A DNA stretch of 63,166 bases, the filler included, from Globobulimina sp. (Eukaryota): NCBI GenBank assembly GCA_003354225.1. It is 38 parts of 38 records of this genome, joined end to end, with 100 filler letters (N's around TTAATTAATTAA, not from the genome) between each part and the next. Parts side by side here need not be neighbours in the genome. Positions count along the whole stretch, not along the records: positions 53,285 to 54,848 come from PIVH01014781.1; 37 more parts are not named here. One strand, 5' to 3'. How positions within the stretch are numbered: the stretch's first letter is position 1; every line of letters starts with the position of its first letter. The position numbers and the translations under genes are program-made. Under the pieces are notes generated by a model. That model was given only the letters and a program-made list of their open reading frames with translations, was not told the DNA's origin and did no database searches. This document shows positions 1-63,166 of this stretch, piece after piece.

Positions 1-1064
1 TAAAATGTGATATTAATATTATTGAATCTTTGTTTCGATACAGAAAAACTGATGAATTATTACCCGAACTCAATCACAATCACAATATCAATCAATCCAC
101 GACAATTCAATACCAATTGGATCAAATCCTCAATAAATGCAAAATAAATCTCAATCAACGGATAAGTAATAATGTACAAGTATTAAATTCATTTATTGCA
201 CCGGATTGCAAATACAATCCAGAAATCCATGTCTCACATAAAGATATTCTACAATTAATTGATAAAAAGCTCCTGAATGACTTTTATAATGCCGCCACCA
301 AATACGACAAAGCCAGAATCAAATCCATATCCTGCAATGGTGCCAATTCCTGGCTTACAATCATACCGAACCCTATATATGGTATGAAATACACAAATAA
401 GGAATTTTGGCTGTTGAAATCCCTATATTTTGGATGTAAAATTTCAAACAAGCCGCTTAAGTGTCAGAAGTGCCAGAAATTAATGGATTTGTATGGGTGG
501 CATTCGTTACACTGTCCATACGGTGGGCAAGTCATTAAACGACATAATGCGTTATGTCATGAATGGAATCTGTTATTCATAGCTGCGGGCTTTACCACTA
601 AGAGAGAGCAGCGCTTTGATTATGACAAACTGCGAGCTGTGCAAAACGAACACGGTGACTATCGCAACGTGCACGACTTTGCAATTGAGAGAAAAGTGCC
701 GGGTGATATTAAAGTCTTTGCATTTGATGAGGGCAATGACTATTACTTTGATGTAAGTGTCACTAATATTTTTGCAGATTCTTACATCAAACAAGCATCA
801 GAAACAAGACTCGCTACGGCGGCTAAAAGAGAACAAGAAAAAATGGACAAATATCAAAACAGATTGGACTTTTGTCCGTTGGTTATAGAAACGATGGGTG
901 CCATGGGAATAGAATCCAAGAGCATCCTCAAAATTATAGGACACAGAATCGCTCTCTTTAAAAGCAAACCTTTTTCCTATATTATGCACCAAATTCGGCA
1001 GCGTTTGATTGGTGTCTTAATGAAACATAACGCAAAGATGATAGCGTCGTCGGTGGTGTTTTAG
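1..1064 (+). mobile_element. 3' part of a non-LTR retrotransposon ORF (CRE-like clade): zinc knuckle plus restriction-like endonuclease
   Basis: CQKC..MDLYGWHSLHC..RHN zinc motif; PGDI..DVSV..AAKREQEKMDKY..FCPLVIETMG match the PD-(D/E)xK RLE domain; ANSWL..P motif upstream; RT lies off-contig. Confidence 0.85.
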
Positions 1065-1067
1065 TAA

Positions 1068-1205
1068 TGATGTGCTGTATGTTATTGATTAATGCTGTGC
1101 TGTTTGCAGTGATTGGGCGTAATTGATGACTGATGTGCTATTTACATTGATTGGATTGCTTTACATTGGAATGGATTGGATTTCTATTGGAATGGATTGG
1201 ATTTG
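1068..1205 (+). repeat. Degenerate tandem repeats in the retrotransposon 3' UTR
   Basis: Repeated gatgtgct, tttacattg and attggaatggattggattt units. Confidence 0.6.
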
Positions 1206-1566
1206 AGTTGTTGCATGATTCCCACTCATTCTTTAATCCTTTACATGGCATTGCTACACCAGGGACTATTCAATCACAGCTGGTGAACAGATTTAAGTAT
1301 TAAAGGTAGTGCCATTGTCCTTTTTAATGTTTGACTTCGACTGTTTTGTTCAGTGCAGATGTATTTCACTGTTTTAATTAAACTATTTATTGTTCAAGCA
1401 ATGCAATTGACTGTGGTGTTTGCTCCTTTGTTCTGCCGGGGATTGGAATTAAACGGCAGGAAACTCGAAAAGTTCAAAGTTGAAAGCAATTCTTCGAAAC
1501 CTATACTATTCTCATGATCAGCTGACATTATTTGTTTCTTCTTTCTTTGTGCAGATATGAATGCTT

Positions 1567-1666
1567 NNNNNNNNNNNNNNNNNNNNNNNNNNNNNNNNNN
1601 NNNNNNNNNNTTAATTAATTAANNNNNNNNNNNNNNNNNNNNNNNNNNNNNNNNNNNNNNNNNNNN
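1567..1666. other. Artificial contig spacer (44 N + TTAATTAATTAA + 44 N), repeated 37 times through the window about every 1665 bp
   Basis: Identical linker with stops in all six frames recurs at regular intervals; flanking contigs are unrelated. Confidence 0.99.
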
Positions 1667-3120
1667 ATGATTAGCGCCTTTGGATAATAAGTGATATAAT
1701 TATCAGTAAATGTTAAATTGTTGAATATGTATTTCACATTCAAGTTACGTGAGCTTTCAGCTCCAGCGATAGAATAAGGTTTGGTTGCATTACTTGTGAC
1801 TGTCCAATTATTAATAATACAGTTTTCAATTATCACTGAAAGTTCCATCACTTCGGACTCAATCATTTGATGTGTTACCTCAAAGAATGATTTCTGCATT
1901 CTTGATTCAGACGGATCGTATTGATAATCACATAAATATTTATCCGACACCCATTCACCGTAAACCATGTACATTTTGCCTGTGCTAATTGGGAACCAAT
2001 CTTCCAGTGAGGTTATATAATTTGGATCAAATCTAAATGTGATCGAAGTAAATGGTAATTCCGTTGCATAACTATCTAAAATTCCAAAACTGGGAAAACA
2101 TCCATTAAAACGAACAATTTTATTATAAGCAATAATATGTTGCGGGTTCTGTCCACGAATAATGATTATTACAGTTTGAATAATTTCAAGTTTCATAGAC
2201 GTAAATTGAGCGTACATGACTGCAAAGGAAATTGTGGCACAACTTTCCAATGTCGTTCCACAATTTACATCGTCGCGACCATCAGCAGCTACATAGAATG
2301 TAATTACTATATAAGTTTGTGTTAAATTATTTGGTACGTTGATGAAGATGCAAACTAAACAAGATTCATTATAATCAATCCAATCTGGTATTGGTATGTC
2401 AAATGGTGTGCTTTGTGACTGTGTTGTGGATAATAATGACGACATTGTTGTTTCCACTGTTGATGACATCGCAGTTTGTGATGGTTCGTTTGTTGCGTTA
2501 TGTACATTAATTTTAGTTGAGCAATATTCCGCTGATATATTTCTCACAACATATTGATTTAATGTTTGTGATAATACAGCCCATCCAGCACAATATTCTA
2601 TTCTCAAAGTAACGGCCAACAATGGTTTGTCGAAGAGACCAATATAACATATAGCAGCTGGATCGATTATGTTTGTAATACTGTTGCTAATATAATACAT
2701 ATACAAGTACTGGAACTGATAATATTGTACCACTGGATACAAAAATAAATACGAGTCATCATCATAATATATACTTCCATTGAGTGTCATATCAAAATCA
2801 TAAAACGAATAAGTACCTTCTATATATAAATAATTGTTATCTTCAATTTCAACGCAAATATCACAACCTATTTCGTCATCGTCAGACGCACAATGTATTA
2901 ATCCGTCACATACCATCGATTCATGTAAACATAGACCAGAATAAAAACAATGAAACGCGCACCCTTTGCATCCAATGTCAACAAACATTTCCGCTGTGAC
3001 AGAATACGAATCTTTAGTCCAATAAATGCAATCTTTAACTCTAAAATTGGTGGCATTGCGTGCTACGCAGTATATAATATAATTTAAAAAATCATTATAA
3101 TCAGTTCCAATAAAATAACC
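1667..3120 (-). CDS. Extracellular protein fragment with an LDL-receptor class A repeat, a Ser/Thr-rich stalk and the start of a beta-helix-like region
   Basis: CDGLIHCASDDDEIGC LDLa motif; YVAADGRDDVNCG...CATI motif; frame stays open upstream of 2988 to an AG acceptor near 3121. Confidence 0.6.
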
Positions 3121-3332
3121 CTATAGTCTCCTGGATATAAATACTAATTATTGTTAGAATTTTGATATATAATTGATTTGCGGGCATTACTATATGCAAA
3201 ATATTCAAATGGACCGCCAAACATTCCATCAANNNNNNNNNNNNNNNNNNNNNNNNNNNNNNNNNNNNNNNNNNNNTTAATTAATTAANNNNNNNNNNNN
3301 NNNNNNNNNNNNNNNNNNNNNNNNNNNNNNNN

Positions 3333-4898
3333 GGCTCAATAAATTGGGGAATTAATATTTTTAACAGTTCTGATTGGGCGGTCGCTACAATTTTAGTATT
3401 TAATTATCAATTATCATTTTCGCAAATTAAATGTATAGAAACATTTTTAATCGACAAATATGATTTGTTATCAACTACCAATAATAGAAGCTATAATATC
3501 ACTGATCATCAGAGAAATAATGCAAAAATATATGAATGTGATCGTTGGAGTGAGTCTAACAATGATCATATTATCAGTTGGTACGACGTAAATAATGGTT
3601 TTGACAATAATACAAATACACTTTTGGATTTATCTGCCAATTCAAACCATATCACACTAGATAAAAACATTAAAATTGGTACAAATAATAATTTCCGGTA
3701 TTTGTATGGATCAACAAATGATGTGATACATGTTCCAATTTCAATTAATATCTCGCTACTAACTGATGAGGAAAACCAAGGTGGCAGTATATTGGCAATA
3801 TATTACATTGCCAGATATAATGGTAATGATAGAGGCAGCATTGTTGGTGATGTTTCATCTGCATTTTATTGTGGGTTTCACGATGGAAAATCAGGTGTTT
3901 GTTATTGGAAAAACATCACATTATCAGAATACGATGATGATATTTATGGAGATCAATGGTTATTGTCCTCCTTATTTTCTTCATATGGCTATTTTATTAA
4001 GGAAGTAGATTTTCATCAAATTCTGGAACAACAGCATAAAAATTGGTATTGTACTCAAAATTGTGAGACATCATTTGTTAATAATGATCGTCGACAATCA
4101 GATAAGTTACAATTGAGCATAAATGCAGAATATAATACAGATTGGGCATTAACAGAAATGATTATCATCAAAATTGATCGCATGCATTATGAATTTGTAC
4201 CGTTTGTTTATTCAATGTGCATTGAAGAATACTTATCCAATAAATATAACTTAAATGCATATCGATATGATTTCAAACATATAATGGCTTTGCAAGGTTT
4301 AAACTGGTTTATTCTTATTTTGATAATCTGCTTTGGTCTGTTCATATTTACAGATGGCGGCTGGTGTTGGAAAAGTATAGTGGATCTAAGCACGCATATT
4401 TGTGAGTTATTCCATTTTTGTTGTATTAGGGGGTTTTGTTGCTGTTGCTGTGAATGTGGATTGATGGATTGTGTTTGGTGTGAATGCTGTATTTCGTATT
4501 GTGGTGAAACATTTGGCTGTTGTTGCCGTACGTGTTGCTGGGATTGCCCTGAGTGCTGTACATGTATTTTAGACACAAATTGCTGTTGTGGAGCATTGAA
4601 AGGTGTTTGTTTTCGACATTGCTGTGGAATGCAAATCAGTGTATTCCCTATTCATAATTTAATGACTGTTATCGCATCCTGCACATCAATTATTATTCGC
4701 ATTAATGCTTCAAAAGCAGAATTAATACCATTTTTATTTTTAAATGGATTATGCACGTTATTAATAACAGCAATTAATTTGATTTTTACATATCAATATC
4801 TCAGTGGCAATGCAAACACATTGGATGTTTACACTTTTTTTTATTTTATTGAATTGGAATCGTGTGTTTTTTTATGGTGTGTGATGGTGATTGATTGT
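3333..4898 (+). CDS. Membrane protein fragment with tandem LamG/ConA-like domains, TM helices and an extremely Cys-rich loop
   Basis: Frame open from contig start; repeated DWA...CIE.(F/Y)L..KY.L motif; hydrophobic segments; CCCCCEC tract. Confidence 0.6.
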
Positions 4899-4998
4899 NN
4901 NNNNNNNNNNNNNNNNNNNNNNNNNNNNNNNNNNNNNNNNNNTTAATTAATTAANNNNNNNNNNNNNNNNNNNNNNNNNNNNNNNNNNNNNNNNNNNN

Positions 4999-6564
4999 GG
5001 ACTTTGACCATTTGCAACGAGGCACCGCTATCCATCAGAAACAGTCCACCTGCAACTAAATATAAATGAGTATATAGATAAAATATCAACACTCAAACAA
5101 TAAACACAAATTCTGCATTGTTGCGTATTTGAGAGCAACAATGCATTCCCACAGACGCAGTGGTCGCCCATTTCCACTCTGTTATCTATGAAGTTAGAGT
5201 CCTCGATAATTATTCTAACATTCTCTCCACATTGCTGTTGCCAATAAAATCAGCATTGCTTATATATATTGCTAAGGCGGACAGCAATGCGCCTTCGTTA
5301 TCAGTATAGAGCCCATTCAGTAATGTAACCGCTCCATTCCTTGTATAAAACAAAGCGTTTTCGTCAATCACATTGTTATCCGCAGTGATGTCCGATCGAT
5401 GCAACAATATCACCGTTTGATATGTAAATAAATCCGTATGTTTCCTCTGCGTATTATCTTTAATCACAGTTTGCTTCATCGTAACATCCGCCTCATTCAA
5501 TAAAAAAGCACCAAATGTAAACTGATTCTGTTCAAAGTTGCAATCAATTACAATAACATCGGCTTTGTACGCTGTTTGGCCGCGCATTTTAAAACACGCC
5601 ACCTCTCTCACTGCGATATTTGAAAAAGTCGACCTCAGAATCTCCAATGTGTCATAATATTGGCTGACTTGCATGATGCCAACATGCGGATCATTGGCAG
5701 TCATATCTTGGAAGACAGTCTCTATGATACTAATATAGCTCGCATACTCCACACAAAATAGTCCCGGAGAAGAATCGGGTAATATGTTGGACAGAAATGT
5801 GCTATGTTGGATAATAATGATCGGCGCATATTTTGCTGTCAATACCAGTCAAGTTTCTGCCTTTCGATCTCCATTAACTTCGTTACCCATAAACAACAGA
5901 GTCGAGTCCTAAAATGGTGATTATTGTGGAGGCGATTTTGACGGATATAACGTATTGTTGATGAATTTAAGTTTGATGCTTCAATCAAAATGATGGATGG
6001 CTGGAGGTTGGATGTGATGGATATCGATGTGTTGGAAAACGTTGTGGCATTTGTTGCAGTTTGCAATTGATACCATTGGAGGCCATAGGTATTATTATAT
6101 GCAGTGGTAGTACTAAACGCGGCTTCCAATGCAGTGGCTGCTATTTCTTCCATGTAAATGATGCCTCCGTCATGTTGCGTAATATTACACTGTACGATGT
6201 TTAATAAAAAATAAAAGTCATTGTCCATTCTCAAGTGCATCGATCAATGAGCCGCTCGGCAAACAATCAGTGAACGGATACAAGCATTTATCAGAGGCTT
6301 CAATTGGTACTCGAACTCCATTTCGAGTGAATTTGGTATTAACTAATAAAAGTAGGCCACAATAACGATGTTTAGGGGCAAACCCAATATGCCTCGAACA
6401 ATACCAATGTATTGTTTTTGTCACTAAATTGGCTGTCATAGATGCGTTTATATTAAATATTGCGCCATTTACACCATTCACATCGCTCAGATCGCCATTC
6501 TTTAATTATCAAACACGGAATGCGTGACAGTTAGAAGCGCATTGGACCGCAGTATGAGGTCTGC
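4999..6564 (-). pseudogene. Frameshifted beta-helix/Pmp-like repeat protein (pseudogene or assembly errors)
   Basis: GAIF, GG and FxxN repeat motifs spread over several frames (6218-6481, 5839-6240, 5210-5842, continuing ENVRIIIEDSNFIDN in another frame) without GT-AG introns at the shifts. Confidence 0.45.
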
Positions 6565-6664
6565 NNNNNNNNNNNNNNNNNNNNNNNNNNNNNNNNNNNN
6601 NNNNNNNNTTAATTAATTAANNNNNNNNNNNNNNNNNNNNNNNNNNNNNNNNNNNNNNNNNNNN

Positions 6665-8158
6665 CATGTCATCAAGGTGGGAACCATCATATTTCCAATG
6701 ATAAATTCTCGAATGGTTCGACCGCGCGATATCTGAGCTATAAAAATACCAACAAATGGCGCCCAAGCAATCCACCTTACAAATCAAATAAATTGCAAAT
6801 ATTATATACAACAATACAACAAATATAAAATGCGTATAAAACATACCATGCCCAATAAAATACAGTCCAGCCCGTCATCCATGTAACTACAGCTTCATTG
6901 GACTCGCTTACGTCATAAAAGCCCGCCTGTTCAAAAGCTTGTGTGTTGAATGTCAGTTCTATTAACCATTGGAAATGATAACCAACCGCTTGAACGAATA
7001 AATTAAGGATAAAAAAAGGATCCAATATGAGGAACATATAAAATAAATTAATGAATGAAAAACTAAAATTCACCTCCGATAATCGCCGAATTCCATAATC
7101 TAAGCCAGTCAGCACCGACAAGGTGGCAAATGCGGTGATGACGAACATGCAAATTAATTGATTGGTTAAATTGTCTTCGATATCAAACACATATTTTAAG
7201 CCGGCGATGATTGCTAATGTACCAAAACCTAAACTGGTGGCCACACCAAACATTGTGCCGATGACTGAGGTCAAATCGATTAAACAGCCAATAAAGCCAT
7301 TGGCGTACTTCTCGCCAATCAACGACATCAAACACACACTCTCTCTCAGCGGCTCATTTAAGACATGATGATGGTATGCCAACGGCAATGCGGCTGCGCA
7401 ATAACACGCTGACGCTGTAAACCCCTTATTTTTAATATAATAATTAATTAATTTGCTGTTTGTCGATATTAATATATTATACATTACATACCCAATGGAA
7501 CCAAGTTATATTTATTGCTTCCATGGCTTGTTGGTTTGTGGTTAAATGGTACCATCGCGAAGAACCGCTTTGCATAGTATCTAAATGGTAAACTGGTTCA
7601 TAAATACCAAAGAAATACAACCCAGTCCCGAGACCGGCACTGAATAACATGCTAAACCAAGTAAATAAGGGATATTTAGGTGGCTCGTCTTCTGGCCCTA
7701 ACTTAATATCTCCGAACACAGAGCACATAAAATATACCGATGCGGAACCAAACACTATCAATGATGCGATGTAAAACCAGCCAAAATAATATACTATGAA
7801 AGAGTTGGCGTCACCCATTACCTCACTTGCATTGTCTGCGTCCACCACCGACCAGATCACAAATCCCCTGTTTTCGTATACGTTATTTTGCGTTATTTGT
7901 ATAATTGTGTATATGTTGTTTGTGTATATTTGTTATTTGAAGGACTTACCAAATGATAACGATTGCGAGGACCATTATAGTTGGGTTTACGGAATATTTG
8001 AACCGACTCATTGCTTTACAGCAACAACCACAGTCACCCTCAACCAGTTGCGGAATAAAACCAAGCACTTTCATTGGCACTTCTTCGTCTTCTTTTGCTG
8101 CCGCTGCTACTTCTTTTCCCTCTTCGTGTTCCTCTCCGTCCGCCGTTTGCAGTGCCAT
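6665..8158 (-). CDS. BCCT family (betaine/choline/carnitine) transporter, 3 introns (7868-7949, 7425-7491, 6776-6846), 3' truncated
   Basis: Spliced protein has [35 protein letters not shown] and [32 protein letters not shown]; all three GT-AG introns restore the frame. Confidence 0.93.
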
Positions 8159-8330
8159 TGTGACAAGTTAAGTTGTGTAAGTTTAGTAATTTTAGTTGTT
8201 GTTAAATCAAAAAAAAACTTTGAAAGCATGNNNNNNNNNNNNNNNNNNNNNNNNNNNNNNNNNNNNNNNNNNNNTTAATTAATTAANNNNNNNNNNNNNN
8301 NNNNNNNNNNNNNNNNNNNNNNNNNNNNNN

Positions 8331-9574
8331 CGCCCAAAACTGTGAGAAAGTGCGTGGTTGCGACCAACATCGCAGAAACCTCGCTGACTATCAACAATGT
8401 GGTGTATGTCATTGACTGTGGCTTATCCAAACAAAAAGTTTATTCGCCGTCCAAAGGGGTGGAGGTGTTGGGAGTGAGGGGTATCAGCAAAGCGTCTGTA
8501 AAGCAAAGAGTAGGCCGTGCCGGCCGAGTAAAGCCCGGCGTGGCGTACCATTTGTATACGCAAGTCGGATATGAGCAATTTCCAAATGAAACTAGTCCGG
8601 AAATATTACGTTCTGGTTTGGTGAATGAAATACTGTCCATGTTGGCGTTGGGAATGGAGAACCCGTTGAAGTTTGATTTTATCGATGCGCCAAATCCTAT
8701 GACCATGGCCAGAGCTTTACACATTTTGAAGAACTTAAATGCCATCGATACTAAATGTAAAATAACACGGTTAGGCATAGCGATGGCGAGCTTGCCGGTC
8801 AATGCACGAATGGCCAAATCACTGATAACCGCCAAGAAATATAATTGCATTTACGAGATTGCTGCCATTGCCTCGATGTTGGAAATTGAGGATAGATTAT
8901 GGTGGAAACCAAGGGAGCAAGGAAAGAATTTATGGAAACAAAAGAAAAAAGCATTTTATCATTCATCTGGCGATCATTTGACACTGTTAAATATTTACAA
9001 TGCATGGAATTGTATAAAACAGCAAAACATGCAAGATTTGAGGGCTTTTTGTGAGGCAAATTATTTGAAAAAGAGATCATTAGAACGCGCAGAAGGAATA
9101 AAACGGCAAATTGAAAATAATTTAGCAAGGATTATGGATAAAAATGAGAATAAATATATGCATAATGATTATAATAAGAAACAAGTGGTGTTTTATGTGA
9201 ATCAAACAAATGATGACAAATACTATGAAAATATAGTAAAAGCATTGTTAAGTGGACATTTTATGAACATTGCAGTGAAAGGCTTTGGTGATAATTATTG
9301 GCGATTTCGACTGTTGGATTTGGACGAAGAGCACAAAGCAATTGATATTATTGACAAAGCGAAACCGCATCAAAATTCTATGTTTCATAAGAATAATGCC
9401 ATGAATTGGATCATTTTCAATGAAGTTTCTATTTCGCACGTTACACAATTAAAAATATTAACTGCTATCAAACCAGTATGGTTGAAGGAGATTGATAGCA
9501 ATAACTATTATAATTTACACTCTTTGGCAAAAGATAATACTCCGATTTCACAGATTTTGAAAAGATATATATGA
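8331..9574 (+). CDS. DEAH-box RNA helicase (Prp43/Prp22-like), HelicC, HA2 and OB domains, 5' truncated
   Basis: RKCVVATNIAETSLTI, QRVGRAGR, PEILR and SGDHLTLLNIY motifs. Confidence 0.92.
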
Positions 9575-10253
9575 CAGACCAATTAATATAATATGAAATA
9601 ATGATGTTACGTTGTTCAACCAGTCAATTTACTTTTTTTTTCTCGATCTTTACATTTCGGTGAAGTTAGTTAAGTCAATCAACAAACTTTAAGTTTAATA
9701 TGATTGTATCAAAAATGAGTTTTTTTGTATCCATCGAGTCTCTGAACCACATTGAACATAAACAAAATCTTGTTGAATATCTCTAATTCTTCCATTTTTC
9801 CATTTTAATTCATTTCTTGACCAAACATTTACATTTTGTTTTTTTTTTTAATTTTCTTTTATAATTTTCATCAATATCTGGCTGTAATAATTCTGANNNN
9901 NNNNNNNNNNNNNNNNNNNNNNNNNNNNNNNNNNNNNNNNTTAATTAATTAANNNNNNNNNNNNNNNNNNNNNNNNNNNNNNNNNNNNNNNNNNNNCATC
10001 GGTTACACAACCATTCGGACGCTCATTTTTGCAAGTGAATAATACCTTTATTGACTCGTAGCACCTCACATACGCTCAGCCCACTTCTACACCGGTACCC
10101 AACCACTTCCATCTCACTTCCTGACTTTCTGGACCAGCAATCAAAATATCCAGAAATTCACAATCGCACGATTTGCCTCTATCAATCTAACTAACTACAC
10201 TCAAACCACTGATCTAATCCACACTCTTTTTTAGCACCAAGTCCATTCCATAA

Positions 10254-11082
10254 ATGGCTCAAATGAACACTAAAGCAAATAACAACACACCTCCACCAAC
10301 AGAAGAAGAGCGAAAGCAAACCACCGAAACAGCCTCATCCCCGTCACCGCCACAACCGCCACGTCAGCAACCACCGCAACCACAGCCACAGCCGCCAGCA
10401 GACGACGCAGACGCCGCCGCAGAGGAAGAGGAAATCATCAACGACCCAGACACGCTCGACATTGATCAGGATCTCACGCTTCAATATCGATGGGCATTAT
10501 GGTACTCCGCGCCCAAATCCAAGGACAAAGAGAAAAAATGGGACACCGAGCGCGTGAAAAAAGTGGTCGAAGTTGGAAATGTCAAGGAATTTTGGAGGTA
10601 AATATACGTTTTGCTTAATAATAAAAACCAAAATAAAAATACAAAAATAAAAAAAAAGAGTTTTCAACAATTTAGCGCCGCCCTCGACGTTGAAGGATGG
10701 CAGCGATTTGCAGTTATTTCGGGCCGGGGTGTCGCCGGCATGGGAGGACTCGTTCAATGCCAAAGGCGGGACGTGGACTTACCGCATCTCTGCGGAGGAC
10801 ACCAACCAAAAGTTGGACACGGCCTGGTTCAACACCGTGTTGACGATGATCGGCGACCAATTTGATGATGCGGACGATATTTGCGGTGTGGTGGTGTCCA
10901 AGAGACAGCAGACGAACCGCATCGGGCTATGGGTGAAGCACGCCGACGATAAGGAGGCGGTGAAGCGGATCGGCAAACAGTTGAAGGACATCAATCGGAT
11001 ACGGTCGCGGATCTATTTCTATTCGCACGACGACGCCAAGAACTTCAATAAACCCAACAAGCCGTCGGAGATGATATTGTAA
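10254..11082 (+). CDS. EIF4E: Translation initiation factor eIF4E, intron 10598-10658
   Basis: LQYRWALWY, EFWRVFNN (after splicing), PAWED, GGTW, IGDQFDDADDICGVVVS and RIGLW motifs; Pro/Gln-rich N-terminus. Confidence 0.95.
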
Positions 11083-11662
11083 TATGTGTTATGTCGGTTT
11101 TATGTACGTCGATCTATCTTTTTTATTTGACACATTATCTCCAAATTTTCTAAGCAAAATCATGCACCAAATTATTAATTTACTTTGCAACCGCAAATGA
11201 TGCAAAACTTTGACATGCAGTTGATAGTATTTTCTATATTTTTTTTTCATGTCAGGTTTTTGTTACTTTTTGTTTTGGTTTTTGATGTATAATGTTTGTT
11301 ATAAACAGTAAGACTTTAAATGTTTGAATTGCACGATGCCACAATGAATGACATGAAAATATTTTATAGGGAATTTATTTTCTATCCAAATCATTGATAT
11401 TTTCTATTATTTATGTGTTTTTCACGTTTTTTTTGGTGTTTTTCTGTGTTGTCAACTGAATTGTAGTTGCATTTTGTGTGTGATTTTTTTACATTTTACA
11501 ATTTTACGATTTTTTTTATTTTTTTGGATATCTTCTTTCTGTTATTTTTTTTTTTTTTGTAANNNNNNNNNNNNNNNNNNNNNNNNNNNNNNNNNNNNNN
11601 NNNNNNTTAATTAATTAANNNNNNNNNNNNNNNNNNNNNNNNNNNNNNNNNNNNNNNNNNNN

Positions 11663-13126
11663 GGCCCATGTCATATAAACTGTGCATCATCAACAAGATG
11701 TTCTGACCATACCATAATTAATGCAGACACAGCAAGTCATGTCACAATAACATGCAACGGCGACGATGCCTGCAAAACGGATATTAATATAAAGTGTGGA
11801 ATCGGAAAATGTCAATTACAATGTATTACAAACAAAGGCTCCACAGATTGGGGCATGATAAATGTAACAAAAGAATCGGGATTTGAATGCATTGGTTATT
11901 GTCCACAATCCCTCCCATTCTTATCTACATCGCCAACACTGTCACCAACCATGCCACCAACATCCAATACAGCACATCCTACAATGTATCCATCCATAAA
12001 CCCTACGGTATATCCAACAGTATCAGCTGCAAATATATCTGATGAGACATACGGAGATGAGACATCAAATGAATTGTATAAAATGTTTAATTTTCATAAT
12101 CATAAACACTATTTACAGGATCCATTATTTTATATGATATTATTCTTATTTGCTATAATATTCTGTGGCTGTTGTTTCTTTTGTATATGGATTTATGCGC
12201 ATGAACAAACACAGAAACGCATGCAGCAAAAACAGGAACACATGCAACTGAAACTAAAATCAAACATAATCATAGCAACAGAAGCAGAGCACATAAACAT
12301 CGCAAGAAATAATAGTTTCAGCAGTAATAAAAATAAAAAATCGTTGGATTCATCAGATTTATATGTAAAAAATGAAGGTACGTTCCCAACGCATTTGACA
12401 TTAAACACAGATGGAAATAGAACCTATCCATTACCATTGCCGCCACCAAGGAAATCATTCTCGCCCATTGGGATTATTTCAAATGATTCATCGCCTCCAC
12501 CAACACCCATTCCATTAACACCGAAAGGGAATGAAAACCATAATTATATCATTGCACAGGACAATCAATATGATTTTTATCAGCAAATTGTTAATAATAA
12601 TCATGCCAAATATGAATCATTACCAACCATACCATCATTACCAAACACACCCGAACATTCCTGCCAATCCATTCAAGTATCATCGCCTGAACATTCTCTT
12701 GATATTAATTTGAATATAAATAATATTGTATGCAACAATAATAATGCTATGCATGCGGATTCTAGTCATGTGTTCACGGTGAGTATGGTTAGTTGCATGA
12801 CGTTCGAAGACAGCAAGAATGAGGAACAGGAACAGGAAGAAATGGAAGACAGTGAGTCTATTGAATACAGATCGCATAGGAAGCAAACATTTGAATCATA
12901 TGATATGGGAAATAACTCACTTTTTCAGCTGACAAATAAAAGTAAAAGCAATCTTTTATCTGTAAATACAGAATTTGATACTTCTTGCATTCGTAAGGCG
13001 TCAACTATTAAATTGCCAAATATTGAGGAGTCGAGGAGCAGTGTGGTCTCCTTCGATTTTAGTGAGACATCTGTTGTGGTTGAGGTTATGAGTGATGAAT
13101 CTGGCAGTATTGCTAAAAAATCATAA
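11663..13126 (+). CDS. Single-pass membrane protein (Cys-rich ectodomain, PT-repeat stalk, TM, low-complexity tail), 5' truncated
   Basis: Frame open from contig start; SPT/YPT repeats; hydrophobic helix LFYMILFLFAIIFCGCCFFCIWI. Confidence 0.7.
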   Translation, partial: GPCHINCASSTRCSDHTIINADTASHVTITCNGDDACKTDINIKCGIGKCQLQCITNKGSTDWGMINVTKESGFECIGYCPQSLPFLSTSPTLSPTMPPTSNTAHPTMYPSINPTVYPTVSAANISDETYGDETSNELYKMFNFHNHKHYLQDPLFYMILFLFAIIFCGCCFFCIWIYAHEQTQKRMQQKQEHMQLKLKSNIIIATEAEHINIARNNSFSSNKNKKSLDSSDLYVKNEGTFPTHLTLNTDGNRTYPLPLPPPRKSFSPIGIISNDSSPPPTPIPLTPKGNENHNYIIAQDNQYDFYQQIVNNNHAKYESLPTIPSLPNTPEHSCQSIQVSSPEHSLDINLNINNIVCNNNNAMHADSSHVFTVSMVSCMTFEDSKNEEQEQEEMEDSESIEYRSHRKQTFESYDMGNNSLFQLTNKSKSNLLSVNTEFDTSCIRKASTIKLPNIEESRSSVVSFDFSETSVVVEVMSDESGSIAKKS

Positions 13127-13693
13127 TATATGCAGTATATATATGATTATATGTTATTTTGATTTAAATTTGAATTTTTTTTCTTGATTTGTTTTTTTTT
13201 GCTTTGTTTGTGTGTTTTTAACGGCTATNNNNNNNNNNNNNNNNNNNNNNNNNNNNNNNNNNNNNNNNNNNNTTAATTAATTAANNNNNNNNNNNNNNNN
13301 NNNNNNNNNNNNNNNNNNNNNNNNNNNNCACGGCAACAGCCAGCAAACCAATTGCAATGCAATGAAGAAGAAGGTTTTGCTGCATACACTCATCAATAGT
13401 TTGCATGTAATGTGATAGATTGATATATTGATGACATCCCATAAAGTAAACTCATAAAATGTAAATTATACAACCAGTCCAATATTCACTAAAGAAACTA
13501 TTTTTCCTTTTTTAGTTGAGCTAGATGAGTCTAATTTGTTGTAATAACGCTCCATACACTGCACTCCACCACAATGAAAATTAGATCAATATATTAATAG
13601 TCACTGCAGTCACAACTATTGAGCTAATTTTAATTTTGGTGATCGGATTGCAACTTTTGGAGTTGCTCAAACGTACAAAAAAACCTCCTCAAC

Positions 13694-14894
13694 ATGCATT
13701 CCTCAAAACTGTTACCTCATGGCGTTACTCTGCACAGTCATCTTACCAAAAGTCAGCAACTACTCACAAACATATGGTGCCATCAATTCCATGCCTCCAA
13801 CCCTTCTCATTTCCCAGTCTCTGACTACAACGTATTCTGGTTACGGCAGCCACGAAAATGGGATTTTATTTCGTGTGGCAACCATCCGGAAATGCATCCC
13901 GGTCAAAGCGTGCCTAATCAAGAAGCACGTGTCTTATTTGCGCGCCACACTCCGCAACACAAGAAACGGAGACCGAAATCGGAAGATACCTTCAATCGAT
14001 GGTGGGAAATCCCGGCGTGGGAACATGACAAACCCGGTGCTCGCATCCCGTGTACACTGAGCAGCAAAGATGAGGGAATTATTGATTTTACCTTAGATCG
14101 ATCGCGCGTCAATTTGATCGACGTTGATTTGCGAGCAAGATGCACTTTGTTCAATTTGTATATGCGTTCACCGAATAATTTGTCCATGACTCCGCATCAA
14201 ATCATTCAGGACTCTTGGAAACATTTTACAAATCACAATCAGACAGAAACAGAAACGGAAACGGAAACGCAAACAGATTGTAACAGCAATTATTATTTGA
14301 AGAGGTTCGAAGCGAACAACGAGTTATGGCGGCAATCAACTTTGAGCACACAATTTGTGAGCCATTATCAGATTTTTCTGAAGGATATCAAACGGAGAAT
14401 GATATTCGATGACATTGAACAACTGCACTTTGAGCAGTACATAGCCAACACCCCAATGAGTGTGATAATTCCCTGCAGATTCTATGGATTGGACCAATGG
14501 TTTCCGATAAACAGCGAGGGATTCTTCCAATGGAGGGTTTAGTGCAATTATTATTTCATTTGATTGAATATTCTCGAAATTGTTTGTTTCTTTTTCTTTT
14601 TTTAAGGCGCCGCGAAAGAACGACCGGCCGAGGTACATTCAGCACGAATATGAGATTGAGTTTGTTTGGGATGGCAAGGACATCAATGCGATACCGAGGC
14701 ATTTGTCCATCACTGTGGAACAATTTTGTTTGCCCTGGAAAACCGAGATCACTTTGGCGGACATTAACTTTCCTGATAATTTGGTGCCGCTCAAACATCC
14801 TAGCGATATTAAGATTTTGTCATTGGATTTCAGCAAAATGCACAAGAAACAGGAGGACAAAGTGCAGCAAGAAGAGGAAGAGGAAGCCATTGAC
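13694..14894 (+). CDS. Divergent ribosomal protein bL25/CTC-like, probably mitochondrial; intron 14537-14606; 3' truncated
   Basis: GARIPCTL resembles GxIPAVIY; IFLKDIKR...IEQLHF...VIIPCRFYG resembles the bL25 core; EIEFV..IPRHLSITV...EITLADINFPDNL resembles the CTC C-domain; presequence-like N-terminus. Confidence 0.55.
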
Positions 14895-14994
14895 NNNNNN
14901 NNNNNNNNNNNNNNNNNNNNNNNNNNNNNNNNNNNNNNTTAATTAATTAANNNNNNNNNNNNNNNNNNNNNNNNNNNNNNNNNNNNNNNNNNNN

Positions 14995-15541
14995 AACTAT
15001 TCATACGAATATTTGTTGGTGAAGAGAGATGACACATTTTATACTTCTCATTATTTGACGCAAAATAAATGGTTGGTTCGGAAAAGGTAAACATTCCAAT
15101 ACATGACAATATCGATGAGATAACACATAAAACCTTACAATAATGAAACTTTTCAGTTGATATTTGATATGGTGTTGATTTAAAAAAATAATAAATGCGA
15201 GATAAAAAAAACGAATATAAACAATATTGATGTGAAGAAGTCAGGACAAAACATACAGACATCACTATATTACAATATTCGTCAATGATATGACTGAAAT
15301 AAATATGAAATGATGGAAACAAAGAATTGTTCAACAATAAGCAAAACACTACACCAAAGAATAAATATATTATCAACGATATTAATGCATATAGTTTTAA
15401 TGTTAAATATGGGATTGGTGAGCTTCTAAAATGACATATTAATGTTATAATAGCAACTGTAATAACTACGGCTGAAATTAAAGTTCCAATTGCAAACGCT
15501 TGCATTGTTAACAGTGTTTCGTCCAAGTGATTGGAAATCAT
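14995..15541 (-). CDS. Multi-pass (7TM-like) membrane protein, 3' truncated
   Basis: Four hydrophobic helices; RIYYFFKSTPY resembles RTERSFRGSHL in the 48365-49492 protein. Confidence 0.6.
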
Positions 15542-16109
15542 GTTGTCGCTGCTTTACAAGTATTGGATTGGCGTTGCAAGATTTTTGTTGAAATATTCAT
15601 GTTTTCACTAAAAAACATTCTTTGTTAAAAGATGATTTTAAATCTTTTTTAATTATATATTTGACCGCGGACTTATTTGTTGAGATTATATTTGTGGGTA
15701 AATTAAAGGCCTACCATATATATTGGTAAGTAAGTAGTAAGTATTATTATTTATAGACGTTGACAAACGCCAAAAACACACCAAAAACCAAACAAAAACA
15801 AGAATAAAAAAAAAACACAAAAGGTAACAAAAATAAAACAAAACTTCTGAAAAAATTACGTAAAACGTTTTCTAACAACAACAAAAACAAAAAAAAACAT
15901 GCACAGAAACAACATGCAAACAAAAAAAGAATACCAATTAAACTCCCAAACGCCTCAAATGTAATACAAAAACATAATATAAATAGTTCTTGACACAAAT
16001 CTAACATTCTCATAATTCTATCAATCGTTTTCTTTATATATTTTTGCTACCTTTTGTGTTATATTTAATTTAAAAAAAAATAATAGAAATGGTTGGGTTG
16101 TTTGACTTT

Positions 16110-16560
16110 TTACATATTATTCGGATTCATATTGTTATTGATCCGCCATTTCCGCACCGCCATTCCGTTCAACATCACCCCGGTGTATGGATGATATGTC
16201 TCTTTCAATAAATAATGATGCGACCAATTACATTTCCCGCCTTTTCGACAACCTTCAAACGTATTGAACTCCCAACACACATTCTGCACATTATACTGAT
16301 CAAAAATCTTAATTCTCCCGCTCCCGCTCTCCAATTTATGTTCTTTAAAATTCAATTTTATACTCTTCGTTTCCGACACCACCGCACTTTTCACCGGTTC
16401 CGCGTCGATTTTTCGCTCGATTTTCTCCTCCATCAACGATAAAAATTTATCCTTCAAATCCTGCGCACTCACTTCCTTCACTTCAACTTGCTTTTTCTCC
16501 TCTTTTTCAACTCGTGGCACCATAATATCCCCTTTGATGATTTCCGCTTTTTTATTCGGA
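16110..16560 (-). CDS. C-terminus of a CCCH zinc-finger protein
   Basis: C-x8-C-x5-C-x3-H: CWEFNTFEGCRKGGKCNWSH. Confidence 0.75.
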
Positions 16561-16821
16561 NNNNNNNNNNNNNNNNNNNNNNNNNNNNNNNNNNNNNNNN
16601 NNNNTTAATTAATTAANNNNNNNNNNNNNNNNNNNNNNNNNNNNNNNNNNNNNNNNNNNNCTGCCAAAAACTTTAAAAAACTTAGTCAATCACAACAGAA
16701 GTGTGAACCTAAAAAGTCAAATGTTTATTAAAATAAATTTTTAATATTAATAATAAATATTTAATAGTTTACAAATTACTATATGTACAAAAATAATTAG
16801 TATACAAAATAATTAGTATTA

Positions 16822-18087
16822 TTAATATTGATAACAAGCAACAAAATCAGTGGTCCATTCTTGATATAAATAATGAAACCAATCTTTAACTCGTGGTAAA
16901 CATGTTTGTTGTTTTGGAGATAGCCTTTTTACTCTTTTCCCATTTACTAAATTGATCATATCACTGTTATTACATTTTTTGAATGTTTCACATAAATGTT
17001 GCATTGTGTCAGGGTGTTCCATTGTGGTCGGACAAAACCGGGTATAATACGGCAAATAATTCATTCCACGACATCCGATGGTCGACGGTGTGGTATAACG
17101 CACCGTCATTCTTCTATTAATAAATGATAAATTATGCTGTCTTCCTCTGTGAAGAAATGAATCAATAAATATAACTACATCACCTCGATTTAATTTAACA
17201 TCCATAATCTCATTACTCCGCTTATTATCAAATTTATCATCATCTAATTTTTGTGCAAGACCGCATATGCTTTTACTTTCGCTGTCATTATTTAATAAAT
17301 GAGAGCGAGGATACACTTGAAGAGTATATTTTAATTCATTCTCATTCGAATTCTCATTCTCGAGCTCATAACCGGTCTCATCCAATGGTATCCAGACTGA
17401 CATTCCATTTCCTGTAAAAAAACTATACGTTTCGCCACCATCTACGTATTTCTTTAACTTGGATTGAAAGGGAGTTAACATAACGGCCGCATGCCAGGAG
17501 CCAAAGCCATCCGCAGTTTTTTGTTTGCCGCCCAAACCAACAAACTTTTTTTTAGCAGGATCCGTAATATGAAAATGAACATCGCCAACACCTAACGACG
17601 AATCTGTTAACGCAGTTAAATTATTGGTGTTTTCTAACAATTTGGACATTAATGTCATCCATGGAAGATTTGTAATTATGTGTTCAAACTCATCATCAGC
17701 GATCGCGTTATGTATATATGGAATTTGGTCAATACTTCGTCCAAAATATTTCAATATCTTATATAAAAGAGGTGGATTTTCAAACACGCGATCTACATAA
17801 ATTGAAAACATATCGACTATTTCGAGTGGAATTACATTTCTATAAATTAAATAACCATTTTCATAAAAAAAATGCATTTCATCGTCTGTTATTGCCATCT
17901 CATTCTTTAATGATGTAAATTCATTAATTATTTGCATTATGTCTGGTTCTCTATACATTTTCGATAATGTGGCATCTTCAAATGATGGAATTCTTGTTAA
18001 TGTATACGATAATTCGTCTAAATATACATAAAGTAGTGATACTAATACTACAGCTACTGCTAAAATACGTTGATACCCTGACAACAT
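16822..18087 (-). CDS. PhyH-like Fe(II)/2-oxoglutarate dioxygenase with N-terminal signal anchor
   Basis: FFYENGYLIYRNVIP, SVWIPLD, LQVYPRSH, RGDVVIF..FLHRG and RRMTVRY motifs. Confidence 0.8.
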   Translation of the reverse strand: MLSGYQRILAVAVVLVSLLYVYLDELSYTLTRIPSFEDATLSKMYREPDIMQIINEFTSLKNEMAITDDEMHFFYENGYLIYRNVIPLEIVDMFSIYVDRVFENPPLLYKILKYFGRSIDQIPYIHNAIADDEFEHIITNLPWMTLMSKLLENTNNLTALTDSSLGVGDVHFHITDPAKKKFVGLGGKQKTADGFGSWHAAVMLTPFQSKLKKYVDGGETYSFFTGNGMSVWIPLDETGYELENENSNENELKYTLQVYPRSHLLNNDSESKSICGLAQKLDDDKFDNKRSNEIMDVKLNRGDVVIFIDSFLHRGRQHNLSFINRRMTVRYTTPSTIGCRGMNYLPYYTRFCPTTMEHPDTMQHLCETFKKCNNSDMINLVNGKRVKRLSPKQQTCLPRVKDWFHYLYQEWTTDFVACYQY

Positions 18088-18365
18088 TTGGTTTGGTTAG
18101 TGGTCACTCTGAAAGTTTTTCAAGTGCACAACGACAATACAGTAGTAACAATAACTGCACCAACAAACTTTATGCAGCCTACAAATGGTTATGAGTACAA
18201 TGAATATGATGACTGCATCGAGATCNNNNNNNNNNNNNNNNNNNNNNNNNNNNNNNNNNNNNNNNNNNNTTAATTAATTAANNNNNNNNNNNNNNNNNNN
18301 NNNNNNNNNNNNNNNNNNNNNNNNNTGTATTATTATACTTTGCTTAGTAACCCAAAACTAAAACA

Positions 18366-18450
18366 AATAACATGCATAACATATACAACACATAACATAT
18401 ATACAATTAACACATAACATATATACAATTAACACATAACATATACAATG
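18366..18450 (+). repeat. Intronic minisatellite (~22-bp unit aattaacacataacatatatac)
   Basis: About 3-4 imperfect tandem copies ahead of the AG acceptor at 18470. Confidence 0.8.
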
Positions 18451-18470
18451 CACATCATTAATATATTTAG

Positions 18471-19848
18471 GTGGAATGTACAGATAAACCGGAAGCAACG
18501 GGATTCTCTCAAACAATGGATACAAAACAATATCAATTATCAAATGATGAATGGGCAGTAAATATTATTGATACACCAGGCATTGGAGATACATCGGGTG
18601 TTGCAGCAGATGTAAAACATATGGATAATATCGTTGATTTCTTAGGTAATTATGGCGATTTCAATGCAGTCTGTATATTATTAAAACGTGGCACAGCCAG
18701 ATTGACCACACGAATGCAATATATTGTAAATGAATTAAAATCAAATATGCCAAAAGATGTTCAATCGAATTTTGTGGTTGTTATGACTCGTTCTGATGTA
18801 CCAGTACCAGACAAAGATACTATGGCAGTCATAAATGGATTAAAGTTACCATCCGGTAATATTATACCTATTAATAATGTAGCATACGAAGAGTTAGATG
18901 TATCCTCATATCCGGCCGATTCACCAATAATTAAAATTGTTCAAAGTCGACAAAAAACTGATTACGTATCCAATCATCAATATTTACAAATTCTGTTAGA
19001 AACTGCCCGTAAAATGAAATTATATCAAGGACATAAAATGAAAAGCTTAAAAGTAAAGCGTGATATGTTAAAAGAAGATGTTGGTTTATTAAAAATGACG
19101 ATTGATGATTCATTCAAAGTAGAAAAACAATTTAAAGAACAACTTGCAGCATTTGAAAAAGCAAAATCTGAAGCTGCGCTAAACGAAGCATATAACGAAA
19201 GCAATGAGCACATAGAATATGATTATTATAAAGAAACAGGGAAAATAACAACAAGTTGTAATGCCTGTTCAAGAGCGTGCCATATTAATTGTCATTTGAG
19301 TTATGGCGATGATTTAAATAGATGTTGGTGTGCTGGATCCGGTGGAAATTGCAAAGTATGCGGTCATTCAGTCAAAGTACATACTCATTTAGGTATTTGT
19401 CGATTTATTATTGTGAATTAATACAAAATGAAAATTGATATATTTAGGTTGGAAATCACGATCAAAAAAAGTTACAAAAACCGTAACAAATGAAGGTAAA
19501 AAATTAAAATTTATGGAGGCTGAAGAAAAGAAAAAAGTGATTCAACAAAGGAAAAAGGAATTAAATGATAATTTAAAAAACTTAGATAAGAAACGTGATA
19601 AATGTACGAAAGAAATACAAAGTAACTACGCTGAATTACAAGAAATTGCAATTATAGGTTATAATGAATCATTTGAGCAATATATGACTGAATGCAAAAA
19701 GGCTGTGGAAAAAGATGGAAATATAACTCGAGAAGAAAAAGAGGAAAGAATTGGAATGTTTACCCACGCAATTTCGACATTTCAATTTTTTAAAGATGCA
19801 ATAAAGGGGAAATTACAAAATGTGGTTAACTCTATTTTCTATGACTAG
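18471..19848 (+). CDS. AIG1/septin-like P-loop GTPase with Cys/His-rich zinc-binding region and coiled coil; intron 19393-19447; 5' truncated
   Basis: SQT (G2), IIDTPGIGDT (G3), VVMTRSD (G4); CNAC..CHINC..C..CKVCGH..H.H. Confidence 0.8.
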
Positions 19849-20215
19849 CATTATATAAGCTGCTATGTTATTGAAATCATTTTTTTTATTNNNNNNNNNN
19901 NNNNNNNNNNNNNNNNNNNNNNNNNNNNNNNNNNTTAATTAATTAANNNNNNNNNNNNNNNNNNNNNNNNNNNNNNNNNNNNNNNNNNNNATAATAAAAA
20001 CGGAAGAGACAAAAAACATAATCAGCACTTTAACCTTTTAAAATAGATTAGACAACAAAAAAAAACACAACATACACTATGACATTATTATTATTTATAA
20101 CACAACATATTACTTTTCGATTGCTCATAGAAAACAATAAAAAAATAAAACTATTTATCCCAAACAAATTAAACCCTTTTATTCATTCGAATTGATTATT
20201 AAATTAAATATCAAA

Positions 20216-21448
20216 TCAACTGCTAAATAATTGTTTAATATGATTTAATAACAAATATTGATCATTAATCTCAATCACACCCATTCGATGTAAGTCAATC
20301 GTCGTTACTTTGGTTAACATGGCACCGTTCATATCTTTTTGAGTCATATTATAGAACAACATATCTTTATATTTAGTAAACCATCCATTTTCTAATCGAC
20401 ATATCCATTGAATGATATCAGTCACATTCCATAATAACACCTTATTCACTTGACATACATTAATATAATTATTATAAACAAGTTTATATTTATCATTCAC
20501 GTAATGGCTATATTTCTTTTCCTCATCCAACCCACTTAAAATCGAGCTATTTTCTAATATCAACTGACTATTTATCAATTGTAATCTTTTGATTTCTAAA
20601 TGCAATGAGTTCATAAACGCCATTTGTGGTAAATTATCGTCGATCAATACGGGATTGATTATACAATCTGAAATCACCCCATCCGGATCCTTCGCTACAT
20701 CAACCGCATCAGACTCTGTTTTATCTGCTTGCTGTGTCGGAGGAGCTGGCGGTGTTCGGTGTGGTGGTGGAGGTACACACGAATCACGTAAAAACAACGG
20801 CCCTTTGGTGCTGCTAATCGGTGAGTTGCTGTAAGTACTGGCACCTGTGCTATATCCACAGCATTGATCTTGAGACTGTAACTCTGTAAGACCTAATTTC
20901 GATGGCTTCGACTTACTTAATTTCGTACGTCTGGGCACGTGCCAATGTGTGAAATATAACGGGAACTGACGAAATAAAACGTTTTCTAATTTTTGTTTCA
21001 CGAATATGGCAGCATTGATGGTGTCAAATGACAATATACATTTATTGGATGGTTTGACTATTTTGGGGGGAAATAATTGGATGTCAAATGAATTATAATT
21101 TAATGACAAGATCCATGTTTCAAATGCTTTGCTACTCATAATATTGTTCACATTCGATAACGTGATTTGGAAATTATTTTTAGATATTTGCGTTGCGGAT
21201 GCCTTTGGTTTCCGGCCACTGGAAATATAATTGGTGGAAAATGATTTAATTAATTTATCCGACGCATCTTTGCTCCGCACTGAGAAATAGCCCATCCGTT
21301 CAGAATTTGCTAAAAATATATCACGAACGGATTGGGATGATTTTGATGTAATGAATTTAAATAAATCTGGTAGGAAAGCTGCGTCGGTCCATTCAGGTTT
21401 TATCTCAAGTTCGAGATAATATTTTTTTCGAGATGTTGGGCATGCCAT
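20216..21448 (-). CDS. Protein with RRM-like N-terminal folds and a C-terminal SAM domain
   Basis: WNVTDIIQWI..L...MNGAML..VT..DLHRMGV...LLNHIKQL is a SAM motif; CILSFDTINAA is RNP1-like. Confidence 0.65.
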   Translation of the reverse strand: MACPTSRKKYYLELEIKPEWTDAAFLPDLFKFITSKSSQSVRDIFLANSERMGYFSVRSKDASDKLIKSFSTNYISSGRKPKASATQISKNNFQITLSNVNNIMSSKAFETWILSLNYNSFDIQLFPPKIVKPSNKCILSFDTINAAIFVKQKLENVLFRQFPLYFTHWHVPRRTKLSKSKPSKLGLTELQSQDQCCGYSTGASTYSNSPISSTKGPLFLRDSCVPPPPHRTPPAPPTQQADKTESDAVDVAKDPDGVISDCIINPVLIDDNLPQMAFMNSLHLEIKRLQLINSQLILENSSILSGLDEEKKYSHYVNDKYKLVYNNYINVCQVNKVLLWNVTDIIQWICRLENGWFTKYKDMLFYNMTQKDMNGAMLTKVTTIDLHRMGVIEINDQYLLLNHIKQLFSS

Positions 21449-21655
21449 TTTAGGATATTATGAATATGGCAAAGAGTAATTGAGTGAATGGTCGCTTTCT
21501 AGTAGTAGGTTTATTTAAAAAAAACATTAATTTAAATATATACACTCTGTGCCTCNNNNNNNNNNNNNNNNNNNNNNNNNNNNNNNNNNNNNNNNNNNNT
21601 TAATTAATTAANNNNNNNNNNNNNNNNNNNNNNNNNNNNNNNNNNNNNNNNNNNN

Positions 21656-22498
21656 GATATGTCCGTCCTTGACTGTCCAAATCATGAAACACTATCAAAT
21701 AAATTATATTTCGCAATAACATGTTGTCTGTGGTCCAATAAAATAGATTTAAATTTTAAGCCAGGAAAATCGGAAAAATTACAACAAATTTCAATAAATG
21801 CAAATGATAAGAATTTATTACATGATGACAGGCACAAAATTGTAACATTTTTCATGAAACAAAAAGGGATAAAAACAAAAACATGCGTTTCTATAGTTTG
21901 TGATAATTCCGGTGCCGAGTTTTTAAATGATTTAATGCTTTGCGATACTTTATTAAAATATAAAATCACACAACAAATTACATTGCATGTAAAGTTATAT
22001 CCGACCTATGTCTCAGATGTAACACTTATTGATATTGATACACATTTAAGTCATTTATATGCTCAATCATTTAATAATATGTTTGACCAACAATCTAGAA
22101 ATCAATTAACAAATTTATATCTGAGACTAACCGGATATTTAAAAACAAGTAAATTAATATTAAAAGATGATCATTTTTGGAATTCTGGTGACTGTTTTGA
22201 TAAAATACCAATGGATTTGGTTAATCATTATTTTAGCAATGATTGCATGGTAATATTTAAAGGAGATGCAAATTACAGGAGATTAGTTTTGGCAAAAATG
22301 TGGAATCCATCAATTGAGTTTGATAAAGTAATTGGATCATATTTTAAAACTAATTTGATTACGTTAAGAACAATGAAAAGTGACTGTGTCATTGGAATTG
22401 ATAAAGAGGTGATAGCAAAAGTTGAGGCTGAAGACGTTCATTGGACACCCAACGGGAAACGTGGGGTAATACAATGCTATCAGATCAAATACAGTTGA
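21656..22498 (+). CDS. ARMT1/DUF89 damage-control phosphatase, 5' truncated
   Basis: LWSNKIDL, CDNSGAEF..DL, HVK.YPTYVSDVT, FKGDANYRRL and LRTMKSD motifs. Confidence 0.9.
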   Translation, partial: DMSVLDCPNHETLSNKLYFAITCCLWSNKIDLNFKPGKSEKLQQISINANDKNLLHDDRHKIVTFFMKQKGIKTKTCVSIVCDNSGAEFLNDLMLCDTLLKYKITQQITLHVKLYPTYVSDVTLIDIDTHLSHLYAQSFNNMFDQQSRNQLTNLYLRLTGYLKTSKLILKDDHFWNSGDCFDKIPMDLVNHYFSNDCMVIFKGDANYRRLVLAKMWNPSIEFDKVIGSYFKTNLITLRTMKSDCVIGIDKEVIAKVEAEDVHWTPNGKRGVIQCYQIKYS

Positions 22499-22560
22499 TT
22501 CTAAATCACTGTTAATCACACGTAATTTTTGATGACGTTTTTGCTTTATAAATGATTTGA

Positions 22561-22851
22561 TTAAACCAGGTTTGCAGCGGATTTCCTTTTTTTGAATTTC
22601 AATTTCTGGCAGCTGTTAAATACCATGATATTCATAATTACAATTCCGATGACAGCAGATGATAAAAAAACTGACAGATGTTTTGAATTCCAAACCATTA
22701 CTGCCTTTCCATCCACTTTCTTAAAATTCTTTTTAGATAAAGTTAGCTCCAAGCAATCCGGGTCAGATATATCACAATTTTCATTGTGTAGAGCACAAAT
22801 AAACTCTATTAATAACAACCACACCATAACAATACTTTGCCACGACGACAT
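22561..22851 (-). CDS. Small single-pass membrane protein
   Basis: Signal peptide-like N-terminus, TM helix and basic tail; complete ATG-to-TAA ORF. Confidence 0.5.
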   Translation of the reverse strand: MSSWQSIVMVWLLLIEFICALHNENCDISDPDCLELTLSKKNFKKVDGKAVMVWNSKHLSVFLSSAVIGIVIMNIMVFNSCQKLKFKKRKSAANLV

Positions 22852-22924
22852 TTGTTTAACAAAAAATTGTTTTGAAGTGTCGCTTCAGACTTCAGTTCCT
22901 TGCATCAGTTATCCAGACCTCTAG

Positions 22925-22952
22925 CAAATCCAAATCCAAATCCAAATCCAAT
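22925..22952 (+). repeat. (AAATCC)n microsatellite
   Basis: caaatccaaatccaaatccaaatccaa. Confidence 0.8.
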
Positions 22953-23448
22953 GGTATGTATTGTTTTATGAGCGCTAAATATTTAGCAAAACTCATGCAA
23001 AATACAGGTAACTAAAATAGCAGCAATAGCAATGGCAATGATCACAGATATAATAAATCCTCAATTGCAATCAGAAGATGAACTGAGAAATACAAGAAAT
23101 AAACACACAACCAATGATGTATCATCATATAAATCAATTATTAAAAAACTGGACATAATAGACAAGGATTGGAGTGATAAAATTCATAAATTGGAATTGG
23201 GGATTTGTGATTTTATTATTNNNNNNNNNNNNNNNNNNNNNNNNNNNNNNNNNNNNNNNNNNNNTTAATTAATTAANNNNNNNNNNNNNNNNNNNNNNNN
23301 NNNNNNNNNNNNNNNNNNNNTGGTGTGATATAATATAATATTATATTTATATAATATTATAAAAATAAGATAAGAAGCAACAAAAACAATGAGTACTAAT
23401 ACTCTTCAAATTACAATATAATAACTACAATATATATTTTCTTCATCT

Positions 23449-24885
23449 TCATTCTTGGTGTTTTATTGGATCAAAAAATGTTAATAAACGCGGTGCATTT
23501 GGTCCTTGACGGAAGCCATAATGACAACTATTTAAACATCGAAAATAACAGCACCAAATTGTAAAACATAAATCTGCATTTCCATAATCTTCAACTCGTA
23601 TTATTGATGCTGTGTTAATTGCATTTGCTTTACTTGCAACAGTCTCTAATGATAATTGTATTTTTTGTGACGATACACAACATAAACATAATGCTAATTT
23701 CTTTGTATTTTTTCTTTTTGAAACCCCTTTTGTTGGCGATGATATTCCGGAGATTCGATCTTTTAAATTATTTGAAAAAAAAGAATCATTAAATTCTTGT
23801 TGTACAACTTTATGCATTCTGTATCTATTCGAACCATAACATATAACAAATGGTATCATTAATGGATCAAATTTATATTTTTTATAAATATCCTGTCTCA
23901 TTATTAAGCAAATTGAAAATATAAAATAATAAATAAAAAATATCACAAAATTATATATCAAAATACAAATAATTGTAAATGAAAACCAATACCATTCAAT
24001 ATTGTTTATACTATCATGTAATAGCAAACTGTCATTAAATAACATACTCATATCAGTACCACTGCATTTTACTATATTGCTATTACTATCGACAGATATA
24101 TCATATTGTTTTGCTAAATGCATCTCACAAACTATAAAAACACTTAAATATATACATAACAACAATACGATGCATCGAGCAAATGTCCTACAGTGATGAT
24201 TAAAATTATAATGTTCTCTCATAATCCTCCGTCGTTGTATAAAATCATCGCGAATCACATCTTTATCCGCAGCAAACGCACTGTCATAAATATCCATACT
24301 CACATTAAATACCTGTTCATTAAAGATCTGTCCATGGCCACCATCGTCAACCCCAACGCGCGCGCTTGTCACTGAAGCATCAGTCGAACGCATCGAATCC
24401 ACAGTTTTCCTTTTCAACAATGTAAGATGTGGTTTGCCTGCTTTCCCATCAATATCGATATCATGCATCTGCTGCATGGCATGTTCAGTGCCAAGTCTTT
24501 GTAAACCGCCCGTTGTCTCCACACTTCTGTCCGTTGTGCCTCTGTCTAACATCCCTTGTGATGCTATTGTCCGCAATGTTAAATTATTGAGTGATGTTCT
24601 TAAAGTCCCCGTTGGTGTACTCAACGCCTTATATACATCATTATCATCGCCAAATATATCAATGCTGTCTTGTATCTTATCATTGATAGATTGCCGATCC
24701 TCCTTCTTGTCGTGATACACATTCAATGACATAATGTGTACAATGTCTATTTTAATGGATTTCTGCCCTAATAAGTATTGCTGTGCTCGCGACGATGGCA
24801 ATATAGTCACAATCACCATACCAGACGGGTTTACTTCTTTTATTCTCACTTTTAAGCCATCAAACAACTGAAAAGCATTTGGTTT
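23449..24885 (-). CDS. Unknown membrane protein, C-terminal part
   Basis: Long ORF (over 470 aa) with two TM helices; no family recognised. Confidence 0.6.
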   Translation of the reverse strand, partial: KPNAFQLFDGLKVRIKEVNPSGMVIVTILPSSRAQQYLLGQKSIKIDIVHIMSLNVYHDKKEDRQSINDKIQDSIDIFGDDNDVYKALSTPTGTLRTSLNNLTLRTIASQGMLDRGTTDRSVETTGGLQRLGTEHAMQQMHDIDIDGKAGKPHLTLLKRKTVDSMRSTDASVTSARVGVDDGGHGQIFNEQVFNVSMDIYDSAFAADKDVIRDDFIQRRRIMREHYNFNHHCRTFARCIVLLLCIYLSVFIVCEMHLAKQYDISVDSNSNIVKCSGTDMSMLFNDSLLLHDSINNIEWYWFSFTIICILIYNFVIFFIYYFIFSICLIMRQDIYKKYKFDPLMIPFVICYGSNRYRMHKVVQQEFNDSFFSNNLKDRISGISSPTKGVSKRKNTKKLALCLCCVSSQKIQLSLETVASKANAINTASIIRVEDYGNADLCFTIWCCYFRCLNSCHYGFRQGPNAPRLLTFFDPIKHQE

Positions 24886-25765
24886 NNNNNNNNNNNNNNN
24901 NNNNNNNNNNNNNNNNNNNNNNNNNNNNNTTAATTAATTAANNNNNNNNNNNNNNNNNNNNNNNNNNNNNNNNNNNNNNNNNNNNTGCTGCGCGGCTCCA
25001 TAGAGTCCTGTTGGTAAAAATGCTGCCCATGCTATGCGATGCTTTGCTTTGTTGTTAAAATGGGATATGATCAATAACTATAATATATAAATAATATTTT
25101 TTTTTTTACAGTTTATTTATATATTTATTGATCATTATTTTTTATTTGCTATTCCTTCATTTTTAACTCCTTTTTATAAATAATATTTTATGTATTATTT
25201 TTATTACAGTATGTTTTTGTATTTTTAAAATTGGATAATTGAAAGTATCGGCAAATTGCCAGTACTCGTCATTGTTCAATATAGATTAAACAAATTAATT
25301 TGTGCTTTTTTAATATTTTTATTTATTTGTAGTTTAATACATTTTGATTCTATTTATTTTGTGTTCGAATGTTGTCCTGATATAAAATATTCAATTAAAA
25401 TATAATTGTTGTAATCGTAGTTGTGACCTGTTTTAAATCCTATTTTGAATACTGGTCCTTGCACAATGAAAACGCTAAATATTGGTCAACTCTTTTCGTG
25501 TCAAATGTCAACAATATATCCTCTATTTGATAGTTCCAGTTTGATAGTTCCAATACTCAAACAGTAAATGTCTTACTGTTCATAAAACGAACTTTAGAAC
25601 TTGCCGAAACAGTAAAAAAAAGTGCAGGAAAGGTTATAAAAAAAGTACGTAAAAGAGAAAAAATAAAATAAATATTTTATTGCAAAAAACGCCTATAAAA
25701 AACACTATAATAATCATAGTAGTCGTGGTACAAAATTCAATCAGGACGCAAGTCCGATTCCAGAC

Positions 25766-26550
25766 TCACAGATTGCTGAAACATCCGTGTGAGGGATATA
25801 TCGTGCAACCTTTTCCATCATTAACCTCAATTGAATTTGAATGTCGTTCTTTCTCTCTTTCTGCAGCTAATTCTATTTTAGTATCTAGATAATGATAAAT
25901 GACCACAATAATACTTTGTGGCACTTCCATATCTTTTCTAATTAAGGGACGCAACCATCCTTTGACAGTATACTTAAATTTCAAATACGTGACGGTTTTC
26001 CTCATAAAGAAGTGTGCTCCATTTTCAATGTCTCCTCCATAACATTTTGAATGTTTACTCCTATCGCCAACACATCGCTGTCCACATTTATCACATTTCC
26101 ATGCAAATTCAACGGATTGTTTACTACAATATGCATCTCTCCATTCTTTCTCATCATTTGCAAAATAATACAATCCTCGCGTCCCTTCTCTGTTATATCT
26201 CTCGCATTGCAACAAATGTTCATAAAATGTGCCTCGCCCAGTAAATGTATCCAAGCATTGGCTACATAAATATTGATATCCCTCACATTGTGTATCCCAA
26301 TGAGTGACCAACAGTGCTCTCTTAATGTCATCTTTCCCGCATAAATTACATTTTATCAATGCGTTTTGACAAATTGCATCCAAATGATCATTCATCAAAT
26401 TGCCACCAACTCCAACTTCGCAATTGCATAATTTACATTTTTCATACTTCTTTGGCATTGACCATAAAAACCACCCCGGTTCCTGGGACACTACATTTTT
26501 AGCAATTGGTATCCATTCAAATATATATTTGAGATCATCGACAACGGAAT
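25766..26550 (-). CDS. TRAF-type zinc-finger protein
   Basis: Repeated CxxC...H...C units (CKLC..HLDAIC, CNLC..HWDTQC, CSQC..HLLQC). Confidence 0.7.
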
Positions 26551-26664
26551 NNNNNNNNNNNNNNNNNNNNNNNNNNNNNNNNNNNNNNNNNNNNTTAATT
26601 AATTAANNNNNNNNNNNNNNNNNNNNNNNNNNNNNNNNNNNNNNNNNNNNTTCCATTTGTAAAC

Positions 26665-26692
26665 GAAGTTTTCTTGAAGTGAGCTAGTCATC
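26665..26692 (+). promoter_or_regulatory. 28-bp shared upstream motif, copy 1 (GAAGTTTTCTTGAAGTGAGCTAGTCATC)
   Basis: 27/28 identical to 46103-46130; ends 6 nt before the Vps52 ATG. Confidence 0.55.
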
Positions 26693-26698
26693 GCAATC

Positions 26699-28177
26699 AT
26701 GGCTACCTCCACGTCACCTTTTGCAGACACGTTTATTGCATTAAAGCCTCCTGCAACCAATGCAACATCCTTAACAGAGCAAGCATCAATAACATCAACC
26801 TCCTATTATTTCGTCAATTACATCAGCTTAGAAGACTTAGACTTAACCAATCAAACCGAAGAGATAGATGTTAGCGGCGTAGAAGCAAACTTGAATGCCT
26901 TCCAAGAAGACAATATCGTGGCCATGGCATTAAACCAAAATGTAAATTTAACCAACTATTCCAAAAAAATCGAGAACGACTTGCATAGAGTGGAGATACT
27001 ATCCATTCGCGACTATATCGAGAATAGTGAAGATTTGGTGTCGTTGCATTCGGATATATTGCAAACTGACACTTTATTAGAATCGATGCAGACAATGTTG
27101 TCTGGCTTCCAAGATCATTTAAAGCAAATCTCCGGAGAGATTCGCCATTTACAGGACAAGTCCTTGTCTATGAACATAGAGCTACAAAACGAGAAACAGA
27201 CCGAGACGCTGTTGAATAAATACGTGGATGAATTGGAGATTACCGCTGAATTCATCGACAAGATCACCAACAGCGTTGTGGGTAAGCAATATATCAAACA
27301 TTTGGTCGCATTGAACAGCAAAATACAGTTTCATCAAAGTTTAGACCACGAATGGACTGCCTATCAGGACATTGCTACCAAATTGATCACCTTACAAAAC
27401 AGAGCTACTTTGCGAATCCGAGCCTTTTTAATTACGCAATTCAACGCATTGGGCGTGCCAAAGACCAATATCTCGCTCAAACAGCAGCATTTATAATTAT
27501 TCAAATACTTTATGACTTTCTTAGACCAACGACAGACGAATGACATTTCCATTCGATCCAATCGATTGAAAAGACAGAACTCGTATTCTTCCACGGCATC
27601 GTCCATAATGAGTGGGCGGAGTGGCACCTTTGATGATGGCGACATCGCCAACCAACTACGCGTTTTTTACATCGATTTGATGAGTCGGGTCTATATGGGC
27701 CATTTTCGCAGTTATGTGCAGTCCCTAACTAAGTACCGCGAGACTTGTGTGCCGGGAAGGAATGACTTATTGGCTTGCGATGTGGGCAAAACTGGCGGCT
27801 TATTCTCGAGCAAAAAGTCGATTGAATATTTAAACCGCGTGTTTAATTTAGGCAAACGGATCAATGTCTTGTTGGCCTCGGATGGCAATGGCAGCGGCAT
27901 TCATGGCAATGGCAACAATGAGCCTGCGATTGTGGTACAAATGATCGATATTAACCATCGATTCCAATATGAAGAGATATTCAAATCCTTTCTGAGATTA
28001 TTGACGGATACATCGATCAATGAGTATAGGTCTTTATTGCAGTTGTTTCATCAAAATACGATGTTTAATAAGATATTTGATAAGGTTTTGCAGCAATTTT
28101 TAGAGGAATTTGATGCGTTTAGGCAGTCTTGTTATGATTCGATTGGCTTATTGTTGATGATACGCATCGTTGAGAGG
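26699..28177 (+). CDS. VPS52: GARP/EARP subunit Vps52 with an in-frame TAA at 27494-27496; 3' truncated at an intron donor near 28178
   Basis: SIRDYI..S..LVSLH..I, MLSGFQ..L..IS.EI..LQ.KS..MNI.L.N, PKTN, YEEIFKS...LL.D....EY and CYDSIGLLLMIRI; both ORF halves are in the same frame. Confidence 0.9.
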
Positions 28178-28315
28178 GTATGTAATATGTCGATGTTTTT
28201 TGTTGTTTTTATCCGNNNNNNNNNNNNNNNNNNNNNNNNNNNNNNNNNNNNNNNNNNNNTTAATTAATTAANNNNNNNNNNNNNNNNNNNNNNNNNNNNN
28301 NNNNNNNNNNNNNNN

Positions 28316-28734
28316 GTGAAAAGCCAATATTATTTCTATATTGTTTTAGTTTAAATTTCTTTCGCGGATTTGCATCATTATTATTTAATTGATTGTGTTT
28401 AATCTCTGAATATCTCCGTTTTCTATGTTTTCGAGTACTTAATAGAACTTCTTCAGTGTGAATGCCTTCCGATTTTACTTTTTCTTCATTTTGTTTTTTT
28501 TGTTTAAATTCTTTAACTGTTACTCCTAATTTCTTCAATCGGCTAAATTTTTTTTTCTGTTATTAAATTATTTTAATATTATTTTATATGTCAAATTAAT
28601 ATCGACATACTTAAAGCACTGTCGTTTAAAACATGTTCCTTGAAATCTTTGCCTTGTAATTCAAGAGTTTTCCGTAATCGTCTGAAGAATTCTGCTAATG
28701 CTTCAAATTCATTTCTATCTTTGACTGTCGCCAT
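28316..28734 (-). CDS. Unknown basic protein, 5' part; probable intron 28557-28610
   Basis: ATG at 28734; gtatgt donor and cag acceptor join into the 28260-28538 frame; NLS-like basic clusters. Confidence 0.45.
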
Positions 28735-28941
28735 GAATTCAATTAAAGTTTTGGTAGTAACAAGTTAAGAAAAAAGCAGTTATTTTTATTAGTCCAACAT
28801 TTTTGTTATCCCCCTACTGATCGACACGTGACATGTGGTATATAGTTAGGAAACAGCAATCATGTGTTTCTCCGTTTTAATTTTACAGAACTAGAGCATT
28901 AAAAGTGTTTTTCGTTTCTATTTTGCTCGATAAAAGTCATT

Positions 28942-29628
28942 TTAGTGTCTTTTTCTATTTTGTGGAACATACCAAACAGTATGCGTATCAAACCAATGTG
29001 ATTCGTAGATAAAAGCAAATCCGAATAATGGATATATTCCAAAAGTAAGTATTGTATATATTAAATAATATGCAACAACATCAGACAGATACGATCCAAA
29101 TGAAGCTGTTAATCGACATTTTAAAGGTCCAATTTTTATATTTTTAATTGTTTTTTTGAAAAAATACCACTTCCATATTGGCCACAAAAATATTCCAATG
29201 CCAAAAAAAGCAAATGATGCAATGACTGCTACATATTCATACCAATGTATTTGAACAGATTTTTTTAAATTGTGTCCAAACTTATTAATGTCTTTGGCGA
29301 TTTTATTCCATTCTTCATCACTAAATGACGAACCTTCTTCTTTTGCAATATTTGATGCATTTGCAGTGTTTTGCGTTTTATTTGAAAATACTATATTGTA
29401 GCAACCAAATGATGCACCCATTCCAAGTGCTGATATACATATTTTGTTTCTTATAGTTTTGCGGACTGCGCGACAATGATAATATCTATTAACAAGCCGT
29501 GGCATTGAATATGAAATGTAATATCTGTTATGTATACCACTATACACCATACATGATCTTTGTTTAAATGCTACATTTTTAGAATTTAAAAGTCTTTTTA
29601 AAGCAAAAGAGGTTGACATGACGAACAT
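28942..29628 (-). CDS. DUF898/YjgN-like small membrane protein with presequence-like N-terminus
   Basis: YTILTFGIYP...W..THT motif; Arg/Ser-rich N-terminus lacking acidic residues. Confidence 0.5.
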   Translation of the reverse strand: MFVMSTSFALKRLLNSKNVAFKQRSCMVYSGIHNRYYISYSMPRLVNRYYHCRAVRKTIRNKICISALGMGASFGCYNIVFSNKTQNTANASNIAKEEGSSFSDEEWNKIAKDINKFGHNLKKSVQIHWYEYVAVIASFAFFGIGIFLWPIWKWYFFKKTIKNIKIGPLKCRLTASFGSYLSDVVAYYLIYTILTFGIYPLFGFAFIYESHWFDTHTVWYVPQNRKRH

Positions 29629-29980
29629 TAAAGTGAGTTAAAACAGAACGACCAGACAGTTTTTAGCTTCATTCGGTTAATTAGTAATAGCAATTGAAAA
29701 GACAACATGCCACAAAATGAATACATGGAACGATTCAGGAAAAAGTTTGGGCGTCGTTATGATTACGAATACAGACAGTTTAGTCCCGTTTTAAAAAACA
29801 AATAATGATTGATTGCAATATTTTGCTGCTTCATCACAAAAACAAAATGAAATCAGACGCAAACGAACCTTACGAGCTTGNNNNNNNNNNNNNNNNNNNN
29901 NNNNNNNNNNNNNNNNNNNNNNNNTTAATTAATTAANNNNNNNNNNNNNNNNNNNNNNNNNNNNNNNNNNNNNNNNNNNN

Positions 29981-30977
29981 TCCGCCACCCCATCCACCTC
30001 TTCGTCTCTGTCCACCCCATCCACCGCCACCGCCGCCGCCTCCTCCTCCTCCTCCTCCTCCGCCTCCACGTCTGTTATACCCACCACCTCCACGTCGATA
30101 ATTATTGTACCCGCCGCCTCCTCTGCGATACCCATAATTGCCTCCCCCGCCACCACGATATCCTCCGCGATATCCGCCACGTCGATAATTGTTATACCCG
30201 CCTTGCCGATATCCACCGCCTTGTCTGTAACCCGGTCGATTACGCGATTGCATTGAGAACGGTTTGATGGCGTCCGATGAGATAGGCTGTTGATAGCCGG
30301 CCGCATCTTTCTTAATCTCGCTCTCATCGCGACTCAATGTGATCGTTATACTCGCCACTCTCCGTTTGGTCTCTACCTCTTTCAAACCCTGTTCCAATGG
30401 CTCCCATACTATCAAAAATCACACAATGTAATGGAAAAAGTTAGAAATTTAATTTATGAGTTTATTTGTGTGCAAGGATGCTATGGGGAATGTGCAATGC
30501 GTGCATACCGTCGGTGATTTCCAGGGTCTCTAAGGATGTCACTTGATGTAAACCAGAAATGCGTCGTTTGACCACTTCAGCCGTAGTCACCGCTTTGTTG
30601 ATAGCGCGACCGGTCGCTTTCAATACGATGGTATCAAAATGCTGAGGCTCCTCAACCACAGGTTTTGGTGGCTCGACCGCTTCTTTTTGCTCGTCTTTGT
30701 TCTCAGTTTTCTCATCAGGGGCACCCGCATCCTCTGCCGCTTTCGGTGTCTCCTCTTCCTTTACAACAGCAGCAGGCGCAGGTTTGGGCGGTGCGGCTCG
30801 TCCATATCCTTGCTTTTCATTCCTTCGCCCATCTAATAAGGAACATGCATAATCTACGTATCGTTTAACATGGCCCTGATTTCCTTTTATTCGTACTTCG
30901 TTCGGATCGATTGAGGGTTGGGATTCTGGTTTCTTCTTCTTTTTGTACTTAGATTGTGTGGTTTGTTGGTCGGCCAT
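29981..30977 (-). CDS. Alba (Rpp25-type) nucleic-acid binding protein with RGG tail; intron 30409-30508
   Basis: NEVRI..YVDYA..LL, IVLKATGRAINKAVTTAEVVKRRI.GLHQ, D|VWEPLEQGL..ITITLS, GYQ.P; YRRGGG repeats. Confidence 0.93.
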
Positions 30978-31844
30978 TTGTGGCGCGCAGATTTCGAGAT
31001 TGTAGTTAAAGTACGAGAGGTAAGCTAATGCAACTATGTCCGAAGAACTTTAGTACGCTGTCTGGTTTGAAATTTAGTTCGATTATCAAAAAAACATTAG
31101 CTAACATCAACACATTTAAAGAGTGTGCAAAATAGCTCAAATGTTACAAATATGTGTCATCAATCAATATCCCCACAAATATACCAAATACACATTAATG
31201 ACAAATCGCTAACGTTTGTAGTCATATCACTTGTTATATCCACTCATTTTTGCTACATTGTAATGTTCCATTCATATATTGAAAATTATTAATATTCAAA
31301 TTCATACCAACACATATGAGATCATCGGAAACATTGTTTTGCTTGTTCCTGTCGCCCTGGAGAGATCAAGACGCTGAAGGACCACATGAAAGAGCTCGAA
31401 CGACAAATATCCAATGTGGAGGAAGATATCACCAATGCAGAGAGATCGGTGAATGTAAGCAATATCGTGTTAGCGCTACAATCGAGCAAGGAGTTGTACG
31501 ACCAACGGAAACCCAAGCAGGCGTCGGCGCTCCTGGAGAAAGTGANNNNNNNNNNNNNNNNNNNNNNNNNNNNNNNNNNNNNNNNNNNNTTAATTAATTA
31601 ANNNNNNNNNNNNNNNNNNNNNNNNNNNNNNNNNNNNNNNNNNNNTCTATGCGGTATCTTACCTTCAATACATTTTCAAGCGGATGGATATGAATATCTG
31701 AAGCCCGTTCTTTTAAACCACGGGCCATAATTGCATTTACCATTTTAATGATTGTAATCCGTCATTTGCATTTCAACGAATTGATAATGATTTTGGATTT
31801 AGTTTTTTGTATAATAAATATAAACCAAATATGTTGGTTGGCAG

Positions 31845-32136
31845 ATATTTGTTGCCAGAAAGTAGAACAACATTCGAATTGCGAGGCATTCGGATTGTTA
31901 TGTCTATTCAAGGTGGTATGCACAAATTCAATTTAGTTGGTTTATTGCTATCGTTTGGATCATTAATTGGTTTGTTAGCGACTTCAATGGTAATCACAGA
32001 TTTTGTTTTGTTAAATATCCATCCAAAAAGGGATACATATGTATTGCACAAATATCGATTTGTAGAAAATGATCGGATAATCGAGAATGTTGACAGGGAA
32101 TTATTGAAACATTTAACCAATTTGGGTTATTATTAA
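31845..32136 (+). CDS. P2X receptor-like channel, last exon (TM2 region)
   Basis: RTTFELRGIRIV...GGMHKFNL..LLLSFGSLIGLLATSMVITDFVLL...Y..HKY matches the P2X GIR/GKF/TM2/YxxxK pattern. Confidence 0.75.
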
Positions 32137-32388
32137 AACATATATCTGAGACTCGCAACGACCGATAATAATTTATTTCTGTGTTTAAAATGTTTTAATT
32201 TATTTACGCGTCATTAAATACAAAATTGTTAATTAAATAGCTCACGAAAACGAAAAAATATACAAGAAAAACATTTGGTTTATTTGTTTGCGTCATTCGC
32301 TTGATTCCATTTGATCCATTTTTTGTATTTTGACATTTCATTCCATGGAGGAGCTAATCCCATTTTAATCATTATATTGATGACAGAT

Positions 32389-33210
32389 TTATTTTTGAAC
32401 ACTTTCATTCGAGCTCTGTCTAAAACAAAAAAATAAACACATAGGAAATGCACAAAATAGAATACCTTTCAAAAAGGCAGATTTAATTCGTAAGGCACCG
32501 CATGGCGATGAATCCAGATTTAGTTCATAAGCAGCTGCAGTATTCACTGAATCCGTTAAATCCAATACGTCGTTATTATTTGTTTCATTTTCTTTATTAT
32601 CATGCAAAATAACCAGATTTTTGTATTTTCTTTGTCTTTGCCATAATTTCTTTGTAAAATATAACCATTCCGCAAATTGTGTATTGATATCAGGTAAACA
32701 TTCATTTTGATTAATTAATGTATGTTTATTATATCCATCTTTATCTAAACCTAAAACATCATCATCATCATCTTGAATATCAATGGAGACGGTTTCATTG
32801 TCATTTGTTGGCTCATTTGATGGCTCATTTGATGGCTCGTTTGATGTCTCATCATTTTCAATTTCCGATAGTTTACGTTTCTTTCTTCTTCGTCTTCTTT
32901 TATATTTTGGATTAGTATCTGATGCAATTAATGAAGGCTGTTCTTCTGAGGATAAAATGATGGGTCCGCCGTTGCGATGTATATTAGGATTATGATCATA
33001 ATTATAATTATGATTTATATTTTGATTGATATTATGATTTACCATTGCTGGATATTCATATTGTTGCGCAATTTGTTGATGATAATGTGTATATTGTTGT
33101 TGTCTTACTGATTGCAAATAGTATGCATACTGTTGTTGTCGTTGAATTAAATATTGTTGCTGTGCATAATATCTTTGGTGTTGTTGTTGTTGAATATATG
33201 CTGCATATTG
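32389..33210 (-). CDS. Low-complexity Gln/Asn-rich probable nuclear protein fragment
   Basis: Q/Y/N-rich tract, KRRRRRKKRK NLS-like cluster, SNEP repeats. Confidence 0.5.
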   Translation of the reverse strand, partial: QYAAYIQQQQHQRYYAQQQYLIQRQQQYAYYLQSVRQQQYTHYHQQIAQQYEYPAMVNHNINQNINHNYNYDHNPNIHRNGGPIILSSEEQPSLIASDTNPKYKRRRRRKKRKLSEIENDETSNEPSNEPSNEPTNDNETVSIDIQDDDDDVLGLDKDGYNKHTLINQNECLPDINTQFAEWLYFTKKLWQRQRKYKNLVILHDNKENETNNNDVLDLTDSVNTAAAYELNLDSSPCGALRIKSAFLKGILFCAFPMCLFFCFRQSSNESVQK

Positions 33211-33310
33211 NNNNNNNNNNNNNNNNNNNNNNNNNNNNNNNNNNNNNNNNNNNNTTAATTAATTAANNNNNNNNNNNNNNNNNNNNNNNNNNNNNNNNNN
33301 NNNNNNNNNN

Positions 33311-34875
33311 CAAAATTAGCTAAGCCGGTATAACGCGTATTTTTACAGATGCATTGTTTTAACTCTTGACAGATATATTTGGTGCGATCGTCCATTAAAT
33401 GTTCCACATTTTCAGGCTTTGCCGGTTCTGGGAAATTTAGTAAGCTCCGTTTGCGTAAACGCTCCAATTTCTGTTTCATTTTAAATTGTTGCTTATATAA
33501 TGTGCGCAAACTATTCATCTCTTCATTGCCTTTATATTCGGTAATGCGTTGTAATGATTTCACCGCTGATCTCTTCTCACTTAAACCATCAAAATCGTGC
33601 TCGTCGGCATCTTCTTTGCATTCATCAATGCCGCTTAATACAATTTTAAGTTTTGCGCTCGATGACCCACTGGATTGGGACGCATTATTTACGAGCACTT
33701 TGGATGGTACATGTATTTCAGGTATTTTATTTTCCTTATTATCATGCGCCTGTTTGTCAGCCGCAGCTGGTTTGTCTTCCTGTGCTGGCACTGGCTGTGA
33801 CGGTGGCGGTAAATCATTATTATCATTGTCTAGCATCACATCATTATTTATAAGATGATCAAGCTTGTCACTGAATATTTTTTCGTGTGCTTTATTCAGC
33901 TCAAAGTCTTTGGTTTTGTTTTTTGAGTGTCTGTGATATCGCATTCCAAACTTCTCTCTTATTTTTTTATAATTATTAAACGATTTCTGTGATATCGAAT
34001 CATTCCAATTATAATTTATTTTTTTAAATGATTTACGAGGAACATTTGATGGTATTTTCATGCTTTGCGAGGCTGAAACTGAGACCGACATTGATTCGCT
34101 CATCGAAATAGACGCTGCCCTCTCTCGTCTATGCTCCTCCTCGTCTTCAAAATCATTATTATCCGTTTCATTTTTTGGCGTTTCTGGTGTGATAATATCA
34201 GCTACGCTATGTTTGGGTGTATTGGGTGTGTCCGGCGTGTCTGGCGTATCATAAATGATAGGCTCTGATATCTGAATCACTAACTTACGCAAATCATCCA
34301 CTTCATTGGTGGTTATATCCTCAATCTCATCATACTTAGTTCCTCCATCAATGCTCTGTTCCTTTAAAATGCCCTCTTCTTTATCCTGTTGTTTTGCCAG
34401 CATTGAGATTACTTTTCTTTGTATGGTAGCTATCTTAGGATCTAATACAATCGTATTCTGTTTCAAAAAATGACAAAAATCCACTGCGTTGATGCCATAC
34501 TCGCGACTCGATATAGTCATATGATCGAATAACTGCTCAACCTCTGATTTACTTAAAATAGTAGCAATGCCAAGCACCGATATGCCAGCCATAAATCCAT
34601 CGAAATTGATCCCTTTCTCTCCTAATTCCTCCTCCTCCTCACTCGATGTCGATGAATCACTGCTTGACTCACTTAAGGTCACTTTCTTTTTTCTGGCTTT
34701 CGAATAAATTCCACGTTTGCTATCAAATGGTTTATAAAAGTATTTGTCAAACATTTGGATGATTTGCTGTCTCGTTGGTCGCGATTCCTCCACATTATAC
34801 GCTTCTAATTCCTTCTTCCTTTTCTCTCTCAATTCGTCGCGTTTTTTCACTCTCTCCGCCTGTCGTTTTAACATT
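33311..34875 (-). CDS. Unknown protein fragment with a degenerate EF-hand pair
   Basis: ORF spans the whole contig; GINFDGF and EVEQLFD...GINAVDF motifs. Confidence 0.6.
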
Positions 34876-34975
34876 NNNNNNNNNNNNNNNNNNNNNNNNN
34901 NNNNNNNNNNNNNNNNNNNTTAATTAATTAANNNNNNNNNNNNNNNNNNNNNNNNNNNNNNNNNNNNNNNNNNNN

Positions 34976-36325
34976 ATTGAAAACGTACAAAAAGATAATA
35001 TTAAAGCACCCGTTGATTTAGTTGATAAAATTGTTGATGTCGTTGTTGATGTCGTTGATGATTTAATTGATAAAGTTGTTGGAGATGATTTCGTAAATAG
35101 TGAGAATAACATTGAAGCTGAAGAAAGCAATGAAATCAACGAGACTGTAATTACAGAAAGTGTAAGTAAAGAAAAAGACGATACGGAAAATGAAGACATT
35201 GCAACGTTGAGACAGTCACTCACTGAGTTAAGCCTGACAATCAATATTAAAGATGATGCAATTGAAAATCTACAAAAAGAAAATATAATTTTATCAAAAC
35301 AAATAAACAACTTAAAAACTACAAAACAAGATACGAAAACGGTATCCATTATTAAAAATGTTACGGATGATGAATATGACGAAGAATCAGATGAATCTGA
35401 ATCTGAATATGGAGATACAGTAACTGAGAGTGAGTCAAGTGATGAGAGTGAACAGCAACTGGTTGAAACTGGTGTATTTTTTAAATATTTCGCATCATAT
35501 TTTGCTGTTAAAGTGGAACAAGATATAGAAATTACAGAAGAACACTTACAAAAGATATTCAAGGAAATTGACATTGATAAATCAGAGTTAATAGATTTTA
35601 CAGAGTTCAAAAAATGTGTTGATTTATTACAATTATCAGATGGCATAAATTATAGAAAAGAATTTGATCGAGCTGATAAAGATGAAAGTGGATATATTGA
35701 TTATGCAGAATTTAGGTGCGCTATTTTAGGAAATCAAGCAAAATTGTTATCAGCTAATAAATTAAAATTAATGTTTCATGAGTTAGATGAAAATAAGTCT
35801 GGAACATTAAACTTTGAAGAATTTAAAAAGATGTGTGGCAAATTGCAGTTTGGGACATTAACGTATGATAATGATAAAGATATGATACAATATTTTGATA
35901 AAGTTGATACGGACAAAAATGGGAAAATTGATTTTAAGGAGTTTGTAAAAGCAATATTAGGAAAAGAATTAAGTGATCAAGAATTAAGACAGGCAGAGGA
36001 ATATTCAGATACAATTGGTAGAATCAAAACTGTTTTTAAAGAAATGGATAAAGCAAAATCTGGTTGGTTGGAATTAAATCAATTTATTGTGTGTGCAAAA
36101 CAACTGAAATGTATGCAAACTGATATAAAATTAAGAGATTCATTTAGAAGATGTGATGAAGATAATAACGGTAACATTAGTATGCCACAATTTGTAACAT
36201 TAATGTATAAATTATTAAACTTTAAACAGGAAAAAGATGATGATGATGGTAGCGAAAGTGATAGTGGTAATGATGCAGATGAGGATAAGACACAGCCTGG
36301 ATTGCTTTCTTTGTTGTTTAACTAA
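34976..36325 (+). CDS. Calcium-binding protein with six EF-hands, 5' truncated
   Basis: DIDKSELIDFTEF, DKDESGYIDYAEF, DENKSGTLNFEEF, DTDKNGKIDFKEF, DKAKSGWLELNQF, DEDNNGNISMPQF. Confidence 0.92.
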   Translation: MENVQKDNIKAPVDLVDKIVDVVVDVVDDLIDKVVGDDFVNSENNIEAEESNEINETVITESVSKEKDDTENEDIATLRQSLTELSLTINIKDDAIENLQKENIILSKQINNLKTTKQDTKTVSIIKNVTDDEYDEESDESESEYGDTVTESESSDESEQQLVETGVFFKYFASYFAVKVEQDIEITEEHLQKIFKEIDIDKSELIDFTEFKKCVDLLQLSDGINYRKEFDRADKDESGYIDYAEFRCAILGNQAKLLSANKLKLMFHELDENKSGTLNFEEFKKMCGKLQFGTLTYDNDKDMIQYFDKVDTDKNGKIDFKEFVKAILGKELSDQELRQAEEYSDTIGRIKTVFKEMDKAKSGWLELNQFIVCAKQLKCMQTDIKLRDSFRRCDEDNNGNISMPQFVTLMYKLLNFKQEKDDDDGSESDSGNDADEDKTQPGLLSLLFN

Positions 36326-36640
36326 ATCGTACATACATTTAAAATATTTTAGTTTGTGAATTCTGAAATGATCGTTTAAAATACAAAAATGTATAAAATA
36401 CAAAAAAGGGAAAAACAAAGCTTCACTTTACATTGTTGCATAGAGGTTTTTGGTAACCAATTAAGAATTATTATATCATAGTTATAGTTCACGAGGGTGG
36501 TATAACTTTCTCATAATTCATCACCCACAGCTAGTATAACNNNNNNNNNNNNNNNNNNNNNNNNNNNNNNNNNNNNNNNNNNNNTTAATTAATTAANNNN
36601 NNNNNNNNNNNNNNNNNNNNNNNNNNNNNNNNNNNNNNNN

Positions 36641-38205
36641 TGAGGTATCACATATTCTATCAGCTGTCGGTCAAAATCATCAATTATAGAATTCATAATA
36701 GTTTTGGCTGTGTTTATAGCCTCAAAATGCAACCGATCCATTTTGGTGGATTCATCGTCAATATCTAATAATTCGTTGGATTCAATCAATTCGTCATATT
36801 CTACATCTAACTCGCTTTCGTTTACATTCTCCGCATTCAATTCATCATAGTTTATATCCTTGGCCTTATTTGCCTTATTCTTCAGTTTTAGTTTCCTTAA
36901 TTCATTGTTAATATACACCAATTTCTTGGGCAAATGCATGTAATCCAACGTGTTTAACACCTTATCGTTGATGTCAATGACAATTCCAATAATGTTTGAA
37001 AAGCGAATGGATCGCAAACATTCCCGCAATACCAATATATTTAAGCGTGAGCCTTGATTTTGTAGCTCGTACGAAGTCTTATTCAAACCTAATAAACCCG
37101 CGGTGTCAATCAGTTTAAAATGCATTTGCGATGGTTTATGGTACATTGGGATCGCAATAGAATCGCGTGTAATGCCCGGGATATCCGCCACCATACATCG
37201 GTTCTCACCCAATATAGCATTTATTAATGAGGATTTGCCCACATTTGGCCTACCCACAATGCATAATTTCAGTTCAAACAATTGTTTTAATTGGGTCTCA
37301 TTCTCCATATTTATCTCATTTATATCCATTAACTCGTCATCGCCAATCATGGCATCATCAACGTCTACATTTGTGATGGTCGCAGCAATCTTATTATATT
37401 TATTTATCTCTTCATCGGTTAAATGTCGCAATTCCGGATCATCCGTCTCTGCATTGTCTGTTTTTGTATTTTTTATTTGATTCCCCATTGACTCATATTC
37501 TTTTGCAGTTTCATCATAGTCGAAATCATTAAAATTAACATTTTCTTCGATCAATTCTACATTTAATGCATCATAATCATCCATATTCTCCTCGTTATAT
37601 TTATATTCAAATACATCTCTTTCCCCCATACTTTGCATGAATTGTTGTTCTGCGTTTGTGGTTTGTACATATTCTGCACTCTGTTCCTCGTTGTATTCAC
37701 TCTCAATTTCATGTAACCGACTCAATGGAATATATTTCAACTCTTCAATTGCATTCATATTGCCATCATCATGATTGTTATTGTCATTATTATTGGCACC
37801 AAACTTCTCAATATATGCTTGTGTGATATTTGTATCTCTCCACACATCAATTTGTTGGAATATATCATCCAAAGAATGAAATAAATCCACAAAGCCATCG
37901 CCAGAATGACACGATAACCCGACCACTTGACCTAAATTGAACTCATATCCTTGTGCTATAATATCATGTGCGTCCATATGTGTTTCTACTTTGTTTGCCA
38001 CACAAACCACATATTTCTTATCAATCTCATCCTCACTGCACTCCGCATCTGAATTTCGTTTTATATGTGGATTGTTTCTGCGCAATTGACTCTGTAGCAC
38101 ACTGCAACCATTACCCATATCAATCTCCTTTAGTTTTAATTTTTTATGCAACCATTTGGCGATATATCGGTCCTCTTCGTTTATACCTACTTTTGCATCA
38201 TATAG
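36641..38205 (-). CDS. der: Der/EngA double GTPase (organellar type), internal fragment with long acidic insertions
   Basis: GD1 end ([16 protein letters not shown]) followed by GD2 ([22 protein letters not shown]...[15 protein letters not shown]). Confidence 0.85.
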
Positions 38206-38305
38206 NNNNNNNNNNNNNNNNNNNNNNNNNNNNNNNNNNNNNNNNNNNNTTAATTAATTAANNNNNNNNNNNNNNNNNNNNNNNNNNNNNNNNNNNNNNN
38301 NNNNN

Positions 38306-38424
38306 ACTCTGTTACATTGTTAAATAAATTTATTCCCAACAACGCCTATAAAAGTAACTTTATTTTTGTTTTACTGTGCTATGCAAAAACTGTTTATTGT
38401 ATACAAAAAAAATAAAACAGAAAC
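38306..38424 (+). repeat. 119-bp terminal direct repeat, left copy (identical to 39752-39870)
   Basis: Exact match actctgttacattg...aaaacagaaac at both contig ends. Confidence 0.95.
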
Positions 38425-38744
38425 AAAAAAACAAAAAATAAATATGTGATGATTGGGATTTAGACCCAAATCTTCACTAAATACGATGCGGCGGCTCCGC
38501 CGCCATAAATACCATAATAAATACAATAAGATGCTATTATTAAAACAAGCACTTATTGAATATTTTTTATTCTCCCATGAAACCAATCAAAAATCCGAAA
38601 CCATATATTATTTGTTTTTATTATGATAATACCAAATTCCCTATATGGTCATTATTGGGAATAAAGCATCGTATTCATATGCAACTTTATCTCTTGGCTG
38701 AGTAACGTTTCCCGAAAACACAGTTTTGAGCCTTGGGGGCTCGA

Positions 38745-39060
38745 TGCCGGCAATCAAGCCACCTGTCATATATACATAGGGCAGACCGACAATGCCTGCG
38801 CCAATTATCGAATTCAGCATATTAAATATGACAGATTTTATTGGCGACTGACCGGTATGCAATTTTCTGTCATCTATATGCGCCTCGTTATGATGAGGGC
38901 TGCCTGGGGCGCTCCTCGGCGCTGCTTTGTTGCTCCAATTGTTGTTGTTTCCGCCGGATAACTCAAGCGAGTCATCTTCAGTGAATTCTAGATAGCCTGC
39001 TTTTGTAAAGCTAACATGTGTGTTTTGAACGCTTTCGGAATTCTCAATGGTGATGATATT
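38745..39060 (-). pseudogene. Fragment of an SLC38/Aa_trans amino-acid transporter (N-terminus and TM1 only)
   Basis: SVIFNMLNSIIGAGIVGLPY...GG motif; similarity ends abruptly after GLIAGI; no ATG found upstream. Confidence 0.7.
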
Positions 39061-39101
39061 AATAATTAATATTAAAAACTGTGAAGTGGGTAAAACGCAT
39101 C

Positions 39102-39861
39102 ATGGCAGCTCGAAAATATGAGTTAGATTTTAGGAAATGTAAAAAAGTGCCACTGGAGGTAAGGGATACAGTATTTGGATTTGTTCGACAGTTTGAAAAG
39201 GAATTGGCAATAAAACAGACAGTGCCAGATCTTATTCATCATATATGTCTATTGTATTATTATGAAAATGATGATTGATGAATGGGATAAAGACACAATC
39301 GGAGATGCTTTGAGTTTATGTGATAATTTATTGACAATTAAACATAATGACAGTACATCGGGACATGGTGCATTGTTAAAGAATATTGTGAACCATGGTA
39401 GACATCATTGGAAATTTAGAATAAATAAAATAACTCCCACTGGATTTAATGGCATCATTGGAATGTTTGCATTGTATCCACAAAAAGAAAGACCTGCTTT
39501 AGGCGTAATTGATTATGCATCATCGCACGCCATTTGTGTAGAAACTGGACAATATGTTACATTCTTTGGTCATATGCCAACAGATTATGCCATTGGATGT
39601 AAATCAGGCAATGACATTGTTGAGATGCTTTGTGATATGAATGAAGGCACTTTGCGGTATATTGTGAATGGAATGGATTATGGCACTGTTGCTTCCACAC
39701 TCGATTCAAATATTGAATATAAAGCTGGAGTTTACATGTATTTACCAAACGACTCTGTTACATTGTTAAATAAATTTATTCCCAACAACGCCTATAAAAG
39801 TAACTTTATTTTTGTTTTACTGTGCTATGCAAAAACTGTTTATTGTATACAAAAAAAATAA
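39102..39861 (+). pseudogene. SPRY/B30.2-like domain gene with a frameshift near 39270
   Basis: VFGFVR..VPDLIHHICLLYY then DEWD in another frame; HHWKFRI, DIVEMLCDM..GTLRYIVNG.DYG and YKAGV motifs. Confidence 0.7.
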
Positions 39862-39870
39862 AACAGAAAC
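39752..39870 (+). repeat. 119-bp terminal direct repeat, right copy
   Basis: Identical to 38306-38424. Confidence 0.95.
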
Positions 39871-39970
39871 NNNNNNNNNNNNNNNNNNNNNNNNNNNNNN
39901 NNNNNNNNNNNNNNTTAATTAATTAANNNNNNNNNNNNNNNNNNNNNNNNNNNNNNNNNNNNNNNNNNNN

Positions 39971-40855
39971 ATTATCCATCTTCATTTCTTTCATATCATC
40001 CATACTGTTCTTCTTTTTCTTTTTCTCTTTTATTTTCTTTTTCTTTCTATTCCTTTTATTTGATTTTGCTTTTTTTGTGTCAATTAAACCAATACAAGCT
40101 TCTAAATATGGATTAATAATTTCATTGTTATATTTTATATTTTTATCTCGCATCAATTTAACAAATAATTTATATCCAACTAATGCATCATCAGCAGCAT
40201 AATGAATATGATGTATTGTTAATTTATCATCATTCCAGTTTTCATGAAAATGGCGTTTATTTATATTTTTATATTTCATTTTTTGTTTTAATAAAAGCAG
40301 ACTCATCGAAGCAAGGCCAAATGAATTATGAAGTTCCTGTGTTGTTAAATCATTAATATCCTTTTTATAATATATGCATTTTAACTCATTTTGCTCTTTT
40401 ATGGATAATAAATTGTCAAAAATATCGTTAATATCAACGCAGCCATTTACATCCAAATTATAATGATTTTTTAATTTGTTTTTATCGGAATGTATACCAA
40501 TTCCTGCTTTTAATATTTCCACATCACCTAAAAAATCATGTAATTCCAATGGGACATTGTTTATTAAGTTCATTCGCAGTAAAATGATAATATTTTTATG
40601 CCCCAATTGTATCATCGAGATTTTCTTGTTTCTATCTTCTATTTTTGATGACCATTCAATATCAAATCCAACAACTTTTGGCTTCAATGATTTTAATTCA
40701 GCCAGCAAAACTACACATTCTTTTGATGTAATTGCCATTTTAGTACAAACGCCTTCATGAACACTGCAGGAATTAGACTCCAGAAAATCTAATTTGTAAA
40801 TAATGTACGTGATTACGGTAAATAAAAAAACCGACACAGAGGCAGCAAACATCAT
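39971..40855 (-). CDS. DEDDy 3'-5' exonuclease (WRN/EXD2-like) with N-terminal membrane anchor, 3' truncated
   Basis: VVGFDIEW, MIQLG, ILKAGIGI..D..KL, GLASMS, NW...LT...IHYAADDA. Confidence 0.88.
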
Positions 40856-40935
40856 ATTGTGTTTTAAAAACTTTTATTATCTAACTTTATCTAACTTTTT
40901 TTCAAACGTTTTTCCTCAAGTCGTTACTCATTAAA

Positions 40936-41535
40936 ATGGAGAAGTTGATTCAATTCCGATCGTTTGTTCATAAATTGAAAGATAAAGAATATGAATTGTT
41001 TTTGTTGCAATTATTGCCCATGATATCGAATAAAGAGAATATGAGTACAATTTTATTTCATCATTTCAACGAATTACATTCAATAAATAAATATGAAGAA
41101 GTACAAAATATAAATAATATTTTATCCACGATTCTAAACGATCGGAAGAAGCCGACTCCAGAACCAGAGCCGAATGCAAATATTCCATCGCCATCGCCAT
41201 CTCAGACATCTCCGGCATCTCTGACTGATGCTCTTTGTACAGATCCAGCAAATAAAGAGGAAGTGAAAGGTAATATTTGTTATTTTGATGATCCACCAAA
41301 TGAATTAATATCCGAAATTGTATCATATTTTTCGTTTGGGGATTATTTAAATTTTCAGAAAATAAATAGGAGAATGTTTATTATTTGCAAATCTCCCATT
41401 AAATTTACGCACCTTTCGGCTCCTTTTATTGTCGAAAAAAACGATTATTGTTTCACCAGCTATTTAAGCAAATATTTACAAGATTGTCGTTCAAATCAAC
41501 CGATTACAAATTATTTCAATTTTAGAAATCTAAAC
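40936..41535 (+). CDS. F-box-like protein, 5' part
   Basis: FDDPPNELISEIVSYF...DY..FQKINRR F-box-like motif. Confidence 0.6.
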
Positions 41536-41635
41536 NNNNNNNNNNNNNNNNNNNNNNNNNNNNNNNNNNNNNNNNNNNNTTAATTAATTAANNNNNNNNN
41601 NNNNNNNNNNNNNNNNNNNNNNNNNNNNNNNNNNN

Positions 41636-43200
41636 TCAAATATTAAATAATAATAATAATTGTTTTTCATATAACTCTGATATTATAGAAAATTTTATTG
41701 TTTCTGAGATAAAAACGAATTCTGAAATTAATAGATATATTTTTCAAACCTCAATGAGTTTATTAAATTATTTATCAAATATTGTGGACAAAGATTGTGC
41801 GTATAATAATTTCAAACAGGTAATGGATTTATTAATATCCCGTTATGATTCCTTGTTATTTGATTTTTGTGATGAAAACAATTTATTTGTTATTCAATTA
41901 TCACAAATATTGAGTTTATGGTTCAATGTTGCTGTTGAAAATGAGGAATTTATGGACGAGTTATTTGAAAATGGAAATTCTTTAAATATGGATTATTTTG
42001 CATTAATTTATGATTTGTTAACGCAATCATTAGATCCATGCTACACTTTACGAAATGTACAATCATTAAATGATTTGTCAGTATCTGAGATATCAGTCAC
42101 TACGAATAAAGCCATAGTATTATACAATAACAGCGATATAACCTCGTTACTGTCGCCAATGATAATTAACGGAGATAATTTTTATTTATTATATAATTTA
42201 ATCAATAATGTGGTTGATTTTATATCTATGTATTCATTAATAGACAGTGACATTATTGCCTCTTCGGAGATTCCTATTAAAGGAATGGTATATTTTATAG
42301 AGAAAGTATTGTATTTGTCAGGTTTAACGTCACTTTCGACGAGCATAACAACTGAGATATTTAATACAACATTCGACAATTTTGAATTGCTTACAATCAG
42401 ACATGACAATGACACATTAACCACAATTATAAATGATATTACATTAACATTGAACACAGGCAATTCGAATTCAGATATAATATTATTTGGAATATCGGTC
42501 AATTCAACATCAAATGTATCATATTCTGGAGAAAATAGCGATAAATGTCTATCAAATGTGGGAACATTACACGGTAAAGAAATATCAGTGACAGTTTTAG
42601 ATTTACAAAATTCATCAGAAACAGAAATAATATTAATATTTCATAATGTATCGCCTGATGATAATGTAGCCTGTGTTTGGTATAATGAATTGACACAAAA
42701 ATGGGATTCAAAAGGTTGTGTTACTACATATTATACAGACAAAGAAGAAATATGGTGTCAATGTACTCATTTGACCACATTCGCCACCATTCGGGGCTTA
42801 ACAAATGAATGTAAGAATGATAAATTATTAGCAATTTTCCAAAATGATCTATTTGTCACTTTGAATACATTGTTTGCTGTGGTATTTTTATGCATTGTTT
42901 GCTGGACATTATTTCACATCATTCGATTAAAAGTGTTAAGAATTCAAAACGTATTTAAACGTGTTCCAATTCGAGTTATTACATTGATTGCTTTTATATC
43001 CTCAATACAATGTTTGACGTGTTTAGAATTATATATTTTGAGTAAAGACAACAATAACAATTCACATAAATCATATCATATTTCATTGTTGACTATTTTA
43101 ATATTATTACCATTGCCATTTTATTATGTGTTATTTACAATAATTTTATTTTCGTGGATAAATATTGCTTATGCAATGAAAGGAAAAATAGTCTTAGTTA
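41636..43200 (+). CDS. GAIN/GPS-domain multi-pass receptor (adhesion GPCR/PKD-like) fragment
   Basis: CVWYNE...WDSKGC...CQCTHLTTFA GPS motif with intact HL|T site, followed by TM helices. Confidence 0.85.
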
Positions 43201-43300
43201 NNNNNNNNNNNNNNNNNNNNNNNNNNNNNNNNNNNNNNNNNNNNTTAATTAATTAANNNNNNNNNNNNNNNNNNNNNNNNNNNNNNNNNNNNNNNNNNNN

Positions 43301-43705
43301 ATTTGTTGTCATTGATATCGATATTTCCATTGTACAAAATATGAGTTCACATTCAGGAATATTAAAATTAAACAAATCTTGGATTGACTCATTCGATTCA
43401 TTCGAATTTGAATTTAAAAAATTAATTTTTGATGAATTTAAGCCATACTCAGGACATAAACTCTTTATATTATGAATAAACATTCCTAAATCCGCGAATT
43501 GACCAATTTCCATTTGCTTATCAATGCTAAATATCATTTGAATAGTTTTATTTTTATCCTCCAAATAAACATTCCAAGGCTGTAAATTGCCCCCAGATGG
43601 AGCATACTTTGCAATTTCCAATATTTTTATGATTTTATCTCTCAAATTATCCTTGTTCATTAAAACTCTTTTTGTTTTCATCACATTAAAAGTTGTAAAA
43701 AACAT
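43301..43705 (-). CDS. Short or internally deleted nitroreductase-family protein (possibly a pseudogene)
   Basis: ILEIAKYAPSGGNLQPWNVY and DLGMFIHNI motifs, separated by an unusually short spacer. Confidence 0.65.
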
Positions 43706-43774
43706 TCTTTCTTTTTGTTTTCATCACATTTAAATTCTGTTTCACTTTATTTCTTTTGTCACATAAGTGCAGCA

Positions 43775-44864
43775 ATGCATGCACAACAATTTATATTTAT
43801 TGCTGGGATAATAATGATATGGCGTGTTTGTGCTGGGGACAGACAATCTGGTGATATATCACAATTGATTGAGAAATGGGTCATAATATACGGTGATTCT
43901 CAAAGTGGCAAAAGTACCTTTGTGAATGCAATATTTGAGCAAAACTTAGCAGAAACAGGCGACGGCAGTGGGGCGTCTGTGACGCAAAATTTTACTATAT
44001 ATTCAAAATTATTTACCTCACCAATAACATCTGATAAGTTTCAGTTGAATATCATTGATATGCCAGGTAATTTGGATACAAATTTAAGATGGACAGATAA
44101 AGACATTTTAAAAAATTTAGAATTCTCCGTAATTAAAGCTGGACAAACAAATAAGATCGACGTGATGTTTGTAGCTGAAGAATTATCGTCCGGTGCAACG
44201 CAATTACAACGACATTTAAATGCAATAACCCTCATATTTGGTGAAAGTGTCACGAAAAGTGTAGTTATTTTGGGCTTAAAACCGAATCAAAGCGTATCAA
44301 ATCTACATAGTTATGTGAGAATAAACAGCGTCAAACAAGTTTGCGACAAGCTCAATGTACAATTTTTAAGTTATGAAAGCAATGCGGCACATGATTATAA
44401 TGAACAGTTTGCATCGTTTATGGATCTGTTGTTTGATGATAATATTACACCATATCAAATGGATGAGGTTGATAAAACAAGACAGCAAATTACGGATAGA
44501 GCCAAAGAATTGATGGCAAAGGCTCCTAAAAGATATAAAATGGTGAATTATACTGCCGAGGTCGAGAGATTAGAGCCAGTAGAAAAAGAAGAAAAATATT
44601 GGGATAGACAATGGGGAGTTGTTGGATGGGACTCTGGTTTTTGGTTTTGGGAGGATGACGATGAGATTTATGGATGGATTCCAGTTCAAAGAACCAGAAT
44701 GATAACAATATATAAACCATATACGGCAATTGTACCAAAACAAAAATTGGTTGAAGTACCGTATAACATTTCAGAATTTATACCTGTTGCAGAGAAGGAA
44801 TGGGAAAATAAAATCAAAGCATTGTTTCAAATTAATGTGGAATTCCCATCAAGCGAAAATTGCA
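43775..44864 (+). CDS. AIG1-like P-loop GTPase with N-terminal signal peptide-like segment, 3' truncated
   Basis: IYGDSQSGKSTFVN (G1), SVT (G2), IIDMPG (G3), IFGE motif; MHAQQFIFIAGIIMIWRVCA leader. Confidence 0.75.
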
Positions 44865-45157
44865 NNNNNNNNNNNNNNNNNNNNNNNNNNNNNNNNNNNN
44901 NNNNNNNNTTAATTAATTAANNNNNNNNNNNNNNNNNNNNNNNNNNNNNNNNNNNNNNNNNNNNAGCATATAAGCAGATTGTAAACTTATTTGACGATAA
45001 ACCTATAAGAAAGAAAAAGAATTAAAATTACATATACTCAAATGACGTGACAAAAAACATACTAAGTTTTGAACAAAACTTGCATTTTCATTATTTTTAA
45101 AAACATTCTAAAAATTGGAGCTTAGGCCTCTTATTGAAAAACTTTTCAGTGCAGATC

Positions 45158-45981
45158 ATGTCACAAAGTGATCTCCAAAGAATGCAACTGAAAAATAGGA
45201 AACAAAACAAACGCAAATCAAAGAGCAAAAAAAGTTCATCGTCCGATTACAACAAAAAAAAGAAATCAAAATTACCACAGAAAAAGTTGTCACGTGCACA
45301 ATCATCATGGAATGCATGGCCTGCAAGTTTTATTACATTAATAATACTATCATTGATTGTATACAATGAGTTGCAATATAACATACCATCGATAAATGGT
45401 AAAATCTCCAATAAAAAACCATACAAAACTGTAGATGAATACTATCCATATTATTTATCAGAACATTCCCATCCGGATACCCAACGCGCGCATATTTTTG
45501 GTGTGTTGCTTAACTTATATTTTATGCGAAATTGCGAACTTTTTATATATATGTTTATATTGTAGGCACCACATTGGTTTTATTGATATCTTTGGTGAAG
45601 CCGGAAATAGCAATAACAACAATCATAGGAATTTTATCGGGATATCTTTTGTTTCCCGCATTTCGTGGAATTGATAATGGCGGCGCCGAAGTATTGGTAA
45701 TGGTTATAATGGTAATGTTGATTGCTCATTTTCATGGAATTAAGAAATATGCGATTTTGGTTGGACTTATTGGTGTTGGATTTGCATGGTTTGGACATTT
45801 TTATTTTGAAAAAAACACATCAGCGGCATTTATATATCCATCATATTCAATGCTTTGTGATTTTAAAATGTTCGGAGCGTTTTATAAACAGTTATTGAAT
45901 ACAAATAGTTGGGAAGTGTTATGGGATAAAGGTATAGATTTTACGGAGGCATTGGGTCCCAATAAGTTCATGCCAAGCTAG
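45158..45981 (+). CDS. Mpo1/DUF962 family membrane protein; intron 45501-45565
   Basis: YYPYYLSEHS....RAHIFGT, GFAWFGHFYFEKN..AAF.YP.YS..CDFKM. Confidence 0.88.
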
Positions 45982-46102
45982 TAAAAAACATTAAAAAACA
46001 TAGTGCAATGATTGAAATTCCCTGACATTTTAGTAGTTGGACATTCACGAAAAGTATATCGCTTGCTATACAAGTTGTATGCAAATTTCAGACATATGTA
46101 TT

Positions 46103-46130
46103 GAAGTTTTCTTGAAGTGAGCTACTCATC
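46103..46130 (+). promoter_or_regulatory. 28-bp shared upstream motif, copy 2 (GAAGTTTTCTTGAAGTGAGCTACTCATC)
   Basis: 27/28 identical to 26665-26692; ends 17 nt before the ATG at 46148. Confidence 0.55.
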
Positions 46131-46147
46131 ACACAAAAAAGAAAAAC

Positions 46148-46528
46148 ATGGATACTGACAGACAAATACTACCCAGACAAACAAACCAAGAAAAACAAGG
46201 AACAACAAAACAATCCGTATCCAGTGCTCAACAGCCACAAGAAAATAAACCAAATTCAGTATCAGATGCACCGCGGCCGGCACCCGAACAGTTGATAGAT
46301 TTTGATATATTTTTCGAGAATAAAGCAAATGAAATGGATAATGAGAGTGATAAATGTACGCATAAAGTAAATGAATGTAAACCAATAAAACGAGTAATTG
46401 CGGGGTTAATATATTATGAAATGTTAAATAAGCGACAAAATGAGAATAGAAGCGGTCAAAGAATATTTAGTGAGTTTTTGTGTGAAATGTATGCAAATTA
46501 TTTGGATGATATCGCTCATTTTGTCGTA
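46148..46528 (+). CDS. Unknown protein, 5' part
   Basis: ATG-initiated ORF running into the gap; C..IKRVI..L.YY...YLDDIAH motif. Confidence 0.55.
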
Positions 46529-46947
46529 NNNNNNNNNNNNNNNNNNNNNNNNNNNNNNNNNNNNNNNNNNNNTTAATTAATTAANNNNNNNNNNNNNNNN
46601 NNNNNNNNNNNNNNNNNNNNNNNNNNNNTTGTAAAATATTATCACTAGGTTAGTCGCGTAGTAGAAATCAACAGAGCGAATGGCATGAGGGTTGGGTCGA
46701 CACAACTTTCATGTCCTTGGCGCTGCGGGTAAAAACTACTAGTTGAGTCACAAATTAAAAAGCTTACTAAAGAGTTGGTTGTTACTTTAGATCTTGTGGC
46801 GAAAACAGAAATTCATAAAAAGATCGAAAAGGTCAGTGATTCAGTTAAAATTGTTGTATTCAAATTATCATATAATTTGGCTGGGTATTGCACCTAAGCG
46901 AAATTTTGCTGACCATTCGATCACGACCAACCCTGTAGAAACAAAGG

Positions 46948-48192
46948 ATGTATTGTAATTACAAGCCAAAGGACTCTTTCACCCAATTTGATTTGGGAAT
47001 TCCAAATGCAGACTCGCTTGTATGTGGTAGAGTTGCACATGGTGTCGGTGAAAATACTGGTACATGTATTAAATGTAGTATTCAGGGTCATCTTGATGTT
47101 AATTGTATGGCCACTATGGCACAGCGATATTATTTGTTGAGTAATCGTGCTGAATTGTTGCAAGGTATTGTGCCTAATAAATTGTTTGTTTGCGAATTGA
47201 AGAAAGAACAAATTGACTGGGTTAATAAACATCCTAATGTGGTATTTGAAGAACGAATGAAAATTCCACGCGCACCACCAATAAATATGGCAGACAACCC
47301 ATTTGGTAAAGCACCCAGGACGGCAACGACACCGGTACAGTTACCAGTGAAGTCAACAAAGAAACAAACAGGTATCGCTGTGGCTTATGTACCAGTACAA
47401 AGTCATTCGCAGTACCAACAGGTTATGGAAAAGAAGTCACAAGGAGACAAAAGCGTCAAGAAAAAGAAAGCTCAGAAACAGGTAGCAACTGAAGAACAAA
47501 TGGAGGTTGACAGTGCATTGAGTACTACAGCAACAGGTAAGTCCAGTCTTGTAGACGTACCAACAGTGCCTACAGTTCGACTTGGAGCAGCTGCTCAGTA
47601 TCGACCATTGGACCATCCAGGGAAATCGACATTTCAACAACAACCATATAAGGTCCGACCAATGGAAGCACCGAAGATAGTGCAGAAAAGAAGTGTTGTA
47701 GATGCTAAACGTGTTATGGAGTCACCTTCAGAGTCAGACGTAGCGCAAGCTAAACGTCCTCGTATTCGCATTGAGCCTGTAGAAGGTACTATCAGTTATG
47801 CTGGAGTCGTGTTCCCAAATCCAACTGGGTATGCCAATCTTTTTGACAGCCAGGCGGATAGGATTGACACTCAAGGGCGTGCACCTAACATGTTTAAAGC
47901 AGCAGCAAGACAAACCGCTTTTCAAACAGAAGGGTCACCAGAAAAGCATGTGGTTAGTAATCAACCAGAGGAGAAACCATGTGGACGGAAACGGTTGACA
48001 ATACCCTCTCGAAATAAGAAAATTGCCACTCGAACTTGGGAAACATATGATGACACATTATATGCTATGAATTCAACAGCTTCAGATGAAGCACGAATTA
48101 AGAACATTCAGCATATAATTGAAATGAAAGTACCAGAAGGGCAATTGTACACAATATTGAATGGTTGGGAACCAGAGTTGTTGGAGAAATGT
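46948..48192 (+). mobile_element. Gag/ORF1-like protein with a CCHC zinc knuckle (probable retrotransposon)
   Basis: CIKCSIQGHLDVNC = C-x2-C-x4-H-x4-C; intronless, composition distinct from host genes; no pol region in the contig. Confidence 0.45.
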
Positions 48193-48364
48193 NNNNNNNN
48201 NNNNNNNNNNNNNNNNNNNNNNNNNNNNNNNNNNNNTTAATTAATTAANNNNNNNNNNNNNNNNNNNNNNNNNNNNNNNNNNNNNNNNNNNNACAAAAAA
48301 ACAGGAAAAAAAAAGGAAAACGGAATAAATATATAATTATTTTACATGTTTAAGTTATTAATTA

Positions 48365-49492
48365 TTATGGTTCGAATTCTGTTACACGTGGCGAAGGTGT
48401 GGGAGATGGACTGTTTCCAATATTATTTGAGCTGGAACCAACAGTACTGACAGATGTTACCTTTTTTAATTCAAGTTTCCTTGATTTGGTACTTTCTATT
48501 TCGCCGTCATGGTCTAAATACCACCGTATCCGTTGCTGCTCTTTGTCTTTCTTTTTGCTTCGAAAACAAATCAAAACACAGCAACGACATAATTTTGTAA
48601 AATATTTGTTATTGTAACCAAACATCAATCCAATCACCAGACAATTTAGAAGTAAATCAATATGTATCGTAAAAACCGTACCAAAATACCAAAATAAATA
48701 TGCTAAAATCGTAGAAACAGTACCAAATATTGTTAGGATTGTATTTTTTACGATTAATGCTTGAAACCGAAATGCAATGTGTACGTTATCCTTGTTTGCA
48801 GAGAGTAATTTATTTAATTTGCTCTTGAATATCACACAAAATATTATATTTAAAATAAAAATCAATACTATTTCGACGAAAAACAGAACCATTGGGTTGG
48901 TGTCAGACGTTGAAATTGGAAAATCACAAAATGATATTTGTCCAACTAATCCATCTGATGGCTCCCACATTACTTCACAAGCAGAGATATGTCTGCTTAC
49001 GATGATAAAAACCGGCATCAAAATAAAGAATTCACTGAGAATGAGTGCGGATAATACATATGCGGCTGCTCTGCCGATGGCTAAATGTGAGCCTCTGAAC
49101 GATCGTTCCGTTCTTAGGAATATTTGCGCAAAATACAAAGTATAATATATCCATGGAAATATCTTTGGTGCGTACGCCATAAAGACACAACTCATTGTAT
49201 GCTTTGTACGGGATGTTAACGGATCGATTAAAAATCGAAATAAATCATTAACAGTCCAGAAAATACCGGTAATTTGAAGCAATATATATAAAATACGCAA
49301 TGGAAGCGACGTCTTGTTGTTTTTTTTATATTCATTGTATGATGATTGGCATAGTAATGCTATCTGGAGAGCTATTATTATTGGCAAAGAAATCGCAAAT
49401 TCTAAGAGTGGGTGCTGAGCAGGGTGTTCCGCAACACAGATCGCGACCATGGTGCTTAAGTTCAAAGACTTCAAATTTAAAACCTGTGGCAT
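48365..49492 (-). CDS. 7TM GPCR-like membrane protein
   Basis: Seven hydrophobic helices, Cys cluster after TM7 and Ser/Thr-rich tail; complete ORF. Confidence 0.8.
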   Translation of the reverse strand: MPQVLNLKSLNLSTMVAICVAEHPAQHPLLEFAISLPIIIALQIALLCQSSYNEYKKNNKTSLPLRILYILLQITGIFWTVNDLFRFLIDPLTSRTKHTMSCVFMAYAPKIFPWIYYTLYFAQIFLRTERSFRGSHLAIGRAAAYVLSALILSEFFILMPVFIIVSRHISACEVMWEPSDGLVGQISFCDFPISTSDTNPMVLFFVEIVLIFILNIIFCVIFKSKLNKLLSANKDNVHIAFRFQALIVKNTILTIFGTVSTILAYLFWYFGTVFTIHIDLLLNCLVIGLMFGYNNKYFTKLCRCCVLICFRSKKKDKEQQRIRWYLDHDGEIESTKSRKLELKKVTSVSTVGSSSNNIGNSPSPTPSPRVTEFEP

Positions 49493-49524
49493 GCAATTTT
49501 TTGATGCGGCTTAAATTTTTTTTA

Positions 49525-49856
49525 CATATGTTTAAGTTATACTTTTGGTTATATTATTAATTATTATGGTTCGAATTCGGTTACACGTGGCGAAGGTGTT
49601 GGAGTTGGACTGTTTCCAATATTATTTGAGCTGGAACCCATACTACTGGCAGATGTTACGTTTTTTAATTCAAGTTTCCTTGATTTCGTACTTTCTATTT
49701 CGCCGTCATGATCTAAATACCACCGTATCCGTTGTTGCTGAAAGATAGCTCCGTTCTTAGTAATATTTGCGCAAAATAAAAAGTGTAATATATCCATGGT
49801 AGTATCTTTGGTGCGTACGCCATGACGGCACAACTCATTGTATGCTTTGAACGCGA
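49525..49856 (-). pseudogene. Internally deleted tandem paralogue of the adjacent 7TM gene
   Basis: 49525-49740 closely matches 48340-48540 and 49742-49856 matches ~49100-49220; the middle ~560 bp is missing and there are small indels. Confidence 0.85.
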
Positions 49857-50275
49857 NNNNNNNNNNNNNNNNNNNNNNNNNNNNNNNNNNNNNNNNNNNN
49901 TTAATTAATTAANNNNNNNNNNNNNNNNNNNNNNNNNNNNNNNNNNNNNNNNNNNNTTTTTTCTTTTTTTGTAATTATTTTTTCAACCATTTTTACATAT
50001 CTTTATGGTTTCGGAATATTATTTAGTCAGCATTGTAAAAAAAAGTTAATGTGTCGAAAATATAGTCTCCTCCTAAAGAATACGAAAATATAGATTTGTT
50101 GCAACATTTACCATATGGAAAGTAAGATTATCCAATAATGAACAAGGAAACGTATGGATAAAACTAAGACGAGAATCACCATTTAAGTCATCTGAATAAC
50201 TGCAATCCTTAATTTACTAGGCTGAAAGTGCGCTCAGTAAAAGAGTTTTTGTGTATTTACATCATGTTTTTAAGG

Positions 50276-51520
50276 GTACCAAAACAAAAAATAAAAGGTG
50301 TATTAAAATCAACAGATAGTAAGAAGCTTCATTGGCGTCAGAATCTCGACCAATTAATTGCTGGTTTGCATAATGCAAAAAAATGGGCGCAAACTGTTCG
50401 TGATCATATTTCGCCGACAATGAGAGCAGCATATAAGGCACACAAATCATGCGATGCCGCATTAGCTGAGGTGTTGGGGCTACCCATTGGCGACACAGGA
50501 ATAACAGTGGGCGATGTGGTGCGGCGGCTGCGGGCAACAAATCCTCGACAAAACTTATTATTTCCAACGATTTTGACAACCAAGAAACTGAAGATAAAGT
50601 TTAAAAAAGTCAGCAACGCAGTGAATGAGTTAAATGGATTATTGACTAAGTTTTATTTATCACTTAAAGGCAATAAAAAAACGTTAGAAGAGAATAGAGT
50701 GTACGCTCAATTTTATCGCCAAATCGTTGATAAAGCTGATAAAATGCGTACGATTTATAAAAAGAAAATCATTACAACCAGAACCCAATCGATTGCAGGT
50801 GGCGACACCTCAAAATTAAAAGCATTGACTGTATGGCAGCCACCAATTCAATCCATTTTCGATATAGATTCATATTGGAGAAAATTCCACGAATTCTGTG
50901 CTCTTGAATTTAGCACAGAAAATCCAGCGTTTGTGAAAGCGGTGAATGATTTGGAAAAAAGTGTTGCCGCCGGATCCTTATCAGATGCCGAGATCCGAAT
51001 GGAAATGACCAATATTTATAATGAATATGTCAGAATTGATTCGGATAAATATATAAATATTGCTGGTGCTCAACGTACAGCTTTGATTAATGCCGCAGGG
51101 AATAATTGGAATGACGCTGTTGGGAATGTAATCGATTTGAATGTGAAACCAAATCCGTGGTCCAAAGCAAAATATGCTGTTCGAATGTTGTTTCAACATG
51201 ATACAATTCCTCGGTTTTATAGGTCTCCGCAATTTGCACAATGGAGGTCGACTACAGACGGCAAAAGAATATATCAAAAGCATTTTAAAGATGAAGAAGC
51301 AACAATGGCACGTCTTGATTATCAAAATGATTATGATTTGCATTTTGATGGTTTTTATGATTCGTATCAAGTTCCAGCGATTCATGATTCTGTGCAGTAT
51401 CAGTTGGTGGATCATCCTGTTCCTCTTCGATCTGTTGATGGTGGTTTTCATTTTTATGATCCAACGTTAATTATTTTGGGTGTTTTGGTTTTTTTCGTGT
51501 TTATCTGTTGTGCGGTTTCC
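50276..51520 (+). CDS. RGS-domain protein with C-terminal TM helix
   Basis: FHEFCALEFSTENPAF, IYNEYV....YINI, AKYAV..LFQHDTIPRFYRSPQF; hydrophobic LIILGVLVFFVFICCAV near the end. Confidence 0.85.
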
Positions 51521-51620
51521 NNNNNNNNNNNNNNNNNNNNNNNNNNNNNNNNNNNNNNNNNNNNTTAATTAATTAANNNNNNNNNNNNNNNNNNNNNNNN
51601 NNNNNNNNNNNNNNNNNNNN

Positions 51621-52776
51621 TCATAATTGTAAATTTGTTTTAAATATTTTCTACATTTTTTAAAATAATACATCTCTTTGCATATTAAATCATTCTCAAC
51701 ATAATCGGATAAATCTCCAAATGCCTTATTAATAGTACCAATTAAATACATCCAATCGACAAAATATAATTTTTGTGTAAACACATCAAAATATTTTAAG
51801 CAAATCAATGAACCTTTGGGGAGTTTTGATTGTTTGTTTACTGAATAATTATAATTTCTTGGTATAAACTGTATTTTACGTTTATCCAATAAAACGAAAA
51901 ATCTCTATAAATATTTATATTATATATTACAATGAAGCAAATGGATAACTAAACATTTTCAAATCCAGAACGAGAGAGAACCTGCAAATCTCCCACCTTA
52001 CAATGAACTGATTCTGGATGTTGATATATGAACTGTTGTGTTGGAATTGTATGAGTTAAAACCATTGCTTCTGTTATCTCATTTATATTTGCTTGTTTCT
52101 CTTCATTCCAATCTAATTGACAGGTATGGTTTGGTCGAAATGTTTCATTTATTCTAAGTTGGTAATGCCAAATTGATATATATTCCAACGGAATATCATT
52201 GATTAGTGATAAATGGGTAAATAATATTTTAAATGTGTTATCTTTAAATATTCTGAACTGTTTAAACAAGGAGAAGCCACCAAAACCAATTTTATTGATA
52301 TATTGATCTTTATTGAATTGATTTTTGTTTTGAATAATTAAATCGTGACCATTCATAAAAAAATAATCAGTTTTACGAGATTCATCAATTCCGATAATGG
52401 CAAATGCGATGCATACATTGCTAAATGATTTGGCAATATCTGGAATGGCTAAAAAAGTGGTAATATGGGCAATACATTCTGTACCAATATCAGTAAAATT
52501 AGTTTGTATAATTTCAATACTATCTTCTTTGTTATTTTCTGCATTTGTGTTACGTCCATCGGCTTTTTGTTTATTATTAATTGTTTCTAATACGTTTGTA
52601 ACTGTAATTGCTTGCATTGTATTGATATTGTTTTTATTTCTTAATAAAAGGGTCAAACATTGTTTGATGCCACCCAAACAATCTAAAATATCAATTGAAT
52701 GAGATCTTAATATGTTGCTATCTGTTTGTATTATAGCACGACGGGCTTTTAACCAACTCACAGTTTCGCATGGCAT
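51621..52776 (-). CDS. F-box-like motif plus USP7-type ubiquitin-like domain protein; intron ~51906-51953; 3' truncated
   Basis: FTDIGTECIAHITTFL (F-box-like); SIWHYQLRINETFRPN and LICLKYFDVFTQKLYFV resemble USP7 Ubl motifs RxWxxxxRxNxTxRP and LxFxKYxD. Confidence 0.55.
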
Positions 52777-53286
52777 TATTTGTGCTTAGCTTTATTTTTT
52801 CTGTACGTTTTTTTAAATAATGTCGTCTTTCTTAAAAATCCAAACCCACGTACGTATGACGATGAATATTTATCATTTATGTTTTAATCATCAAATTAAA
52901 AATTAAAAGGAATTTAAAGATGAAGATGATGAAGATGAAGATTACAATCTTTGTGATTTTGCATTGAAACGTGTTCGAATTGATCTATCCGCATATGATA
53001 GTAATGTAGCACTGCACACACGATCAAAAGTTACATTGCCTGATGACGGCTCAAATAAACGAAAAACACTTGAAATGGATGCTTCGTATACACAATTTTT
53101 GCATACAATGTATGTCGATCCATCAAAAGACGAACAAAATGATGAACTGAATGATGAAGATTTTGACATGGAAAATGAAGAAAGNNNNNNNNNNNNNNNN
53201 NNNNNNNNNNNNNNNNNNNNNNNNNNNNTTAATTAATTAANNNNNNNNNNNNNNNNNNNNNNNNNNNNNNNNNNNNNNNNNNNNTA

Positions 53287-54479
53287 GATACAAAAAAGGT
53301 GAAAGAAATTGCTTTTATTTATGACGATAACGATAACAAAATAACCATTGCAGTCGAACAAAATAATATCATTGCAACTGCATTTCACGCGGAAGTAACC
53401 AGAGGTGATTTATATTGGCACCAATATTTTGTAGAAAAGGTATTTAAATCATTAAATATTAAATACGATATAACTCCATTCAATCCAATCAGAAACTCAT
53501 TAAACGCACAAAGTGCATTATTTTCCTCATGGAGTGTTAAGACTGCAATGCCTCGAATGTTGCAAGGCGGTGTGATCATGGATGTAGTGAATGGAGCGCA
53601 AGCTAAAATTGCTGAAGAAGCAGGCATGATTACTCTACTCCGAATTTACTCAAAGTAAGGTTTTTTTTTACTTTACAATGACAATATCCACACACAACAT
53701 GTACAGGAGCCTGTTCTGTGATGGCATTGGAGCGCATTCCAGCCGATATAAAGAAAGATGGCGGAGTAGCTCGAATGTCTGATCCTAAATTAATAAATGA
53801 AATAATGTCCACCGTCTCCATCCCAGTGATGGCGAAATCGCGTATTGGCCATTTTGGTGAAAGCCGCATCATCGAATCATTGGGTGTAGACTGTATCGAC
53901 GAGTCTGAAGTATTAACCTGTGCCGATGAGAAATATCATATCAATAAACATCCATTCAATATACCATTCGTATGCGGTGCGCGTGATTTAGGTGAGGCAC
54001 TGCGGAGAATCGGCGAAGGCGCCGCCATGATACGGTTGAAAGGCAATGCCGGCACTGGCAATGTAATGGAAGCGGTGCGCCACGCGAGATTGACCTTTGA
54101 TGCCATACGGAGATTGATAGCAATGTCTGAGGATGAGGTATTTGATTATAGCAAGGAGATTGGTGCCCCGCTTGCATTGGTCAAATTAACCAGAAAGTTG
54201 GGACGTTTGCCAGTGGTGACATTTGCAGCGGGCGGCATTGCCACGCCGGCGGATGTTATGTTGATGATGGAGTTGGGCTGCGATGGTGTATTTGTTGGGA
54301 GTGGCATATTCAAATCGGATAATCCGAGGAAAAGAGCCAAAGCAATTGTTCATGCATGTACTTAATATAAATATCCAAGGATTGTGGCAAAAGTTAGTGA
54401 GGATTTAGGTAAAGCTATGGTTGGCATTTTAAGAAAAGGTGAGAAATATGCGTTTATTCACCAGGACTCAAAATTGTAG
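53287..54479 (+). CDS. PDX1: Pdx2 (glutaminase C-terminus)-Pdx1 (synthase) fused PLP synthase; GC-AG intron 53624-53706; internal TAA 54363-54365; ends -SKL
   Basis: [24 protein letters not shown] (Pdx2) in frame with [79 protein letters not shown] and, after the [15 protein letters not shown]. Confidence 0.92.
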
Positions 54480-54948
54480 TTATACCGCGATTTTATTTAA
54501 TGATTTATTCATAGCTAGTATTGCGTATAAGAGGTAGTTACTTTATCTTGATAATCTGCTATAAAAACACTCGTTTTTTTAAAATGAACCATCATATCAT
54601 CACCAATCCAAGATGTATAAGAATGCCAAATCGATCGGATTTAAAACCAAATGATACTGCACAGTCTCTTGTAATATCATACAATGCAAAATAAGCATAT
54701 CACTGATATTAAAAGTAGCATTTTAAAAAACTGACTTTGTTTTTTTTTTCTCCTTGAATTTTGTTGGTGATGTGTATTGACATATATTTTACGTATGTAC
54801 AAAAAGCATATATGTTTTATTCGCCAATATTTGTTGGATGACTCAGGCNNNNNNNNNNNNNNNNNNNNNNNNNNNNNNNNNNNNNNNNNNNNTTAATTAA
54901 TTAANNNNNNNNNNNNNNNNNNNNNNNNNNNNNNNNNNNNNNNNNNNN

Positions 54949-56361
54949 CTCAAATATGACGAATTTTTGAAGCCAAGTTGGTTGTGCAATGAATACACTG
55001 ACGAAGATTTAACAAAGTTGAAAAGGAAAGGAAATGATTATTTCAAAAACGCAAAATATGAAAGAGCACTATCATATTATTTAGCAATCTTACATCGAAC
55101 AATGCATGTTAATAAGAACAGTGATTTAAAACATGATGCCTGGAATAACATATCCTTGATTTATTTTAAAATGCAAAAATATTATACTTGTATTGATAAA
55201 TGTAATATTGCGTTACAGATAAATCCAAAGCATCCAAAAGCATTATATCGCAGAAAACAATGTTTTTCAATTTTAAAGCAATCAAAATTGACAAATAATG
55301 AAGAAAATATACAAATTAATAATAAATATGCACCGACAAACCAATCAATATGTAATAAAATGGGTATTCAATCCTCAGTATTGTATGAAATTAGAACCAT
55401 TCCATTCAGTCAATGCAAAATAGGTTTCTTTGCCACTAAGAATATAAAACAAGGAACCATTATTCTTAAAGACCGAGAGTTGTTTAAATTGCCTAAAACC
55501 GGGCAAGAATCCATTTGCTTCGACAAAGATGGTGGAATAACAAAAGTTAATCAAAATGAAGAAAATCTGAAACAACTTTATCAGCACACTTTGTCACAAC
55601 AGGAACAAGAAATTTTTTCATCAATGAGATCATCAGACATTGAAGTTAAAAATAATAAATTATGGAATATATTTCTAACAAATAATATAGTCATCGATGA
55701 ATATCAAGCAATATTTGCCACGGCATCAAGATTGACACATTGTTGTATACCAAATACAAATGGATATTATAATGAAAAGACAAATAAATATAATGTTATA
55801 TCAGCCTGCGATATTAAAAAAGGCGAGGAAATAACTACGACGTTTCTATCATATATACCAATGTCCAGAAAAGATCGAAGAAATGAATTATTGAAATTAT
55901 ATGGTTTTGTGTGTGAGTGTAAATGTTGTAATTACCAAACATATCAACAATATGAGCAAGCAATTGCAGAATTTGTATATTTGAGACAGGAGTTGTTAGA
56001 TTTAATGATGAATCAGGAATTACTGAAGAAATCAAATCCGTATAAAATCATTGATAAAATATTGAATATATTGCAAACGTATTATAAATCGCATCTACAT
56101 TTCATGGATGATTATACAGAACATGCTGTGTTGTGTTGTATGATAAAAAATGATGTAAAGAATATGGTGAAATATGCTGCAAAACATACATATTGGAATA
56201 ATTTAAAAAATGGACATATTATCGATTCTGGGAAAAAACAATATCGACACAAGTTTGTAACACCAAAATTTTATTCTAATAAAACAAAATTACCCGCTGC
56301 TGTTCAGGATATTATTCAAGTTGTCATCAAAAACAAGAAAATTCCGAAACAATATGTATAA
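54949..56361 (+). CDS. TPR plus SET domain protein (SMYD/SET5-like)
   Basis: KRKGNDYFK and KALYRR TPRs; GFFATKNIKQGTII, SRLTHCCIPN, DIKKGEEIT, YGFVCECKCC post-SET. Confidence 0.85.
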   Translation, partial: LKYDEFLKPSWLCNEYTDEDLTKLKRKGNDYFKNAKYERALSYYLAILHRTMHVNKNSDLKHDAWNNISLIYFKMQKYYTCIDKCNIALQINPKHPKALYRRKQCFSILKQSKLTNNEENIQINNKYAPTNQSICNKMGIQSSVLYEIRTIPFSQCKIGFFATKNIKQGTIILKDRELFKLPKTGQESICFDKDGGITKVNQNEENLKQLYQHTLSQQEQEIFSSMRSSDIEVKNNKLWNIFLTNNIVIDEYQAIFATASRLTHCCIPNTNGYYNEKTNKYNVISACDIKKGEEITTTFLSYIPMSRKDRRNELLKLYGFVCECKCCNYQTYQQYEQAIAEFVYLRQELLDLMMNQELLKKSNPYKIIDKILNILQTYYKSHLHFMDDYTEHAVLCCMIKNDVKNMVKYAAKHTYWNNLKNGHIIDSGKKQYRHKFVTPKFYSNKTKLPAAVQDIIQVVIKNKKIPKQYV

Positions 56362-56612
56362 TATACTTATTTCATTTATTTTGTAGTCTTATAATTGATA
56401 TCCTTGCACTCGAAAACAAATTAAGTCAGTGTCTGATGTGTTGATTACTGATTACATTTACATACAACATCAACATATTCTTTCTCATCGCAAATTAAAT
56501 CTTTCCACATATNNNNNNNNNNNNNNNNNNNNNNNNNNNNNNNNNNNNNNNNNNNNTTAATTAATTAANNNNNNNNNNNNNNNNNNNNNNNNNNNNNNNN
56601 NNNNNNNNNNNN

Positions 56613-57937
56613 GCAAAACCGGAGTCACCACCTACGATCCCGGTTTTATGTCCACCTCTTCCTGCCATTCCACCATAACCTACATCGATGGCTTAGGCGG
56701 CCGTTTATTGCATCGCGGCTACGAAATCCAAGACTTGTGCGCCAACTCTGATTTTATAGACTTATCCTTTTTATTATTATACGGTGAATTGCCAGGCAAA
56801 AACGATCGAATCCAGCACGAGTCGCAAATTAAAAAACATTCCTTAGTGCACGAGAAATTGATTGGGTTTTATAAAGGTTTCCGTTACAACGCGCATCCAA
56901 TGGCCATTATGTGCGCCGTAGTCGGTGCACTCTCCTCCTTCTACCACGACGAGATGGATATTATGAACCTGGATCATCGCTTACTGTCCGCCTACCGCAT
57001 CATTGCCAAAATGCCTACTTTGGCCGCCATGGCCTACAAAACCTCCATCGGCGAACCCATCGTGTACCCACAGAATAAGTACTCCTTCGCCGAGAACTTC
57101 CTGTTTATGATGTTTGCTATTCCAACGCAGCAATATGTGTGCAATCCCATCAAAGCCAAGGCCTTGGATAAATTCCTAATGTTACACGCCGACCATGAGC
57201 AGAATGCGTCGACGAGCACTGTGCGGATTGCTGGCTCATCGCACGCCAATCCCTTTGCGTGCATTGCGTCTGGGATCACTACGTTGTGGGGTCCAGCCCA
57301 CGGCGGCGCCAATGAGGCGGTGTTGAATATGCTGGAAGCCATTGGCAATGTGGACAATATTGACACCTATATCCGCAAAGCCAAAGATAAGAAGGACCCC
57401 TTTCGATTGATGGGCTTTGGACATCGGGTGTATAAGAATTATGACCCGCGAGCTCAAGTGATGCGGAAAATATGTCACGAGCTGTTGGATGAGCTGAAGA
57501 TTGAGAATGAGCCGTTGTTGGACTTGGCCATGGAATTGGAGCGCATTGCGTTGCGAGACGAATATTTTAAGAAACGCAAATTATTTCCCAATGTGGATTT
57601 TTATTCAGGCATTGTGTTGAAAGCAATGGGCATTCCGCGCTCAATGTATACGGTGTTGTTTGCCGTGGGAAGGACCATTGGCTGGATATCGCATTGGAAG
57701 GAAATGATTGAAGATCCGAAGCAAAGAATTGGGCGACCGAGACAGTTGTATTTAGGCAAAGGCCACAGGGAATATGTTGATATCCAACATAGACCGGACC
57801 AGCATGCGCATTTAGTTGAGAAAATGAATGGGAATAAAGGGAAGGAAACGGGAACAAAGAAAGGGGGATCGGTTGTTGTCTTAGCTGCTCTTAATGAAGC
57901 AATAGACACTGATACCAAAAAAATGAAAGTTGTATAA
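56613..57937 (+). CDS. gltA: Citrate synthase, bacterial type II (GltA-like), 5' truncated
   Basis: [81 protein letters not shown]. Confidence 0.95.
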
Positions 57938-58806
57938 TTATGAAATAGTTTACCTTAATTTTAATTTTTAATTAAGTAATTTACCAACATTCCCTTATTA
58001 AACCTTGAATGGGAGCATTGTTTTTATTGTCAGTTTGTTTGAAAAATGAGTGAAGAGAAAACCCCAATCACTTTGAAAGATGAACGCGCTGCTAAGCTAT
58101 TAAGAAGTGGTTCAATTGTGAGTAAACGCAGTGGGAAGAGATTAAAAATAGCATTTTTTGGTGATTTTTGTTATCCNNNNNNNNNNNNNNNNNNNNNNNN
58201 NNNNNNNNNNNNNNNNNNNNTTAATTAATTAANNNNNNNNNNNNNNNNNNNNNNNNNNNNNNNNNNNNNNNNNNNNAATTTTAATTTTTTTTTTCAGTAT
58301 TCTGTCACTTTTGTTATGGTATTTTTTGCTGTTTTTGTTTTTTTTTTTTTCTTAGTGTATTAATGATATTATAGGATATTTATTTTGTGTGTTGTTGACT
58401 ATAAATTTCAACTAATTTCTTACCGTGACCACCCACATATTTTAAAAGTTACGTTTTCGAGTTGAAATATATCAAATACATTTAGGGGGCAGCGCCCGAT
58501 GGTGGCCCTGCAAAAAAGAAGTGTGAACCTAAAAAGTCAATTCCATTCCTACCGTGAAAACATTCAGACCTGAGGAATTTAACGCGGATGGACCGTCTGT
58601 CTCTATTTTTTAAAGTCATTGGGCTTCTATATGTGAGGATAATAAATTGAAAATTAACTGATCTATTGCAGAAACAAACAATTCATGCAATCAAATCAAA
58701 TGTATAAAAAAATCAAACACCCAAATTATAAAAAACGTAATTAAAACTAATTAAAAAAGAAAAGAAAAGTAGTAGTAGTATTATAAAATAAATAAATAAT
58801 TAAATA

Positions 58807-59783
58807 TTAAATTTCATCCACTTTCGCAGGTAATTCATCAATAATCGTATCATAAAATGTCTCTAACTCTCTTAATTGTGCAGCATCCTCATCAGGAACA
58901 AAATTAATGGCACAACCTTTTTTACCATAACGACCGGATCTGCCAATACGATGAATATACGATTCTTTAAATCTCGGCAAATCATAATTAATAACCAAAG
59001 ATACAGTGTTCACATCAATACCTCGTGATAATAAATCCGTGGATATCAAAACGCGCGTTGTACCACTTCGAAATTCTTTCATTACAAATGCTCGCTCTTT
59101 CGGCGTTAAATCGCCATGAATGCAAGACACAGTAAAATCATTTTGCATCATTTTATCCCGTAACCACATCACTTTTCGTCGCGTGTTTACAAATATTATC
59201 GCTTGTATAATTTGTAAACTTTCGTATAAATCAAAAAGTGTTTCTAATTTATACCCTTCCTTTTCAACTGCAACATAAAATTGCTTCACTCCATCCAGTG
59301 TCAATTCTTCTTTCTTCACCAATATCCTCACCGGATTCCGCAAAAATCTTTTGGTTAATCCTAATACTTCAACAGGCATAGTAGCCGAAAATAACGCGAC
59401 TTGCACATTTTGCGGCAAATACTGAAAACATTCGTAAATTTGTTCTTTAAATCCGCGAGATAACATTTCGTCCGCTTCATCCAATATAAATAAATCCAAT
59501 GATTTTAATCTCAAAATCCCTCGTGATATCATGGAATTTACTCTGCCCGGTGTGCCTACAACAATTTGTTGACCCTTTTCTAATGCCAAAATGTCGTCAT
59601 CTACGGAGGTGCCACCAATGCACATATGAATGGTTAAGTCCTTCATCCATGCACTTAATGATAACATTACATTATATGTTTGTCGCGCTAACTCGCGGAC
59701 TGGCGACAATATTAATATTTGACATGATGGGTTGTTTAAATCGACTCTCTGTAGGGCGGCAATGGAAAATGTGCCGGTTTTAC
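58807..59783 (-). CDS. EIF4A: DEAD-box helicase eIF4A, last exon (acceptor at 59784)
   Basis: [62 protein letters not shown]. Confidence 0.95.
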
Positions 59784-59940
59784 CTGTGTATTTATTATAT
59801 GTATACGCAAAATCGCATCATTGCATTTTTTTTTATATTTNNNNNNNNNNNNNNNNNNNNNNNNNNNNNNNNNNNNNNNNNNNNTTAATTAATTAANNNN
59901 NNNNNNNNNNNNNNNNNNNNNNNNNNNNNNNNNNNNNNNN

Positions 59941-61503
59941 GGAATACCGTTGCTGGCTCTAATTCAGACACAAAATCTGAAAAACATACACCGCATAAAC
60001 CCAAAACGGCTACCACTGCTTTGACAGCTGAGGAGGAACAAAAATTAGCAAAATATAAAAAAATGGGAAAGGTCAATATGCCAAAACAATCCATAATTAA
60101 TAGGATGCGGCAGGATGGAATATCGCCAGAATTAATTGGAAAATTATATCCTGAGACAATCAGCGGTAAAAAGAATAAAAAAACAGCAGAAAAAAAAGCA
60201 AAATTACCCGCAAATTTAAAAGCGAAACAAATAATTAAACCGAAGAATAAAATGAGAAATCTGCATTGGACCAAAGTGAATCCGTTTGATATTTCCACCA
60301 CGATTTGGAACGACATCGATGATGAAACCATTCAGTTTAACTCAAATGAGTTGGAAGTAAAATTTTGTTGGAAACAAATTGAAAGCAAAGAAAAGGAAAA
60401 GAAAAATGTGAAAACAAAAAACGATATTGTTCATGTATTAGATACCCGGCGAGCTTATAACATCGAGATATTTTTGGGCAGATTGAAAATGGATTCATGG
60501 ACGTTGCGCGAGGCCTTGTTATCTATGAACGAAACTAAATTATCATTGGACACCGTCCATAAATTAATTAATTTTGTTCCAACGAGCGAAGAAGCGCAGC
60601 AATTGAATGGTTATGAAAACGAAAAGAATTTGGGTGTGGCCGAGAATTTTGTGAAAATTATACGCAGTGTGGATACTAATTTGGTGGAAAGATTGATTTT
60701 GTGGGAGTTTGCAATGGAATTTAATGACTTATATCGGCACGAAGAAGAGTCATTGATTTATTTGCGAAAGGCACATCATTCAGTTTCCAAATCAAAGTCT
60801 TTGAAATTAATTTTTAGATTGATACTTAAAATTGGAAATTATATGAATGGATCGACAAATAAAGGACAAGCGTATGGCTTTAAACTCGCTTCGTTGTCGC
60901 AGTTAATGCGGTCGCGGACTACGGATAACTCGTCCACTTTAATGGAGTATTTATATGAAATTATATGTTTAGACACAGAGGATAATGATTTTAGGGAATG
61001 TTTGGATTTTTTAAGCGATTTACAAGCGTTGGAGCACGCGACCTTTGTTGACATCACTACGTTGCGAGCAAACATCGCAGGAATTGGCCGGAAATTAAGA
61101 ATGATTAAAAAAAGAATTGAAAGTAAAGGTGTTGAGAGGATGGGTGATAATTTTATAAAAATGATGAAACCTTTTCATTTTGAGTCAGTTAAAAGATTTT
61201 CGACGTTAGAAAAGCAGCGAGATTTAATATTTAATGATTTAAAAGATTTAGGGATTTGGTTGAATGAAGCGAAAGATCCAAATTTTAAATATTTGAAAAT
61301 ATTGAATCAATTTAGATTAGATTTTCTAAATGCAATTAAAATTACAAAACAGAAAAAAGAAAAATTATTACAAATTGAGAAGAGAAAGAAATGGAAAGAA
61401 AATAAAAACAAAAACAAATCAAAGAGGAAAGTAATAAAATCAGGAGATGATAATAGTAATAATATGGATGAAAAGAAAGAAGAGAAAGAAGCAAAAGGAT
61501 TTA
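59941..61503 (+). CDS. Formin (FH2 domain) preceded by a CCDC53-like helical motif
   Basis: MRNLHWTKV...TIW, VLD.RRAYNI.IFL, PT.EE, ILKIGNYMNG...GQAYGFKLASL; KYKKMGKVNMP..SIINRMRQDG. Confidence 0.92.
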
Positions 61504-61603
61504 NNNNNNNNNNNNNNNNNNNNNNNNNNNNNNNNNNNNNNNNNNNNTTAATTAATTAANNNNNNNNNNNNNNNNNNNNNNNNNNNNNNNNNNNNNNNNN
61601 NNN

Positions 61604-63166
61604 TGATTTGCCCATATTACCACCGGCATTGGAATCCATAGAATCGCAATCACCGCAACCACAACCACAACAACTATGTCATAAAAACGCCGTGCAAAAT
61701 GTGATGAAAGAATTAGCCGACTCGAAAGAACACATTGACCGCACAGTCTTACCCTCATCACATAATTTCAACGGTCGGCCTTGTTTAAACATGAAAGAAT
61801 TCTTCAAATTAATGACTGAAAAGCATAAAAAACAGCAAAACCTAGATGCGTTATACTCGTTAGTTGAGAATGACAGTGACTCAATCATCGGCTTTGTCGA
61901 ATTAAATGGCTTATCATTCATCGACGAATGGCTTGAGACTGCGCGTAAAGCAAACGATTATTGGCTCTCTCTCTGCATCCTACAGTTCCTCGCGCATCAC
62001 AACCTGCACATAACCTATCAATCCCTGCAGACTGCGCCCATCGCCAAAGCCGTGAAACAGTTTATAAACCCACTGGTCAGCAACCAGCATTCGCATAAAG
62101 TATTATCACCGCAGTCCCTGCCACGTTTAACCGATAAAATCCGCGCATTGTTGCCGCCGCATTTAAACAGTTCGCGGGCCAATGACAACTTCGCCACTGT
62201 GATTGACCGCGCTGTCATTCATAAAATCGTATACAAAGACAAAGATATGGCGACTATCAGTTACTTGCAGTCCCAATTTGCCTCTCGGATTGTCAACAAA
62301 TGGAAGAAATTTGTCGGCGACTGGAAAAAACATAAGTTTGTTTACATTTTTGTTTATGTTTTTGTATGCGAATTCCCGTCAATTTGTGTGTTTGTGTTTT
62401 AGTAATAGGCCGTTGTATCGCTGTGTGAGATTTGCTGATGAAAAGGTCAAACCATTGGTGACTCGCACCATTTTCCATTTGCATGACGCACCGCTGTTGA
62501 TTACGCAACAGAGGGACAAGAAACGGAGGGAGAAAATGTCGACCACTGTCAAGTGGTATCATCCGCATCGAATGCACTTAGAATCGGTATTAGAGTCGGA
62601 TTCCAAGCACAACCTCGAACGGGGCAGAGACTCCCAAGAGCAAACTATACAAAACGAGCGGGTGATGGGCGAGTTGGAGGAGTTTCCCATTGGAACGGAG
62701 AATTTAAAGGACCCCAAATCGCTCTGCACTTCGCCTGTCACTGTCTCGCCAGCCTCAAAACCCACCGTCATTCCCCTTGAAAGCGAAGTATGTTTCAGTT
62801 TAAACCAATTTTTTCTTTTTTCGTCTGCAAGCTTGAAATTTTTGTTTTTCAGTTTCAAACTATTAAACATTCTTTGCTTCAGCAAACCTCACCATCGGTG
62901 GAGTTAAACAAAGGACGGAATATTGGAGCCCCTGGGACCATGGTGCCTGGTATGGCGGCACCACCGTATATGGCCACGCGTGGACAGCATGGCCATGGTC
63001 ACGGCCCTATGAGCTATCCCACTATGCCTCCACCGCAAGCACATATGATGGCAGCTAGAGGTCCCCCTTACACTCATCCACATCCGCACCCACATCCACA
63101 TCCACCTCATGTGCCACCCTATCATGCACATCCACAGCCACATCCACAACCACATCCAGCTGGTTA
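61604..63166 (+). CDS. PNUTS/PPP1R10-like protein (TFIIS-N-like helical domain, RVxF motif, His/Pro-rich tail), two probable introns (~62336-62405, ~62788-62882)
   Basis: FVELNGL..IDEWL, LQTAPIAKAVK, ASRIVNKWKK; RCVRF PP1-docking-like motif; HP repeats. Confidence 0.55.

What the first reader, a model, noticed from the sequence alone, without database searches (positions are those of the whole stretch)
53287..54479. Pdx2-Pdx1 fused PLP (vitamin B6) synthase ending in the peroxisomal signal SKL
Seen in the sequence: the Pdx2 glutaminase C-terminus (ATAFHAEVT...WHQYF, catalytic His/Glu kept, usual FHPE Pro changed to Ala) runs without a stop through a ~25-aa linker into a full Pdx1 barrel. Continuing the conserved frame past an internal TAA gives ...[12 protein letters not shown]...HQDSKL-TAG. 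Established: Pdx1 and Pdx2 are normally separate subunits of a cytosolic 12+12 complex, and -SKL is the canonical PTS1. Inference: a single-chain, peroxisome-targeted vitamin B6 synthase, possibly linked to antioxidant supply or peroxisomal PLP enzymes. I cannot tell whether such fusions are already catalogued in related protists.
Basis: partly seen in the sequence, partly recalled or inferred. Interest (0 to 1): 0.75.

Follow-up and report, generated by a model that had tools for sequence, protein, structure and literature searches.

The report
Fused, peroxisome-tagged vitamin B6 synthase
This protist gene joins the two normally separate subunits of the vitamin B6-making enzyme into one chain that ends in a peroxisome address tag, a design shared with many other protists that likely moves B6 synthesis into peroxisomes, although this copy carries a premature stop and is probably disabled.

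Summary
The fusion is real. The Pdx2 end, a ~28-codon linker and the Pdx1 start share one frame, and spliced contigs from three public runs bridge the junction.

The design is not unique. 107 of the 120 best long homologues are Pdx2-Pdx1 fusions, including ciliate and haptophyte proteins; 59 of 107 end in a canonical PTS1. They form one branch in my sample. A haptophyte-type subgroup has an N-terminal presequence instead. Peroxisomal location is inferred, not shown.

This copy looks damaged. TAA stands at a codon that is Tyr in two sister-lineage runs and would cut off 37 residues, SKL included. One independent run keeps the TAA. The probable 5' half, on another contig, has a TAG and an altered catalytic-Cys elbow. 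The code is standard.

I found no paper on the fusion or on peroxisomal B6 synthesis (10 searches), though databases auto-annotate members. The scan had not noted it before. Verdict: new variant of a known enzyme, seen here in a probably dying copy.

The parts
53287..53445 (+). C-terminal part of the Pdx2 (SNO) glutaminase domain, cut by the contig start; His and Glu of the triad kept, FHAE at 53383-53394
   Evidence: Pfam SNO codons 11-53; alignment with close relatives; coordinates
53446..53529 (+). In-frame linker of about 28 codons
   Evidence: Gap between the SNO and SOR_SNZ matches; FHxE-to-IMDV distance 64 here, median 68 in 115 fusions
53530..53623 (+). Start of Pdx1 in exon 1: the stretch aligning with the N-terminal docking-helix region and the catalytic Asp motif (IMDVV, 53575-53589)
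   Evidence: Pfam SOR_SNZ; alignment of relative P0006 to solved Pdx1 chains
53624..53706 (+).
   Evidence: Splice enumeration restores the conserved frame; 83 nt skipped in contigs of X5, X6, X7
53707..54479 (+). Exon 2: rest of the Pdx1 barrel with both catalytic Lys motifs (53829-53843, 54033-54047) and the C-terminal tail
   Evidence: SOR_SNZ E 1.7e-85; NCBIfam PdxS 402 bits against cut-off 395 with X at the stop
54363..54365 (+). Premature TAA at a codon that is TAT (Tyr) in sister-lineage runs X6 and X7; kept as TAA in run X5
   Evidence: table 3; Tyr or Phe in 11 of 11 closest relatives
54468..54479 (+). Ser-Lys-Leu followed by TAG: canonical PTS1 at the family's true C-terminus
   Evidence: Sequence; stop directly after SKL in relatives' loci L049-L051

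Best explanation
The contig holds the 3' two-thirds of a spliced gene that fuses the glutaminase Pdx2 in front of the synthase Pdx1 and ends in SKL; intact relatives likely make a single-chain vitamin B6 (PLP) synthase that is predicted to be imported into peroxisomes, while this copy carries a premature stop and is probably disabled. Inferred mechanism of intact members: Pdx2 hydrolyses glutamine and passes ammonia to its own tethered Pdx1 barrel, which joins ribose 5-phosphate and glyceraldehyde 3-phosphate into PLP. The tether would fix a 1:1 ratio that is transient in two-subunit enzymes and would let one PTS1 carry both activities into the organelle, next to PLP-dependent aminotransferases. 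In the lineage of this genome a recent TAT-to-TAA change removes the last 37 residues, and the probable 5' half carries a second stop, so de novo synthesis is probably being lost while salvage genes remain.
For: Shown: junction bridged and intron spliced in three runs. 107 of 120 best long homologues are fusions; both domains pass NCBIfam PdxS and PdxT cut-offs in 4 of 4 full-length members scanned. The first catalytic-Lys motif is present in 115 of 115 fusions and the second in 113 of 115; the Gly of the Cys elbow is invariant in 83 of 83 aligned rows. 59 of 107 end in a canonical PTS1; the tripeptide varies within the consensus (SKL 51, AKL 8, SRL 1; 5 changes on the tree) and stays terminal with tails of 13-33 residues. 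This genome has PEX2-, PEX10- and PEX12-like genes; 3 of 9 class I/II aminotransferase matches end in SKL. Damage: TAA in this assembly and in X5 at depth 887 with no other letter, TAT in X6 and X7. The only Pdx2 N-half in the genome (C5574) has a TAG and Cys-Ala-Val for Cys-Ala-Gly. No internal stop in 6,407 codons of chaperonin and proteasome matches (my reading of 6 edge stops). The Pdx1 C-terminus is needed for catalysis (PMC3024981). One pyridoxal-kinase-like and two PNP-oxidase-like genes are open.
Against: No localisation or activity data exist here. PTS1 presence changes 7 times on the tree, and 16 of 63 members without a presequence lack a canonical PTS1. The exclusion of PTS1 and presequence (47 of 63 against 0 of 22) rests on one independent event (p = 1). 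Residue -4 is usually acidic, which is not a favoured PTS1 context (recalled). No Pex14_N or acyl-CoA oxidase match was found (uninformative searches), and the genome's 6-phosphogluconate dehydrogenase has no PTS1. Against 'disabled': the gene is spliced and well covered in X5; pN/pS against X6 and X7 is 0.03-0.05; the only Vps52 match also has an in-frame TAA, so stray stops occur in this assembly. The link between C5574 and this contig is inferred across a gap of about 24 residues, and no reads were laid on C5574.
Confidence: 0.6

Rival explanations
1. The organism still has a working gene: the stops belong to one allele or to assembly error, and an intact allele was not assembled.
For: Strong purifying selection against X6 and X7 (27 and 26 synonymous against 3 and 4 missense codons). 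The single Vps52 match also carries an in-frame TAA. The TAG and the elbow change lie near a contig end and rest on the assembly alone.
Against: Run X5, from another study, shows only A at 54365 in spliced contigs at depth 887. Only one copy of each part was found. Two chance stops in 516 codons have P of about 0.003-0.025 at the background rates measured. Contigs drop rare variants, so a minor allele is not excluded.
Confidence: 0.2
2. The terminal SKL is conserved as part of the Pdx1 active-site lid, its Lys standing in for the conserved C-terminal Arg, and the fused enzyme is cytosolic.
For: The tail is a catalytic lid and Arg-to-Lys keeps activity in Bacillus Pdx1 (PMC3024981). Several members keep Lys or Arg at -2 but break the signal (DKL, DKI, DRL).
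Against: Changes S/A and K/R stay within the PTS1 consensus; the tripeptide stays terminal when the tail length changes, as in P0082, P0084 and P0104; a 36-member group lacks the motif altogether.
Confidence: 0.17
3. The TAA is read through as Tyr, by leaky decoding or a local code change, giving a short cytosolic and a long peroxisomal form, as for read-through-derived PTS1 in fungal and human enzymes (recalled).
For: The TAA is transcribed in X5 and sits at a Tyr codon; sequence behind it is unchanged in X7 over 54368-54453.
Against: The short form would lack conserved Pdx1 structure, not just a tag. Sister lineages have a plain Tyr codon. TAA is the commonest end of long frames in the window (19 of 33 closed frames). 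No internal stops among 207 Tyr and 379 Glu codons of housekeeping genes. The probable 5' half would need a second read-through.
Confidence: 0.06
4. The junction is an assembly chimera of separate Pdx2 and Pdx1 genes.
For: The assembly is fragmented (48,370 contigs).
Against: Four runs of four studies bridge the junction, and over 100 relatives share the same architecture and linker spacing.
Confidence: 0.01

Closest known systems
Two-subunit PLP synthase Pdx1/Pdx2 (PdxS/PdxT, SNZ/SNO; PDB 2NV2, 2ISS, 4ADS, 8U7J, 5LNT)
   Same: Both domains, catalytic motifs and the N-terminal helix region of Pdx1.
   Different: One chain in the order Pdx2-linker-Pdx1; none of the 44 matching PDB sequences covers both domains. 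The RGW-type end is replaced by a tail ending in SKL. Signature LKGNAGTG in place of TKGEAGTG. In bacteria the association is transient (PMC11237949).
Database-annotated protist fusions (Ichthyophthirius IMG5_075380, Tetrahymena utriculariae ABPG72_008797, Prymnesium parvum AB1Y20_006409)
   Same: Same architecture and same branch of the Pdx1 tree; the two ciliate proteins end in AKL.
   Different: They are intact. The haptophyte ones carry a 38-51 residue N-terminal presequence and no PTS1. I found only automatic names for them, no description.
Fused imidazole glycerol phosphate synthase HisHF (His7)
   Same: Class I glutaminase in front of a (beta/alpha)8 barrel in one chain; next look-alike in the ESM Atlas (0.79-0.80).
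   Different: Other pathway and other barrel family; an analogue in design, not a member.
Read-through-derived peroxisomal isoforms (fungal PGK and GAPDH, human MDH1x and LDHBx; recalled)
   Same: A stop codon lies in front of an in-frame PTS1.
   Different: Here the stop lies inside the conserved domain and is a sense codon in all relatives examined.

Membership tests
PLP synthase Pdx1 (SOR_SNZ / PdxS) | Family profile over the curated cut-off | tested here: met
   Pfam 286 bits; NF003215 402 against 395 for exon 2 with X at the stop; TIGR00343 not reached by exon 2 alone
PLP synthase Pdx1 (SOR_SNZ / PdxS) | Catalytic Asp24, Lys81, Lys149 and P2-site His/Arg-Arg | tested here: met
   Motifs located in the window; residue roles from PMC3024981 and PMC2266796
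PLP synthase Pdx1 (SOR_SNZ / PdxS) | Intact C-terminal helix and lid | tested here: not met
   This copy: TAA removes the last 37 residues. Relatives: present, but without the RGW end
PLP synthase Pdx2 (SNO / PdxT) | Cys-His-Glu triad with Cys in a Gly-x-Cys-x-Gly elbow | tested here: inconclusive
   His and Glu present in the window; Cys lies on C5574 with Val for the second Gly and a TAG behind it; link of the two contigs inferred. Met in relatives (83 of 83 Gly)
PLP synthase complex | Pdx1 rings with docked Pdx2 and glutamine-dependent PLP formation | not testable with these tools
Protist Pdx2-Pdx1 fusion group | Order Pdx2-linker-Pdx1 in one spliced frame and placement in the fusion branch | tested here: met
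   window exon 2 falls among 111 fusions, SH-aLRT 99
PTS1 peroxisomal matrix proteins | C-terminal [SAC][KRH][LM] directly before the stop | tested here: inconclusive
   Met at the family's true end (consensus from PMC13450307); not reached in this copy unless the TAA is read through
PTS1 peroxisomal matrix proteins | Import machinery in the same genome | tested here: inconclusive
   PEX2/10/12-like genes found; Pex14_N not found; PEX5 not searched
PTS1 peroxisomal matrix proteins | Observed peroxisomal location | not testable with these tools
   Needs imaging or organelle proteomics
Reassigned-stop genetic code | In-frame TAA/TAG at conserved positions throughout conserved genes | tested here: not met
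   0 internal stops in 6,407 codons from 42 of 52 matches; one isolated case in Vps52

The most novel reading that the evidence does not exclude
A single ancient fusion created a one-chain PLP synthase that makes vitamin B6 inside peroxisomes in ciliates, foraminifer-like rhizarians and many uncultured protists, was re-addressed to the plastid in haptophytes, and is being lost right now in this lineage, which would be turning into a B6 auxotroph while its sister lineages keep the gene.
Probability: 0.45. Interest if true: 0.72.

Novelty: new variant of a known kind. Interest (0 to 1): 0.55.

Why it matters
De novo B6 synthesis by Pdx1/Pdx2 is described as a two-subunit enzyme with a transient interface (PMC11237949) and is generally taken to be cytosolic (recalled). 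A natural single chain gives a ready tool to test whether that transience matters for ammonia delivery. A conserved PTS1 would add a vitamin pathway to protist peroxisomes and answer how their aminotransferases get PLP. The fusion is also a shared character of ciliates, foraminifer-like protists and haptophytes but not of apicomplexans, so it bears on gene flow between those groups. The damaged copy may mark a fresh loss of B6 synthesis.

Tried and rejected
Reassigned code: rejected. Chimera: rejected. An intron that removes the TAA: the RNA-like contigs show only the one 83-nt joint. A second, intact copy in the genome: none found; the assembly is fragmented, so absence is not shown.

Bacterial fusions: the ESM Atlas listed a cluster with both domains, 87% Bacteria. 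Among 150 best representatives, 7 had the order Pdx1-Pdx2 and all 7 had at least one partial domain, several with off-frame-looking tails, so I read them as mis-called pdxS-pdxT operons; the Atlas cluster itself was not inspected. A second Atlas query gave no usable hit. Viral origin of the AT-rich subgroup: no locus in viral contigs.

No run is on record as RNA; X5, X6 and X7 are treated as RNA-like only because they skip the intron and end about 50 nt behind the gene. X1 does not cover the TAA. Names of close relatives could not be looked up. The structure prediction did not finish.

Not in print: 10 searches gave no paper on the fusion or on peroxisomal Pdx1. No hit in the text or supplement of the Tetrahymena gene-fusion paper PMC3143110 or in the supplement of PMC5755239. 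Subscription papers are not covered, and the closed supplements of 10.1101/2022.07.20.500910 and 10.1101/2025.04.24.650466 may list this protein.

Full report
What the window is. The window is 38 unrelated contigs of about 1,565 nt joined by N spacers, so neighbours in the window say nothing about context. The finding lies on one of them, 53285-54848, which is G000:C14781 of a 70-Mb assembly in 48,370 contigs. I call the organism foraminifer-like: a homologue at 85% identity is labelled MMETSP1385, which I recall as a foraminiferan, and other notes of this scan use the same word. No call names the organism.

The observation. From 53287 one frame carries the end of a Pfam SNO domain (codons 11-53) and the start of SOR_SNZ (codons 82-118) with no stop between. 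The rest of Pdx1 lies in another frame. An 83-nt GC-AG intron at 53624-53706 restores the conserved sequence, and contigs of runs X5, X6 and X7 skip exactly 83 nt there. The same contigs cover Pdx2 end, linker and Pdx1 start in one piece and reach 152, 582 and 641 nt beyond the 5' end of the window contig; a contig of X1 covers the junction with the intron in place. The fusion is therefore real at DNA and, by the splice, at RNA level; none of these runs is on record as RNA. SKL-TAG lies at 54468-54479 and the internal TAA at 54363-54365, 37 residues before the end.

The family. A search among proteins of 383 residues or more found 1,048 hits; of the 120 listed, 107 have a Pdx2 motif in front of Pdx1. 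Named ones are two ciliates (Ichthyophthirius, Tetrahymena utriculariae) and two haptophytes (Scyphosphaera, Prymnesium parvum); most are unnamed. Toxoplasma, Neospora, Hammondia and Chromera gave Pdx2 proteins without Pdx1. Four of four full-length members pass the NCBIfam cut-offs NF003215 and TIGR03800. In a quick tree of 142 Pdx1 domains, the window's exon 2 and 111 fusions form one branch (SH-aLRT 99) against 30 unfused rows. Rows under 240 residues were dropped, the fusions were picked by likeness to this gene, and no unfused SAR Pdx1 was in the set, so single origin is supported but not proven. None of 44 matching PDB sequences covers both domains. Seven reverse-order hits among 150 representatives look like mis-called bacterial operons.

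The signal. Of the 107 fusions, 59 end in [SAC][KRH][LM], 10 in a degenerate form, 36 in another tail and 2 are cut short. Among 85 with both ends readable, 47 of 63 without an N-terminal extension have the signal and 0 of 22 with one. The extensions look like signal plus transit peptides, and the named carriers are haptophytes (plastid targeting is my inference). This exclusion is one evolutionary event and proves little. Better support is that the tripeptide changed five times within the consensus and stays terminal at tail lengths of 13-33. Against it, presence of the signal changed seven times, and several losers keep the basic residue, which fits a role in the catalytic lid (PMC3024981; passages and first part of section 3 read). 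The genome has PEX2-, PEX10- and PEX12-like genes, and 3 of 9 aminotransferase matches end in SKL. Pex14_N and acyl-CoA oxidase were not found in uninformative searches, and its 6-phosphogluconate dehydrogenase has no PTS1. A preprint predicts peroxisomal pentose-phosphate and gluconeogenic steps in two foraminifera, which would supply the sugar phosphates (10.1101/2022.07.20.500910; passages and section 6 read; it does not mention B6).

This copy. At 54365 runs X6 and X7 read T (TAT, Tyr), while X5, which differs from the window at only two silent places, reads A at depth 887. The 11 closest proteins have Tyr or Phe there. Against X6 and X7 the listed differences are 27 and 26 silent, 3 and 4 missense codons plus the stop, pN/pS 0.03-0.05; 10 table rows were hidden, and counting all hidden changes as missense gives at most about 0.15 (my arithmetic). 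So the gene was under selection until recently. The only Pdx2 N-half in the genome lies at the end of contig C5574, covers residues 5-145 of relative P0006 while this contig starts at 170, and carries a TAG and Val for a Gly that is invariant in 83 of 83 aligned fusions. That the two contigs are one gene is inferred; no reads were laid on C5574. Other departures at conserved columns are no more frequent than in relatives, and FHAE also occurs in P0031 and shows no listed difference in X6 or X7. The code is standard: in 42 of 52 chaperonin and proteasome matches (those with loci) 6,407 codons hold 6 stops, all at match edges or in intron-like sequence by my reading. One caution: the only Vps52 match has an in-frame TAA too, so stray stops exist in this assembly. 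Salvage genes are open: one pyridoxal-kinase-like and two PNP-oxidase-like frames.

How it most likely works. Shown: architecture, splice, motifs, terminal signal, the stop. Inferred from the known chemistry (PMC3024981): glutamine hydrolysis in the Pdx2 domain, ammonia transfer to the barrel, PLP formed from ribose 5-phosphate and glyceraldehyde 3-phosphate. Inferred from the anatomy: the tether fixes the 1:1 ratio that is transient and sub-stoichiometric in Staphylococcus (PMC11237949, passages) and lets one PTS1 import both activities. Whether docking occurs within one chain is untested, as the fold did not finish. My odds: fusion real 0.97; intact members peroxisomal 0.75; this copy disabled 0.75.

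What is known. Ten full-text searches found no paper on this fusion or on peroxisomal Pdx1 (listings seen). A haptophyte genome paper names a pdxS-pdxT pathway without noting a fusion (PMC13518057, passages). Term searches gave nothing relevant in PMC3143110 (text and supplement), PMC5755239 (supplement only), PMC9244630, PMC7052976, PMC13450307, PMC2266796 and two proteomics preprints (passages). Subscription papers and bioRxiv supplements were out of reach. Database names show that members are auto-annotated as PLP synthase.

Verdict. A real, conserved and apparently undescribed variant of a well-known enzyme, with a testable prediction about where protists make vitamin B6, met here in a copy that is probably dying. 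New variant of a known kind; interest 0.55.

Noticed in passing
window 53624-53706: The intron uses a GC donor although a canonical GT donor (AAA|GTAAGG) lies at 53655; using that one would shift the frame.
   Followed up: partly
window 26678-28213 (+): Vps52 gene with an in-frame TAA at 27494-27496 inside the Pfam match; the only Vps52 match in the genome; no convincing intron removes it.
   Followed up: partly
L045 (G000:C6661): A PEX2-like RING peroxin gene lies beside a 276-codon P-loop kinase-like frame (weak PRK match) on the other strand that ends in SKL-stop.
   Followed up: partly
P0064, P0038, P0124, P0087: A well-supported subgroup of fusions on long contigs whose PTS1 is decayed (DKI, ENI) or cut off; origin unknown, not found in viral contigs.
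   Followed up: partly
P0034-P0118 (haptophyte-type group): Fusions with a 38-51 residue N-terminal presequence and no PTS1, suggesting B6 synthesis re-addressed to the plastid; early branches of the group have neither signal.
   Followed up: partly
window 54638-54848; L002-L006, L008: DNA behind the gene is a repeat found on five other contigs at 70-91% identity, among them the far end of C5574, the contig with the Pdx2 N-half.
   Followed up: partly
L078, L080, L085: Three aminotransferase frames ending in SKL-stop, two of them in tandem on G000:C858.
   Followed up: partly
P0133: A protein with an SNO domain and a SAICAR synthetase domain in one chain; not examined.
   Followed up: no
window 54952-56358, 56615-57934, 50213-51520: Unrelated neighbouring contigs encode a TPR-SET protein, a citrate synthase and an RGS-domain protein.
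   Followed up: no
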